A DNA stretch of 64,000 bases from an uncultured Actinomycetota bacterium (GTDB lineage Bacteria > Actinomycetota > Actinomycetes > JAHEKZ01), in the NCBI GenBank assembly GCA_963706045.1, contig CAVPLY010000007.1, positions 33,214-97,213 of the forward strand, given 5' to 3'. Every line of letters starts with the position of its first letter. Positions within the stretch are counted from its first letter, which is position 1. Positions 1 to 64,000 of this stretch are shown in pieces. A model generated the notes under the pieces. That model saw only the letters and a list, made by a program, of their open reading frames with translations. It did not search any database and was not told the DNA's origin. The position numbers were made by a program, and so were the translations under genes.

Positions 1-247
1 GGGCAAAGAGCCAGGTCAAGACCAGGATGAGTCCGACAGCCTGAATCGTGATGACGAGCCAGCCCGGAAGGGCCAAAGCCCTGGTGGCCCCGCCCAGCAC
101 CGCGGTGGTCGCGATCACCAGCAGTGTCGACGCAACCCACGGGCCGTCTGAGAGAGTCGGGGACAGAGCCATCGCGGTCAGCGTCACCGCGGCGGCCGCA
201 GCCAGCGTGGGCCGGACCTGTTGCAGGACTGCTCGCCGCGGAGTCAT
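1..247 (-). CDS. Transglutaminase (TgpA/DUF3488-type) membrane protein, N-terminal part; continues beyond left edge
   Basis: ATG at 247 overlaps the DUF58 stop (ATGA). Reads MTPRRAVLQQVRPTLAAAAAVTLTAMALSPTLSDGPWVASTLLVIATTAVLGG..., hydrophobic. Family inferred from the usual third gene of MoxR-DUF58-transglutaminase operons. Confidence 0.7.
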   Translation of the reverse strand, partial: MTPRRAVLQQVRPTLAAAAAVTLTAMALSPTLSDGPWVASTLLVIATTAVLGGATRALALPGWLVITIQAVGLILVLTWLFA

Positions 248-1539
248 GCGCTGACTTCTGAGGTTCGCGCCGTTGAGGCGGCGGTGCCACCGGAGAACCC
301 ACCCGCGAAGCTGAGATGGCGCCATACCTCGGCCAGGTTCTCGCCACGAGCCAGCGGGAGGACGGCCCAGCCAGCGGCTCGCAGGAGATCCCAGGCACCG
401 GCGGTTTCCTCGGTGCGCGGGCGGCGGGCCCACGATGCGGTGTCGAGAGCGATGGCGATGCTGGCGCCCATGCCGTGGCGGGCCTGTGCCAGAAGGTCAG
501 CCTCACGAAGCGTCACCGTTGCGAGCACGATCACGATCAGACCATCGCTGCCGTGACGCACGGTGTTGGCCATGGTGTGGATGCTCGCGGAGCGCGATGG
601 TTCGGCGACGGCGAGAGCATCGAGCATCAGCCCCGTCGGATCAGCGCTGGACCCGTCGTCGACGGCGCTCGCCGAGGTCACCTCGCGGTCGTCGGCAACC
701 AGTCGAACGGCGTAGCCCCGATGAGACAGGTGGAGACCGATCGAAGCAGTTGCGCCGACGGCTCGCTCGAAACTTCCCGACAGCGACTCCCCGACGTGTG
801 CCGTCGTCCGGTCGTCAAGGATCACCGTTGCACGGCTCTCCCACGGTTGTTCTTCGCGCCGAACCATCAGCGCACCGGATCGGGCTGTGGCTCGCCAGTG
901 CACGCGGCGCAGCTCGTCGCCGTGGCGGTACTCACGCACCGCCACGTCGTCTTCGCCAGCTGCGGCAATGGAACGCGCCCTGCTCTCACCGGTGCCCGAC
1001 CAGTCGCCCGAGAGGGGGACGGTAGGGAGGTCTTCGGTTCGTGGTGTGACCAACAGATGCCGTTGACCGCTGAACGAACGGTCGAGCTCGCAGAAGCCGA
1101 AGGGATCGGTCAGCCGCACCGACAGTGGCCCGATCGGATATCGCCCACGGCGATCGCCATGCACGGTGTAGGTCACCGATCGAACGCTGCGAGGGGCGAG
1201 GCGGTCTACCACGAACCGTGGACCGGCCCCCAGGGCAGCTGGCACGGAGTCTTCGACCATCAGCAAGCCCGTTGGCAGGTGGGCGACGTTCTCCAGGCGC
1301 ACGGTCACGGTCGCAGACTCGCCCGACGGTGTGCGGGAAGGCTCGATGACACGATCTGAGGCGAGGCGGAATCGGGTGCGGGCGACGCTTAGAGCAGCCA
1401 GCAGCGGTAGCGCCGCCGCGAGCAGCCCGACGCGCATGATGTCTTGCTGGTCCAGCATGGCGGCGAGAAGGAACGCGGTGACGCCGGCTGCGAGCAGGGC
1501 TCGTCCCCGCGCCGTCAATCCCGCAAGTGCCGCGCGCAT
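244..1539 (-). CDS. DUF58 domain-containing protein
   Basis: N-terminal TM segments, DPFG motif, VREYRHGDELRRVHWRATARSGALMVR motif, downstream of MoxR. Start placed at ATG 1539, just after the MoxR stop. Confidence 0.9.
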   Translation of the reverse strand: MRAALAGLTARGRALLAAGVTAFLLAAMLDQQDIMRVGLLAAALPLLAALSVARTRFRLASDRVIEPSRTPSGESATVTVRLENVAHLPTGLLMVEDSVPAALGAGPRFVVDRLAPRSVRSVTYTVHGDRRGRYPIGPLSVRLTDPFGFCELDRSFSGQRHLLVTPRTEDLPTVPLSGDWSGTGESRARSIAAAGEDDVAVREYRHGDELRRVHWRATARSGALMVRREEQPWESRATVILDDRTTAHVGESLSGSFERAVGATASIGLHLSHRGYAVRLVADDREVTSASAVDDGSSADPTGLMLDALAVAEPSRSASIHTMANTVRHGSDGLIVIVLATVTLREADLLAQARHGMGASIAIALDTASWARRPRTEETAGAWDLLRAAGWAVLPLARGENLAEVWRHLSFAGGFSGGTAASTARTSEVSA

Positions 1540-1540
1540 G

Positions 1541-2539
1541 TCACCCAGCAGCCGGGATCGGCGTGCTGTCAACGAGCGCCTCGACGACCGAGCTGCTGGT
1601 GCGCCTGGCGATCTGTGCCTCGGCTGTGAGGAGGAGGCGGTGGGCCAGTACGGGAACGGCGAGCGCTCGAACGTCGTCAGGAATGACGTAGTCGCGGTCG
1701 TCGAGGGCGGCGGAGGCCTTCGCGGCGCGGATCAGCTGGAGGGTGGCGCGGGGTGATGCGCCCAGTCGCAGGTCTGGGTGGCGACGCGAGGCTGACACCA
1801 GATCGACCGCGTAGCGGTGCAGAGCCGTGCTGACATGAAGACCCCGAACCTGATCGATGAGGCCGGCAACATCAGCCGCCGTGGCAACTGGCTTGATCTC
1901 GTCCAACGGGCGACCGCCTCCGTGTGCGGCCAGCATGCTCATCTCGTCGCCGTGATCGGGATAGCCCATCGACAGTCGGGCCATGAACCGGTCGCGCTGT
2001 GCCTCGGGGAGTGGGTAGGTGCCCTCCATCTCGATGGGGTTCTGTGTGGCGACCACCATGAACGGCGTGGCGAGCGGATAGGTCGAACCGTCGACGGTGA
2101 CCTGATGCTCCTCCATGGCCTCCAGAAGTGCCGACTGGGTCTTAGGTGAGGCGCGGTTGATCTCGTCACCGATCACGATGTTGGCGAACACCGCTCCGGG
2201 TCGGAACTCGAAGTCACGCGTTTCCTGATTGAAGACGCTGACTCCGGTGATGTCGCTGGGCAGCAGGTCGGGCGTGAACTGGATACGCCGCACTGTGCAG
2301 TCCAGCGATCGAGCGAGTGACTTGGCCAGCATCGTCTTTCCGACGCCGGGCACGTCCTCGATCAACAGGTGGCCCTCGGCCAGCAGGGTCACCAGCGCCA
2401 GGCGAATCGCATCTGGCTTTCCTTCGATGACGCCCGCAACGGCGTGTCCGATCTCGGCGCCTCGACCAGAGACGCCCTGTTCGTGAGGCGGGGAGTCCGA
2501 ATCGGGCGGCGAAGCGGTGGAGCCGTCGACGGCAGTCAC
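1541..2539 (-). CDS. moxR: MoxR family AAA+ ATPase
   Basis: HLLIEDVPGVGKT, RIQFTPDLLPSD, DEINRA and ATQNPIE motifs. GTG at 2539 preceded by AGGA. Confidence 0.93.
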   Translation of the reverse strand: MTAVDGSTASPPDSDSPPHEQGVSGRGAEIGHAVAGVIEGKPDAIRLALVTLLAEGHLLIEDVPGVGKTMLAKSLARSLDCTVRRIQFTPDLLPSDITGVSVFNQETRDFEFRPGAVFANIVIGDEINRASPKTQSALLEAMEEHQVTVDGSTYPLATPFMVVATQNPIEMEGTYPLPEAQRDRFMARLSMGYPDHGDEMSMLAAHGGGRPLDEIKPVATAADVAGLIDQVRGLHVSTALHRYAVDLVSASRRHPDLRLGASPRATLQLIRAAKASAALDDRDYVIPDDVRALAVPVLAHRLLLTAEAQIARRTSSSVVEALVDSTPIPAAG

Positions 2540-2668
2540 GGTGTGTCCTGGGGAGCGGGGTGAGGCACCGAGTCTCCTGGGCGTGGGGGGCGAGGGTCGA
2601 TCAGGTGGCAGTCGCACCACCCCTCCAGCGTAAGCCGATCGAGGTCTGGCGGCCTCCAGAAACCAGTC

Positions 2669-2790
2669 CTCCACTTCACTCCACGCTTTTGATCTGCAAG
2701 TTTCTTGCTCAAGTGGTGCTAAATGTGAGCTCAGATGGTTGACGGTGGGGAAAAGTGGAGTATGGTGGCGCATCGTGGGTGAGGGCGGAG
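2669..2790. promoter_or_regulatory. MraZ-binding direct repeats (dcw box), 10-bp period GTGGN
   Basis: GTGGG 2745, GTGGA 2755, GTGGC 2765, GTGGG 2775, with degenerate copies at 2725, 2735 and 2785. Two inverted GTGGAG copies at 2669-2674 and 2679-2684. Directly upstream of mraZ. Confidence 0.8.
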
Positions 2791-2821
2791 CAGGACAGAG
2801 CGTGGAGGGGAGGCGTGGCCG

Positions 2822-3250
2822 GTGTTCTTGGGCACGCACTACCCCAAGCTCGACGACAAAGGTCGACTCTTCCTTCCAGCCAAGTTCCGTGAGCCCCTGC
2901 AAGGGGGCTTGGTGATCACCAAGGGCCAAGAGCACTCGCTCTTCGTTTTCCCGCGTGAGGACTTCTTCGCCTACGCCCGTCGCTTTGAGGACGCCCCCCT
3001 GTCGAGCAAGGGCACCCGCGACTACGTCCGGGTATTGCTCTCTGGCGCCTCAGATGAGCTACCGGACCGTCAGGGCCGCATCACGGTGCCGCCCACGCTT
3101 CGCGAGTACGCCGGTCTTTCCAAGGAGTGCGTGGTCATTGGCGCCGGGTCGCGAGTAGAGATCTGGGACTCCCGACGTTGGACCGAGTACCTCGGGCCGA
3201 GCGAGGGCGCCTACGCGGATCTGAGCCAGGAGGTGCTGCCTGGCACCTGA
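2822..3250 (+). CDS. mraZ: Transcriptional regulator MraZ
   Basis: [26 protein letters not shown] motif, RVEIW; first gene of the dcw cluster. Confidence 0.97.
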
Positions 3251-3269
3251 TCGCGTCGTCCTTGCGATG

Positions 3270-3354
3270 TGGTCTTCCGCCGCTCTGTTCACGCCGGACC
3301 CTCCTGGCGCACCTTCCCCGGTGCCAGAAGTCGGCGGAGAGCGGAGGAAGACCA
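3270..3354 (+). ncRNA. mraW RNA motif (actinobacterial cis-element hairpin)
   Basis: Long hairpin TGGTCTTCC...GGAAGACCA with apical CTGGC(GC)ACC-TTCCCC-GGT-GCCAG. A CUUCCCC loop upstream of rsmH (mraW) is the hallmark of this motif. Confidence 0.8.
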
Positions 3355-3408
3355 GGTCACGAGGGCAAGTCCCAGTCCGAATCATCAGCCGCATGTGAAG
3401 GGTCGAGC

Positions 3409-3615
3409 ATGAGTGGCACTTTGGGGATCGCCCCGATCCGCACCGCCGGTCTCGATGGCATCCATCGAGCAGTACAGGCCCTGGCCGTCCGGCATGGGGC
3501 GCTGCGTCGCAGGGGCGGCCTCAGCACCCGATGGGGCGTGCCGGCTGCGGTACTGCTGACGGCCATTGTCGCCTTGGCCACTGTCTCGGTCGCCAGCAGC
3601 TTGGCCGCGGCGTGA
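3409..3615 (+). CDS. Small putative membrane protein (68 aa)
   Basis: GAAGGG RBS-like sequence, ATG 3409, C-terminal hydrophobic helix (WGVPAAVLLTAIVALATVSVA). Stop TGA overlaps the rsmH GTG (GTGA). Confidence 0.5.
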   Translation: MSGTLGIAPIRTAGLDGIHRAVQALAVRHGALRRRGGLSTRWGVPAAVLLTAIVALATVSVASSLAAA

Positions 3616-4550
3616 GTGAGCCCACCCACGCCCCGGTGATGTGCGAACGCGTTGTCGCACTTCTGGCACCTGCCCTTCAGGCGCCTGGCGCCATCCTGGT
3701 CGACGCGACCGTCGGCCTCGGCGGTCACAGCGGAGCGCTCCTTCGGTCGTGCCCGCATGCGCAGCTCATCGGGATCGACCGCGACCCGGGAGCGCTTGCC
3801 ATCGCGAACGATCGCCTCTCAGATGTGGCTGGGCGGGTCACGCTGGTGCACGCCGTCTACGACGAAATCCCTCACGTACTCGCCGAACTCGGACATCCGC
3901 GGGTACACGGCGTACTTCTCGACCTCGGTGTCTCGTCCATGCAGCTCGATCGCCCAGACCGTGGCTTTGCCTACTCGTATGACGCGCCGCTGGACATGCG
4001 CATGGACCCGACGGCCGAGCTCACGGCAGAGGCCGTGGTGAACGAATACTCTGTCGGCGCGTTGACCCGGGTTCTGCGCGAGTACGGCGAGGAACGCTTC
4101 GCGCTCCGGATCGCGAGGAGCATTAGTCAGCGCCGGCCCCTGTCGTCGAGTGCTGAGCTGGTCGAGGCGATCCGCGAGGCGGTCCCTGCCGCGGCACAGC
4201 GCCAAGGAGGCCATCCGGCCAAGCGCACCTTCCAGGCGCTCCGGATCGAGGTCAATGACGAGCTCGGCGCACTGCGCCGGGCCCTGCCCGCCGCTGTTGA
4301 GGCTCTGGCCGTTCGTGGACGTATCGTCGTGATGTCGTACCAGTCGTTGGAAGACCGCATCACCAAGCGCGCCTTCGCTGACCGTCTCGTCGACGATGTG
4401 CCCGAAGGGTTTCCCGTTCCTGGCAAGGGGCCTGAGCTTGCCCTGCTCACACGTGGAGCCGAGCGCCCAACGCCCGATGAGGTCGAGGCCAACCCTCGAG
4501 CAGCTTCTGCACGTGTTCGGGCCGCCGAGCGGGTGCGGGAGGCCGCGTGA
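3612..4550 (+). CDS. rsmH: 16S rRNA m4C1402 methyltransferase RsmH (MraW)
   Basis: H.PV, DATVGLGGHS, DLGVSSMQLD, TFQALRIEVN and SLEDR motifs. Confidence 0.97.
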   Translation: MSEPTHAPVMCERVVALLAPALQAPGAILVDATVGLGGHSGALLRSCPHAQLIGIDRDPGALAIANDRLSDVAGRVTLVHAVYDEIPHVLAELGHPRVHGVLLDLGVSSMQLDRPDRGFAYSYDAPLDMRMDPTAELTAEAVVNEYSVGALTRVLREYGEERFALRIARSISQRRPLSSSAELVEAIREAVPAAAQRQGGHPAKRTFQALRIEVNDELGALRRALPAAVEALAVRGRIVVMSYQSLEDRITKRAFADRLVDDVPEGFPVPGKGPELALLTRGAERPTPDEVEANPRAASARVRAAERVREAA

Positions 4551-5077
4551 GCATCCTTACCGCACTCGAGCGGTCGGCGAGGACCGGAGCCGCCGCAGGC
4601 CGTGGGCCAGGTCAAGATCGCCCAGGCCCCGCCAGAGTCCGTCCGCTGCCACCTCCAGTCACGCGTCCTGCCCGTGCCCCCTTCGTGGTGCTCGTCCTGG
4701 TGGTTCTCTCACTGGGGCTTGGGCTCCTCCTGCTCCTGAACACGCTGCTTGCCCAGGGGTCCTTCACGCTGCACTCCCTTGACGCCAAGGTCGCCGACCT
4801 GGCCGACCGCGAGCAGGCGCTACAGCAGCGCACAGCCGAACTCGCTGCGCCGCAGCGACTGGCGCGCAGCGCGGCCCAGATCGGCATGGTCCCGGCGGTC
4901 AACCCGGCGTTCCTGAGAGCGGAGGACGGCAAGATTCTCGGCGAGCCGATGCCGGCTTCGGAGCCGAGTCCCGTGGTTGGATCGGTATCCGCGACAAACG
5001 CTCAACCGCCGGCTGCGAACCAGCAGACGAACGGGTCAGGTCAGGGAAGCCAGGCTGGTGGAGGGGGGGACCGGTGA
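4547..5077 (+). CDS. ftsL: Cell division protein FtsL-like
   Basis: Single TM followed by a coiled coil and A..GMVP; lies between rsmH and ftsI. Confidence 0.85.
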   Translation: MSILTALERSARTGAAAGRGPGQDRPGPARVRPLPPPVTRPARAPFVVLVLVVLSLGLGLLLLLNTLLAQGSFTLHSLDAKVADLADREQALQQRTAELAAPQRLARSAAQIGMVPAVNPAFLRAEDGKILGEPMPASEPSPVVGSVSATNAQPPAANQQTNGSGQGSQAGGGGDR

Positions 5078-6858
5078 CGCAGGCACGTCGGCCACCCGCT
5101 GCGCCCCGCCGCCCTTTACGCCCCAGCGTGCCTCGTTCCCGACGGGTGCGAGATCCGCGTCGACGTCTGGTGACGGTGGGTGTTCTCGTCGCCATGGTGA
5201 TGTCACTCTTCGCCGGGCGACTCCTCCAGCTGCAGGGTGTCGAGGCCGCGGCCTACGCGGCCACTGCCGAAGCTGAGCGCCTTCGCACGGTCACCATCTC
5301 GGCCACTCGCGGCGCGATCACTGACGCGCACGGAATTGCTCTTGCCACAACGGTTGACGCCGTCAACGTGACCGCCGACCAGACACAGATCGCCGACCCG
5401 GTGGCGGTTGCTGCAGCGCTTGCCCCGGTTCTCGGCCAGCCGCTGAAGGCCATCCACGCCAAGCTGGTCGGAGACTCCCGTTTCGCCTACGTGGCCATGG
5501 ATATCACGCCGCGGCGCTGGGATGCGGTGGCAGCGCTCCGGCTCCCTGGCATCTACAGCGAGCCGACCTCGCGGCGGGTGTATCCGCAGGGGTCACTGGG
5601 CGCAGCACTTCTCGGGTTCGTGGGGAGCGACGGCCGCGGTCTCGATGGGCTCGAGAACAGCTGGGACCGTCAGCTGGCAGGCAGAGACGGTCAGATTACC
5701 TACGAGTCGGCAGCCGGCGGCCGACAGATTCCCAGCGCCGACTCCGAGACCGAGGAGTCGATCCCGGGTGTTGATGTCCAGCTCACGATCGACCGCGATA
5801 TCCAGTTCATCGCCGAGCGGGCGATCCGCGCAAAGGTCAATCAGTCCAACGCCGACAGCGGAACCGTGGTGGCGATGGACCCGCGGACGGGCGAGGTTCT
5901 GGCGCTGGCGACATATCCGTCCTTCGACCCTCGCGACCCGACAGCAGCCCCGGAGGCGTACCGCGGTAACCGAGCGGTCTCGGAGATCTACGAGCCCGGC
6001 AGTACGAGCAAGGTCATGACCATGGCCGCCGCGCTGGATGCCGGTGCCGTCAAGCCCACCACCAAGATCGAGGTCCCGCCGGTGCTCTATCGCGGTGGAG
6101 ATGACTTCAACGATCACACTCCGCACGGCACCCTTCATCTCACCGCTACTGGTGTGCTGGCTCAGTCGAGCAACATCGGCGCGATCCTCATCGCCGAGAA
6201 GTTGGGCGACGAAGGGCTCTACTCGTATCTGCGTAAGTTCGGCATGGGGTCGACGAGCGGATCGGACCTCCCGGGCGAGAGCGCTGGACTGTTGCCGAGA
6301 GTGGAGGACTGGGGACCAACGAACGCCGCGACCATCGCCTTCGGGCAAGGGTTCTCCCTCAACGCCCTCCAGTCCACGTCCGTGTTCGCCACCATCGCGA
6401 ACGGCGGAGTACGCGTCGAGCCCACGGTTGTAGCGGGAACGACCGGCCCCGACGGATCATTTGTTCCTGAGCCACCACCGGAGCGTCATCGTGTGGTCAG
6501 CGCCTCGACCGCCAGGACTCTGCGTCAGATGATGGAGACCGTGGTCTCTGATCAAGGAACGGCTCCACTCGCGCAGATCCCTGGCTACCGCGTCGCGGGA
6601 AAGACCGGAACCGCAGAACGCGTCGACGAGAGCTGCGGGTGCTACCGCGGCTTCACCGCCTCCTTCATCGGCTTCGCGCCGGCCGACAAACCAGCTGTCG
6701 TGGTCTCGGTCACGTTGCAGGACCCGAAGAACGGGCACTACGGAGGTCTTCTGGGTGGACCGGTGTTCAAGCGGGTGACGTCGTTCGCTCTGCAGAGCCA
6801 GCAGGTGCCGCCCACTTCCAAGTCCGCGCCATCGATGCGCCTCACGTATCGCCCCTGA
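5074..6858 (+). CDS. ftsI: Peptidoglycan D,D-transpeptidase FtsI (class B PBP)
   Basis: RG.I.D motif, YEPGSTSK (SxxK), SSN (SxN) and KTGT. Confidence 0.96.
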   Translation: MTQARRPPAAPRRPLRPSVPRSRRVRDPRRRLVTVGVLVAMVMSLFAGRLLQLQGVEAAAYAATAEAERLRTVTISATRGAITDAHGIALATTVDAVNVTADQTQIADPVAVAAALAPVLGQPLKAIHAKLVGDSRFAYVAMDITPRRWDAVAALRLPGIYSEPTSRRVYPQGSLGAALLGFVGSDGRGLDGLENSWDRQLAGRDGQITYESAAGGRQIPSADSETEESIPGVDVQLTIDRDIQFIAERAIRAKVNQSNADSGTVVAMDPRTGEVLALATYPSFDPRDPTAAPEAYRGNRAVSEIYEPGSTSKVMTMAAALDAGAVKPTTKIEVPPVLYRGGDDFNDHTPHGTLHLTATGVLAQSSNIGAILIAEKLGDEGLYSYLRKFGMGSTSGSDLPGESAGLLPRVEDWGPTNAATIAFGQGFSLNALQSTSVFATIANGGVRVEPTVVAGTTGPDGSFVPEPPPERHRVVSASTARTLRQMMETVVSDQGTAPLAQIPGYRVAGKTGTAERVDESCGCYRGFTASFIGFAPADKPAVVVSVTLQDPKNGHYGGLLGGPVFKRVTSFALQSQQVPPTSKSAPSMRLTYRP

Positions 6859-6872
6859 GTGGCCAGCCGGCT

Positions 6873-8419
6873 ATGTCACCCAGCGATGAGCGCTCACCCC
6901 GCCCCACGCCACACCCGAGGTCGCTCGCCGCGGTGTGCGCGGCCGTCGGGATCGATGCTGAACCGGTCGCGGACGTGTCCGTCACCGGCATCACTCTCAA
7001 CTCTCGTGACGTCCGTTCCGGAGACCTGTTCGTTGCGCTCACCGGTGAGCGGGTCCACGGTGCGGAGTTCGTCGCTGACGCCGTCGCTGGGGGAGCGGTT
7101 GCCGTGGCCACCGACCGTGCGGGAGTCCCATTGGTGGCCGGCCGGCTGCCCTATGTCGAGGTGCAGGACCTCCGCCACCGCACGGGCGAGCTAGCAGCAG
7201 AATATATGGCCGCCCCGCCGATGACCTGATACTGCTCGGCGTAACGGGAACCAACGGAAAGACCACCACGGCGTACCTGCTGGAGTCCGGTTTGCGGGCG
7301 GCCGGGCACCGGACCGGCTTGGTCGGCACCGTCGCGACGCTTATTGATGGGCAGGCCTTCGCCACTGTTCGCACGACGCCCGAGGCGCCTGAGCTGCATG
7401 CCCTGCTGGCCGTCATGCGCGAGCGCGGCGTGACTGCTGTGGCCATGGAGGTGTCCAGCCATGCTTTGGCGATGGCGCGCGTCGATGGCTGCGTGTTTGA
7501 CGTCTCAGGTTTCACGCAGCTCGCAGTCGACCACCTCGACTTCCATGGAAGCGAAGAGGCCTACTTCGCCGCGAAGCTGAAGCTCTTCTCCCCGGAGCGA
7601 AGTCGACGATCTGTCATCACCGTTGATGACGACGGCGGCCGAAGAATGGCGCGGGAGGCACAGGGTGAGGTCGAGACGCTCGGCGTCGAGGCGGATGCTG
7701 ACTGGCGGATCACGGGGGTGCGTGAGCGGCCCCACGGTGGCTATGACTTCAGTATCACCGCACCCGACGGGGCCACTCATACAGGCACTGTCCAACTCGT
7801 CGGTCGCTTCAACGTAGCCAATGCGGCGCTCGCCCAAGTGATGTTGATGCGTGCAGGCGTGCAGCCGGAGGTCGCAGTCGCCGGTGTCGGTCGCTGCAAG
7901 GGCGTGCCCGGTCGGATGGAGCGGGTGGGCCCGGCGGAGGTGGCGCTCGTCGTCGACTACGCCCACACCGCCGACGCGCTGGCCAGGGCTCTCGACGCGG
8001 TCCAGCCTGAGGGAGGCGGTCGCGTCATCGTCGTCTTCGGCTGCGGTGGCGACAGAGACGCGGGCAAGCGTGCTCCGATGGGTGTCGCTGCAGCCTCCCG
8101 TGCCGCAGTGGTCGTCGTCACCGACGACAACCCGCGTACGGAGTCTCCCGGTCTCATCCGGCAGGCTGTGCTCGCAGGCACGGCAGAGGTGCCTGTCGCC
8201 GAACGAGCAGAGGTTGTCGAGATGGCTGACCGCAAGGCGGCACTGGAGTGGGCCGTTCGCAAGGCATCACCGGGCGACGTCGTGCTCGTGGCGGGAAAGG
8301 GTCACGAGAGTGGCCAAGAGGTCGGGACGGTGACGACTCCGTTCGACGACCGCACCGAGCTGCTTGCCGCGTGGACACGCGTGCACGGCGACGCGGACAG
8401 GGACAGCGACAGTTCATGA
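6873..8419 (+). CDS. murE: UDP-MurNAc-Ala-Glu--diaminopimelate ligase MurE, with a 1-nt frameshift near 7201-7203
   Basis: The N-terminal domain (ITLNSRDV..GDLF) is in the 6873 frame; GVTGTNGKTT, TTPE, MEVSSH, DYAH, DDNPR and AGKGHE are in the -1 frame. Adding one A (GAA ATA TAT GGC) restores ELAAEIYGRPA. Confidence 0.93.
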
Positions 8420-9801
8420 TTCCCACCACTCTGGCTGACGTGGCAGCCGCTGCAGGCGGACGACTGGTGGGCGCCGCCGACGATTCTCTGGAAGTTGTCG
8501 GTGTTGAGTCAGACAGCCGCAAAGTGGGCCCAGGAAGTCTCTTCGTGGCGCTTGAAGGAACACGCGTCGACGGTCACGACTTCGCCGGTCAGGCTGTCGC
8601 GGCCGGTGCTCTCGCTGTGCTTGGAACACGTCCCACGGGAGTGCCGACCATCGTGGTGACCGATGTGCTCACGGCTCTTGGAGCATTGGCGCGGTTCCAT
8701 GTCGACCGGCTTACCGACACCACTGTGGTCGCCATTACCGGCTCAGTCGGCAAGACAACGGCCAAGGACCTGATTGCCGCTGTGCTCGAGGCGGATGGTC
8801 CGACCATTTCTCCACCGGGTTCGTTCAACAACGAGCTAGGTCTGCCGCTGACGGTGCTGTCAGCCACCTCTGACACGCGCTACCTCGTGCTCGAGATGGG
8901 GGCTCGTGGCCGAGGGCACATCGACTATCTCTGTTCCATCGCACCGCCGGACATCGGGGTCGAGCTCATGGTGGGGACGGCGCACCTCAGCGAGTTCGGA
9001 AGCCGCGAGGCGATCGCCGACGCGAAGGCTGAACTCGTCCGAGCACTTCCTGAGTCTGGAACTGCGATCCTCAACGCCGATGATGACCTGGTCCGCGACA
9101 TGGCGAACCAGACGTCAGCCGCGGTCGCCTGGTTCGGGCAACGGCCCGGCTCCCAGGTGAGCGCCGAGGACATAGAGTGCGACGCCTTCGATCGAGCCTC
9201 ATTCACGCTGACCACGCCGCGGGGCGAGGCCCCCGTGGCCCTGAAGCTGGTGGGAAGCCATGCGGTACCGAATGCGCTGGCGGCAGCAGCCGTCGGCTGG
9301 GCGGTGGGGATGGACACCGCTGCTATCGGCGATGCTCTGTCTGCTGCGACGCCCCGCAGCCGGTGGCGGATGGAGATCAATGAGCGAGCCGATGGGCTCG
9401 TGGTCATCAACGACGCCTACAACGCCAGCCCGGAGTCCATGCGTGCAGCTCTTAAGTCCTTGAAGACCATCGCCGGTGAGCGTCGGTCATGGGCGATCCT
9501 GGGCGAGATGCTCGAACTGGGCGAGAGCTCGATGGCCGAACACGACGCGATCGGTCGGCTGGTTGTGCGCTTAGATGTGCAACGGTTGGTCGTCGTAGGA
9601 GAGGGAGCAAGGCCGATGCATCTCGCGGCTGGCCTTGAAGGTTCGTGGGGACAGGAGTCGGTGTTCGTGCCTGATGTCGAGAGCGCCGTCGCGCTGCTAC
9701 GCGACGAGGTCAGGTCGGACGACGTCGTTCTGGTAAAGGCCTCGAGAGCTGCTGGCCTTGAAACGGTGGCGGCGCGCCTGCTTGATGGTGAGGCCCCATG
9801 A
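8416..9801 (+). CDS. murF: UDP-MurNAc-tripeptide--D-Ala-D-Ala ligase MurF
   Basis: ITGSVGKTT, SFNNELGLP, DAYNASPES, GEMLELG and KASR motifs. Confidence 0.96.
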   Translation: MIPTTLADVAAAAGGRLVGAADDSLEVVGVESDSRKVGPGSLFVALEGTRVDGHDFAGQAVAAGALAVLGTRPTGVPTIVVTDVLTALGALARFHVDRLTDTTVVAITGSVGKTTAKDLIAAVLEADGPTISPPGSFNNELGLPLTVLSATSDTRYLVLEMGARGRGHIDYLCSIAPPDIGVELMVGTAHLSEFGSREAIADAKAELVRALPESGTAILNADDDLVRDMANQTSAAVAWFGQRPGSQVSAEDIECDAFDRASFTLTTPRGEAPVALKLVGSHAVPNALAAAAVGWAVGMDTAAIGDALSAATPRSRWRMEINERADGLVVINDAYNASPESMRAALKSLKTIAGERRSWAILGEMLELGESSMAEHDAIGRLVVRLDVQRLVVVGEGARPMHLAAGLEGSWGQESVFVPDVESAVALLRDEVRSDDVVLVKASRAAGLETVAARLLDGEAP

Positions 9802-10880
9802 AGCTCGTTCTGGTAGCTGTGGTCGTCAGCCTGATCATCGGCTTCGTGGCAACCCCGCTCTGGGCCAACTGGTTGCGCGCCCGAGGGTACGCACAGTCAA
9901 TCCGTGATGCGGAAGAGCTCGGCTACGCGGTGCCGGACCATGCTGGAAAGAGGGGCACGCCCTCGATGGGCGGAGTCGTCATCGTGCTGGGCACGGTCAT
10001 CAGCTACATCGTCGCGCACTTGGTGGCAGGCAGTGGCCCAAGTGCCTCCGCGATGCTGGTCTTCTTCTTGATGGTGGGATTGGCGTCAGTCGGATTCGCC
10101 GATGACTACATCAAGATCTTTCGCCGCCGATCCACGGGACTGCGGGTCAAGACCAAACTGTTCGGGCAGGCGATCGTAGCCGTCCTTTTCGCTTTGCTAG
10201 CGCTGCAGTTCCCCAACGCCGACGGGCTGACCCCCGCTACTCAGTACGTCTCGTTCGTTCGTGACACGGCCATTTTCCTGCCGATCGGGGTCTATCTGCT
10301 CTGGGTCTGGTTCATGGTTGCCGCGACGTCGAACGCCGTGAATCTCACCGACGGGCTCGACGGCCTTGCCACGGGGGCTGCCTCCATGGTGTTCGGTGCC
10401 TATGTGACCGTCGGCCTATGGCAGTACAACCAACGCTGCTCAGACTTCGTTCTGCCGAACTGCTACGAGGTGCGAAACCCTCTCGACATTGCCGTCGTGG
10501 CTGCGGGAGTGATGGGCTCGTGCTTCGGCTTTCTCTGGTGGAACACCTCTCCTGCTCGCATCTTCATGGGTGATACCGGTTCTTTGGCGCTCGGAGGGGC
10601 GATGGCGGGAATTGCCATCACCACGCAGACTGAGTTGCTTCTTCCTGTGATGGCTGGGCTCTTCGTCGTGATCACCGCTTCGGTGATCATTCAGATCGCG
10701 TCCTTCAAGACGACGGGACGTCGGGTCTTCTTGATGTCGCCCCTGCAGCATCACTTTGAGCTGAAGGGATGGCCCGAAGTCCAGATCGTCACGAGGTTCT
10801 GGATCATCTCAGGGCTCTTCACCGGAGCAGCCTTCGTCCTCTTCTACACCGAATGGCTCGGTGGGGGTGGCATCGGGTGA
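9798..10880 (+). CDS. mraY: Phospho-MurNAc-pentapeptide transferase MraY
   Basis: K.GTPSMGG, NAVNLTDGLDGLA, FMGDTGS and HHFEL; multi-TM. Confidence 0.97.
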   Translation: MKLVLVAVVVSLIIGFVATPLWANWLRARGYAQSIRDAEELGYAVPDHAGKRGTPSMGGVVIVLGTVISYIVAHLVAGSGPSASAMLVFFLMVGLASVGFADDYIKIFRRRSTGLRVKTKLFGQAIVAVLFALLALQFPNADGLTPATQYVSFVRDTAIFLPIGVYLLWVWFMVAATSNAVNLTDGLDGLATGAASMVFGAYVTVGLWQYNQRCSDFVLPNCYEVRNPLDIAVVAAGVMGSCFGFLWWNTSPARIFMGDTGSLALGGAMAGIAITTQTELLLPVMAGLFVVITASVIIQIASFKTTGRRVFLMSPLQHHFELKGWPEVQIVTRFWIISGLFTGAAFVLFYTEWLGGGGIG

Positions 10881-12331
10881 CCACCTCGTCAGATGTCACC
10901 CAGTGGCTGAAGACGGCGGATCGGAACGCCGACTGGTCGGGGGTGCTGGCATGTGTCGCCGGCCTGGGGGCGAGTGGGTTCGCTGCTGCAGATGCGCTGT
11001 TGCGCGTCGGGGCTTCGGTGCAGGTCGTCGAGTCGGCGCCGCTCAGTTCGACGGGGGTTATCTCTGAGCGGGCCCAGATCCTTCAGACGCTGGGGGCCGA
11101 GGTGCGCATGGGGGTGCCGGGCGACGCGCAGCTCACAGCTGACCTGCTCGTGCCCTCACCGGGAATCCCGCCGCACCATCGGTGGATAGCCAAAGCTCGT
11201 GCCAAGGCGATCTGGAGTGGCGAGCAACTGGCGTGGAACCTCCGGCCCCCCGGTGTTCCCTGGCTGACGGTCACAGGGACCAACGGCAAGACGACAACGG
11301 TGCAGCTGTTGGCCGACATGTTGAAGGCCGCAGGCCATCGTGCTCTGGCGGTCGGAAACATCGGGGTGCCTGTGGTCGAGGCGGTGTTCGCCGATCCGCA
11401 ACCAGACGTCCTCGCGGTCGAGCTCTCGAGCTTCCAGCTGCACTTCACGCACTCGGTATCCGCGCACTCATCAGCGCTGCTGAACATCGCCGAGGATCAC
11501 CTCGACTGGCACGGTTCACTTGACGGATACATCGCTGACAAGGCCCGCGTCTACGACCGCACGCAGCGGACGATCGTGTACAACCACGATGACCCCCTCA
11601 CCGAACAGCTCGCCGAGAATGCCGAAGTCGTCGAGGGGTGTCGAGCGGTGGGGGTCACCCTCGGGCTTCCTGCTCGCTCGATGTTCGGAGTAGTGGATGG
11701 CGTGCTGGTCGACCGAGCCTTCATTGCGGACCGAGCCAGTCGGGCCGTCGAGATCTGCTCGGCCGGCGACCTGGCGCTGCGTGGAAGCCACAACGTCCAC
11801 AACGTGCTCGTCGCTGCCGCACTGGCCCGTTCATTCGGTGCGTCGATCTCTTCGATCCGCGACGCAGCAATTGGCTTCGCCATGGATGAACATCGTGGGC
11901 AGGTGATCGACGTCGTGCGCGACGTCGCCTTCGTCGACAACTCAAAGGCCACGAATGTGCACGCAGCGGAGGTGGCGTTGGGTGCGGCGTCTGGGCCGGT
12001 GGTGTGGATTGCAGGTGGTCTCGCCAAGGGTGGCTTGTTCGACGAACTGGTGCGGGCGTACCGCGAGCGCCTCCGCGCAGTTGTGCTGCTGGGGGCCGAT
12101 CGTGGTGTGATCGCCGAGGCACTCGGGCGACACGCCCCCGAGGTCCCGGTGTTCGAGGTTCCCGACGGGGACACTGAGCCCATGAATCATGCTGTTCGCG
12201 CCGCGGCGGCGGTGGCGCAGCCGCACGACACAGTGCTGCTGGCGCCCGCCTGCGCTTCGATGGACCTCTTCCGCGACTACCGCGCCAGAGGTCGAGCATT
12301 CAGCTCGGCCGTGGCCCAGCTTCGCCGCTGA
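10877..12331 (+). CDS. murD: UDP-MurNAc-Ala--D-glutamate ligase MurD
   Basis: VTGTNGKTT, ELSSFQL, SKATN and LAPACASMD; GTGA overlap with mraY. Confidence 0.96.
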   Translation: MTTSSDVTQWLKTADRNADWSGVLACVAGLGASGFAAADALLRVGASVQVVESAPLSSTGVISERAQILQTLGAEVRMGVPGDAQLTADLLVPSPGIPPHHRWIAKARAKAIWSGEQLAWNLRPPGVPWLTVTGTNGKTTTVQLLADMLKAAGHRALAVGNIGVPVVEAVFADPQPDVLAVELSSFQLHFTHSVSAHSSALLNIAEDHLDWHGSLDGYIADKARVYDRTQRTIVYNHDDPLTEQLAENAEVVEGCRAVGVTLGLPARSMFGVVDGVLVDRAFIADRASRAVEICSAGDLALRGSHNVHNVLVAAALARSFGASISSIRDAAIGFAMDEHRGQVIDVVRDVAFVDNSKATNVHAAEVALGAASGPVVWIAGGLAKGGLFDELVRAYRERLRAVVLLGADRGVIAEALGRHAPEVPVFEVPDGDTEPMNHAVRAAAAVAQPHDTVLLAPACASMDLFRDYRARGRAFSSAVAQLRR

Positions 12332-12341
12332 CGGATCTCGC

Positions 12342-13580
12342 ATGACGCTCACTTCCCCTCGCACCTCCTCAACCCACCGGGCGGGGATCGGCGCCCCTTT
12401 GCGCGCCGCCCTGGCCAAGCCCCTCGCCCCGTACTACCTCGTGCTGGGCAGCACCATCTTGCTCACCGCACTCGGGTTGGTCATGGTCCTGTCGGCCTCC
12501 AGCGTCGAGTCGTACGCAGCCAGCGGCTCGTCGTGGGCAATCGCCCAGCGCCAGGCCATGTGGGTAGTGATCGGAATCCCCGCACTGCTTGTCGCCAGTC
12601 GGCTGCCCACCGTGTGGTTTCGCCGCTTGGCTGTCCCCGCGCTAGTGGTGTCCCTGGTGCTGCTCGTGCTCGTGCTGGTGCCCGGCATCGGGGTGAACGT
12701 CAATGGAAACCAGAACTGGATCGACGTGGGCGGATCGATCCGGATTCAACCAGCTGAGGCGGCCAAGTACGCGCTGGTGCTGTGGGGTGCAGATCTTCTC
12801 ACCCGCAAGCGCAAGCTGTTGCACGAGAACAAGCATCTGCTGATCCCCCTGCTTCCCGTCGCTGCCATCGTGATCGGCCTGGTGCTTCTCGGTGGCGACT
12901 TGGGCACGTCATTGATCCTGATGGCCATCGTGGCCGGCCTGCTGTTCGTGGCCGGCGCACCCTTCCGGGTCTTCGTCGCTCTCGCCGCCCCGGCACTGGC
13001 GGTCATCTTGTTCATGACCTTCCAGCGCAGCGCACGCCTCTCCCGCCTGCAGTCCTTCCTCGACCCCTTCGCCGACTACGAAGGTGCTGGGTGGCAGGCG
13101 GCCCACAGCCTGTTTGCCCTGGCCTCGGGCGGTTGGTGGGGGGTGGGCCTCGGCGCCAGTCGCGAGAAGTGGGGCAACCTTCCTGAGGCACACACCGACT
13201 TCATCTTTGCCATCATTGGCGAAGAACTGGGTCTGGTGGGCACCCTCACCGTTCTGCTGCTCTTCGGTGCGCTCGTGCTCGGAGCGCTCCGCATTGCGCT
13301 GGCCACCGACGATCTCTTCGTGCGCTTCGCTTCCGGCGGCATCGTTGTCTGGATCGGGGTGCAGATGATCATCAACGTCGGCGGTGTCCTCAGCGTCCTT
13401 CCGATCACCGGTGTCCCACTGCCGCTCGTCTCCTACGGCGGATCGGCGCTCGTGGCCACCATGTTTGCGCTCGGCATGCTCCTGTCGTTCGCCCGAAACC
13501 TTCCCGGTGCGCGACGAGCCCTCCGTCAGCGACGCACCGCGAGGTGGCGTCCGAGGTTCTCCAAGGCACGCGCTCGGTGA
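12342..13580 (+). CDS. ftsW: SEDS peptidoglycan polymerase FtsW
   Basis: MVLSAS, IQPAE, LPEAHTDFIFAIIGEELG and PLVSYGGS motifs. Confidence 0.96.
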   Translation: MTLTSPRTSSTHRAGIGAPLRAALAKPLAPYYLVLGSTILLTALGLVMVLSASSVESYAASGSSWAIAQRQAMWVVIGIPALLVASRLPTVWFRRLAVPALVVSLVLLVLVLVPGIGVNVNGNQNWIDVGGSIRIQPAEAAKYALVLWGADLLTRKRKLLHENKHLLIPLLPVAAIVIGLVLLGGDLGTSLILMAIVAGLLFVAGAPFRVFVALAAPALAVILFMTFQRSARLSRLQSFLDPFADYEGAGWQAAHSLFALASGGWWGVGLGASREKWGNLPEAHTDFIFAIIGEELGLVGTLTVLLLFGALVLGALRIALATDDLFVRFASGGIVVWIGVQMIINVGGVLSVLPITGVPLPLVSYGGSALVATMFALGMLLSFARNLPGARRALRQRRTARWRPRFSKARAR

Positions 13581-14704
13581 GCGCCGGGAGGCCCACGGCG
13601 ACGACGGTGCGCCCCCTTCGGCTGCTGCTGGCAGGCGGTGGCACCGCCGGTCACGTCGAGCCAGCACTTGCGTTGGCAGATGCGGTGATCAGGCGGCGTC
13701 CGGACACCGTCGTTGGCGCACTCGGAACTGCTTCGGGTCTTGAGACGACGTTGGTGCCCGCTCGTGGATTCGACCTGCACCTCATTCCGAAGATCACCAT
13801 GCCACGCTCTGAGCCACGCCGTTGGCTTTCGATCCCTGGCGGTGTGTGGTCGGCAGTTCGTGCCACAGCGGCCGTGATCTCGGAGCAGAAACCTGATGTG
13901 GTGGTGGGTTTCGGGGGTTACGTGTCGTTGCCGGCCTATCTGGCGGCCCGGCGGGCCGGCGTGCCCTTCGTGGTGCACGAAGCAAATGCTCGACCGGGCG
14001 TGGCGAACCGAATTGGTGCACGGTTCACCCCGTATGTGGTGGTGAGCGTTCCGTCCACCGTCAGTTCGCTGCCCCATGCCCAGCTGATCGGTATCCCGCT
14101 GCGTAGAAGCATCACCACCCTTGATCGCTCCTCACTGAAGACCAGCGCCAGAAAGACATTCGGGCTCGAGCCGGATCGACCGACGGTGCTGGTCTTCGGT
14201 GGTTCGCAGGGGGCCAGAACCATCAACGCGGCGATGCAAGGCGCCGCTCGAAGCTTGTTGGACGCCGGTATCCAGGTGCTGCATGCAGCTGGCCCCCAGA
14301 ACACCGTCACGATCGAACGTCATGAATCAGACCCTCCGTACGTGGTGGTGCCCTACCTGGAGCGCATGGACCTTGCGTACGCCGCGGCCGACCTGGTCGT
14401 TGGCCGCTCCGGGGCAATGACCTGCGCAGAGGTCGCAGCGGTCGGACTGCCTGCGGTGTTCGTGCCCTACCCCCACAGCAACGGTGAACAGGCCGTCAAT
14501 GCTCAACCCCTCGTCGATGCGGGTGCTGGCGTCATGATCGTCGACGCCGAATTCACCGCGTCAGTGGTCGAGAGCGTTGTCCGCGACCTGGTGCTCGACG
14601 CCGATCGCCTGCGCTTGATGGGTGAGGCGGCTGTCCATCTGGGCGCAGGCGAGGCCGACGAACGACTGACCGACCTGGTGCTCGAGGCGGCTGATCGTTC
14701 ATGA
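13577..14704 (+). CDS. murG: Lipid II GlcNAc transferase MurG
   Basis: GGGTAGH, GFGGY, HEAN, GGSQGA and RSGA motifs. Confidence 0.97.
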   Translation: MSAGRPTATTVRPLRLLLAGGGTAGHVEPALALADAVIRRRPDTVVGALGTASGLETTLVPARGFDLHLIPKITMPRSEPRRWLSIPGGVWSAVRATAAVISEQKPDVVVGFGGYVSLPAYLAARRAGVPFVVHEANARPGVANRIGARFTPYVVVSVPSTVSSLPHAQLIGIPLRRSITTLDRSSLKTSARKTFGLEPDRPTVLVFGGSQGARTINAAMQGAARSLLDAGIQVLHAAGPQNTVTIERHESDPPYVVVPYLERMDLAYAAADLVVGRSGAMTCAEVAAVGLPAVFVPYPHSNGEQAVNAQPLVDAGAGVMIVDAEFTASVVESVVRDLVLDADRLRLMGEAAVHLGAGEADERLTDLVLEAADRS

Positions 14705-16128
14705 CGACGCGTGTCAGCGAACACACCGGCTCTCCTCTTGACGAGCTCGGCAGAGTCCATCTCATCGGCGTCGCAGGTGCTGGGATGTCGGCCCTCACGC
14801 GCATGCTCTGCGCCCGTGGCGTTCGGGTGACCGGCAGCGAGCTGCGAGACTCGCGCATCGTCGCCTCCCTGCGTGCGGTCGGCGCGGTCATTCACTTCGG
14901 ACAGACCCCAGACTCGCTACCCGCTGCCGACACCGTCATCGTCTCCACGGCGATCCGCGACAACAACCCCGAGCTCGTCGCAGCCCGCGAGCGAGGTCTG
15001 CGCATTCTGCATCGCGCCGAGGCGCTGGCCTACTGCATGCGGGGCTATCGCTGCGTCGTGGTGGCCGGAACCCATGGCAAGACCACGACGACATCGATGA
15101 CGGCTGTGGCCCTGCAGCACTGTGGCGCCGATCCGTCGTACTACATCGGTGCTCAGCTGAACGAGACCGGCACGAACGCCCACGCTGGCACTGGCCCAGA
15201 CTTCGTGGCCGAGTCCGACGAGAGCGATGGCTCATTCCTGGTGCTTGAGCCACAGATCGCCGTGATCACCAACGTCGAAGGCGACCACCTCGACTACTGG
15301 GGTGACGCCGAGGGGGTCGAGGCCGGATTCCGGCAGTTCGTGACAAAAGTTCCTCGGGACGGCGTCGTCATCGCATGTGCTGACGACGCCGGAGCGGCCC
15401 GCGTCGCTGCCTTCGCCCGACAAGAGGGCAGACGGGTGGTGACATATGGCGTCAGCGATCAGGCAGATGTCCGCGTCACCGACGTGGCTCTGGACGCCAC
15501 CGGCGCCTGGTTCCAGCCGGTGGTGAATGGCCGCCGACTCCCTGACGTCTCATTGAAGATCGTTGGGCTGCACAACGTGCTGAACGCGACAGCAGCCTTG
15601 GCGGTTGCGCTGGAAGTGGGAGTCGGGGTGTCCGACGCCGTCGAGGGCCTAGGGCTCTACAGCGGGGCGCGCCGACGCTTTGAGTTCAAGGGCGAGGGTT
15701 ATGGCGTGCGGGTCTACGACGACTACGCCCACCACCACACCGAGCTGCGAGCCACGCTGACTGCGGCCCGCCAGATCGCCGACGGTGGTCGCATCGTCGT
15801 CGCCTTCCAGCCGCTCCGCTTCACCCGCACAGCCGAGTTTCACCGCGAGCTGGGGGAGGCGCTGGGGCTGGCCGACGACGTGGTGGTCATGGAGGTCTAC
15901 GGCTCCAACGAAGAGCCGATCCCCGGCGCCACCGGAGCTCTGGTCGCCGCCGGAGTGCCTCTCGCGCCTGAGCACGTGGCTTTCGAGCCGTCGTTCTCTG
16001 CCGTTCCCCAGTGGCTGGTCGAGCGGGTCGAGCCAGGTGATCTGATTCTCACCCTCGGAGATGGGATCGTGACGACGCTTGGCCCCGAAATCGTCGAGCT
16101 CCTGCGTCACCGCCAGGAGCAGGCATGA
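14701..16128 (+). CDS. murC: UDP-MurNAc--amino acid ligase MurC (atypical substrate pocket)
   Basis: IG..GAGMS, AGTHGKTTT, ESDESD, TN..DHLD and DDYAHH; lies between murG and ftsQ. Confidence 0.95.
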   Translation: MTTRVSEHTGSPLDELGRVHLIGVAGAGMSALTRMLCARGVRVTGSELRDSRIVASLRAVGAVIHFGQTPDSLPAADTVIVSTAIRDNNPELVAARERGLRILHRAEALAYCMRGYRCVVVAGTHGKTTTTSMTAVALQHCGADPSYYIGAQLNETGTNAHAGTGPDFVAESDESDGSFLVLEPQIAVITNVEGDHLDYWGDAEGVEAGFRQFVTKVPRDGVVIACADDAGAARVAAFARQEGRRVVTYGVSDQADVRVTDVALDATGAWFQPVVNGRRLPDVSLKIVGLHNVLNATAALAVALEVGVGVSDAVEGLGLYSGARRRFEFKGEGYGVRVYDDYAHHHTELRATLTAARQIADGGRIVVAFQPLRFTRTAEFHRELGEALGLADDVVVMEVYGSNEEPIPGATGALVAAGVPLAPEHVAFEPSFSAVPQWLVERVEPGDLILTLGDGIVTTLGPEIVELLRHRQEQA

Positions 16129-16838
16129 ACCCGGCCGGGTGGCTTCGACGACCGTGGACGTGGGGCGTTCTGACGGTTCTCGCGTGCGCCCTGATGTTCT
16201 CGTTCCTTCGCTTTGCGCCCTTCTTCCGCGTGCAGCACGTCGATGTCCAGGGCAACAGCCAGGTATCGGCCGAAGAAGTCGTGGCTGCGGCCAACGTCTC
16301 TGAGAACGGGGCCCTGATGACGGTGCCGTTGGACGAGATTGCCTCTCGGGTCGAGACCTTGGACGCGGTCGCGGGTGCCCGCGTCACACGCGACTGGCCC
16401 AACCGCGTTCAGATTGTCGTGCGTGAACGACGACCGGTCGGGTTCATCGCGCGCGGCACCGGCGTCGTGCTCGTCGGGTCCGACGGGTCGCTCTACCGAG
16501 AGCAAGAGGAACGGCCGCAGAACCTTCCAGAGCTGCCTGATGCGGCGGCCGCTGTCGGCGACTCGTACCCAGCATCCGCCGACGACTCCGCACGAGCGGC
16601 CTATGACGTTGCTGTTGAGCTGCCGGCTGCGCTGCGTCGCGCTGTGAGCACCATCGACGCGCCAGGCCCGCGGACCATCCGGCTGGTGCTTGCCGACGGA
16701 GTGGTTGTCGAGTGGGGAGCGCCAGGTGACGCAGATCAGAAAGCTCTTGCGGTCAAGGCGCTACGCGACCGCCGGGGGTGGGGCACGGCCTTCACCGTTG
16801 TCGACGTGACTGCTCCAGAAGCACCTGCCCTCAGCTGA
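16125..16838 (+). CDS. ftsQ: Cell division protein FtsQ/DivIB
   Basis: TM plus POTRA-like region (V.V.GN, V.RDWP..V.I.V.ER), WG, C-terminal DV.AP; immediately upstream of ftsZ. Confidence 0.9.
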   Translation: MNPAGWLRRPWTWGVLTVLACALMFSFLRFAPFFRVQHVDVQGNSQVSAEEVVAAANVSENGALMTVPLDEIASRVETLDAVAGARVTRDWPNRVQIVVRERRPVGFIARGTGVVLVGSDGSLYREQEERPQNLPELPDAAAAVGDSYPASADDSARAAYDVAVELPAALRRAVSTIDAPGPRTIRLVLADGVVVEWGAPGDADQKALAVKALRDRRGWGTAFTVVDVTAPEAPALS

Positions 16839-16875
16839 TGGGGGACCGCTGGGGCCGATCGTGCTGCGACGTGCT

Positions 16876-16970
16876 CGACACGCCGAGTAGTTGACGATCC
16901 TGACCCCCTCCCGTACGTTGCTCCGCGAACCTGGAGTTGACATAACGTTTGATGTCTACTAAAGGGTGAG
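16876..16970 (+). promoter_or_regulatory. ftsZ promoter region (GACAC WhiA-like site; TTGACA-N17-TAAAGG)
   Basis: CGACACGCC at 16876-16884; TTGACA at 16937-16942 with a -10-like TAAAGG at 16960-16965. Confidence 0.55.
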
Positions 16971-17020
16971 ACTTCGATTGTCCGCCGAGCGGACGCTACG
17001 AGAGAGGCGTCAAACAGACC

Positions 17021-18193
17021 ATGGCTGCACCGCAGAACTACCTCGCCGTCATCAAGGTTGTGGGCATCGGAGGCGGTGGCGTCAATGCCATCAACCGGAT
17101 GATCGAGGTCGGCCTCAAGGGCGTTGAGTTCATCGCGATCAACACCGATGCCCAGGCACTGTTGATGAGCGATGCCGACGTCAAGCTCGACATCGGGCGT
17201 GAGCTCACCCGCGGCCTCGGCGCAGGAGCCGACCCCGAGGTGGGCCGTCGTGCAGCCGAAGACCACCGCACCGAGATCGAAGAGGTGCTCAAGGGCGCCG
17301 ACATGGTTTTCGTCACCGCTGGCGAGGGCGGTGGCACGGGAACCGGCGGGGCTCCGGTCGTTGCTGAGGTCGCTCGCGCCATCGGAGCGCTCACCATCGG
17401 CGTCGTCACCCGGCCGTTCGGCTTCGAAGGGCGCCGCCGCGCCGTGCAGGCCGATACCGGTATCGAGGAGCTGCGCAGCGAGGTCGACACCCTCATCGTC
17501 ATTCCTAATGACCGGCTGCTGTCGATCAGCGACCGTGCCGTCAGCGTGCTCGATGCCTTCAAGTCGGCCGATCACGTGCTGATGTCGGGAGTCCAGGGGA
17601 TCACTGACCTGATCACGACTCCTGGTCTGATCAACCTCGACTTCGCCGACGTCAAGTCGGTCATGCAGGGTGCAGGGACGGCACTGATGGGCATCGGCAA
17701 TGCCCGCGGTGACAATCGGTCGATCGCCGCGGCGGAGACCGCGATCTCGAGCCCCCTGCTCGAAGCATCCATCGAGGGCGCCCGCGGTGTCCTGTTGTCA
17801 GTGTCCGGAGGATCCGATCTCGGGCTCTTCGAGATCAACGAGGCTGCCCGCATGGTGGCTGAGTCGGCCCATCCCGAGGCCAACATCATCTTCGGGGCCG
17901 TCATCGATGACGCACTTGGAGACGAGGTACGGGTCACTGTTATCGCGGCTGGCTTCGACAGCGGTCAGACGGGTAAGGCGCGGACGGCGGGGCGTGCAGT
18001 CGAAGAGGTACCCGTGCCGGAGCCGCTGATGAAGTCGGCGGATGCCGATGACGCTGGCACGACCACACCGCCGGCGACGTCTGACCAGGGTGATGACCAG
18101 TACATCGAGCTGCCGGAGCGCAAGGCGCCTCGCACCATCGTCTTCGACGACTCGGTCGGCGATGAACTGGATGTACCCGACTTTCTGAAGTAG
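17021..18193 (+). CDS. ftsZ: Cell division protein FtsZ
   Basis: [28 protein letters not shown]-terminal ELDVPDFLK. Confidence 0.99.
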
Positions 18194-18906
18194 TGGTGGT
18201 CGCCGAAACGCGCAGACGCGAGATCGCCCTGGGGCTGGAGGCAGCCCGTCGCCGCGTCGCTGTCGCCGAAGTGGAGGCAGGACGCGACCCTGGTTCGGTC
18301 GACCTCGTCGTGGTCACCAAGACACATCCAGCCGCTGAGGTCGAGGTGCTCGCCGACCTCGGAGTGGTGCATGTCGGTGAGAACCGCGATCAGGAGGCAG
18401 CGCCGAAGGCTCAGCTCCTCGAGGCGCGTCACCTGGTCTGGCATTTCATCGGTCAGCTCCAGACCAACAAGGCGCGCTCGGTCGTCGAGTACGCCGATGT
18501 GGTCGAGTCGGTCGACCGACCGAAGCTCGTGGGGGCGCTGAGCCGGGCCGCCGTTTCGATTCGCCCCCCGGACCGACCGCTGACCTGCCTGGTGCAGGTC
18601 TGCCTCGACGAACAACCCGGACGCGGGGGAGCGCTTCCCCAGGACGTCCCTTCGATCGCCGACCAGATCGTGGCCGCTCCAGGCCTCGAGCTCGGTGGCG
18701 TCATGGCCGTGGCCCCCCTCGATGCCGATCCAGATGACGCCTTTGCACGACTCGCCGTGGTTGCCCAGGGGGTCGCGGCCACTCATCCGCAGGCCACGAC
18801 CGTGTCGGCAGGAATGAGCAGTGACCTCGAATCCGCGATTCGGCACGGCGCGACACAAGTGCGACTCGGCAGCGTGGTGCTCGGGTCCAGGCCTCCTGTC
18901 AGGTAG
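18193..18906 (+). CDS. yggS: PLP homeostasis protein YggS
   Basis: [29 protein letters not shown] and VRLGS motifs. Confidence 0.95.
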
Positions 18907-18970
18907 CGTTCGACCAGCGGATCGACCTCGTAGAGGCGACCGCACCACGACAATCGAAGGGGTCGGACGT

Positions 18971-19441
18971 ATGGCCGGCGGAATGCGCAAGATGGCGGTC
19001 TATCTCGGACTGGTCGAGAACGAGGACCAGTACGACGAGTACGACAGCCCTGACCGAGAGTACGACGAACGTGGGCGGCAGCTGCACGCCGTGCGCGACG
19101 ACGAGCCGGCCCCGAGTCGTCCTGCTTCTGCGGCTCCTCGGGCGACGGCGCCCGCCGGGTCACCGTCCAGGATCAGCACCCTGCACCCGCGCACCTACAA
19201 TGACGCACGGGCGATTGGTGAGGCGTTCCGTAGTGGCACACCGGTCATCATGAATCTCACGGAGATGGACGACGGCGATGCCAAGCGCATCGTCGACTTC
19301 GGTGCTGGGGTGGTGTTCGGCCTCCACGGCACGATCGAGCGTGTCACGCAGAAGGTCTTCCTGCTCTCGCCGGCCAATGTGGTGGTGACCGCCGAAGAGA
19401 AAGCGCAGCTCGCTGAAGGCGGATTCTTCAACCAGAGCTGA
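18971..19441 (+). CDS. sepF: Cell division protein SepF
   Basis: [36 protein letters not shown] and FFNQS. Confidence 0.96.
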
Positions 19442-19453
19442 CCGCCCCGCGCC

Positions 19454-19747
19454 ATGGCCGTCCTCTACCAGATTCTTATCTTGGTTCTGTGGATCTTTCT
19501 GCTGACCCTGATTGCTCGCGTCGTCATCGACCTGCTGCAGATCTTCGCCCGTGACTTCCGTCCAAGTGGCGTCGTCCTGCTGCTATTCGAGGTTGTGTTC
19601 ACGGTCACCGATCCACCACTTCGGGCGCTCCGCCGGTTCATCCCCCCGGTGCGCATTGGTGCAGTGGCCTTCGACCTGGCGATCCTCGTCCTGTTCATCG
19701 GCACCCAGGTGCTGATCGCCGTGGTCAGTGGACTCGCGCGGGCATGA
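19454..19747 (+). CDS. yggT: YggT/YlmG family membrane protein
   Basis: TDPPLR.LRRFIPP.R.G..FDL motif; lies between sepF and divIVA. Confidence 0.93.
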   Translation: MAVLYQILILVLWIFLLTLIARVVIDLLQIFARDFRPSGVVLLLFEVVFTVTDPPLRALRRFIPPVRIGAVAFDLAILVLFIGTQVLIAVVSGLARA

Positions 19748-19840
19748 TCACGATCGAGGCGCGGTGTCGTTGTGGTCAGTAGTGCCTATGACTCATGTGA
19801 CGCTAGTGTTCTGTGTGACCTGAAGGTTTGAGGAGAACTA

Positions 19841-20671
19841 ATGCCGTTGACTGCCAAAGACGTCCAGAGCGTCGTGTTTCAGATGTCGAAGAAGCGCAAT
19901 GAAGGCTACGACGAGGACGAGGTCGATGCCTTCCTCGATCAAGTAGCCAACGAGCTTGATCGGCTGACGGCCGAGAACGACTCACTGCGCGCGCAATTGG
20001 CGACCAGGCCAGCGACCACGGCCGCCCCGGCGGCCGTGGCCCCAGTTGTTGCCGCACCTCCGGCACCATCGTCGGGGGCTGAGCAGGCGGCGCGGGTCTT
20101 GGCAGCGGCAGAGCGCACCGCGGACGACGTCGTGGCGTCAGCACGGTCTGAGGCCGACACCATGCTCGCGACTGCCCGCAGCAAGGCCGACAACGCCGAA
20201 CGTGAAGCCACCGCCAAGCATCAGGCCACGATGGCAGGGCTAGCCGGCGAGCGTTCTGCCTTGGAGAAGCAGGTCGACGAGCTGCGCTCCTTCGAGCGTG
20301 AGTACCGCACGCGCCTGAAGTCCTACCTCGAGCAGCAGTTGCGCGAACTCGGTTCTCGAAGCGAGGGATCGCCACCTGCGGCTCCCTCGCAACCACCGCC
20401 CCGCCCTGCTGCAACCGCGGTGCCGCCCACGCCTCAGCAGGCTGCCCCGCAGCAAGCTCCAGCGGCGCCGCAGCGTCCGGCTCAGCAGCCGACGGCTGCG
20501 CCGTCCCCGCAGCAGGCACCCCCGCAGCAGGCACCCCCGCAGCAGGCACCCCCGCAGCAGGCACCCCCGCAGCAGGCACCGGCCGCTCCGCCGCGTCCGG
20601 CTCAGACTGCACCGCCCAGCTCACCCCCGAGTTCTCCGCCCAGTTCACCGCCAGCCGCCCCTCGCCCCTAG
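19841..20671 (+). CDS. divIVA: Polar growth protein DivIVA/Wag31 with Pro/Gln-rich tail
   Basis: MPLT..DV...F, GYDEDEVDAFLD and FEREYRTRLKSYLE.QL. Confidence 0.95.
   Translation: MPLTAKDVQSVVFQMSKKRNEGYDEDEVDAFLDQVANELDRLTAENDSLRAQLATRPATTAAPAAVAPVVAAPPAPSSGAEQAARVLAAAERTADDVVASARSEADTMLATARSKADNAEREATAKHQATMAGLAGERSALEKQVDELRSFEREYRTRLKSYLEQQLRELGSRSEGSPPAAPSQPPPRPAATAVPPTPQQAAPQQAPAAPQRPAQQPTAAPSPQQAPPQQAPPQQAPPQQAPPQQAPAAPPRPAQTAPPSSPPSSPPSSPPAAPRP
20505..20580 (+). repeat. 15-bp tandem repeat (CAGCAGGCACCCCCG, about 5 copies) encoding (QQAPP)n
   Basis: Perfect tandem copies read directly from the sequence. Confidence 0.95.
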
Positions 20672-20708
20672 AAAACCCTCACGCCCCTGCGAATCGGGCC
20701 AGTACGAC

Positions 20709-20736
20709 AAGACCCCGGCCAACTGGCCGGGGTCTT
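20709..20736. terminator. Bidirectional hairpin terminator between divIVA and the convergent gene
   Basis: AAGACCCCGGCC-AACT-GGCCGGGGTCTT, a perfect 12-bp stem. Confidence 0.85.
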
Positions 20737-20758
20737 GGACTGTCTGGAGGTCCGGTGA

Positions 20759-21229
20759 TCAGATCCGACGGCGGAACGGGTCTCGGGGCGGGGGCGCAGG
20801 CATCGAGATGCGTGCACCGTCGATGGGGATGCCGGTGAGCCCCAAGACCTTGGTCAGGACGGACAGCGTGGTCTCGCCAGCGCCGATGCCGTTCTCGGTG
20901 ACCATGGCCCGGTAGATGGTGACGTAGTGCTTGACGGGCGTGTCGTAGGTCCAGTCGACCGATCCGAGGTGTATCGATTCGCCGGGGCCTTGCTCCGGGC
21001 TGAGCCATGGACGGTCCCACACCTGGATCCCGGTGGGGCTCACGCTGAAGATCCCACCCATGGTGATGTCATGCTGCTTGGCAGTCTCGATCAACTGACG
21101 GCTCTCGCGCTCGGCGAGGACGAGTGCTGGGCGCACATTGCTGGCCAGCGCTGGTACGGCAACGGCGTTCGCCTTGAGTCTCACCTGCGGAATCGTACTC
21201 GGGCTCGAGGCGGCGATTGGTTGCGCCAT
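20759..21229 (-). CDS. Hypothetical protein (156 aa)
   Basis: Strong GGAGGA RBS before ATG 21229, GC3-rich codons, followed by a terminator; I recognise no family. Confidence 0.8.
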   Translation of the reverse strand: MAQPIAASSPSTIPQVRLKANAVAVPALASNVRPALVLAERESRQLIETAKQHDITMGGIFSVSPTGIQVWDRPWLSPEQGPGESIHLGSVDWTYDTPVKHYVTIYRAMVTENGIGAGETTLSVLTKVLGLTGIPIDGARISMPAPPPRDPFRRRI

Positions 21230-21396
21230 GGCTTCCTCCGTGTGCGGCCGTCCAGGGGTGCCGCGGATGCGACAGCCGTTGATTGGGTATCGGCGCATAC
21301 ACCCCCGTGGTTGGCTACTCCATTCGGGTGATTCGCGTAACGCTGCCCCTCCGGGTGATCAAGGGTGGGAATCAGAGCGCCGAGGGGCTGCACCCG

Positions 21397-24300
21397 TCAG
21401 CTCTTGGCCAGCGAGAACCGCAGTCCCGAATCATGGTCGGACACGACCGCCCGGGGTCCAACAGCCGGATCGGACTCGGTCATGGTGGTCGCGAGTACCT
21501 CAGCAGCGATCGTTTCGGAGTGTTCGAGGATGGCCTCGCGCAGCTCGGCCTCAGCCGCCCAGGACACCTCGATGCGATCAGAGACGTCGAAGCCCGAGGA
21601 CTTACGGGCCTCCTGGATCTGGCGTACGACGTCCCGCGCCATGCCGAGCCGCCTCAGCTCTGGTGTCATCGTCAGATCGAGCGCGATGCTTTCGCCGGCG
21701 TCGTGGTGGACAGCCCACCCCTCGCGCGGGGTTTCGGTGAGGACCACCTCGTCAGGCTCGATCACCACCGGCTGGTTGTCGACGAGGACCTCTGCGCGAC
21801 CACCTTCCGACAGCGCCTGCTGGAGGTCATGCGGGTCGGCGGTGGCGATGGCGGCAGCCACGGCGGGCGTCTGCTGGCCGAAGCGCTTGCCCAGCGCCCG
21901 GAAGTTCGCCTTGGCGGTCACCGAGACGAGTTCGCCCTCGGCATCGCCGAGCGACTCGATGCGTTGCACGTTGAGCTCAGCGGACAGCTCAGCCGCCAGC
22001 TCGGGGTGGATCTGCTCCCAGCCGGGCGCTGAGACAAGTGCCCGCCCCAGAGGTTGCCGCGTCTTCACACCCGAAGCGGCCCTGGCCGCTCGCCCGAGCT
22101 CGACGAGGCGTTTGGTCTGGGCCATCTGCGCGATGAGGGCCTCGTCGATTGCCGCCTCGTCGAAGGAGGGCCAGTCGGCGAGATGCACCGAGTCCGGCGC
22201 CCCGTCGTCGGTGGGGCGGATCAGGTCTTGCCAGACCTGCTCGGTGATGAACGGGGTCAACGGTGCCATCACCAGCGTGAGCGCCGAAATGGCCTCATGC
22301 AGCGTCGTGAGCGCGTCGTCGTCGCCGTCCCAGAACCGTCGTCGACTTCTGCGCACGTACCAGTTGGAGAGCTCATCGACGAAGGTGGAGATCTGCGCTC
22401 CGGCCCCGGCGGCGTCGTAGCCATCGAGCGCCGCGTCGACGTTCTTCACCAACTGCTGGGTGCGGGCGTGGAGCCACCGGTCCATGGCCGGCCGGTCCGA
22501 GGGCGGGGTTGGCGCACCAGATGGCGTCCACCCGGCGAGCCTTGCGTACAGCACCTGGAACGACACGGTGTTCCAGTAGGTAAGGAGGGTCTTGCGGACA
22601 ACTTCCTGGATCGCCTCATGGCTGACCCTGCGAGCCAGCCATGGCGACCCCGACGCCAGCATGAACCAGCGCACGGCGTCGGCCCCGTGCTGCTCCATGA
22701 GCGGCATCGGTGCCAGCACGTTGCCGAGGTGTTTGCTCATCTTCCGGCCGTCTTTGTCGAGGATGTGCCCGAGGCACAGCACCGTGCGGTAGGACGACTC
22801 GTTGAAGACCAAGGTGCCGATGGTCATGAGGGTGTAGAACCAGCCGCGGGTCTGGTCGATCGCCTCGCAGATGTAGTCGGCCGGATACTGCGCACGGAAG
22901 TCGGCCTCGCTCTGTTGGTGCGGGTAGCCGCCTTGAGCGAAAGGCATGCATCCGGAGTCGAACCAGACATCGACGACCTCGGGCACCCGACGCGCAGCCT
23001 CGCCACACTCCTCGCACGGGATGACGACCTCGTCGACGTAGGGGCGGTGGGGGTCCATGTCCTCCAGCGGCTGCCCGGCGCGCTGTGCGAGCTCGGCCCG
23101 TGATCCGATCACCGTGAGATGGTCAGCTGGACAGCGCCAGACGGGGAGTGGCGTCCCCCAGTACCGATTGCGCGACAGCGCCCAGTCGATGTTGTTGTCG
23201 AGCCAGTCGCCGTAGCGACCGTGTTTGATCGACTCCGGGAACCAGTTGGTGGCGTCGTTCTGGGCGATCAACTTCTCTTTGATCGCAGTGGTGCGGATGT
23301 ACCACGACGGCTGCGCGTAGTACATCAGCGGCGTGTGGCAGCGCCAGCAGTGCGGGTAGGTGTGTTCGTAGGGGAGATGGCGGTACAACAGACCACGGGC
23401 TTCAAGGTCGGCCACCAGTTGGCTGTCGGCCTTCTTGAAGAAGACCCCTCCCACCAGGTCCACGTCGGATCCGAAGGTGCCGTTCGCGGACACCGGATTG
23501 ACGACAGGCAGCCCGTACTCGCGTCCGACGGCGAGGTCGTCCGGGCCGAAGGCGGGTGCCAGGTGTACCAGGCCGGTGCCGTCGGTGACGGTCACGAAGG
23601 ATGCGGGGAGGACCGTGTGCACGGGTCCCTCGTCTGGAATGTCGATCAGCGCGAACGGGGCCAGGTACGACGTGCCCACGAGCTCGGCCCCCGTCAAGTG
23701 GCTCTCGATCGAGACCTCATCGCCCAGAGTCGACGCCACCAAGGGCTCGGCGACCACGAGCAGCTCGCCATCGGCAGTTCGGACGACCGCGTAGTCGACG
23801 TCGGGATGAGCGGCCACCGCTGTGTTGGAGACCAGCGTCCATGGGGTAGTGGTCCACACCAAGAGAGCAGCACCTTGATCAGCGAGCGGGCCGCTGGTGA
23901 CCGGGAAGCGCACGTACACAGAGGGGTCGACGACCGTCTCATAGCCCTGGGCGAGCTCGTGGTCGGAGAGCCCGGTGCCGCAGCGCGGGCAGTACGGGGC
24001 GACACGGTGATCTTGGACGAGTAGTCCCTTGCGGTGCACCTGCTGCAGCGCCCACCAGAGGCTGTCGACGTACTGAGCGTCCATCGTCCAGTAAGCCTCG
24101 TCGGTGTCGACCCAGTAGCCCATCCGTTCGGTCATCTCTTCGAACTCGCCCACGTGGCGCAGGACGGACTCGCGGCACTTGGCGTTGAACTCGGCGACCC
24201 CGTAGTTCTCGATGTCCTGCTTGCCCGAGAAGCCCAGCTCCTTCTCGACCGCGATCTCGACGGGCAGTCCGTGGCAGTCCCAGCCCGCCTTTCGGGGGAC

Positions 24301-24534
24301 CTGGTAGCCCTTCATCGTGCGGTAGCGGGGGAAGACGTCCTTGAACACGCGGGCTTCGATGTGATGCGTACCAGGCGTGCCATTGGCGGTGGGTGGACCC
24401 TCGTAGAAGACCCACATCGGGGCATCAGAGCGCTGTTCCATGCTGCGATGGAAGGTGTTCTGGTCGCGCCACAGAGCGAGAACTTCGTGCTCGAGCGCTG
24501 GCAGGTCGACCTGCGGCTGGACCTCGCGGTACAT
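21397..24534 (-). CDS. ileS: Isoleucine--tRNA ligase, type 2 (IleRS2)
   Basis: YEGPPTANG.PGTHH, GWDCHGLP, WTTTPWTL, DQTRGWF, KMSKH; GGAGG RBS; Ile T-box upstream. Confidence 0.97.
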   Translation of the reverse strand: MYREVQPQVDLPALEHEVLALWRDQNTFHRSMEQRSDAPMWVFYEGPPTANGTPGTHHIEARVFKDVFPRYRTMKGYQVPRKAGWDCHGLPVEIAVEKELGFSGKQDIENYGVAEFNAKCRESVLRHVGEFEEMTERMGYWVDTDEAYWTMDAQYVDSLWWALQQVHRKGLLVQDHRVAPYCPRCGTGLSDHELAQGYETVVDPSVYVRFPVTSGPLADQGAALLVWTTTPWTLVSNTAVAAHPDVDYAVVRTADGELLVVAEPLVASTLGDEVSIESHLTGAELVGTSYLAPFALIDIPDEGPVHTVLPASFVTVTDGTGLVHLAPAFGPDDLAVGREYGLPVVNPVSANGTFGSDVDLVGGVFFKKADSQLVADLEARGLLYRHLPYEHTYPHCWRCHTPLMYYAQPSWYIRTTAIKEKLIAQNDATNWFPESIKHGRYGDWLDNNIDWALSRNRYWGTPLPVWRCPADHLTVIGSRAELAQRAGQPLEDMDPHRPYVDEVVIPCEECGEAARRVPEVVDVWFDSGCMPFAQGGYPHQQSEADFRAQYPADYICEAIDQTRGWFYTLMTIGTLVFNESSYRTVLCLGHILDKDGRKMSKHLGNVLAPMPLMEQHGADAVRWFMLASGSPWLARRVSHEAIQEVVRKTLLTYWNTVSFQVLYARLAGWTPSGAPTPPSDRPAMDRWLHARTQQLVKNVDAALDGYDAAGAGAQISTFVDELSNWYVRRSRRRFWDGDDDALTTLHEAISALTLVMAPLTPFITEQVWQDLIRPTDDGAPDSVHLADWPSFDEAAIDEALIAQMAQTKRLVELGRAARAASGVKTRQPLGRALVSAPGWEQIHPELAAELSAELNVQRIESLGDAEGELVSVTAKANFRALGKRFGQQTPAVAAAIATADPHDLQQALSEGGRAEVLVDNQPVVIEPDEVVLTETPREGWAVHHDAGESIALDLTMTPELRRLGMARDVVRQIQEARKSSGFDVSDRIEVSWAAEAELREAILEHSETIAAEVLATTMTESDPAVGPRAVVSDHDSGLRFSLAKS

Positions 24535-24797
24535 CTGGCCTCCATCGGGCTGTGGCGTCCGATCAGAGGGACGAGGCTGCGCTTTCGAGCCCCGCGGTAC
24601 CACCCTCTTTGGCGTGCGCCCGTGGACGCTCACCCACTCGAGGTCGCTGCAGCCGGGTCTACCTGGTCAGCCGGTGGTGGCTGGCCGCTCTTCCGGCAGC
24701 TCGAGGTGATGTTCCCCACGATCGGACCCCCGGGCTCACACCGTCCCCGGATCGCTCTTTGGCCTGTTGGACGTGGGTACTCGTCCTGTCATTGCCG
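24535..24797 (-). promoter_or_regulatory. T-box riboswitch (Ile, AUC specifier)
   Basis: Minus strand reads TGACAGG-ACGAGTA...AGAG..GGTGTGAG..GAAC-ATC-ACCTCGAG (stem I; specifier at 24708-24710). T-box AGGGTGGTACCGCG lies within 24591-24610, followed by CGTCCCTC and then the SD. Confidence 0.92.
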
Positions 24798-25013
24798 TGC
24801 AGTCAGGGGGAGTCTACTGAGGCTGCCGGTTTGGGACGTTCAGGAGGGCGGCGGGCCTTCGGATCGCGAGGCGCTATGGGTCGGAAAATCAGCGGAGAGC
24901 TCGGTGATCGAGGAGCCTGTGGCCGGGCCGGCGGCGTGGCGGTTTGGTCAGGTGGCCCTCCAGCGCCTATTCTCTCGCGGACTCCTCGCGCAGTCGGTCT
25001 CTAGGAGGTCCGC

Positions 25014-25946
25014 ATGGCGCAACGCACTTCGAGTGCGGGAACGACCCGGTCTCGGGCCGCTTCCGCACGCTCTGGATCAGCCAAGAAGACGGCCAAGAAG
25101 CCTGCTGCGAAGAAGGCTCCGCCCAAGAAGTCCGCAGCGAAGAAGCCTCCAGCGAAGAAGGCTCCGCCCAAGAAGTCCGCAGCGAAGAAGGCTCCAGCGA
25201 AGAAGGCTCCGCCCAAGAAGTCCGCAGCGAAGAAGGCCCCGGCGAAGAAGGCGGTTGTGAAGAAGGCTGCTGCCAAGAAGTCCGCAGCGAAGAAGTCCCC
25301 AGCCAAGAAGGCTCCGCCCAAGAAGGCGGTTGTGAAGAAGGCTGCTGCCAAGAAGCCCGCAGCGAAGAAGTCCCCAGCCAAGAAGACGGTTGTGAAGAAG
25401 GCCGCTACCAAGAAGGCCCCGGCCAAGAAGACCTCAGCGCCGAAGGCGTCCGCCAAGAAGTCGACCGCCGCAGACGTGAGTGCCCCTGACTCCGCCGTTG
25501 CTGCCACGGTCGTGCCGCCGAAGCCAGTCGTCCCCTTGAAGAAGGCGGCGGTCGCTCCCAAGAGGTCGGCTCGTGGACGGAAGCCACTGACGCCCGCCGA
25601 ACGGCTCGAGATGCGAGGCGTCCTCCGGTCCGAGCGCAGTCGGCTCAAGGCCGAGATCGCTGCGGCCGTCGAAGACCTCAACGAACTGCTGCGCGACTCC
25701 GGCGACGGATCGGGTGACGATCAGGCTGATGCGGGAAGCAAGACGTTCGAACGTGAGCACGAGATGTCTGTCGCCAACAACTCACGTGACCTGCTGGAGC
25801 AGGTCGAGCACGCCTTGAAGCGTATTTCGGATGGGTCGTACGGCACCTGCGAAAGCTGTGGACTGCCCATTGGCAAGATGCGGCTTGAGGCGTTTCCTCG
25901 GGCAACCCTCTGCGTCGACTGCAAACAGCGCGAGGAACGGCGCTGA
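25014..25946 (+). CDS. ddbA: Histone H1-like (PAKK repeat) / DksA-TraR C4 zinc-finger fusion, DdbA-like
   Basis: About 125 aa of K/A/P repeats, then DDQADAG..FERE and YG.CESC...R..A.P.A.LCVDC; AGGAGG RBS; lies between ileS and lspA. Confidence 0.88.
   Translation: MAQRTSSAGTTRSRAASARSGSAKKTAKKPAAKKAPPKKSAAKKPPAKKAPPKKSAAKKAPAKKAPPKKSAAKKAPAKKAVVKKAAAKKSAAKKSPAKKAPPKKAVVKKAAAKKPAAKKSPAKKTVVKKAATKKAPAKKTSAPKASAKKSTAADVSAPDSAVAATVVPPKPVVPLKKAAVAPKRSARGRKPLTPAERLEMRGVLRSERSRLKAEIAAAVEDLNELLRDSGDGSGDDQADAGSKTFEREHEMSVANNSRDLLEQVEHALKRISDGSYGTCESCGLPIGKMRLEAFPRATLCVDCKQREERR
25082..25460 (+). repeat. Degenerate 15-bp tandem repeat (AAGAAG-NNN-NNN-NNN) with 45/60-bp higher-order units
   Basis: Repeated AAGAAGTCCGCAGCG and AAGAAGGCTCCGCCC units encoding KKxxx pentapeptides. 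Confidence 0.9.
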
Positions 25947-26461
25947 GTTCCGAGCCCGGCGTCAGAGCATCTCCGCGTCCGCTCTGGATCACCCTCGGTG
26001 TGGCTGCCGGCGTACTCCTGCTCGACCAAGGCACAAAGTGGTGGGTACAGCAGGTGATGCCGGGACGGGCGCCCATCGAGGTGCTCGGAGACTGGCTGAA
26101 GATCACGTACACACTGAATCCTGGCGCCGCCTTCAGCATGGGCGGGAGCTTCACGGTGGTACTCACCGTCATTGCCATCACGGTGGCGGTCGTCATCGTG
26201 CGAATGGCCTCGAGGTTGGGATCGACTGCGTGGGCCGTCGCTCTCGGCGGAATCCTGGGTGGCGCTCTGGGCAACCTCTCCGATCGGCTCTTCCGCAGTC
26301 CTGGGCCATTTCGCGGGCACGTGGTCGACTGGATCGCTGTTCCCAACTGGCCAGTCTTCAACATCGCTGACAGCGCCATCTTCTGTTCGGCGATTCTCAT
26401 GGTGTGGCTGTCGTTCCGGGGGATCGGTCTCGACGGGTCGCGGCCCAACCCGAAGGGCTAA
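25943..26461 (+). CDS. lspA: Lipoprotein signal peptidase II LspA
   Basis: DQ.TK, N.GAAFS, GALGNL.DR, VVDWI and FNIAD. Start uncertain (CTG 25943 or GTG 26000). Confidence 0.95.
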   Translation: MSSEPGVRASPRPLWITLGVAAGVLLLDQGTKWWVQQVMPGRAPIEVLGDWLKITYTLNPGAAFSMGGSFTVVLTVIAITVAVVIVRMASRLGSTAWAVALGGILGGALGNLSDRLFRSPGPFRGHVVDWIAVPNWPVFNIADSAIFCSAILMVWLSFRGIGLDGSRPNPKG

Positions 26462-26470
26462 CCTCACCGG

Positions 26471-27400
26471 GTGCCCGAACATCGCAGTCTCGCCGTCCCC
26501 GAAGGCCTAGAAGGCGAGCGGGTCGACTCAGCCCTCGCCCGGCTATTCGGTCTTTCCCGCACGAAGGCGGCAGATCTCATCGGTGCCGGCGCCGTGCTGG
26601 TCGATGGCGTGCCGCCGTTGAAAAGTGAACGAGTGCGTGCCGGCGCGATGCTGGACGTTGAACTCCCCGCGGCGGGGGGAGCGGCTGCTATCGACATCGA
26701 GCCGGTGCCTGGGCTGCTTGTGCTTCACGACGATGACGACATCGTGGTGGTCGACAAGCCGGTGGGGGTTGCTGCGCATCCGAGCCCAGGGTGGACGGGG
26801 CCCACGGTCGTGGGCGGGCTGGCGGCGGCTGGCTATCGCATCGCCGCGGGCGGCGCAGCCGAACGGCAAGGCATCGTCCATCGTCTGGACGTGGGTACGA
26901 GTGGCGTGATGGTCGTTGCCAAGTCTGAGCGTGCCTACAGCTCGTTGAAGGCTGCCTTCAAGGAGCGAACCGTCGACAAGGTCTACCACGCCGTTGTCCA
27001 GGGACATCCTGATCCGAGCCGGGGGACGGTCGATGCTCCGATCGGGCGTCACCCGAAGGATGACTGGCGCTGGGCGGTCACAGCAGCAGGCAAGGACAGC
27101 ATCACTCACTACGAGACGCTGGAGGCCTTCCGAGCCGCGAGCCTGCTGGTGGTGCATCTGGAGACAGGGCGCACGCACCAGATCCGAGTCCACATGAGCG
27201 CGCTTAAGCACCCCTGCGTCGGTGATCTCACCTACGGCGCTGATCCGACCTTGTCCGCGAGGCTTGGACTGGGGCGGCAGTGGCTGCACGCCCGCGAGCT
27301 GGGGTTCGCCCATCCGGGCAGCGGAGAGCAGGTGAGGTACACCTCGCCGTACCCCGACGACCTCGAGCACGCGCTTGCTGTTCTGCGCGACGAGAGCTGA
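26471..27400 (+). CDS. rluD: RluA/RluD family 23S rRNA pseudouridine synthase
   Basis: S4-like N-terminus, [24 protein letters not shown] and GD..YG. Confidence 0.93.
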
Positions 27401-27574
27401 GGACGACCAGCCGCACCTGGCAGCAATGCAGGTGATCAGCCCTCCACCCCATGTCCGGCCCCTCGCAGAGCAGGTCGAGCACACGCTTTACGAGAGGTTG
27501 GCCCTTGGTGGCATTCGCCGCGCTCTTCCAGCTGGGTCCGACAACGGTGCTCAGTGGCAGAGGCCGTGCGTCGG

Positions 27575-27709
27575 CTACATCCCAGGAGGCAGAGGTGGTT
27601 CCTCTGGAGCGGAGCGGCGTTGCAGGCGGATCGCGAGATAGAGACCGGCAAGCACGCTGCTGAACAGCATGGCGATGAGGGCGATTTCGATCGGAGCGAG
27701 GTCGAACAT
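27575..27709 (-). CDS. Small single-pass membrane protein (44 aa)
   Basis: AGGGAGGA RBS; MFDLAPIEIALIAMLFSSVLAGLYLAIRLQRR...; directly downstream of the HAAS gene. Confidence 0.6.
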   Translation of the reverse strand: MFDLAPIEIALIAMLFSSVLAGLYLAIRLQRRSAPEEPPLPPGM

Positions 27710-27734
27710 GAGGCTTCCTCCCTGGAGGTCCGGT

Positions 27735-28207
27735 CTAGATGAAGGCGGCGAGAACGAAGAGGATGACGAGAACGATCGAGCCGGAGGCGAGGATTGTCGC
27801 CACCCACTTCTCGCCGCGGGTCCATGCCGGCGAGATCCAGGCACAGACGAGGCCGGCGAGCGGCCCGACGACCGGCGCGATGAAGGGCCGACGATGAGCA
27901 AGATCACCGCGATGATCTCCAGCGGCCCCCACAGGCGACGCGGCCTCTGAAGCGTCACCTCCGGGTGCTCGGCATTTCTCGCTCGCTCGCGACGATCTCG
28001 GTCGGGTCACCGAGCCGGTCGATCGCTGCGAGAACAGAGGCGTCGGTGGCGCCTGGGGCGATGCGACACCGCGTCAAGGTGCTCGCGGAGCTGGTCGAGC
28101 AGCTCGACGCGTCGGTCAGGGGGTAGGGAGCGCGCTGCAGCGTCGACCCTGCCCATGTAGCTGTCGATCGCGTGCGTGCCGGGTTGGCCGGTGTCGGTCA
28201 TGTCCAT
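27735..28207 (-). pseudogene. HAAS (DUF1700-like) signalling membrane protein, three apparent frameshifts
   Basis: Pieces IDSYMGRVDAAARSLPPDRRVELLDQLREHLD / ..IDRLGDPTEIVA / WGPLEIIAVILLIVGP / FIAPVVGPLAGLVCAWISPAWTRGEKW lie in shifting frames. TGATG overlap with PadR. Confidence 0.75.
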
Positions 28208-28551
28208 CAGGTCCCCTCAGTGAGCACAGCATCGACGGCGTTGCGAAAGCTTGCCCATTCCTGGGCGAAGCCGTGCAGAGCCACGCGTCCGGAGTCGGTG
28301 ATGCGGTAGTAGCGCCTGGGCGGTCCCGCGTCGGACTCCCGCCAGGTCGTGGCGACCATGCCCTCCCGGCGCAGCCGCGAGAGCAGTGGGTAGAGCGTGC
28401 CCTCGCTCGTGACGAGGGCCTCGATCCTTCCCAGATCTCCGACCAGGTCGACGGCGTACCGCTCCCGGTCGCTGACGAGGGCGAGCACGCAGTACTCCAG
28501 GGCTCCGCGGCGAAGCTGGGTGAGGCTCGAGCGCCGCTCCTCGGCTTCCAT
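28207..28551 (-). CDS. PadR family transcriptional regulator
   Basis: QLRRGALEYCVLAL, EGTLYPLLSRL and W.ES..GPPRRYY..T..G. Confidence 0.93.
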   Translation of the reverse strand: MEAEERRSSLTQLRRGALEYCVLALVSDRERYAVDLVGDLGRIEALVTSEGTLYPLLSRLRREGMVATTWRESDAGPPRRYYRITDSGRVALHGFAQEWASFRNAVDAVLTEGT

Positions 28552-28655
28552 GCGAGGCAAGGTACCAGGCGAGGCACTGCTTTCGGCAGGGTTCTGCAGC
28601 GCCGCGCTGGGGGCCCCTGCTCGCGGTGAGGCCAGCTCCGTCGCAGGATGGAGGC

Positions 28656-29565
28656 ATGACGACTCAGCGGACTTCCACCGGCCAGCCACCTGCCGACCTT
28701 CACGATCGGAGGCGACCTGCCGGTCCATCGACTCGGCTACGGGGCGATGCAGATCACCGGCGAGGGCATCTGGGGACCACCTGCCGACCACGACGGTGCC
28801 TTGGCGGTCCTGCGTCGGGCGGTCGAGCTCGGCGTCGACTTCATCGACACCGCTGACTCGTACGGTCCCACTGTCAGCGAAGAGCTGATCGCGGAGGCCC
28901 TGCATCCGTACCCCGAGAACCTGGTGATCGGCACCAAGGCCGGGCTCACCCGCACAGGCCCTGGGCAATGGCACGTGCTGGGGTTTCCGGAGTACCTCAA
29001 GCAGCAGTGCGAGCTGAGCCTGCGCCGGCTCAAGGTGGACTGCATCGACCTCTACCAGCTGCACCGGGTCGATGCCCGGGTGCCGCTGGCCGATCAGCTG
29101 GGCGCGCTGGTCGATCTCCAGCAGCAGGGAAAGATCCGGCACATCGGGCTCTCCGAGGTCACGGTGTCGCAGCTGAGGGCAGCACTTGAGATCACCCCGA
29201 TCGCCACCGTGCAGAACCTCTACAACGTCGGCAACCGGGCGAGTGAGCCGTTGCTGGACGTCTGCGCCTCGGCCGGCATCGGATTCATTCCGTGGTTCCC
29301 CGTCCAGACCGGCGAGCTCGCCGCCACGGGTGGGCCCCTCGATGAGCTGTCACTCAGAACGGGTCACACGCCGGCACAGCTGGCGCTGGCCTGGCTCCTG
29401 CAGCGCTCGCCGGTGGTGCTGCCCATTCCGGGCACCAAGTCGGTGGCACACCTCGAGGAGAACTGCGGCGCGGCTGCCGTATCCCTCGACGCGGGAGCGA
29501 TCGCGGTGCTCGACGCGTTGGTGGACGCCGGTACTGACCCCGAATCGACAGGCACCTCGCGCTGA
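28656..29565 (+). CDS. Aldo/keto reductase (apparent frameshift in the first ~12 codons)
   Basis: [43 protein letters not shown] and PIPGT. The ATG at 28656 is out of frame with the body. Confidence 0.88.
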
Positions 29566-29591
29566 CCCGGAGCGTCGGTTCGAAGATCGTG

Positions 29592-29619
29592 GGCCCTGAC
29601 GACTACAGTCGTCAGGGCC
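29592..29619. terminator. Stem-loop downstream of the AKR gene
   Basis: GGCCCTGACGAC-TACA-GTCGTCAGGGCC, a perfect 12-bp stem. Confidence 0.7.
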
Positions 29620-29713
29620 GCCTTCCCCCGGCGTATTCGTGAGTTCTGCATGTGACAGACACCGGTCCGTGTGGACCCGGTTCTGATCGATCTCCAGGGA
29701 GGCCTGCACCGGT

Positions 29714-32700
29714 ATGGCTGACTCGTTCGTGCACCTGCACGTGCACACCGAGTACTCCATGCTCGACGGTGCCGCACGCGTCGGAGAGCTCCTCGACGCG
29801 GCTGTCGACCAAGACATGCCAGCTGTGGCGATAAGTGATCACGGCAACGTCTTCGGTGCCTACGACTTCTACCGGCAGGCCAAGGACCGCGGCATCAAGC
29901 CGATCATTGGCATCGAGGCCTATCTGACGCCGGGTACTGACCGGCGTGACCGCTCGCGGGTGCGCTGGGGCAATGGCGGGCAGGACGACGTCTCCGGTGC
30001 TGGGGCCTACACCCACATGACGATGCTTTCTGAGTCGACGACCGGAATGCACAACCTCTTCCGGCTCTCGAGCTTGGCCAGCATCGAGGGCTTCTACTTC
30101 AAGCCCCGCATGGACCGGGAGCTGCTGCAGACGTACTCCGACGGCATCATCGCCACAACAGGGTGTCCTTCCAGTGAGGTGCAGACCCTGCTGCGTCTCG
30201 GCAAGTTCGACGCGGCAGTTCGGGCGGCGTCCGACTACCGTGACATCTTCGGGGCCGACAACTACTTCTGCGAGCTGATGGACCATGGGCTCGACATCGA
30301 ACGCCGCGCCCGCGACGACCTGCTGAGGCTCGCCAAGCAGCTGAACCTGCCGCTGGTCGCCACCAACGACCTGCACTACACCCACGCCGCTGACGCCGAG
30401 TCGCATGCCGCACTGCTCTGCGTGCAGTCAGGGTCGACGCTGGCCGACCCCACGCGCTTCAAGTTCGACGCCGACGAGTTCTATCTCAAGTCGTCCGCCG
30501 AGATGCGTGATGTCTGGCGTGACTACCCCGAGGCGTGCGACAACACCTTGCTCATCGCCGAGCGCTGCGAGGTGGCGTTCAACGAAGACGCCAACCTCAT
30601 GCCGCAGTACGACGTTCCCGACGGCGAGACCGAGGCGTCGTGGTTCGTCAAAGAGGTCGAGCGCGGTCTCCATCAGCGGTACCCCACGGGAATCTCCGAC
30701 GAAGTTCGCAAGCAGAGCGAGTACGAAGTAGGTGTCATCTGCCAGATGGGCTTTCCTGGGTACTTTCTGGTCGTTGCCGACTTCATCACGTGGGCCAAGG
30801 ACCAGGGCATCAGGGTCGGCCCTGGACGCGGTTCTGCTGCGGGCTCGATCGTCGCCTACGTCCTTGGGATCACCGATCTCGATCCACTCCAGCACGGTCT
30901 GCTCTTCGAGCGTTTCCTCAACCCCGAACGTGTGTCGATGCCCGACATCGACATCGACTTCGACGAGCGCCGACGCGGCGACGTAATCCGCTACGTCACC
31001 GAGCGCTACGGAGACGACCGCGTCGCGCAGATCGTCACCTACGGAACCATCAAGGCGAAGCAGGCGATCAAGGACTCCTCGCGAGTGCTCGGATACCCCT
31101 ACGCGCTCGGCGACCGCATCACCAAGGTGATGCCGCCGTCGGTCATGGGCAAGGACATCTCGCTGGGCGGCATCTTCGACGCCAAGAACAAGCGCTACGG
31201 CGAGGCCGGAGAGTTCCGTGCTCTCTACGAGTCAGATGTCGACGTCAAGCGCGTCGTCGACACCGCCCGTGGACTTGAGAACCTCAAACGGCAGTGGGGC
31301 GTCCACGCTGCTGGGGTCATCATGTCGAGCGAGCGGTTGGTCGACCACATCCCGATCATGAAGCGCGAGCAGGACGGCGCGATCATCACGCAGTTCGACT
31401 ACCCGACCTGCGAGAAGCTCGGGTTGTTGAAAATGGACTTCCTCGGGCTTCGCAACCTGACCGTTCTTGAAGACGCTCTCGCCAACATCGAGGCGAACCG
31501 CGGCGAGACCGTCGTCCTTGAGACCCTTGCCCTGGACGACAAGCCCACCTACGAGCTGCTTGCCACCGGCGACACCCTTGGGGTCTTCCAGCTCGACGGC
31601 GGTCCCATGCGAGCGCTCCTCCGCTCGATGGTGCCTGACAGCTTCGAAGACATCTCGGCCGTTCTGGCGCTCTACCGGCCCGGCCCGATGGGCGCCAACG
31701 CTCACAACGACTACGCCGATCGCAAGAACAACCGAAAACCCGTCACGCCGATCCACCCCGAGCTTGCCGAGCCGTTGTCCGACATCCTGGGCGACACCTA
31801 CGGCGTCATCGTCTACCAAGAGCAGGTCATGGCGATCGCGCAGAAGCTTGCCGGATACACGCTCGGCCAAGCCGACCTGCTCAGGCGGGCCATGGGCAAG
31901 AAGAAGAAGGAGGTGCTCGACAAAGAGTTCGTGCCCTTCTCCGAGGGTATGCGAGAGCGTGGCTACTCCGACAAGGCGATCTCGACGCTGTGGGAGATCC
32001 TCGTTCCGTTCGCCGACTACGCTTTCAACAAGGCGCACACCGCTGGCTACGGGCTCGTCTCCTACTGGACCGCCTACTTGAAGGCGAACTTTCCAGCCGA
32101 GTACATGGCAGCTCTGCTCACGTCGGTCCGCGACGACAAAGACAAGTCAGCTCTCTACCTGCATGAGTGTCGGCGCATGGGCATCAAGGTGCTTCCGCCA
32201 GACGTCAACGACTCCGATGCCAACTACACGCCGCGCGGCACCGATATCAGGTTCGGACTGGCAGCGATTCGAAACGTCGGCCTCAACGTCGTCTCATCTG
32301 TGGTCGAAGCGCGGCGGGCCAAGGGACGGTTCGTCGATTTCGCCGACTTCCTGGCCAAGGTCGACCAGGTCGTCTGCAACAAGCGGGTCATCGAGTCGTT
32401 GGTCAAGGCCGGCGCCTTCGATTCGCTGGGACACACCAGACGCGGGCTGATCACGGTTCACGTCGAGGCGGTCGATCTGGTCCTGGAGACCAAGCGCGCC
32501 GAGGCCATCGGTCAGTTCGACCTCTTCGGCTCGTCTGACGACAGTGAGACAGCCGCATTCACCTCAGAGCTGACAATTCCCGTCGGTGAGTGGGAGAAGT
32601 CGACCTTGCTCACCCATGAGCGCGACATGCTGGGCCTGTATGTGTCCGATCATCCGCTGTTCGGCGTCGAGCATGTGCTGGCCGCCAACTCCGACTGCTC

Positions 32701-33229
32701 TGTTGCTGAACTGATGGCCGACGGCGATCGCGCTGATGGCTCGACGGTCACCGTCGGAGGACTCATCACCGGGCTGCAGCGCAAAGTCACCAAGCAGGGC
32801 AACGCCTGGGCTATCGCCACCCTGGAGGATCTCGAGGGTGCGATCGAGGCGATGTTCTTCCCGGCCACATACAACCTCGTTGCGCCCCACCTTCACGAAG
32901 ACCGCATCGTCCTGGTCAGAGGACGCATCGACCGACGCGAAGACGTGCCGAAGCTGATCGCCATGGAAATGACGTTGCCTGATCTCGAGAGCGAGGAGGC
33001 AAGGGGGCCGGTGGTCATCTCGCTACCGGTGGCGCGCTGCGTGCCGCCCGTCGTCGACCGCCTGAAAGAGGTGCTTAGCGCCCACCCCGGAACCGTCGAG
33101 GTGCACCTCCAGCTGCAGTCCGGCGGTCGCACAACGGTGATGCGCCTCGATGACCGGCTGCGCGTTCGTCCCTCGCCCGCACTCTTCGGGGATGTGAAGG
33201 CGCTTCTGGGCCAGAGCAGTGTCGCGTGA
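29714..33229 (+). CDS. dnaE: DNA polymerase III alpha subunit DnaE1
   Basis: PHP domain [39 protein letters not shown]; normal length, no intein seen. Confidence 0.98.
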
Positions 33230-33281
33230 CAACACCGGAACGGCGGTCCCCGCCCGCCCGGCCTGCGGGTAGCCTTGGCCG

Positions 33282-34892
33282 ATGAGTACGCCCGGGGGGA
33301 CTGAACCGAACGGCCTCGATCCCTCGCGTGCAGATCCAGCATGGGGCGACGTGACTCCTGAGCCATTGCCGGCTGCTGGCCGCACTCGGCGTTGGTGGAT
33401 TCTGGGCCTAGCGGCGGTTCTCGTCGTCGTCGCGGCCGGAGCTGGATTTGCTGCCGGGTCTGTGGTCGGTGGTGGTGGAACGCAGCCAGAAGATGTTCTC
33501 CCCGACACGGTGGTCGCCTACGCCGACATCGACCTCGATCCCGCAGCAGAGCAAAAGGTCAACCTGGTCCGCCTGCTCGGTGAGTTCGGCGGCGTCGAGC
33601 GCGAGTACGGCAGCGAGCCCGATCTGCGCACCCTGGCCGTCGACTGGCTGGTCGATGGCAGCGATCTCGAGGGGGCCGACGTCGAAGCCTGGGTGGGCGA
33701 TCGGGCTGGATTCGGGCTCAGCTGGGATGCCTCTGCCCAAGACCTGACACCGGTTGCGGCCGTGCAGGTGACCGATGAGCAAGAGGCCCTTGCCGATCTG
33801 CAGCGGGTCCTTGGCCCAGACCAGGTCGCGGCCATCGACGGGTATGTCGTGGTCACCGGCGACCTTTTTGAAGAGTTCGACGCCCTGGACTCCTTGGATG
33901 GTGTTGTCGGGTCCGCGCTCCCTGGTTCCCAAACAGCAGCCGACGTGGTCGAGGCGGGCCAGGTGGCTTCTCTGGCGCAGTCTGAGGCCTTCTCCTCGAT
34001 TTTCGATCGGCTCGACGAGGGGATACTGACCGCATACCTCGATGGTGAGCGACTGGCGGCGGCGGGCGAAGAGATCGCCGGTTCGCTCGGGGTCTTTGGA
34101 CCCGACCTCGCAGACGGGCTCTTCGGTGTGGCCGATGCCGGTCAGGCTGGAGCGGTGCTGCGCGCCGAACCACAAGCTCTGGAGGTGCTGGCCTGGAGCA
34201 GCGTCGCCCCTCCGGGCGGAGGGCAGGCCGCTTCCCTCATGACGTCGCTCCCGGCCAGCACATTGCTCGCTGTCGAGTTCACCGGCGGAAGAGAACTCGT
34301 CGCGGACCGGTGGGAGATGACTCTTGCTGACATCAGCGGACAGGGCCTGTCGACCCGGGAGTTCGAGCGCGCACTCGATGAGGCCGAGGCGCAGTTCGGC
34401 ATCAAGCTACCGGCCGATCTTGAGACGCTTGTCGGCGATGACGCGGTCATTGCGGTCGAAGGCGCCGGTCTGCTGACGGGCATCCCCGGTATCGGTCTTC
34501 TCTCAGTGACCGACCCTGCCGACGGCACCGAGCTCGCCTCGCGGATCGAGGATCGGCTGGCCTCGTTGACCGGAGGTTTCGGCGTCACGGCGAACGGCAC
34601 CGACGACGGCCTTGTCGTGGCCAGCACAGATGACTACGCCGACCAGCTGGCATCTGGCGATGGCGACCTCGGCGCTGATCCGACCTTCAGTGAAGCTCTC
34701 CCCGATGCGGGGTCGGCAACCAACCTGGTGTGGGTCGACTTCTCGGCGGTGAAAGGTTTCGCAACGCTCGCGGCCCCCGAGTCAGCCGGCGTGATCGAGC
34801 CGCTCGAGGCCTTCGGCCTGACGGTGACGCCGGACGCCGGTGGGTCGCTGGTCCGTGCTCGGCTCGTCTTCGGCGCTGGCGAGTCCTCGTGA
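33282..34892 (+). CDS. Membrane-anchored acidic protein, DUF3352-like
   Basis: N-terminal TM, GGGTQPEDVLP...Y..IDLDP...QK and WVGDR motifs resembling DUF3352. Confidence 0.65.
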   Translation: MSTPGGTEPNGLDPSRADPAWGDVTPEPLPAAGRTRRWWILGLAAVLVVVAAGAGFAAGSVVGGGGTQPEDVLPDTVVAYADIDLDPAAEQKVNLVRLLGEFGGVEREYGSEPDLRTLAVDWLVDGSDLEGADVEAWVGDRAGFGLSWDASAQDLTPVAAVQVTDEQEALADLQRVLGPDQVAAIDGYVVVTGDLFEEFDALDSLDGVVGSALPGSQTAADVVEAGQVASLAQSEAFSSIFDRLDEGILTAYLDGERLAAAGEEIAGSLGVFGPDLADGLFGVADAGQAGAVLRAEPQALEVLAWSSVAPPGGGQAASLMTSLPASTLLAVEFTGGRELVADRWEMTLADISGQGLSTREFERALDEAEAQFGIKLPADLETLVGDDAVIAVEGAGLLTGIPGIGLLSVTDPADGTELASRIEDRLASLTGGFGVTANGTDDGLVVASTDDYADQLASGDGDLGADPTFSEALPDAGSATNLVWVDFSAVKGFATLAAPESAGVIEPLEAFGLTVTPDAGGSLVRARLVFGAGESS

Positions 34893-35434
34893 GGGGTGGA
34901 CGCGGCGTGGCTGCAGTCGTCGCACAGACGTGCCTGGTCGCTGGTGTCCTCGGTGCCGTGATGGGTCTGGTGTGGTGGTGGGTGGCCCCTACCGAGCAGT
35001 GGATCGTGGTCGACGGAGGGCTGGCTCCCGCCGATGTCGGCTTCACCGCCTGGTTCGCTGCCGATGCGTGGTTCCTGGTGCTAGGTGCGGTGGCAGGTGT
35101 CCTGCTTGCTGCGATCAGCTGGCGCCCCGGGCGACACCGTCCTGTCACGCTCGCTGTGGGAGTCATCGTTGGCGCTGCCCTTGTCGCTCTGGTCGCCTGG
35201 GCACTGGGTGGTGCTCTGGGAGCGCCCGATCCGGAGGCTGTGGCCAGGACCGCAGATGTCGGCACGACACTGCAAGGGGCCCTGGGGATTCGTGCGATCG
35301 GGGTGGTGTTCGGACCACTGTTGACCTCGCTCACGGTGTTGGCGCTCCTGCTCTCCAACGCTCGTCTCGACGAGGAAGGCAGCCGTGGCTCCAGCCCGGC
35401 GGCGGACACCGGGGTACCTCGACAGATCTGGTAG
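34889..35434 (+). CDS. Conserved membrane protein (DUF2567-like)
   Basis: G.VWWWVAP and F.AD.WF motifs, four TM segments, upstream of hisD. Confidence 0.7.
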   Translation: MRGGRGVAAVVAQTCLVAGVLGAVMGLVWWWVAPTEQWIVVDGGLAPADVGFTAWFAADAWFLVLGAVAGVLLAAISWRPGRHRPVTLAVGVIVGAALVALVAWALGGALGAPDPEAVARTADVGTTLQGALGIRAIGVVFGPLLTSLTVLALLLSNARLDEEGSRGSSPAADTGVPRQIW

Positions 35435-35456
35435 CGGCCCTTCCTAGACTGATCCC

Positions 35457-36761
35457 ATGATCTCCCGCATCGACCTCACCGGTGACGCACGCGTCTCGGT
35501 TGATCCGCGCGACGTCCTGCCACGCGCTGAACTGAGCGTTGAGCGTGCCGTCGACGACGTGAGGCCGCTGTGCGACGACGTCCGGCTGCGCGGGGCGGTC
35601 GCGGTCCGCGAGATCACCGCTCGCTTCGATGGCGTTGACCTCGAGTCGGCCAGGGTGCCGCAGGCGGCGATCGAGCAGGCCGTCGAGGCTCTTGACCCCA
35701 CCCTGCGCTCGGCTCTGGAAGAGGCCATCGTCAGGGCGCGTCGCGTCCACGATGCTCAGGTGCGTAGTGACGTCACGGTCGAGGTCATCCCCGGGGGACA
35801 GGTCACCGAGAGATGGGTCCCGGTGGGCCGGGTTGGTCTGTACGTGCCGGGCGGATTGGTGGCGTACCCGAGCAGCGTGGTCATGAACGTGGTGCCGGCG
35901 CAGGTGGCTGGGGTTGGTTCGATCGCCGTCGCCTCGCCACCGCAACCTGAGAACGGGGGCCTTCCCAACGCTGCAGTGCTGGCGGCGTGTGGGCTGCTGG
36001 GTGTCGACGAGGTGTACGCCGTTGGTGGGGCCCAGGCGATCGCCATGTTCGCCTACGGGACCAGCGACTGCCCTCGTGTCGACGTGGTTACCGGTCCCGG
36101 CAACATCTATGTCGCGGCAGCAAAGCGGCTGCTGAAGGGGGTCATAGGCATCGACTCCGAGGCGGGGCCAACTGAGATCGGCATCCTGGCTGACGCGGGA
36201 GCCGACCCCAGCTACCTGGCGGCCGATCTCATCGCGCAGGCCGAACACGACGAGAACGCGTCGTGCCTTCTGGTCACCGACTCCAGGGCACTTCTTGACG
36301 CGGTTGACCTCGAGGTCGCCGATCAGATGGGCCACACCCGCCACCGTGAGCGCGTTCAGGTGGCGCTGTCGAAACAGAGCGCGTACGTACTTGTCGACGA
36401 CCTCGATCACGGGCTCGAGATCGTCAATGAGTGGGCCGCCGAGCACCTGGAGGTGGTCACGGCCGACGCCGCTGAGCGGGCAGCCAAGGTGACGAACGCT
36501 GGCGCAATCTTCGTCGGGCCGTACTCGCCGGTGTCGCTGGGTGACTACCTTGCAGGGTCGAATCACGTCTTGCCGACGGGAGGCACCGCGCGTCATACCG
36601 CCGGGCTCTCGGTGCAGTCGTTCGTGAGAGGCATCCATGTCGTCGACTACAACCGTGCCGCGCTCGCCGCCTCGGCGCCGCACATCGACGCCCTAGGTGC
36701 GGCTGAAGATCTGCAGGCACACGTTGCGGCAGTGCGCGTCCGCATCCCGCGAGATGCCTGA
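35457..36761 (+). CDS. hisD: Histidinol dehydrogenase
   Basis: [29 protein letters not shown] and GSNHVLPT. Confidence 0.97.
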
Positions 36762-37852
36762 TGGGGCTGGCCGACCTGCCCCTCCGCGATGAGCTGCGGG
36801 GCGAGACGCCCTATGGCGCTCCGCAGCTCGATGTCTCGGTGCGGCTGAACACCAACGAAAACCCCTTCGCACCGAGCCCGGAGGTCGCGGGGTCGATCGC
36901 CGGTCGTGTCGCCGAAGTCGTGACTGGGCTCAACCGCTACCCCGACCGTGATGCGCAACGGCTACGGGAAGCACTTGCCGCCTATGCCTCGGAACGAACG
37001 GGGGCGCCGCTGTCGGCTTCTGACGTCTGGCCGGCGAACGGGAGCAACGAGGTGCTCCAGCAGATCCTTCAGGCCTTCGGCGGCCCAGGACGAACGGCGA
37101 TCGGGTTCGAGCCGTCCTACTCGATGCACCGTCTGATCTGCCGAGGAACCGCCACCCTCTATGTGGCGTGCGGACGGCAAGGAAACTTCGCATTGACGCC
37201 GGAGAGCGTGGCTCATGCGGTACGACAGGAGGCGGCCGACGTCGTCTTCGTCTGTACTCCGAACAACCCGACCGGAACCGCTGTCGGCCTTGAGGTGATC
37301 GAGGCCGCCTACAACGCCACCTCCGGCGTCGTCATCGTTGATGAGGCCTACGCCGAGTTCAGCGGTTTGCCGAGCGCGGTCACGCTGCTCCCCGGCCGGG
37401 AGCGTCTGGTGGTCGTGCGCACATTGAGCAAGGCTCTCGAGCTCGCCGGTGCGCGGATCGGATACGCGGTGGCCAATCCGTCGGTGATTGACGCCCTCCA
37501 GCTGGTCCGCCTGCCCTATCACCTGTCGACGGTCACCCAGGCTGTTGGGCTCGCCGCGTTGGAACACACCACCGAGCTGCTGAAGTGGGTCGATGAGCTG
37601 AAGCGACAGCGCGACCGAATCGCGTCAACGCTTGTCGAACTCGGTTACGTCGTTCTGCCGTCAGAGGCAAACTTTGTATTCTTCGGTGGGCTGGGCGACC
37701 AGACAAGGCTGTGGAACGCACTGGTCGAATCGAGCGTGCTGATCCGCGATGTCGGTGTTCCCGGACACCTGCGGGTGACCGCTGGCACAGCCGAGGAGAC
37801 TGATGCGTTCCTGGCAGCGATAACCACCCTGACGAAGGAGACCACCGCATGA
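36761..37852 (+). CDS. hisC: Histidinol-phosphate aminotransferase
   Basis: LNTNENP, NRYPD, NGSNE, PNNPTG, DEAY and RTLSKA. Confidence 0.96.
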
Positions 37853-38463
37853 GCACCGCCTCTCCGACGGGCGTTCGCAGCGCTCGCGTGGAACGAACGA
37901 CCAAGGAGTCCTCGGTCGTCGTTGACCTAGACGTCGACGGTACTGGCGTGGTCGAGGTCGACACCGGCGTGCCCTTCTTCGATCACATGCTGTCCCAACT
38001 GGGTAAGCACGGTCTCCTCAACCTCACCATCCGCACCAATGGTGACCTCGATGTCGACGCCCACCACACCGTCGAAGACACCTCGCTGGCTGTGGGGCAG
38101 GCGATTCGTGAGGCACTCGGCGACAAGTCTGGCGTTCGTCGCTTCGGCTATGCAGTTGTTCCGCTCGATGAGACCCGGGTGCTCGCGTCCGTCGACCTCT
38201 CGGGACGCCCTTACCTGGTGCACTCCGAGCCTGAGCTCGTCGAGCTGATCGGCAGCTACGACACCACCTTGACCCGGCACATCTGGGAGTCGATCGTCGC
38301 CGAGGCGCGCATCACCTTGCATGTCGACGTGCAGACCGGGCGCAATGCACACCACGTCGTCGAGGCCCAGTTCAAGGCGGTGGCTCGGGCTCTGCGCGAC
38401 GCCGTCGCCATCGACCCCCGGGTCGCGGGAGTCCCGTCGACCAAAGGAACCCTGGGCCAGTGA
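37849..38463 (+). CDS. hisB: Imidazoleglycerol-phosphate dehydratase
   Basis: [30 protein letters not shown] and PSTKG. Confidence 0.97.
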
Positions 38464-38512
38464 TGGCGGTCTGCACGAGGTGGCGGCCTGCGGCAGCCGC
38501 GGCAGCGATGCC

Positions 38513-38668
38513 GTGAGCAGTGCACTGCCGGTCGTGCTGATAGGGCTCGCTGGCTTCTGCTTCGGCGGCGTCTATGCGCTGGTGACACAGAAGAAGCCGT
38601 GGTGGGTCGTTGCCCTGGTGGCAGCTTTCGGCGTCCTATGTCTTGCCGGGGGGTGGCTGTACCTGTGA
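38513..38668 (+). CDS. Small two-TM membrane protein (51 aa)
   Basis: [20 protein letters not shown]..., GTGA overlap with hisH; a similar small gene lies between hisB and hisH in other actinomycetes. Confidence 0.75.
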
Positions 38669-39303
38669 GCCCGCGACGTCCCAGGGTCGTTGTCCTCGAC
38701 TACGGCTCGGGCAACGTCCGTTCAGCGGTCCGGGCACTGGAACGGGCCGGTGCCGAGGTCGACTTGACTGCCGACCGGAAGTCAGCTGCTGAAGCTGGTG
38801 GCTTGGTGGTCCCGGGAGTTGGCGCCTTCGCAGCCTGCATGGAGGGACTGCGGGGCATCAGTGCAGGCGAGATCGTGGGGCAACGGCTGGCTGAGCGGCG
38901 CCCCGTGCTCGGCATCTGTGTAGGGATGCAGGTCATGTTCGACAAGGGTGTCGAACATGGCGTGCAGACCGATGGCTTCGCCGAGTGGTCGGGCGCCGTG
39001 ACCGAGCTCGAGGCTCAGGTTCTTCCCCACATGGGATGGAACACCGTGGACGTGCCCAAAGGCTCGGTCCTCTTTGCCGGCATCGAGTCCGAAAGGTTCT
39101 ACTTCGTGCACTCCTACGGCGTGCGAACGTGGCAGGACAATCCCGGCGAGCACCGCGGCCCACCGCTGGTGACCTGGGCCACGCATGGCGCTCCCTTCGT
39201 CGCTGCCGTCGAGGACGGCCCCCTCAGCGCCACGCAGTTCCACCCGGAGAAGTCCAGCGACGCAGGCCACCTGCTGCTCCGCAACTGGCTCGCCACCCTC
39301 TAG
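38665..39303 (+). CDS. hisH: Imidazole glycerol phosphate synthase glutaminase subunit
   Basis: DYGSGN, PGVG, GICVGMQ, PHMGWN, YFVHSY and QFHPEKS. Confidence 0.97.
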
Positions 39304-39313
39304 CCTTCACCGC

Positions 39314-39631
39314 ATGAGCAAGGAAAAGGCGCGTCGGCGGGCTGAGGATCGCGCGAAGAAGAGTGCGCCCAAGCCGCGACCAGCAGACAAGGCGGAGCAG
39401 CCTGCCAGCCCTACGAAGAAGAAGGCGGTGCGGCGCTCAGCGCGTGAGCAGCGGCGTCGACGTCGAGTGTGGGTCATCGGCGGTATCTGGCTCGTCGCCA
39501 ACGCAGTGATCTGGATCGTCAGCGGCGCCGGCAACTGGGAGGCCAAGTGGTTGGGACTCACGTTGACCACCATCTTGATCCCACTGATCGTCTGGCTGGT
39601 CTGGGACCCCGAAGGGCGCGTCGACCTCTGA
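39314..39631 (+). CDS. Hypothetical membrane protein (basic N-terminus, two TMs; 105 aa)
   Basis: K/R-rich first half followed by two hydrophobic helices; fills the hisH-priA gap. Confidence 0.7.
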   Translation: MSKEKARRRAEDRAKKSAPKPRPADKAEQPASPTKKKAVRRSAREQRRRRRVWVIGGIWLVANAVIWIVSGAGNWEAKWLGLTLTTILIPLIVWLVWDPEGRVDL

Positions 39632-39667
39632 CGCGTTCGCCTCTCGTTGACCCGTAGAGTTCCCGCC

Positions 39668-40402
39668 ATGTCTCCGTCACGCCTCGAGCTGCTCCCTGCC
39701 GTCGATGTCGCTGACGGTCAGGCCGTTCGACTTGTGCAAGGTGAGGCAGGCTCGGAGACCTCGTACGGCGATCCATGGTCGGCAGCGCGAGCCTGGCAGG
39801 AGGCCGGGGCAGAGTGGATCCATCTCGTCGATCTCGATGCAGCCTTTGGTCGCGGAAGCAATCGTGAGCTGTTGGCGGAGGTCGTTGGTCGACTCGATGT
39901 CAAGGTCGAGCTCAGTGGCGGCATTCGCGACGATGCCTCGCTGGTTGCTGCGCTTGCGACCGGATGTCGCCGGGTCAATCTCGGAACCGCCGCCCTCGAG
40001 AACCCCATTTGGTGCGCCGCCGCCATCGCTCAGCATGGCGATCGGATAGCTGTCGGTCTGGATGTGCGAGGGACCACGCTGGCTGCCAGAGGATGGACAG
40101 AGGAGGGCGGCGATCTCTGGGAAACCCTCGACCGTCTTGAGCGCGACGGCTGCTCGCGGTACGTGGTCACTGACGTCACCAAGGACGGCACCCTGCAAGG
40201 TCCCAACCTTGAGCTGCTGCGCGAGGTCTGCGCCCGGACGAAGAAGCCGGTGGTGGCCAGTGGCGGCGTGTCGTCCCTCGCCGATCTCGAGGCCATCGCC
40301 TCGCTTGTGCCTGACGGCGTGGAGGGCGTCATCGTCGGTAAGGCGCTCTACGCGGGCGCGTTTACGCTGCAAGATGCGCTCGCGGCCGTGTCGGAACGCT
40401 GA
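39668..40402 (+). CDS. priA: Bifunctional phosphoribosyl isomerase PriA (HisA/TrpF)
   Basis: [25 protein letters not shown] and AARGW (PriA-type residues); no trpF in the adjacent trp cluster. Confidence 0.93.
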
Positions 40403-40411
40403 CGCCCGGCT

Positions 40412-40807
40412 GTGAGGCATGTGGTAGAGGTGCGGATCGGGCTGAGCGCATCGCTCAACGAGGTATCGGCGTTAGCAGAAGACCCGGGCCAGTGGCCTCC
40501 GATGGCGGGCGCGAACGTGTGCCTTCGTGTCGAGTCGACGTCTGTTGCCGATCACTTCGAGTACACGATTGAGTCAGGGTTACCCGTCGTGGACCATCAC
40601 GGCGAAGTGAGGCTGACCGACACCGGTCGAGGCGGTACCGAGGTGGTGTTCACAGAGTCCTTCCGGCCACGCATCTGGGGAACCGGCGGGTTTCTTCGCG
40701 GCAGGCGTGAGCGCGCGCTGATCGAGACAGCCCGCCAATGGGACCAGAGTGCCGGGGTCGATCCTGTGCAGCCGTCCGGGCCTTCCGGTTCGGGAACAGC
40801 GACCTAG
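40412..40807 (+). CDS. SRPBCC/START-like hypothetical protein
   Basis: [20 protein letters not shown]...GGT.V.. pattern typical of the SRPBCC fold. Confidence 0.6.
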
Positions 40808-40816
40808 GCTGGACGC

Positions 40817-41584
40817 GTGACAGTTGCCGTACGCGTGATCCCTTGCCTCGATGTCGATGCGGGCCGGGTGGTCAAGGGCGTCAACTTCGAGAACCTTCGC
40901 GATGCCGGCGATCCTGTCGAACTTGCTAGGCGGTATGACGCCGATGGCGCCGACGAGCTCACGTTTCTCGACATCACCGCGTCCAGTGGCGATCGCGGGA
41001 CGACGTACGACGTGGTGAACAGAACAGCGGGGGAGGTCTTCATCCCCCTCACAGTGGGCGGCGGAGTGCGCTCGGTGGCTGATGTCGACCGACTGCTTCG
41101 CGAAGGCGCCGACAAGGTGGGCGTGAACACGGCGGCGATCGCTCATCCAGGGCTGATCGCCGATATCGCCGCACGGTTCGGGCGTCAGGTGCTGGTGCTC
41201 AGTGTTGATGCCAGGCGGTCCCGAGAAGTAACCACTTCATCAGGATTTGAGGTCACGACGCATGGGGGGCGCAGAGGCACCGGCATGGATGCGTTGGAGT
41301 GGGTCAAGCGGGCGCAAGAGCTAGGTGCCGGTGAGATCCTGCTGAACTCCATGGACGCCGACGGCACCCGCGACGGTTTTGACCTCGAGATGATCGAGGC
41401 AGTGCGCGGCCGCACCCACCTGCCGTTGGTGGCAAGTGGGGGAGCCGGACGGCCCGAGCACTTCTCTGCCGCCGTCTCGGCCGGCGCCGATGCCGTACTG
41501 GCGGCCAGTGTCTTCCACTTCGGCGAGTTCACGATCGCTGACGTCAAGGAGCGTCTGCGGACGGATGGTTTCTGCGTGCGCTAG
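40817..41584 (+). CDS. hisF: Imidazole glycerol phosphate synthase cyclase subunit
   Basis: [26 protein letters not shown] and [14 protein letters not shown]. Confidence 0.98.
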
Positions 41585-41597
41585 AGCCCCGCCGCTC

Positions 41598-42263
41598 TCA
41601 GACGGCGAGCCGGTGCCGGCGCCAGAGCGTCAACGACGACTCCGAACCCTCGGCCTCAACGTGTGCGTGGTCGCGACGCCCGTGCAGGTAGAGGACCAGC
41701 TCGGCCGGGGCGCCCGAGAGGGTGATCGCCGACGGCAGATCGGTGTTGCCGACCGATATCGACCCGACGCCCTCGGCGTGCAGTCGCACCGGAACCGGCG
41801 CTCGCCGCACGTAGAAGCGGATGCGCTTCGTGAGGCGTTGCCACAGCTCACGCTGGTCGTGGGGAGTGAGGTCTCGCGGCTTCCACGATGGTTGGGCGCG
41901 GAGAACATCCTCGTGATGGACGAAGTGCTCGAACGTGTTGGCTGCCGCGTCGGCCCCAGGGAGTCGAAGGGGAGAGATCTTCGGTGGACCCAGGCGGAAT
42001 CGCTCGATGATGGACGCGTACGGGGTAGCGGCGATCCGCTTCTGCTGCGAGTTCGTCCACCCGGCCAGTTGTGGAACCGCGATTCCGAGGGCCGCCGGGT
42101 GGCCCTCCCGAAGGACCAGATGAGCGACGAGGTCACGCGTAGTCCATCCGGCGCAGAGCGTGTCCGCCTCGGGACCAACGGCGTCGAGGAGGTCGGCGAG
42201 GGCTGCCCTTTCTCGAGCAGCGAGTGGGCGGGATTCTTCAGCACGTTCATCGGGTTGGGGCAT
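41598..42263 (-). CDS. TIGR03085 family (MDMPI/DinB-like) metal-binding protein
   Basis: ERAAL.DLL..GP.A.TLC.GWTTRDL.AHLV.RE, E.FVHHEDV.RA, L.L.GR; usual position between hisF and hisI. Confidence 0.88.
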   Translation of the reverse strand: MPQPDERAEESRPLAARERAALADLLDAVGPEADTLCAGWTTRDLVAHLVLREGHPAALGIAVPQLAGWTNSQQKRIAATPYASIIERFRLGPPKISPLRLPGADAAANTFEHFVHHEDVLRAQPSWKPRDLTPHDQRELWQRLTKRIRFYVRRAPVPVRLHAEGVGSISVGNTDLPSAITLSGAPAELVLYLHGRRDHAHVEAEGSESSLTLWRRHRLAV

Positions 42264-42327
42264 GTCTGCAGCCTGACTGGTGCGGGGCGCCGGCGCCAGT
42301 TGGGAGGCGCGGCGGCAGAATGGGTCC

Positions 42328-42702
42328 ATGCGCAGCGACTCCGCCCTTGACCCTGAGATCGCCGCCCGCCTCAAGCGTGACGAGCATGGGCTCTTTCCCG
42401 CGGTCGCTCAGCAGTACGACAGTGGGCACGTGCTGATGGTCGGATGGATGGACGACGAAGCACTGCATCAGACGTTGACGACGGGGCGCGTCACCTACTT
42501 CAGCCGCAGCAGGCAGAGCCACTGGCGCAAGGGCGACACCTCAGGACACGTGCAGTGGGTCAAGGAGGTCCGTCTCGACTGCGACAGCGACACTGTGCTG
42601 GTCAAGGTGGATCAGGTCGGATGTGCCTGCCACACGGGCGCGCGCACGTGTTTCGACGATGGAGCTCTTGCGGTTACTGGGATCGAAGTCGAGCCGACAT
42701 GA
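42328..42702 (+). CDS. hisI: Phosphoribosyl-AMP cyclohydrolase
   Basis: SRSR..W.KGDTSG, DCDSD and ACHTG..TCF. Confidence 0.97.
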
Positions 42703-44204
42703 GCAGCGGTGATGTGTCACCGTCGTTGAGTGAGTTCCGCGCGTTTGCGCGGGATCGAAGGGTGATCCCCGTCACGCGTCGGCTCATGGCCGACGCCGAG
42801 ACTCCGGTAGGGATCTATCGCAAGCTGGCTCAGGGCCGACCGGGCACCTTCCTTCTGGAGTCGGCCGAGCACGGAGGTGTGTGGTCGCGCTACTCCATCG
42901 TCGGAGCCCGATCGCATTCGGTCCTGACCGAGTCAGAGGGGCGCGCGGTCTGGGTGGGGGGAGAGGCGCCGGCCGGCGTCCCGACCGAGGGTGAGCCTCT
43001 AGAGGTTCTCCGCCAGGTGCTGCGCACGTTGCACACGCCCCGCCAGCCTGGTCTGCCGCCGCTGACCGGTGGTCTGGTCGGCTACGTGGGGTACGACGCG
43101 GTCCGACGGTGGGAGAGGTTGCCCGCCGAAGCCCCCGACGACTTGCACCTGCCAGAACTGGGGCTCATGCTCGCGACCGATCTCGCCGTGCTTGACCACA
43201 GCGACGGCTCGGTGATGCTGATCGCCAACGCGATCAACCACGACGCCACTGACGAACGGGTTGACGAGGCGTGGCACGACGCGGTCGCCCGTTTGGACGT
43301 CATGGCCGACGACCTGTCAGTGTCGGCCCCTTCGACAGTTGCAGTGGTCGACAGCATCGTTACCCCCGACTACGTCTCACGCACCGGGCGTGATGACTTC
43401 TTGGCGTCCGTGGAGTCTGCTCAGGAGGCGATCCGGGCCGGTGAGACCTTCCAGATCGTTGTGAGCCAGCGGTTCGAGATGGACTGTCCGGCCGACAGCC
43501 TGGACGTCTACCGGGTGCTGCGAGCGGTCAACCCAAGCCCCTACATGTACCTCTTGCGCTTCGACGGGTTCGACATCGTCGGATCGAGCCCCGAGGCGCT
43601 GGTAAAGGTTGCTGAAGGACGCGCGCTTGCCCACCCCATCGCCGGCACGCGCTGGCGGGGGAGAACTCCCGAGGAGGATGCGACCCTGGCCTCCGAGCTG
43701 ATTGCTGACGAGAAGGAGCGGGCCGAGCATCTGATGCTGGTCGACCTTGCACGCAATGACCTTGGTCGGGTCTGTCGACCGGGTAGCGTCGAGGTGGTCG
43801 ACTTCATGTCTGTCGAGCGCTACTCCCACGTCATGCACATCGTGTCGACGGTGATCGGTGAGCTCTTACCGGGTCAGACCGCCTACGACGTTCTCGCGGC
43901 CACCTTCCCAGCCGGAACGCTCTCCGGTGCGCCGAAGGTGCGCGCGATGGAGCTGATCGACCACCTCGAGCCGAGCCGGCGCGGCCTCTACGGCGGCACC
44001 GTGGGCTATCTGGACTTCGCTGGTGACATGGACATGGCGATCGCCATCCGCACCGCGCTGATCCGGGACGGTCGTGCGTTTGTCCAGGCGGGTGGGGGGA
44101 TCGTGGCCGACTCTGACCCGGCAGCTGAGTTTGACGAGTCAGTCAACAAGGCTGCTGCGGTGCTGCGGGCCGTCGCAACGGCGGCCACGCTGCGAGCGCC
44201 GTGA
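42699..44204 (+). CDS. trpE: Anthranilate synthase component I
   Basis: FLLES, NPSPYMY, GSSPE, PIAGTR, KE.AEH.MLVDL.RND and SGAPK.RAM. Confidence 0.96.
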
Positions 44205-44662
44205 GCCGGTTCACGTCTCGTCGAGCCGCGATTGCCCTGCTGGTTGCCGCCGCGTTGTTGGGGATCATCTCGAGCGCGGACGCCGGCTCGGGTATCGCGG
44301 TCTTGGCAGTAGCCACTGTGCCGGCCCTGTATGCCGTGCCACCGCGAGCACGACCATGGCTCGGTGGTTCTGTGGCCGTGATCGGTACCGCTGCGGGCGT
44401 GCTGGGCGAAATCGGAGGCGATCCCTGGGCCTGGTGCGCCATGGCGTCCCTGGTTGCTGCTGGGGTTGTTATCGCGTTGGGTGGGCGTGCCTGGCCAGCT
44501 CTGTCTGGGCGGTACGGCTCGTCCAGCGGTCGCGGTCAAGGGATGAGCGACGACCCGACTGAGCTCTGGCGGGAGCTCGATCGCGGTCACGACCCGACGG
44601 TTGCACCGCCGCGCGACACGAGCACCCCCAAGACACCACCTGACGACGTGGCCGTCGACTAG
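44201..44662 (+). CDS. Trp biosynthesis-associated membrane protein
   Basis: TMs, then WP.LS.RY and LW..LDRG.DPT, directly after trpE. Confidence 0.8.
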
Positions 44663-44671
44663 CCTGCAGTC

Positions 44672-45271
44672 GTGAGCACAGCAGAGCCCCCAGGCCCCCC
44701 TGACCCCTGGCAGCCTCCTGACGAGGGGTCCGTGCCGCCGCCCCCACCGCCACCTCCCGCGCCGCCGCCCCCACCGCCGATGGCCGGGTATCCGCCGGCC
44801 TACCCTCCTGCCACCCCCGCCCCCGGCTATCAGCCGTCCCCAACGGGCGTTCCCCGCACGAGTGGCAAGGCCACGACAGTGCTCGTTCTCGGGATCAGCA
44901 GTCTGGTGCTGCTCTGCGCGGTGTTCGTCTTCTTGCCCGTCAGCGTCATCCCGGCGATTATCGCGCTGGTGCTCGCCTCAGGGGCCAAGCGCGAGATCAA
45001 CCAGTCGGGGGGCGCACTGACCGGGCTCGGTGCCGTCAAGGCCGGCGTCATCTGCTCGTGGGTGGCTATCGGCATCTCGATCGCCTGGTTCGCGCTGATC
45101 ATCGCTCTGTTCGCGCTGGGGAATGTCACTGAGGCCAGCGTTGAGAGCACCTCGGACACCGTGTCAGAGAGCGGGGTCGGGCTGGTGGGTCTGGTGGCGG
45201 GGATGCCACTATTGGCGCAGGTGCGCAGACGACTGCCACCGGCTTCGTCACGAACGAGCAAGGAGATCTGA
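44672..45271 (+). CDS. DUF4190-like membrane protein with Pro-rich N-terminus
   Basis: TSGKA...LVLGI, A..EI..S.G...G.G..KAG.I. Confidence 0.75.
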   Translation: MSTAEPPGPPDPWQPPDEGSVPPPPPPPPAPPPPPPMAGYPPAYPPATPAPGYQPSPTGVPRTSGKATTVLVLGISSLVLLCAVFVFLPVSVIPAIIALVLASGAKREINQSGGALTGLGAVKAGVICSWVAIGISIAWFALIIALFALGNVTEASVESTSDTVSESGVGLVGLVAGMPLLAQVRRRLPPASSRTSKEI

Positions 45272-45478
45272 ATGTCAGCCGAGCACGATGACCACGGCTC
45301 GACCCCTGCAGCCTGGACCGCGGTGACGATCATCATGGTCGCGTTCCTGGTGGGCGGACTGGGCGTCCTGATCGCTCAACCTTGGGTCTTCTGGGCCGGG
45401 GTCGTCCTCGCGGTCGCGGGAGTTGTGGTCGGCAAGGTCATGCAGATGATGGGGATGGGCGCCGCAGCGGCGTCCTGA
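45272..45478 (+). CDS. HGxxPAAW family small membrane protein
   Basis: HGSTPAAWTAV motif, two TMs, AGGAG RBS. Confidence 0.9.
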   Translation: MSAEHDDHGSTPAAWTAVTIIMVAFLVGGLGVLIAQPWVFWAGVVLAVAGVVVGKVMQMMGMGAAAAS

Positions 45479-45481
45479 CAC

Positions 45482-45931
45482 ATGGTCACAGCCACACCGA
45501 CCCGTCGACACGCCACCGAACGGTGGGCGTGGGTAGCCGGTGGCGCGGCAGCGGTCGGACTGCTCGCCCTGCGAGACCCGAACACCTCCGGCAGCTACGG
45601 CTTCTGCCCGCTTCTAGCGGTCACCGGACTGGACTGTCCCCTCTGTGGTGGCCTGCGCGGAACCTCCGCCCTTCTGCACGGTGATGTTGCCACCGCGCTC
45701 GACCACAATGCTCTGCTCCCGCTCTTCCTCGGGGTCGCCATCGTGTTCGCGGTGACGGCCTTCGTGAGGGCCGGACGCGTCGACTCAGAGTTGGCGGCGT
45801 CGAGAAGTCGTGTGCGCCCGCTCACTATTCGGCCAGCCGTCCTGTGGTGGTCGCTGGGCGTTGTCACTGCGGTCTTCTTCGTCGTGCGCAACCTGCCGTG
45901 GTTTCCGTACCTGGACTCAGTGGCTGGATGA
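45482..45931 (+). CDS. DUF2752 membrane protein
   Basis: CP....TG..CP.CGGLR....L.HG...A..HN and F.V.RN.P. Confidence 0.88.
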   Translation: MVTATPTRRHATERWAWVAGGAAAVGLLALRDPNTSGSYGFCPLLAVTGLDCPLCGGLRGTSALLHGDVATALDHNALLPLFLGVAIVFAVTAFVRAGRVDSELAASRSRVRPLTIRPAVLWWSLGVVTAVFFVVRNLPWFPYLDSVAG

Positions 45932-46272
45932 GCTACCCTCCGCCCGGCCCACCTCCTCCTCCGCCCGGCCCACCTTCTCCTCCGCCCGGCTCACCCCCTG
46001 GTCCGTGGGCCACGCCGCCGCCCAACTCGGGCAAGGCGATTGCCGCCCTCGTGCTGGGCATTCTCGGCATCGTCTCGTGTCAGGTGCTGGGGATTGCCGC
46101 CATCGTGCTCGGCAGGCAGGCCAACGACGAGATCGCCGCGTCAGGGGGACTCCTGGGTGGCGACGGATTCGCGAAGGCCGGTGTGATCATGGGATGGGTT
46201 GCGGTAGCCCTCTTGGTCCTTACTGTGGTGGGCTTCATCCTCTTCTTCGTGACTGCCGCGGCCTTCCGCTGA
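45928..46272 (+). CDS. DUF4190 membrane protein
   Basis: Pro-rich start, SGKAIAALVLGILG, A.EI..S.G..GG.G.AKAG.I.G; ATGA overlap. Confidence 0.8.
   Translation: MSYPPPGPPPPPPGPPSPPPGSPPGPWATPPPNSGKAIAALVLGILGIVSCQVLGIAAIVLGRQANDEIAASGGLLGGDGFAKAGVIMGWVAVALLVLTVVGFILFFVTAAAFR
45937..46000 (+). repeat. 21-bp tandem repeat, about 3 copies, encoding PPPGPPP-like units
   Basis: CCTCCGCCCGGCCCACCT(C/T)CT repeated. Confidence 0.8.
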
Positions 46273-46316
46273 CGGGTCGGGCCGGACGCGCATCCTCGCG
46301 CCGATACTCTTGAGCG

Positions 46317-47129
46317 ATGAGCGTCTTGGCGGAGATCGTGGCAGGGGTCCGTGAAGACCTCGCCCTGCGCGAGGCTGCCCGTCCGCTGGAACTCGTCAAG
46401 GTCAGCGCTGCTGAGCAGGCCCCTCCTCTCGATGCCTTCGGCGTGCTGAACGACCACCCAGGCGTCGCAGTGATCGCCGAGGTCAAACGGTCGTCTCCAT
46501 CGAAGGGGGCGTTGGCGCCCATCGATGATCCGGCAGCACTGGCCGGCCACTATGCATCTGGCGGCGCCGCCGTCATATCCGTGCTCACCGAGCAGCGCCG
46601 TTTCGGTGGGTCGCTCGACGACCTGCGGGCTGTTCGGGCAACGGTGTCGATCCCGGTCCTGCGCAAGGACTTCATCGTCACGAGCTACCAACTGTGGGAG
46701 GCGCGTGACGCGGGAGCCGACATGGTGCTGCTCATCGTGGCGGCCCTCGAGCAGGAGGCCCTCATCTCGTTGATCGAGCGTGCGGAGTCGCTAGGGATGA
46801 CGCCGCTGGTCGAGGTGCACGACGCACCAGAGGTGGAACGGGCCCTGGCTGCGGGCGCCCGGGTGATCGGTGTCAACGCGCGCAACCTCAAGACCCTCGA
46901 CGTCGACCCAGGTACCTTCGCACGCGTGGCCCCTTTGATCCCCCCCGGCGTGGTCGCCATCGCAGAGTCTGGCGTTCGGGGCCCAGCCGACGTCGTGTCA
47001 TATGCCCACCAAGGAGCCCACGCCGTCCTCGTCGGAGAGGTCCTGGTCACCGGCCCGGACCCGCGGGCAGCGGTTTCTGAACTGGTGGCTGCGGGGGCAC
47101 ACCCAACCTCCAGCAGAGGAGCGACATGA
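46317..47129 (+). CDS. trpC: Indole-3-glycerol phosphate synthase
   Basis: [30 protein letters not shown] and AESG. Confidence 0.97.
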
Positions 47130-48379
47130 GTGTCGACATGCCGTCGCGGACGCCCGGTGCAGCGTCGGGTCAGAGCTTTGATCCCGATGCGACGGGGCAC
47201 TGGGGTCGATTCGGCGGCCGGTTTGTGCCAGAAGCGCTCGTCGCGGCCCTCGATGAGTTGACCGAGGCGTTCGAGCAGGCGCGTGTCGACCCCGATTTCA
47301 TCGCGACTCTTGCCCACCTGCAGCGCACCTACACCGGGCGGCCGAGCCCCCTGACTGAGGCGACCCGCCTCTCCGAGCACGCCGGTGGCGCACGCATCCT
47401 GTTGAAGCGCGAGGACCTCAACCACACCGGCTCGCACAAGATCAACAACGTGCTGGGCCAAGCACTCCTCACACAGCGCATGGGCAAGACCCGGGTGATT
47501 GCTGAGACGGGGGCGGGCCAGCACGGGGTGGCGACCGCGACTGCATGCGCACTGCTCGGCCTCGAGTGCGTGGTCTACATGGGTGCAGAGGACACGCGTC
47601 GCCAGGCGCTCAACGTGGCTCGCATGAAGCTCCTCGGAGCCCAGGTCGTCGCCGTCGAGACGGGGAGCCAGACGCTCAAGGACGCGATCAACGATGCGAT
47701 GCGCGACTGGGTCACCAATGTCGACCGCACCCACTACATCCTCGGGACAGTCACCGGGCCGCACCCCTTCCCGACGATGGTGCGCGACTTTCAGCGGGTC
47801 ATCGGTGATGAGGCTCGGCAGCAGGTCATCGATCTGACTGGAGGCCTCCCGGACGCCGTGGTGGCCTGCGTGGGTGGAGGCTCGAACGCCATGGGCATCT
47901 TCGCGGCCTTCCTCGACGACGCTGATGTTCGGTTGTACGGGTTCGAAGCGGGAGGCGAGGGCGTCTCCACCGGGCGTCACGCGGCTCGCATGGCAGGGGG
48001 ATCGCCAGGGGTGCTGCACGGCACCCGCACCTACGTGATGCAGGACGAGATGGGACAGACGGTTCCTTCGCACTCGATATCCGCTGGCCTGGACTACCCA
48101 GGAGTGGGACCCCAACACGCCTGGTTGCACGAAATCGGTCGGGTGAAGTACGCCCCGGTCAACGACGACGTGGCGATGGCGTCGTTCGAGCTGGTCTGCC
48201 GTACGGAAGGAATCATCCCCGCCATCGAGTCGGCGCATGCCGTGGCTGGCGCCCTGGATGTCGGACGCAACCTCGGCCCTGACTCGGTCGTCCTCGTCAA
48301 TCTGTCCGGGCGTGGTGACAAAGACGTCGCGACCGCGGCGGCATGGTTTGGCATCGATGCCGGTGAGGACACCGCGTGA
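47126..48379 (+). CDS. trpB: Tryptophan synthase beta chain
   Basis: [34 protein letters not shown] and NLSGRGDKD. Confidence 0.98.
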
Positions 48380-49185
48380 CGGGATTGACGCAGCTCTTCG
48401 CGCGAACCCGCGACGAGGGGCGTGCCGCTCTGATCGGCTACCTGCCAGCGGGATTCCCGACCGTCCCAGGTGCCATCGAGGCGATGCATGCCATGGTCGA
48501 AGGGGGAGTCGACGCCATCGAGGTGGGCCTGCCCTACTCCGACCCGCTGCTCGACGGGCCGACGATCCAAGAGGCTGTAGACCGAGCACTCCGGTCCGGC
48601 GCGACGACTGCTGACGTGCTCGAGACGGTGCGCGCCGTGGCCGAGACGGGCGTGCCAACGATGGTCATGAGCTACTGGAATCCGATCGAGAAGTTCGGGG
48701 TCGCGAACTTCGCTCGCCAGCTCTCCGAAGCAGGAGGATCTGGGGTCATCACTGCCGACATCACCCCGGAGGAGGCTGGTGCGTGGCTCGAGGCCAGTAG
48801 CGCCGCGGGGCTCGACAGGATCTTCCTCGTGGCTCCCTCGTCGACTGACGAGCGGATTGCCCTGACGACGTCGGCCGGCTCTGGGTTCGTGTACGCAGCG
48901 GCCGTGATGGGTGTGACCGGTACTCGGACGCAGGTGGCACCTGCCGCCCGCGAGCTGGTGGAGCGCACCCGCGCGGCGACGGAGCTACCGATCTGCGTGG
49001 GCCTGGGAGTATCGACGGGCCGGCAGGCGGCCGAGATCGCAGAGTTTGCCGACGGGGTGATCGTCGGGTCGGCCTTTGTGCGGGCGCTGCTGGACGCCAA
49101 CTCGGCGTCCGAAGGCCTCGGTCAGGTGCGTGCGCTGGCTCGTGAGCTTCGCTCCGGTGTCGCCCAGGGAAGCTCAAACCGGTGA
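48376..49185 (+). CDS. trpA: Tryptophan synthase alpha chain
   Basis: [24 protein letters not shown] and ADGVIVGSA. Confidence 0.97.
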
Positions 49186-49778
49186 GCAGCTTCCGAGGTT
49201 CCGGCGCGCAGCTGTGGATCTCGACGATCATGCGTATCGGGTTGGCCGGCGTCCTGCTCTGGAGCGGTGGGGCGAAGGTGTCGGAGCCGCGACAGGCTGT
49301 CATGGCCGTACAGGCCTACGAGATCCTGCCGACGAGTGTGGGGGAGTTCGTCGGATATGCGCTTCCACTTTTCGAGCTCGCTCTCGGGCTCGCCCTGTTG
49401 CTGGGAGTGGCCACCAGAGTCAGTGCCGTCATCGGCGGCGCACTCATGACGGCATTCGTGGTGGGCGTGGCGTCAGCGTGGGCACGCGGACTGTCGATCG
49501 ACTGTGGCTGTTTCGGTGGCGGTGGTGCGGTGGCCGAAGGCGAGGCCAACTACCTGCCGGTGCTGCTCCGCGATGCGGGGTTCGCTGCCATGGCAGCCTG
49601 GTTAGTGGTCTTTCCAGCAACCCGATGGGCACTGGACCGAGGTGGGCGCGCGGGCACCGGAGACCTTGGGCTCTACGACGAGTGGGATGACGATGAAAAA
49701 TCGGTTGAGAGTGCGGTCTCAGGGCATGGGCAGACGCAGCACCAAACAGTCAACACTGAAGAGGAGCCACAGCGGTGA
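49182..49778 (+). CDS. MauE/DoxX family redox-associated membrane protein
   Basis: Y.ILP, LP..E, AWARGLSIDCGCFG and LRD. Confidence 0.9.
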   Translation: MSSFRGSGAQLWISTIMRIGLAGVLLWSGGAKVSEPRQAVMAVQAYEILPTSVGEFVGYALPLFELALGLALLLGVATRVSAVIGGALMTAFVVGVASAWARGLSIDCGCFGGGGAVAEGEANYLPVLLRDAGFAAMAAWLVVFPATRWALDRGGRAGTGDLGLYDEWDDDEKSVESAVSGHGQTQHQTVNTEEEPQR

Positions 49779-50575
49779 CGAACGGCACGCGTGACGGGGA
49801 CGGCGGGTCTACGTCCGGCAAGAAGGGCAAGGGCAAAGGCGGCAAGCGGGGCGCACGCGATCGCCTGGCCGCCGAGCGTGCCCAGCAGGCGAAGGCTGAC
49901 AAGCGGAAGCGTCAGCGCTCCAACATCGCGATCGCCGTCGTCGTGGCAGTGGTGGCTGGGTTCATCGTCGTGTACGCATTCCTCGCAGCGAACGACGATG
50001 GTCCAACCGACGCCGCACTGCCCGCCCTTGTGCAGGAGCAGGGCGGCGGCGTTGTCTTCGGAGACGGCCCGGTCGATGTGGCGCTCTGGGAAGACTTCCA
50101 ATGCCCAGGGTGCAAGGGATTCGAGCAGGCGAACGGCGCAATGTTGGAGAAGCGGGTCGATGCCGGTGAGGTCACGATGACCATCCACCCGTTGTCGTTC
50201 CTTGACCAGAACCTCGGTAACTCTTCGTCGGTTGAGGCGGCGAACGCGTTCGGCTGCGCCGCTGATGTGGGCCAGCAGCAGGCATTGGACTTCCACCTCA
50301 CCGTCTATGCGAATCAGCCCGCGGAGAATCCGGGCCAGCCGGCCTGGAGCACCGATGACCTCATCGGGTGGGGCAACGACGTAGGTATCGACGGCCAGGA
50401 GTGGGAGTCCTGCGTCACCGATCTGACCTACTCCGACTGGGTCGAGCAGGTGGCCAACAGCCAGGCTGGCGCGGGCATCACGAGCACCCCAACTGTCTTC
50501 CTCGACGGTGAGAAGTTCGAGCTCGATGGCGACCTGAATGCGGCCATCGACGAAGCAGTCAAGGCAGACCAGTAG
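49775..50575 (+). CDS. Membrane-anchored DsbA-family thiol-disulfide oxidoreductase
   Basis: Basic N-terminus plus TM, EDFQCPGC, cis-Pro STPT. Confidence 0.9.
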   Translation: MTNGTRDGDGGSTSGKKGKGKGGKRGARDRLAAERAQQAKADKRKRQRSNIAIAVVVAVVAGFIVVYAFLAANDDGPTDAALPALVQEQGGGVVFGDGPVDVALWEDFQCPGCKGFEQANGAMLEKRVDAGEVTMTIHPLSFLDQNLGNSSSVEAANAFGCAADVGQQQALDFHLTVYANQPAENPGQPAWSTDDLIGWGNDVGIDGQEWESCVTDLTYSDWVEQVANSQAGAGITSTPTVFLDGEKFELDGDLNAAIDEAVKADQ

Positions 50576-50591
50576 TGGGTGGCAGGACCTG

Positions 50592-51458
50592 ATGCTCGCC
50601 ATCCCCAGCCCCAGTGACGGCGTCTGGAACATCGGCTTCTTCCCCGTGCGGGGCTATGCGGTGGCCATCATCGTCGGTATTGCGCTGGCCATCTGGATCG
50701 GTGATCGGCGCTGGCGCGCTCGCGGAGGCGAACGTGGGCTCGTGGCAGATGTCGCCGTCTGGGCAGTCCCCTTCGGAATCATCGGTGGCCGCCTGTACCA
50801 CGTGATCTCGTCGCCTCAGGCGTACTTCGGTGAGGGGGGAGACCCTTTCGGGGCCTTCCGTATATGGGAAGGCGGCCTAGGTATCTGGGGTGCCGTCGTT
50901 CTCGGTGGGGTGGGTGCGTGGATCGGCGTCCGTCGTCGCGGCATTCCGCTAGCGCCTTTCGGCGATGCGTTGGCGCCGGGAATCGCGGTGGCGCAAGCGG
51001 TTGGCCGTTGGGGAAACTGGGTCAACCAGGAGCTGTTTGGGCGTCCGACGACCCTTCCTTGGGGACTCGAGATCGACGTCGAGCACCGACCCGTTGAGTA
51101 CATCGACTCTGCGACCTTCCACCCGACTTTTCTGTACGAGTCCCTCTGGATGCTGGTGGTGGCGGGTCTGCTCGTCATGGCCGATCGTCGGTGGCGGATG
51201 GGTCACGGGCGCGTGTTCGCGCTCTATGTCGCGCTTTACGCCCTTGGACGCCTTCCGATTGAGCTCCTCCGCATCGATCCCGCCAACGACGTTCTCGGGT
51301 TGCGCGTCAACGTCTGGATCTCGATGCTGACGTTTGTGGGTGCCGTCACCTATCTGGTGGTGTCGACACGTCGCAAGCCGGGGCGCGAGTCGCCCGAGGA
51401 GCTCGTGGGAGTGCCACGTACATCGGTGTCGGTCGACGAACAGGAGGGAAGCCAGTGA
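50592..51458 (+). CDS. lgt: Prolipoprotein diacylglyceryl transferase
   Basis: IPSP, GGRLYHV, IWEGGLGIWG, QAVGRWGNW.NQE..G and HPTFLYES. Confidence 0.96.
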   Translation: MLAIPSPSDGVWNIGFFPVRGYAVAIIVGIALAIWIGDRRWRARGGERGLVADVAVWAVPFGIIGGRLYHVISSPQAYFGEGGDPFGAFRIWEGGLGIWGAVVLGGVGAWIGVRRRGIPLAPFGDALAPGIAVAQAVGRWGNWVNQELFGRPTTLPWGLEIDVEHRPVEYIDSATFHPTFLYESLWMLVVAGLLVMADRRWRMGHGRVFALYVALYALGRLPIELLRIDPANDVLGLRVNVWISMLTFVGAVTYLVVSTRRKPGRESPEELVGVPRTSVSVDEQEGSQ

Positions 51459-52174
51459 GCGAGCGAGCCTTCGAGATTCACCATGCCCATCGAGACGTGA
51501 CCGGCGGATGGCTCCGACCTGCTGTGTTTGGCGCCAGCGACGGTCTGGTGTCGAACTTCGCCCTGATCGCAGGTGTCGCGGGAGGCGCGGCCGCGACCGG
51601 GGCCGACAGCAGTGCCGTGGTGATTGCCGGCCTGGCTGGCCTGGTGGCCGGGGCCGCTTCGATGGCGGCGGGCGAATACGTCAGCGTGGCGTCGCAGAGC
51701 GAGCTGGCCGAGGCAGAGATCGAGCTCGAACGCCGTGAGCTCGTCACTCGTCCTGAGGCTGAGCAGAAGGAGCTGGCCGAGACATTCCAGCGACGCGGGC
51801 TCTCCGAAGAACTGGCAGGGGAGGTGGCGCGTGAGCTCTCGCGTGACCCGGTGACCGCCCTGGAAGTGCACGTGCGTGAGGAGCTCGGGGTCGACGTGCA
51901 TGATCTGCCGTCGCCGATGACGGCGGCGGTATCGAGCTTCCTCTCGTTCAGCCTCGGCGCGCTGATCCCCTTGCTTCCCTACCTTTTCGGCGCGGAGTCA
52001 CTCGTTCCCGCGTTGGTGGTGTCGTTTGTCGCACTCTTCGGGGTCGGCGTTCTGGTCTCGCAGGTCACGGTGCGGACGTGGCTCTTCTCCGGCACCAGGC
52101 AGCTGCTCCTGGGGGTGGTAGCCGCCGGAGTCACCTACCTCGTCGGATCGCTGGTGGGCGCCGGTATCGGCTGA
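51455..52174 (+). CDS. VIT1/CCC1 family iron/manganese transporter
   Basis: WLRPAVFG.SDGLVSN, AGAASMAAGEYVSV, EELG and SF.LGA.IPLLP. Confidence 0.93.
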   Translation: MSERAFEIHHAHRDVTGGWLRPAVFGASDGLVSNFALIAGVAGGAAATGADSSAVVIAGLAGLVAGAASMAAGEYVSVASQSELAEAEIELERRELVTRPEAEQKELAETFQRRGLSEELAGEVARELSRDPVTALEVHVREELGVDVHDLPSPMTAAVSSFLSFSLGALIPLLPYLFGAESLVPALVVSFVALFGVGVLVSQVTVRTWLFSGTRQLLLGVVAAGVTYLVGSLVGAGIG

Positions 52175-53467
52175 GCCAGGAGTCGTGGACGGGTAGCGGA
52201 GTCTTTGCTTACTCGGCGGGACCAGGCACCAGCACTCGCCGATCTTCTGAAACTGCCACCCGGCGTCGTGGACCTTTCGGTGGTGGGTACGACACAGCAA
52301 GACAAGATTGTCGAGTGATGTCGAGCCACCTTCTGCCCAGTGCACGATGTGGTGCGCCTCGGTCCACGCGGGTGGGCGGTCGCAGCCCTCGGCGACGCAG
52401 CCCCGGTCGCGCACGATGAGAGCGTTTCTGAGCTGGGGAGGAACCGAACGGGTGGTGCGACCAACATCGAGGGGCTGAGAGGGAGGGTCGACGACGACCC
52501 GGGTGATCTCGGCATCGCAGGCCAGGCGCTTGGTGGCCTCGTTCGTCAGGGGACCGGTCCATGCCACCTCGGCCACCTCCGTCGAGGCGGTGCCGTCGGA
52601 GCCGGCGCCAGTGATCACGCTCAGAGGAGTGGTGACCAGCAGGTGTGGCCGCACTCCGCCGGAAGCACCTGTGTGCCCGGTGTCCAGAGCATGACCGCAG
52701 ATGTCGACGAGGGCATCAGCGCGCCGCTGCCCTGAGCTTCTGTGGTCGTCGGGTCCGCACGGTGCGGTGGCTGCGCTGAGTGCTGTGAGGAGCACGGCGC
52801 CAGCCTCGCGGTCGAGCAGGCCGTCAACGCTGACCATTCCATCGATGGTGGTGGAGGTGGTGAGCCACCGACGTTCATGGGCACGCTGCGCGTCGAGCAG
52901 GGCGCCATCTGGGTCAGCGATCTGTCGGACACGACTGGCAAAGCCGGTGAGCGAACCGGCGTCGACGGCACGTCCTACCTCCAGCATGACCGACTCGACG
53001 TTGCCGACCGTTTCGGCCTGCTCATCTGGTGGCGCGCTGTCCCCGACGGTCCGTGCAGTGCGCGCAATCGTGCGCGCGTGGTGGATGGTGACCTCGCCGT
53101 TGGCGAGCGCTTGCCGGGTGGCAGGAAGGGTCGATTGCAGCGACTGAGCCGTACGGACAAGGTCGGCAGCCTGCCCGGAGGGCAGACCGGTGTGGTGGCG
53201 TAGCCATGCCGCCGTGCTGTTTCCGAAGTCCCGTGGCGCGACGCCGTTGGCGTCGACGCGGGCTAGGCGGGTCAACGCCATGCTGTGGAGGCGACTGATG
53301 GCGATGAACAACGAGATGACCTCATCGGCGAGCAGGCGAGAGGGAGCGAGCTCGGTGTCGAGCGCCTGTGCTGTGGCAACCGCCGACGCCAAGGGCGAGA
53401 GCCTGGGTGCCTCGACGACGGCGCGAGGACGGAGGCCGAGGGGACTTTGGGGAACGCGCTGGGTCAT
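51998..53467 (-). CDS. DUF222 + HNH endonuclease (13E12-repeat family) protein
   Basis: GEVT..H, D.R...QRRADALV, RLACDA, LDVGR..R, RDRGC...GC..P..W.EAHH..HW..GG.T.LDNL.LLC..HH..VH; GGAG RBS. Confidence 0.88.
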   Translation of the reverse strand: MTQRVPQSPLGLRPRAVVEAPRLSPLASAVATAQALDTELAPSRLLADEVISLFIAISRLHSMALTRLARVDANGVAPRDFGNSTAAWLRHHTGLPSGQAADLVRTAQSLQSTLPATRQALANGEVTIHHARTIARTARTVGDSAPPDEQAETVGNVESVMLEVGRAVDAGSLTGFASRVRQIADPDGALLDAQRAHERRWLTTSTTIDGMVSVDGLLDREAGAVLLTALSAATAPCGPDDHRSSGQRRADALVDICGHALDTGHTGASGGVRPHLLVTTPLSVITGAGSDGTASTEVAEVAWTGPLTNEATKRLACDAEITRVVVDPPSQPLDVGRTTRSVPPQLRNALIVRDRGCVAEGCDRPPAWTEAHHIVHWAEGGSTSLDNLVLLCRTHHRKVHDAGWQFQKIGECWCLVPPSKQRLRYPSTTPGSADTGAHQRSDEVGDSGGYHPQEQLPGAGEEPRPHRDLRDQNADPEECDKRHHQRGNE

Positions 53468-53604
53468 GAGTACTCCGCGGAGAGAAGGGGCCCGGTATGC
53501 CGTTCCGGGGGGGACGACTCGCCGTGGCTCAACGACTCACGCGGTGGCGCTCGCGACCTCGCGACAGGGGTGCGGATCGGTCGGTTGAGCGCCCCTCGAC
53601 TCTA

Positions 53605-53620
53605 TCGAACACACGTTCGA
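53605..53620. promoter_or_regulatory. LexA SOS box
   Basis: TCGAAC-ACAC-GTTCGA, an exact match to the actinobacterial TCGAAC-N4-GTTCGA. Confidence 0.88.
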
Positions 53621-53686
53621 AGAGCAAGTATTGGACACGTTGGCCGCCTGTCTGGTGACAGGCGCTGAATCGGTAGGGTTCGGCCC

Positions 53687-55162
53687 ATGCGCCGCGCCAA
53701 GATAGTTGCCACGCTCGGTCCGGCCTCCAGCACCTTGGGCACCGTTACCGCCCTCGTTGAGTCTGGGCTTGACGTGGCCCGGATCAACCTCAGCCATGGC
53801 ACCCACGCCGACCATGCCCGCTCGGTGGCCCTCGTTCGTCAGGCAGCCGAGGCGACGGGGCGTGCCGTCGGTGTCCTCGCTGACCTGCAGGGTCCCAAGA
53901 TCCGGCTCGGACGCTTCGCCAGCGGGTCGGTGCTGCTGCGGCCGGGCGCCGAGTTCGTCATCACCGCAGAAGACGTTCCGGGCGACCAGCACACGGTGTC
54001 GACGACCCACCTCGGGCTGGCCAATGACGTCTCGGTGGGCGACCCGATTCTCATCGACGACGGGCGCGTCCTCCTGCGGGTGAAAGAAGTGAACGGTCCA
54101 GCTGTCGTCACGACCGTCATCGAGGGAGGCACCCTCTCCGACGCCAAAGGAATCAACCTCCCGGGTGCCATGGTCAGCGTGCCTGCCGTCTCTGACAAGG
54201 ACGTTGACGATCTGCGCTGGGCCCTGGCCAGCGGCGTCGACCTGGTGGCGCTGTCCTTCGTGCGAACGGCCGAGGACGTCCGCCCCGTTCTGGACGTCAT
54301 GGACGACGAGGGCATCCATCGGCCGGTCATCGCAAAGATCGAGAAGCCGCAGGCGGTTGCGCATCTGCCTCAGATTCTCGATGCGTTCGACGGCATCATG
54401 GTGGCGCGCGGGGACCTTGGAGTTGAGCTTCCTCTCGAACAGGTTCCGTTGGTGCAGAAGCGAGCGGTCTCCTTGGCTCGCGAAAAGGGCAAGCCGGTCA
54501 TCGTCGCGACCCAGATGCTTGAGTCGATGATCAGCGCCTCCCGTCCGACGCGAGCCGAGGCCTCGGATGTCGCCAATGCGATTCTCGACGGCGCTGACGC
54601 GGTGATGTTGTCGGGTGAGACGAGCATCGGCCGATTTCCCATTGAGTCCGTCCAGACGATGGGCCGCATCATCGAGTCGATTGAGGACACCGCCCTCGAC
54701 CGGATCCCCAGGATCGAGGGCGCCCCCACAGACAAGGGCGACGCGATCTGCCGAGCGGCGGTGCACGTCGCCAATCAACTCGGTGCGAAGTTCCTTGTGG
54801 CGTTCACCGAGACAGGGCAGACGCCCACTGTGCTGGCGCGATATCGCTCATCGGTGCCTTTGCTTGCGTTCACCCCCGACCCTCAAGTGCGTAACCAGCT
54901 CGCCCTCACATGGGGCGTCGAGAGCTACTTGGTCGCCCAAGTCACGCATACCGACCACATGGTTCGGCAGGTTGAGGCGCGACTCCTTGAGTTCGACCGT
55001 TGCTCAATCGGTGATCATGTGACCATCGTCGCTGGAAGCCCACCTGGAATCCCTGGGTCCACCAACGCGATGCGTGTTCACCGCATCGGCGATGCCGCCG
55101 GGGGAGTCGCGCCGGCGTATGCGGAGGTGCTGGACGACGACGCGATTGGCTATCCGCGCTAG
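53687..55162 (+). CDS. pyk: Pyruvate kinase
   Basis: MRRAKIVATLGP, ARINLSHG, DLQGPKIR, AKIE, MVARGDLG, ATQMLESM and DAVMLSGE. Confidence 0.98.
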   Translation: MRRAKIVATLGPASSTLGTVTALVESGLDVARINLSHGTHADHARSVALVRQAAEATGRAVGVLADLQGPKIRLGRFASGSVLLRPGAEFVITAEDVPGDQHTVSTTHLGLANDVSVGDPILIDDGRVLLRVKEVNGPAVVTTVIEGGTLSDAKGINLPGAMVSVPAVSDKDVDDLRWALASGVDLVALSFVRTAEDVRPVLDVMDDEGIHRPVIAKIEKPQAVAHLPQILDAFDGIMVARGDLGVELPLEQVPLVQKRAVSLAREKGKPVIVATQMLESMISASRPTRAEASDVANAILDGADAVMLSGETSIGRFPIESVQTMGRIIESIEDTALDRIPRIEGAPTDKGDAICRAAVHVANQLGAKFLVAFTETGQTPTVLARYRSSVPLLAFTPDPQVRNQLALTWGVESYLVAQVTHTDHMVRQVEARLLEFDRCSIGDHVTIVAGSPPGIPGSTNAMRVHRIGDAAGGVAPAYAEVLDDDAIGYPR

Positions 55163-55650
55163 TCCAGCGGCAGTGCGCGCCGTGCTTCGGGGTTGAGCAC
55201 GCCCCAGGCGATGAGCTGCTCGGTCAACGCCCCCGGCGACTGGTCATAGATGACGGCCAACGTGCGCAAGTCTTCCTGGCGGATCGACAGGATGCGTCCG
55301 TTGTAGTCGCCGCGCTGGCTCTGGATGGTCTGGGCGTACCGGGCCAGTGGTCCGGCCTTCTCGGCGGGCACCTGGTTCAGCTGCTCGAGGTCGATCACCA
55401 GCCGCGGCGGTGGTTCGGCGGCGGCCGCTGGACTGTTGTCGGGGAGGAGCTCACTCACCGGCACCCCGTAGAAGTCGGCGAGCTCGGCCAGCTTCTGCAC
55501 GGTGACCGCTCGGTCGCCGCGCTCGTACGAGCCGACGACGACCGCTTTCCATCGCTCGTTCGACTTCTCTTCGACGCCGTGAAGCGACAGACCCTGCTGC
55601 TGACGGATGGCTCGGAGCCTGGCTCCGAGCGCCTTCGCGTAATCAGTCAC
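55159..55650 (-). CDS. bldD: c-di-GMP-binding transcriptional regulator BldD
   Basis: YAK.LG..LRAIR.QQGLSLHGVEEKS..RWKAVVVGSYERGDRAVTVQ; RGD-X8-RQED c-di-GMP motif; divergent from pyrR. Confidence 0.96.
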   Translation of the reverse strand: MTDYAKALGARLRAIRQQQGLSLHGVEEKSNERWKAVVVGSYERGDRAVTVQKLAELADFYGVPVSELLPDNSPAAAAEPPPRLVIDLEQLNQVPAEKAGPLARYAQTIQSQRGDYNGRILSIRQEDLRTLAVIYDQSPGALTEQLIAWGVLNPEARRALPLD

Positions 55651-55793
55651 TGCGTGCCCTTCGTTCGGGCCCGGCTGATGCCGGGCGTCCCCCCGAGTGC
55701 TCCGGCCGATGACACCGCACTTTCGGTGCAGCTCGTCTCGGTCGTCGTCACTCCGGCCCTGCCTGTGCCCTCTGGCGCCCCGAACGCGAAGCG

Positions 55794-55823
55794 GTCACGC
55801 TGAGTAGCGTTACGGAGAGTCAC
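55794..55823. promoter_or_regulatory. Tandem BldD boxes (autoregulation)
   Basis: GTCACGCTGAGTAGC (55794-55808) and GTTACGGAGAGTCAC (55809-55823) fit NTNACNCWGNGTNAN with one mismatch each. Confidence 0.75.
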
Positions 55824-56043
55824 TGCCCCGTCAAGCGGTTCGCGGCAATCTGTCCCATTGGCGCACGAGAATCCCCCGAATGGCCGGTCAGGATCGGTTG
55901 CGGAGAGTGGCCTTCTGTGCGGGTCAACTCGTTGGCGACTCGGTGAACGTCCACGATCTGGAGTGGGATGGCCACTCTCGGTGATCGCCGATGAGCCCCC
56001 GTTGGGGCCTGCGGCGGGTTCGCTAGGGTGAGGGCGTTCGACA

Positions 56044-56076
56044 TCCTTTAAGTCCGTCCGGTGAGGCGGGGAAGGA
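56044..56076 (+). promoter_or_regulatory. PyrR-binding RNA stem-loop
   Basis: UCCUUUAAGUCC-GUCCGGUGAGGC-GGGGAAGGA matches the PyrR loop consensus (UUUAA...GUCCNGNGAGGC) and overlaps the AAGGAGG SD of pyrR. Confidence 0.88.
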
Positions 56077-56084
56077 GGTCCGCC

Positions 56085-56681
56085 ATGGTTCGGTCCGACT
56101 CCGAAGACGAGGCCCGCGAGGTCCTCGACGCCGACGACGTCCAACGTGCGCTGACCCGTATTGCCCACGAGGTGCTCGAGCGCAACAAGGGCGCTCAGTC
56201 GGTGATTCTTCTCGGCATTCCCACTCGTGGGGTACCACTCGCTCGCCGGCTGGCAGAGCGCATCGGCGAGGTCGAGGGTCGAACAATTCCCCATGGCTCG
56301 CTCGACATCACGATGTTCCGTGACGACCTGAGAATGCGCCCAGCGCGCGGCCTCGGCCGCACCGAACTGCCTGACGGCGGCATCGATGACGCGGTCGTCG
56401 TGCTCGTCGACGACGTGCTCTTCTCGGGTCGCTCGATCCGGGCTGCCCTTGACGCGCTCGGCGAGTTGGGACGCCCTCGCGCAGTGCAGCTAGCGGTTCT
56501 CGTCGACCGCGGGCATCGGCAGTTCCCGATTCGTGCCGACTACGTGGGCAAGAACCTTCCGACCTCTACCCGCGAGAGCGTGCAGGTGCTGCTCGTTGAA
56601 CACGATGGCCGCGACGCGGTGCTCATCGGCGGGAGCGACGGAACGCACGATCCCTCGGCCGAAGGTGGCGAGACCGCATGA
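56085..56681 (+). CDS. pyrR: Pyrimidine operon regulator / uracil phosphoribosyltransferase PyrR
   Basis: RIAHE..E, GIPTRG, LDIT.FRDD, VDDVL.SGR and [15 protein letters not shown]. Confidence 0.97.
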
Positions 56682-57619
56682 CGCGGCACTTGTTGTCGGC
56701 TGCTGATCTCACGCGTGACGATGCGACGCTCATTCTCGACACAGCCGACGAGCTGGCCCGGGTCTCGGACCGTCCGGTCAAGAAGCTTCCGACGTTGCGC
56801 GGCCGCACTGTGGTCAACCTTTTCTTCGAGGACTCCACCCGCACCCGCATCTCGTTCGAGGCTGCGGCCAAGCGTCTGTCCGCCGACGTCATCAACTTCA
56901 GCGCCAAGGGCTCGAGCGTGTCCAAGGGTGAGAGCCTCAAGGACACCGCGTTGACATTGGAGGCGATGGGGGCCGATGCCGTGGTGATCCGTCACCCGGC
57001 GAGCGGCGCTCCGCACACTCTGGCTCATTCCGGATGGATCGGTGGCTCGATCGTCAACGCCGGGGACGGTACGCACGAGCACCCGACGCAGGCACTCCTG
57101 GACGCCTTCACCATGCGGCGTCATCTGTCGTCGTTGGAGGGACGCAAGATCGTCATCGTCGGCGATGTCTTGCACAGTCGAGTTGCCCGGTCGAATGTCC
57201 TGCTGCTCTCGACCCTCGGCGCCGATGTCACGGTCGTTGCGCCGCCCACACTCCTGCCGGTCGGTGTTGACCGGTGGCCGTGCGCCTACTCGTACGAACT
57301 CGACGCCAGCCTCGAGGGCGCCGACGCGGTCATGATGCTCCGCGTGCAGCGTGAACGCATGAACGCCGCGTTCTTCCCGAGTGAGCGCGAGTACTCACGG
57401 CGATACGGACTCGACGCTGAACGCATGGCACGACTACCCGACGAGGCGATCATCATGCACCCGGGGCCGATGAACCGGGGGCTCGAGATCACTGCGGCGG
57501 TCGCTGACTCCGATCGCGCCGTGATTGTCGAGCAGGTCACGAATGGAGTCAGTGTGCGCATGGCCGTCCTGTACCTGTTGCTCGGTGGCAGCGACTCGGC
57601 TCTCGGTGGTGTCGAATGA
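56678..57619 (+). CDS. pyrB: Aspartate carbamoyltransferase catalytic subunit
   Basis: [21 protein letters not shown] and MHPGP. Confidence 0.98.
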
Positions 57620-58941
57620 GCGACAAGACCGACAAGACATCGTCGACGTCCTACCTGATCAAAGGCGCACGTGTCCTCGGTGGAGAACCCATCGACATGC
57701 TGCTGGCCGACGGTGTCGTGGCGGGGCTGGGGGCCGACGCTGCTCGATCAGCTGAGTCCGATGTCGAGACGGTAGATGCGTCCGGGCTCATAGCGCTGCC
57801 AGGGCTCGTCGACCTCCACACCCACCTGCGTGAACCGGGCCGTGAAGACGCAGAGACTGTCGACTCAGGATCCGCGGCAGCCGCTGTCGGCGGGTTCACG
57901 GCCGTGCACGCCATGGCCAACACTGATCCGGTGGCAGACACGGCGGGCGTCGTTGAGCAGGTCTGGCACCTGGGACGTCGAGCCGGGCTCTGCGACGTTC
58001 ACCCGGTCGGTGCCGTGACTGTAGGGCTTGGTGGCAGCCAGCTCGCAGAACTGGGGGCCATGGCTGAGTCGGCTGCTCGCGTTCGCATGTTCTCTGATGA
58101 CGGCAAGTGTGTCTCCGATGCCGTCCTGATGCGCCGGGCGCTTGAGTACGTGAAGGCCTTTGACGGAGTCGTGGCCCAACACGCGCAAGAGCCTCGCCTG
58201 ACCGAGGCTGCGCAGATGAACGAGGGGTCGGTCTCAGCGGTGCTCGGACTGCGGGGTTGGCCAGCGGTGGCTGAGGAGTCGATAATCGCCCGAGACGTTC
58301 TGCTGGCCGGACACGTGGGGTCCCGCCTCCACGTCTGCCACGTCTCGACGGCCGGTTCGGTCGAGATCCTGCGGTGGGCAAAGGGCAGGGGCATTGATGT
58401 CACGGCCGAAGTCACTCCGCATCATCTTTTCCTCACCGATGAGAATGTGCGCAGCTACGATCCACGCTTCAAGGTCAACCCGCCGCTTCGTACCCAAGAC
58501 GATGTCGACGCACTACGCCAAGGGCTGGCCGATGGCACCATCGACGCCGTTGCCACTGACCATGCCCCCCACAGCCTTGAAGACAAGGACTGTGAGTGGG
58601 CGGCAGCGGCCATGGGCATGACCGGGTTGGAAACCGCGGTGGGGATTGTTGCTGCTGCCATGGTCGACACCGGCCTGCTCGACTGGGCAGGTGTCGCCGA
58701 CCGGATGTCACGACGACCGGCACGGATCGGCCGTCTCGCCGGGCAGGGGCGACCGATCGACGTCGGTGAACCGGCCAACGTCACGCTCATCGACGTCGAG
58801 ACGCGTTACACCGTCGACCCGAAGGCCATGGCGTCGCGTAGCCGCAACACCCCTTACGCCGGTCAAGCCCTCAGCGCGCGTCCGGTCGCCACCTTTCTTC
58901 GTGGGCGGCTCACGGCAAGCGAGGGAGTAGTGCGCAGGTGA
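57616..58941 (+). CDS. pyrC: Dihydroorotase
   Basis: [22 protein letters not shown] and ATDHAPH. Confidence 0.97.
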
Positions 58942-59522
58942 CCCAGCTGGTCCAGGTCGTCTCCGCCGCGTCCGTCACCGACTGGCCGCAACGCCTTGCG
59001 CTGACCCTCCTGATGGGCGTTCTCGTCGTCACTGTCCTCGGACTCATGCGCTGGGGGTGGGTCCGGCGGGCAGGACGTCAGTCAGACGTCGCCCCCCTGC
59101 CTGCAATGCCCCCCGCGCCGGCCGTTGTCGACGGGCAGGTCGGGGCCCCGGTGTCGGCCAAGGGACGCTACCTCGGTGCGACGCGGTCCGGTGACTGGTT
59201 GGACCGCATCGTGGTGCACGGCCTGGGTGTCCCTAGCAAGGCTCATCTCGTGGCTTCCGGGCAGGGTCTGTGGATTCTTCGCGACGGGGCGCCAGATCTG
59301 TTCATCGCGGCCAGCGACGTGGCCGGTGTGCGACATGACCGGGCCAGCGCCGGCAGGGTTCTCGAGGCGGATGGTGTTCTGCTCATCACCTGGAACCACG
59401 GCGGCACGCTGATCGACATCGGGGTGCGCGTGCCCGATGCTGCGGTTGCCGAATCGGTGCGGTCGGCCATCGAGCTCGCGGCAGACATCTCGTCCACCAC
59501 CAACCAGGGAGACCTTGCGTGA
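58938..59522 (+). CDS. Conserved membrane-anchored protein (PH-like) between pyrC and carA
   Basis: TM, then W..R..RQ, G.Y.G.T..GDWLDRI..GLG and L.TW; conserved actinobacterial position. Confidence 0.85.
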
Positions 59523-60634
59523 CTGCACCCCAACCAGCCCTCCTGGTCCTTGAAGACGGCCGTGCCTTCCGCGGCGAGTCGCTGGGAGCGACCGGTGAGA
59601 CCTTCGGCGAGGCAGTGTTCTGCACCGCCATGACCGGCTATCAGGAAACACTCACCGACCCGTCGTACCACCGGCAGGTGGTGATCCAGACCGCACCACA
59701 GATAGGCAACACCGGTGTGAACGACGAAGACGACGAGTCATCGGCGATCTGGGTCAGCGGATACGTGGTGCGCGATCCATCGAGAGTTCGATCCAACTGG
59801 CGCTCCAGTGCTTCGTTGCAGCAGCGACTCAGCGAACAGAATGTCGTCGGCATCTCAGGTATCGACACCAGAGCGCTCACCCGGCATCTGCGCGAGCACG
59901 GGGCGATGCGGGTGGGGATCTCGACGGACACGAGCGAACCGGAGGTCCTGCTCGAACGGGTCAGGCAGAGCCCAGGCATGGCAGGAGCCGACCTCTGCGG
60001 CGAGGTGTCGACCAAGGCGCCATATGTGGTTCCAGCGCAGGGCAAGAAGCGGCACACGGTCGCGGCCATCGATCTCGGAATCAAGGCCATGACACCGCAG
60101 CGGATGGCCGAGCGGGGCATGGAGGTGCATGTGCTGCCGTCGAACAGCACCGTCAACGACGTGCAGGCGATCGGGGCTGATGGCGTCTTCTTCAGCAACG
60201 GCCCGGGTGATCCCTCGACTGCTGATGGGCCCGTGGCTCTCATGCGGGCGGTGCTGGAACGATCGATCCCGGTCTTCGGAATCTGCTTCGGTCACCAGGT
60301 ACTCGGTCGAGCCCTCGGCTTCGGCACCTACAAGTTGAAGTACGGACACCGCGGCATCAACCAGCCGGTGCAAGACCTGGCCACTGGCAAGGTCGAGATC
60401 AGCGCGCACAACCATGGGTTCGCAGTTGATGCTCCCCGGGAGGCTGCCACTGACACCCCGTTCGGGCGCGCAGAGGTCAGCCATGTCTGCCTCAACGACG
60501 ACGTGGTCGAGGGGCTCCGCCTGCTCGATGCTCCAGGCTTCAGCGTTCAGTACCACCCGGAGGCGGCCGCTGGTCCGCACGATTCGGCGTACCTCTTCGA
60601 CCGGTTCGCTGCCATGATGCGGGGAGAGCGCTGA
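59519..60634 (+). CDS. carA: Carbamoyl-phosphate synthase small subunit
   Basis: GE.VF.T.MTGYQE..TDPSY, SNGPGDP, GICFGHQ and QYHPEA..GPHD. Confidence 0.98.
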
Positions 60635-63600
60635 TGCCACGACGTCCCGATATCTCATCGGTTCTGGTGATCGGATCGGGCCCGATCGTCATCGGGCAGG
60701 CCGCGGAGTTCGACTACTCCGGCACCCAGGCTTGTCGTGTTCTGCGTGCTGAAGGTCTGCGTGTGATCTTGGTCAACAGCAATCCGGCCACCATCATGAC
60801 CGACCCCGAGTTCGCCGATGCCACGTATGTCGAGCCCATCACCTCCGACATCATCGAGAAGATCATCGCCAAGGAAAGACCCGATGCTCTTCTTCCCACG
60901 TTGGGTGGCCAGACGGCGCTGAACGCTGCGATCGCCCTGCATGAGGCAGGCGTCCTGGAGAAGTACGACGTCGAGCTGATCGGGGCAGACGTCGATGCCA
61001 TTCAACGCGGAGAGAACCGCGAGCTCTTCAAAGGCATCGTTGAGGACATCGGGGGAGAAGTCGCCCGATCGGCGATCTGCCACACGATGGACGACTGTCT
61101 GGTTGGCGTGGAGACCCTGGGGTACCCCGTGGTGGTACGCCCGTCCTTCACCATGGGTGGCGCCGGTTCCGGCATGGCTTACGACGAAGCTGACCTGCGC
61201 CGCATCGCCGGCGCCGGTCTCTCGGCGAGCCCCACAACGGAGGTGTTGCTCGAAGAGTCGATTATCGGGTGGAAAGAGTACGAGCTCGAGCTGATGCGCG
61301 ACAAGAGCGACAACGTCGTCGTCATCTGTTCGATCGAGAATCTCGACCCGATGGGGGTTCACACCGGTGACTCGATCACCGTGGCGCCGGCGATGACCCT
61401 GACAGATCGCGAGTACCAGCACATGCGCGACGTCGGTATCCAGATCATCCGCGCGGTCGGTGTCGATACCGGTGGGTGCAACATCCAGTTCGCCGTCAAT
61501 CCCGCGGATGGCCGCTTGGTGGTCATCGAGATGAACCCGCGCGTCTCGCGCTCGAGCGCACTGGCCAGCAAGGCCACCGGTTTTCCGATCGCCAAGATCG
61601 CCGCCCGTCTGGCCATTGGCTATACCCTCGACGAGATCCCGAACGACATCACAGCTGAGACGCCGGCCTCGTTTGAGCCGGCACTCGACTACGTCGTGGT
61701 CAAGGTGCCTAGATTCGCCTTCGAGAAGTTCCCTGCGGCCGACCCGACTCTTACCACCCACATGAAGAGCGTGGGTGAAGCGATGGCGATCGGCCGCAAC
61801 ATTCCCGAGGCCCTGCAGAAGGCGCTTCGTTCCGTGGAGAAGACGGACGCTTCGTTCTCGTGGACTGACATCTGCGACGATCTGGACGTGTTGGTGGAGC
61901 AGGCCAGGAAGCCGCACGATGGTCGCATCAAGAAGGTGCAGCAGGCCATGTGGCTGGGGGCAACGGCCGAGGCAATGCACGAGGCGACTGGGATCGACCC
62001 GTGGTTCCTCGATCAGCTGGCCATCATCAACGAGGTCGCTGCCGAGCTGAGCGCTGCTGCCGAACTCGACCCCGGCCTTCTTCGCCGCGCGAAGCGTCAT
62101 GGTTTCTCCGACCGGCAGGTCGGAGACCTCCGTGGCGTCTCCGAAGATGTCGCCCGCCACCTGCGTCAGGCACTGGGCATTCGGCCGGTGTTCAAGACCG
62201 TCGACACATGTGCCGGAGAGTTCGCCGCGCACACCCCATATCACTACTCGGCGTACGACGATGAGACCGAGGTCAGACCACGCACCAAGCCAGCTGTCGT
62301 GATCTTGGGCAGCGGCCCTAACCGCATCGGGCAGGGCATCGAGTTCGACTACTCGTGTGTGCATGCGGCACTGTCACTGAAAGCAGCCGGCTACGAGACG
62401 ATCATGGTCAACTGCAACCCCGAGACGGTGTCCACCGACTACGACACGAGCGACCGTCTCTACTTCGAACCCCTCACCTTGGAAGACGTGCTGGAGGTGG
62501 TGGCGGCCGAACAGGCCGTGGGTGAGGTGGCCGGCGTCATCGTGCAGCTTGGTGGCCAGACGCCCCTCGGACTCGCTCAGCAGCTCAAGGACGCGGGTGT
62601 CCCCATTGTCGGCACCTCGCCCGAAGCGATTCATCTAGCCGAAGAGAGGGGGGCGTTCGGGGCCGTTCTTGCTCAAGCTGGACTCACTGCGCCACGCCAC
62701 GGCATGGCGACGTCGTTCGCAGAGGCCAAGGAGATCGCCGACGAGATCGGCTTCCCGGTACTCGTTCGTCCCTCCTACGTTCTCGGTGGGCGAGGCATGG
62801 AGATCGTCTACGACGACGACATGCTGCGGGACTACATCGGCAGAGCTACGCAGGTCAGCCCCGAACACCCGGTGCTGGTCGACCGATTCCTCGACGACGC
62901 GGTCGAGATCGACGTCGATGCCCTGTACGACGGCGACGAGCTCTTCCTGGCCGGAGTCATGGAGCACATCGAAGAGGCAGGCATCCACTCAGGCGACTCG
63001 GCGTGTGCCCTGCCGCCCATGACATTGGGGCGCGCCGACATCGATCGCATCCGCACAGCAACCGAGGCGATCGCTCGCGGTGTGGGTGTTCGCGGCCTGC
63101 TGAACGTGCAGTTCGCGCAGGCTTCCGATGTGCTCTACGTGCTCGAGGCCAACCCACGCGCATCGCGCACCATTCCCTTCGTGTCCAAGGCGACGGCTAC
63201 CCCGGTGGCCAAGGCGGCGGCGCGAGTCATGCTCGGCGCCACGATCTCGCAGTTGCGTGAAGAGGGGCTTCTTCCGGCGACGGGTGACGGCGGGGTCATG
63301 CCGATGAATGCGGCGATCGCTGTCAAAGAGGCGGTCCTGCCGTTCGGTCGTTTCCACGGCGTCGACACCGTTCTCGGGCCCGAGATGAAGTCGACAGGTG
63401 AGGTGATGGGGATCGACTCGTTGTTCGGCACTGCCTACGCCAAGTCACAGGTGGCGGCCTACGCGGGCGGGTTGCCAACCAGCGGCACTGCGTTCGTGTC
63501 CGTCGCCAACCGAGACAAGCGATCGATGATCTTTCCGGTCAAGCGTTTGCACGACCTTGGGTTCGAGATTCTCGCAACGGCAGGAACGGCTGAGGTGCTG

Positions 63601-63921
63601 TGGCGCAACGGCGTTCCCGCCACGGTGGTGCGCAAGCACTTCGAAGCCGCTGACGTCGATGCTGAACCCGACACGATCTCGCGCATTCTCGATGGCACGA
63701 TCGACATCATCGTGAACACCCCCTACGGCGTGGGTGCTCGCCTTGACGGATACGAGATTCGCTCTGCGGCTGTCACCAAGGGAGTTCCCTGCATCACCAC
63801 TGTGCAAGGACTCGGCGCTGCCGTTCAGGGGATTGAGGCGATGATTCGAGGCGAGGTCGGCGTCCGCTCGTTGCAGGAGCATGCTGCCGACCTGCAGAAG
63901 GCACGTAGTGAGGCCTCATGA
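60634..63921 (+). CDS. carB: Carbamoyl-phosphate synthase large subunit
   Basis: [40 protein letters not shown]; MGS domain at the C-terminus. Confidence 0.98.
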
Positions 63922-64000
63922 CCCCTGTACAGGTGCGCGGTGAGGTTCTGAGCGTCCGCCGGGTAGGCGACTACCACCAGCTCACGGTCGTCGCCCCTGG
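63918..64000 (+). CDS. pyrK: Dihydroorotate dehydrogenase electron transfer subunit (N-terminus; truncated by window edge)
   Basis: ATGA overlap with carB; [27 protein letters not shown]; assigned mainly from operon position. Confidence 0.65.

Follow-up and report, generated by a model that had tools for sequence, protein, structure and literature searches.

Loss of pgeF and a rebuilt MurC amino-acid pocket suggest a non-alanine first stem-peptide residue in an uncultured actinomycete clade

The murC–yggS segment of the window

The window, that is, the whole stretch of 64,000 nucleotides analysed here, carries murE, murD, murC, an ftsQ-like gene, ftsZ and yggS on one strand (Table 1). In the window's own assembly murC is the single match above the TIGR01082 cut-off, the outcome of the search for a second murC proposed in an earlier, sequence-only reading of this DNA. 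That reading had also picked out three unusual MurC motifs: DYAHHHTE and FQPLRFTRT lie exactly where it placed them, and LTLGDG is borne out at 16048-16065 rather than at 'about 16051-16071'. The ftsZ stop and the yggS start share one base, which leaves no space for pgeF between the two genes, and the sequence at 18191-18195 agrees with the earlier observation that ftsZ runs straight into yggS. An alternative GTG at 18196 is an equally possible start for yggS. The accompanying remark that pgeF often sits here also holds: in 17 of 21 pgeF-positive relatives it follows murC, with the same strand and contig, at a distance of 2.1-6.8 kb, and in the remaining four it is on a different contig from murC. 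The profile match of murD begins at residue 62, so its true start is probably later. The DNPR motif of MurE, previously said to be kept, is found at 8126-8137 in the second of the two frames over which murE is split on this contig.

Table 1. Features of the cell-wall gene segment in the window (window coordinates; Hi, H. influenzae numbering).
Feature	Position	Strand	Remarks
murE, two frames (6639-7229, 7082-8419)	6639..8419	+	NF001124 profile positions 18-108 in first frame, 98-494 in second
murD (control gene)	10769..12331	+	TIGR01087, 348.8 bits
murC, UDP-N-acetylmuramate:amino-acid ligase	14701..16128	+	475 aa; TIGR01082, 439.3 bits (cut-off 335.1)
DYAHHHTE	15721..15744	+	Tyr342, His344 retained (Hi Tyr346, His348); Pro to His at 346, codon 15736-15738
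FQPLRFTRT	15805..15831	+	Leu372 (codon 15814-15816) in place of Hi His376; Arg373, Arg376 retained (Hi Arg377, Arg380)
LTLGDGIV	16048..16071	+	Asp454 (16060-16062) for Ala of GAG; Ile456 (16066-16068) for Asp after GAG
ftsQ-like gene	16125..16838	+	NF004039, E 1.5e-22, under the curated cut-off (80 vs 353 bits); place between murC and ftsZ fits
ftsZ	17021..18193	+	TIGR00065, 416.8 bits (cut-off 295.2); stop TAG 18191-18193
TAGTG junction	18191..18195	+	base 18193 common to ftsZ stop and yggS GTG start (18193-18195); expected pgeF site
yggS, PLP-binding protein family	18193..18906	+	TIGR00044, 140.2 bits (cut-off 106.25)

MurC pocket and pgeF across the clade and the class

The AlphaFold2 model of the window MurC (pLDDT 96.3, pTM 0.94) superposes on 1p3d_A with TM-scores of 0.91/0.93 (rmsd 1.7) and on 7bva with 0.90; the predicted structure has the three-domain Mur ligase fold. 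In an alignment of 99 sequences 14 columns are invariant, and the window MurC keeps every one of them, including Lys127, which we take to be the P-loop lysine, Glu171, Glu174 and His196, presumably metal-binding, Arg325/326, presumably the Arg-Arg pair, and Arg376. Alignment and model together indicate that the enzyme of the clade is intact. The amino-acid pocket is altered. For H. influenzae MurC, PMC3060825 names Tyr346, His348, His376, Arg377 and Arg380 as the presumed binding residues for the incoming amino acid, and the DYxHH and FQPH segments, which the sequence-only reading had assigned to the pocket, contain residues of that list. On alignment to 1gqq/1p3d, four of the five are retained in the window MurC (Tyr342, His344, Arg373 and Arg376), and Leu372 stands at the position of His376; the protein is thus a MurC by descent and chemistry, and its strict specificity for L-alanine is in doubt. 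The substitutions P346H, H372L, A454D and D456I sit in three loops of the C-terminal domain, following strands 336-341, 365-370 and 448-453. Among the 150 best representative clusters (50% identity), Pro346 is found in 146 (His in one), His372 in 139 (Leu in four) and Ala454 in 141 (Asp in none), and the rarity of the window's residues is, on this alignment, far beyond chance variation. Comparison of the pgeF-less lineages described below points to the Ala of GAG as the recurrent site of change. Ala454 would line the pocket for the methyl group, and a larger side chain there would shut out alanine.

The altered residues are shared by genera g1-g4 of an uncultured actinomycete family, a clade known from metagenome-assembled genomes alone. 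P346H and H372L (HHH, FQPLR) are present in all 18 genomes of these genera that yielded a MurC (one genome, G013, gave no MurC match), and A454D (GDG) in all 17 readable at that site; residue 456 is I, M or E in the genomes and I, V, M, P or E in protein clusters. In the public collection, 55 protein clusters with at least 63% identity span the sites, and all of them have the derived residues; one odd partial match (P0206) is set aside from the count. Full-length MurC matches at 61% identity or below are all ancestral at the pocket sites, and there are no intermediates among the best 120 matches. The genome of the sister genus (G017), placed next to the clade with an SH-aLRT of 98 in a tree built without the trait columns, has HHP/FQPHR/GAGD in its MurC, which is 60% identical to that of the clade, and the gene order ftsZ-pgeF-yggS.

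Absence of pgeF follows the same boundary. The whole-genome PF02578 search suggested earlier drew a blank in the assembly of the window itself, which is 69.4% complete, and of the 20 genomes of the whole family 18 gave no pgeF, 11 of these 18 being at least 90% complete; in a control run on 14 named genomes the same search had matches in 8, Corynebacterium glutamicum among them. In the clade loci that hold both genes, ftsZ adjoins yggS in 13 of 13. One clade genome, G002, has a pgeF match on a 4.3-kb contig beside a second yggS that is only 54% identical to that of the window, against 80% for its native yggS on a separate contig; the divergent neighbour makes this pgeF probably a contaminant rather than a genuine gene of the clade. 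There is, on these searches, no credible pgeF in the genomes of g1-g4. The sequences indicate that derived MurC and pgeF loss are fixed in the clade, that neither is an assembly error, and that both map to one and the same branch.

The acceleration in the clade is specific to MurC: clade-fixed changes affect 12 of 160 conserved columns in MurC and 1 of 125 in MurD, as counted against the same 16 outgroup genomes (Fisher p = 0.008). Of 128 conserved columns, pgeF-positive MurCs depart from the consensus at a median of 3, with individual proteins reaching up to 16, and clade proteins do so at 12-17. With DNPR kept in MurE and MurD nearly unchanged, the remainder of the stem is probably D-Glu, diaminopimelate and D-Ala-D-Ala.

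Co-occurrence of the two traits, another proposal of the sequence-only reading, was followed across the class, where pgeF is present in 361 of 401 sampled genomes. Beyond this family there are three lineage-level absences, and in all three the MurC pocket is also altered: f47 (19 genomes; GCG), f51 (four genomes; YAYHP/FQPYR/GAPP) and genus g127 of f35 (two genomes; GCG). His372 and Ala454 are both retained in 49 of the 50 pgeF-positive genomes examined (20 relatives and 30 class-sample genomes, each of the 30 from a different family). Among the genomes placed on the tree, 49 combine pgeF with a canonical pocket, 32 lack pgeF and have an altered one, and one has pgeF with an altered pocket; the four pgeF-less lineages represent four events, a number too small to be tested statistically. 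Four further genomes (G025, G054, G096 and G213) have no pgeF match and a canonical MurC, and in each of them only 0.6-2.2 kb of contig follows murC. In the MurC tree, the stem branches leading to the four groups without pgeF measure 0.35, 0.78, 0.57 and 1.01 changes per column. Of the 10 columns changed in the clade, 6 are also changed in other lineages without pgeF, an overlap only slightly greater than chance would give (p = 0.07). HHH alone is no marker, as an unbiased sample of Microbacteriaceae has HHP in 19 of 19. In the tree, f47 encloses the named Microbacteriaceae; the f51 MurC is 98% identical to Micromonospora proteins, and that of g127 is 85% identical to proteins of 'uncultured Friedmanniella' and Propionibacteriaceae. 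We take Microbacteriaceae, Micromonospora and the Friedmanniella-like genus to be chemotypes with glycine at position 1, with confirmation in print for Microbacterium alone.

Possible explanations

PgeF edits UDP-MurNAc loaded with Ser or Gly, and pgeF is missing from species whose first stem residue is Ser or Gly (PMC12280929, PMC8844914); the removal of Gly and Ser misloaded by MurC, invoked in the sequence-only reading, is thus in print. Gly is the first residue in Microbacterium oryzae, whose MurC overloads Gly in E. coli, and M. oryzae and E. larvae have glycine/serine-type MurC in pgeF-less genomes, as reported in PMC12280929. Loss of pgeF with an altered MurC pocket is the pattern of bacteria with glycine instead of alanine at position 1. 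We consider it probable that a new pocket solution lets the clade load a residue other than alanine, glycine being the most likely. In the ancestor of g1-g4, pgeF was cleanly deleted between ftsZ and yggS and, on the same branch, a linked block of MurC substitutions including P346H, H372L, A454D and D456I arose. The preference of MurC for L-alanine would have been lost, and a smaller or polar residue, glycine most likely and L-serine less so, would be loaded onto UDP-MurNAc; PgeF, which hydrolyses Gly- and Ser-loaded products, would then have had to be lost. The earlier suggestion of Gly, Ser or another residue at position 1 with the proofreader dropped is supported as likely by fixation in the clade, the shared branch and the parallel lineages. 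The in vitro preference of MurC is no sure predictor of the wall, given that the M. leprae and M. tuberculosis enzymes behave alike in vitro although the walls differ (PMC8844914).

It is unlikely, if still worth weighing, that L-alanine is loaded as before by a MurC of higher intrinsic fidelity, whose rebuilt pocket bars Ser and Gly and so made proofreading dispensable before pgeF was lost. The replacement of His by Leu makes the pocket more hydrophobic and could disfavour serine, certain Lactobacillales have L-Ala without pgeF, so that pgeF loss is no proof of a non-alanine residue, and the basis on which MurC tells Ala, Ser and Gly apart is not understood, according to the 2025 paper on the PgeF editor (PMC12280929). 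Yet a bulkier side chain at 454 should crowd the methyl group rather than favour it, and Ala454 is replaced in two other lineages, one of which (Microbacterium) is reported to load glycine (PMC12280929). All other lineage-level pgeF losses in the class sample lie in taxa that we presume to be of glycine type.

Drift or compensatory noise in MurC, with pgeF lost for another reason such as its nucleoside-phosphorylase side activity or genome streamlining, is rather improbable. The clade genomes are small (2.1-3.2 Mb), 4 of the 10 fixed changes are conservative (G31A, D47E, F320Y and changes at 33), and single pgeF-positive MurCs can stray from the consensus nearly as far as those of the clade. 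Drift would not be expected, however, to strike near-invariant columns, to leave the changes fixed down to 63% identity without intermediates, to spare MurD in the same genomes or to set the clade so far from the median pgeF-positive MurC. A metagenome assembly or binning artefact would be in keeping with the incompleteness of the window's assembly and the murE frameshift on the same contig, and is hardly credible, since the residues and the ftsZ-yggS junction recur in independent assemblies, among them assemblies with contigs of 0.4-2.9 Mb and genomes with a completeness of 97-100%. To our knowledge, Ala, Gly and Ser are the sole residues known at position 1. That the Asp454/Leu372/His346 pocket selects none of these and instead a residue never reported there is very unlikely; the carboxylate at 454, a position occupied by Ala or Cys in other lineages, could in that case find its partner in a hydroxyl or positively charged group of the substrate side chain, and the N-terminal changes G31A, D47E and H68Q could reflect an altered hold on the nucleotide substrate. 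If it were true, known peptidoglycan chemistry would be extended.

The clade is the fourth independent pgeF-less lineage in one class, with a different set of pocket residues. Taken together, the four lineages offer candidate specificity positions (window numbering), 454 first, then 372, 344/346 and 455/456, and the combination of absent pgeF with non-canonical 372/454 provides a way of predicting the wall chemotype of uncultured actinomycetes from sequence alone.

Comparison with known systems

Canonical L-Ala MurC, as in H. influenzae (1p3d), E. coli (2f00) and M. bovis (7bva), has the same three domains (fold TM 0.89-0.93), the same catalytic residues and the same place in the dcw cluster as the window enzyme. 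In the window, by contrast, His376 is replaced by Leu, Pro350 by His and GAGD by GDGI (H. influenzae numbering), and there is no PgeF partner. The window MurC resembles the glycine/serine type in two respects, namely the missing pgeF and a predicted pocket that departs from His372/GAG, the latter yardstick being derived from the present data and not from a published definition.

Microbacteriaceae are like the clade in that loss of pgeF is family-wide (no match in 5 named genomes, one weak match in 61 and none in the 19 genomes of f47), the Ala of GAG is replaced and the MurC stem branch is long. They differ in having Cys rather than Asp at 454, in keeping His372, Asp456 and usually Pro346, in the change of Phe369 to His or Gln, and in a wall of B type, whereas the window retains a DNPR-type MurE. 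Their MurC is 39-45% identical to that of the window, which makes the change in Microbacteriaceae a separate event. In the Friedmanniella-like genus g127, both genomes lack pgeF, and their MurC has lost Ala454 and has F320Y in common with the clade; Cys stands at 454 and His372 is retained, unlike in the window. GCGD is found in 120 of 120 best matches of the g127 MurC, and G053, a genome of that family in which pgeF is present, retains GAG. Micromonosporaceae, which we take to have glycine at position 1, resemble the clade in lacking pgeF in the four genomes sampled, in the replacement of His372 and Asp456 and in D47E (three of four). They depart from it in having Tyr344, Tyr372 and GAPP, the last common to 120 of 120 best matches of their MurC, with Ala454 itself retained. 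Their wall is described as containing meso-DAP and glycine (PMC5754459, PMC3364876). Glycine-type lineages thus carry Cys or a Tyr/Pro set in the pocket where the clade carries Asp and Leu.

The MurC pocket of the window and its neighbourhood

The three unusual motifs that the sequence-only reading had reported in MurC are present where it had placed them, as DDYAHHHTE (residues 340–348), FQPLRFTRT (369–377) and LTLGDGIV (450–457). Alignment to H. influenzae MurC (1gqq and 1p3d, whose chain index is offset by +1 from the numbering in print) pairs Tyr346, His348, Arg377 and Arg380 of that enzyme with Tyr342, His344, Arg373 and Arg376 of the window protein, Pro350 with His346, and His376 with Leu372. 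Passages of PMC3060825 describe Tyr346, His348, His376, Arg377 and Arg380 as residues believed, from a product complex, to hold the incoming amino acid; because His376 corresponds to Leu372, one of these five is replaced in the window MurC. A literature search on His376 and Ala459 returned only a paper on Mpl and did not confirm the GAG alanine as a member of the pocket. In an AlphaFold2 model built from 99 sequences (pLDDT 96.3), which matches 1p3d chain A with TM-scores of 0.91/0.93 and an rmsd of 1.7 Å, the three altered segments come after strands 336–341, 365–370 and 448–453 of the C-terminal domain and are followed by a helix. Strand-to-helix turns are the usual ligand-binding places of alpha/beta domains, and the topology suggests that the altered segments lie at the ligand-binding end. 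The invariant alignment columns are all retained (14/14), and the enzyme therefore seems to be active.

The flagged stretch makes up the distal end of the division and cell-wall (dcw) cluster. Frame 1 of murE stops at 7229, ending '...ELAAEYMAAPPMT', with '...IYGRPADDLILLGVTGTNGKTTT' read in frame 2 from about 7200 onwards. Both would follow from the gain or loss of one base close to the ATATAT run (about 7205); since murE is essential, the frameshift is probably an assembly error. The DNPR motif of MurE, described earlier as retained, is indeed found at 8126–8137. Downstream of yggS, an open reading frame at 18821–19441 has no NCBIfam match; it adjoins yggS also in G017, the only genome of the sister genus g5, and on a contig binned with another family member (L118), and by its position it is probably sepF. 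No second murC or mpl was found in the window's genome, a fifth Mur-like match being FolC. The nearest public records, metagenome-assembled genomes, go under the labels uncultured Actinomycetota, Actinomycetes or 'Candidatus Nanopelagicales'.

Genes of the dcw cluster in the window
Feature	Coordinates	Strand
PBP gene	5074–6858	+
murE, two frames	6639–8419	+
murF	8248–9801	+
mraY	9798–10880	+
murD	10769–12331	+
ftsW	12189–13580	+
murG	13544–14704	+
murC	14701–16128	+
ftsQ-like gene	16125–16838	+
ftsZ	17021–18193	+
yggS	18193–18906	+

pgeF and the MurC pocket across the family

The direct junction of ftsZ and yggS claimed for the window is real, the TAG at 18191–18193 ending on the first base of the yggS GTG, and the assembly that holds it (contig 7 of 31; 2.05 Mb, 69.4% complete) contains no match to PgeF/YfiH (PF02578), the editor of the first stem-peptide residue. 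That pgeF often lies near murC and ftsZ is supported among relatives: 17 of 21 pgeF-positive ones have it on the murC contig, downstream of that gene. Of the 20 genomes sampled from the family (five genera), 18 gave no pgeF match, and 11 of these 18 are at least 90% complete. In genera g1–g4 (hereafter the clade) ftsZ adjoins yggS at 13 of the 13 loci that have both genes, which leaves no pgeF remnant. A pgeF match in one clade genome, G002, lies on the 4.3-kb contig L118 (G002:C231:1-4321) in the order pgeF-yggS; its yggS is about 52–54% identical to that of the window, a second yggS on another G002 contig is 80% identical, and the G002 MurC is 93% identical to the window MurC. We set this match aside, the contig being a probable binning contaminant. 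In G017 the order is murC-ftsQ-ftsZ-pgeF-yggS and MurC has HHP, FQPHR and GAGD. A MurC tree was computed from 86 rows after exclusion of the three motif stretches, of 15 near-duplicates and of one truncated sequence. It places G017 next to the clade as its sister (SH-aLRT 98) and unites the clade (100), whose stem measures 0.35 changes per column. The deletion of pgeF and the changes in MurC thus fall on the same branch.

Within the clade the derived pocket is fixed. HHH and FQPLR occur in 18 of 18 genomes with a MurC match, and GDG in all 17 whose MurC reaches the third motif (G013 has no MurC match, and in G011 murC is split across two contigs), even as identity among these sequences falls to 68%. 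Only at residue 456 do the pocket positions differ among them (I, M or E); the other three are invariant. The same holds among the best 120 hits in a protein collection, where HHH, FQPLR and GDG are present in 55/55 clusters of at least 63% identity that cover the sites, the odd partial hit P0206 being excluded. The derived block in these clusters comprises Ala31, Glu47, Gln68, Tyr320, His346, Leu372 and Asp454, and two clusters depart from it, at residue 47 only (P0178, Ala; P0195, Asp). Full-length hits of at most 61% identity all carry the complete ancestral set, and no intermediates were seen among these 120 hits. Three of the changes, G31A, D47E and H68Q (window 14791–14793, 14839–14841 and 14902–14904), lie in the N-terminal nucleotide-binding domain and were fixed together with those of the pocket; D47E is also found in three of four Micromonospora MurCs.

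Other lineages without pgeF

Of 401 genomes sampled across the class, almost all of them 90% complete or better, 361 have a pgeF match. The remaining 40 comprise 12 from the window's family (its own genome included), 19 from family f47, four from f51, two from genus g127 (family f35) and three singletons. MurC was read from all 28 outside the window's family. It has [H/Q]QPH[L/T] and GCG in 19/19 f47 genomes, GCG in both of g127, and DEYAYHPTS, FQPYR and GAPP in all four of f51. The singletons (G054, G096 and G213) gave no pgeF match and have canonical MurCs; in these and in G025 the murC contig ends 0.6–2.2 kb downstream, short of the usual pgeF site, and for this reason the four were left out of the co-occurrence table. 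Thirty further families, each represented by a single pgeF-positive genome, and 20 pgeF-positive outgroups served as controls; 49 of these 50 genomes keep His372 and Ala454. The exception, G030 (L111, G030:C1:2012643-2014022), has FQSQLYSRT and GSG, with a partial pgeF match (profile positions 1–200 within a 514-residue open frame). This genome could represent a transitional lineage, or one whose pgeF is fused or decaying. The proposed co-occurrence of missing pgeF and altered MurC is borne out: by tree rows, pgeF is present with a canonical pocket in 49, absent with an altered one in 32, present with an altered one in one and absent with a canonical one in none. The rows are related by descent and count as four events, too few for a statistical test. 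Unpublished genomes entered as one of the four excluded (G025), as two of the 50 controls (G033 and G041) and, for G046, G052 and G254, only in the class tallies; dropping them alters no conclusion.

The pgeF-less lineages can be named from their MurCs. Named MurCs of Aurantimicrobium, Leucobacter and Canibacter fall within f47 on the tree, five named genomes have no pgeF, and the family of Aurantimicrobium minutum has one weak match among 61 genomes; f47 is therefore Microbacteriaceae. HHH was rejected as a marker of glycine, since Microbacteriaceae with HHH came from a search pattern that itself contained HHH and the unbiased f47 set has HHP in 19/19. The f51 MurC shares 98% identity with proteins listed by NCBI under Micromonospora, and GAPP is present in 120/120 of its best hits (P0277–P0396), Plantactinospora, Phytohabitans and Solwaraspora included. 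In these Micromonosporaceae (L123–L126) Tyr replaces both His344 and His372, and GAPP replaces GAGD; pgeF was not found in 4/4 genomes sampled. One locus, L124 (G193:C1:6333923-6335302), is a Micromonospora-like MurC match with an in-frame TGA. For the g127 MurC, identity reaches 85% with 'uncultured Friedmanniella' proteins and 78–83% with Propionibacteriaceae-labelled ones, and GCGD is present in 120/120 best hits; G053, of the same family, has pgeF and GAG.

The systematics literature places glycine at position 1 both for Micromonosporaceae, as type A1-gamma-prime, and for Friedmanniella and Microlunatus, as A3-gamma-prime. A literature search on this point for Micromonospora and Friedmanniella returned wall compositions only, and passages of PMC5754459 and PMC3364876 give meso-diaminopimelate and glycine for the Micromonosporaceae wall. 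For Microbacterium oryzae, parts of PMC12280929 (PNAS, 2025) report wall glycine, no pgeF and a MurC that in E. coli loads mostly glycine.

Which residue the clade may load

In the MurC reaction ATP activates the carboxyl group of UDP-MurNAc, and the substrate amino acid then attacks it through its amino group. A bulkier side chain at 454 would occupy the space of the alanine methyl group and favour glycine, as Cys454 would in Microbacteriaceae; alternatively, Asp454 could accept a hydrogen bond from the hydroxyl of serine. PgeF hydrolyses UDP-MurNAc-Ser and UDP-MurNAc-Gly and leaves the alanine product (parts of PMC12280929 and PMC8844914), and glycine or serine at position 1 would be incompatible with keeping it. 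We consider it fairly probable that the clade MurC loads a residue other than alanine, with a switch to Gly/Ser-type loading at the base of genera g1–g4. Glycine is our tentative candidate for that residue; serine is unlikely, and anything other than alanine, glycine or serine very improbable. Retention of DNPR in MurE and a nearly unchanged MurD suggest that the remainder of the stem is ordinary. One FemAB-family gene (PF02388) is present in each of the five clade and sister genomes searched (G000:C2:166956-168029, G010, G006, G016 and G017), which hints at an interpeptide bridge and a wall that may be A3-gamma-like rather than directly cross-linked.

The changes in MurC might also be unrelated drift. 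The comparison used 128 columns with at least 90% conservation in the 50 pgeF-positive MurCs. The median number of deviating columns is three in those 50 (range 0–16); the clade deviates at 12–17 (24 for one truncated row), Microbacteriaceae at 16–25, g127 at 17–18, Micromonospora at 19–21, and the four excluded genomes at 3–9. Against the same 16 outgroup genomes, clade-fixed changes number 12 in 160 conserved columns of MurC versus one in 125 of MurD (Fisher p = 0.008), so the acceleration is specific to MurC. The single MurD change, at residue 153 (window 11225–11227), takes Glu of the 16 outgroups to Gln (13) or Arg (2); co-adaptation of MurD was accordingly rejected, and nothing in MurD points independently to a different substrate. 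Of ten clade-changed columns, six (47, 320, 346, 372, 454 and 456) also differ in one or more of the other pgeF-less lineages, an overlap that is suggestive only (3.4 expected, p = 0.07). Position 454 recurs, as Asp in the clade and Cys in two lineages, and in a fourth the neighbouring Gly-Asp has become Pro-Pro. Two swap-like pairs, His from 372 to 346 and Asp from 456 to 454, suggest a pocket that is rearranged rather than degraded. On this evidence we regard drift as quite unlikely. That alanine was kept by a MurC of higher intrinsic fidelity sits less easily with the glycine walls of other pgeF-less lineages; it is rather unlikely. An artefact, at a locus that has a probable assembly error in murE and whose derived motifs recur throughout the clade, is scarcely credible.

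A link between pgeF loss and Gly- or Ser-type walls has already been published (parts of PMC12280929). Our literature search, which did not extend to the supplementary files of that paper, returned no paper tying the loss to particular MurC pocket residues, and none on the clade; Fig. S12 of that paper, on pgeF distribution, may already include some of the lineages described here. Ancestry, fold and catalytic residues make the window protein a MurC, and it lacks one feature that defines the alanine-specific enzyme, His376 (H. influenzae numbering).
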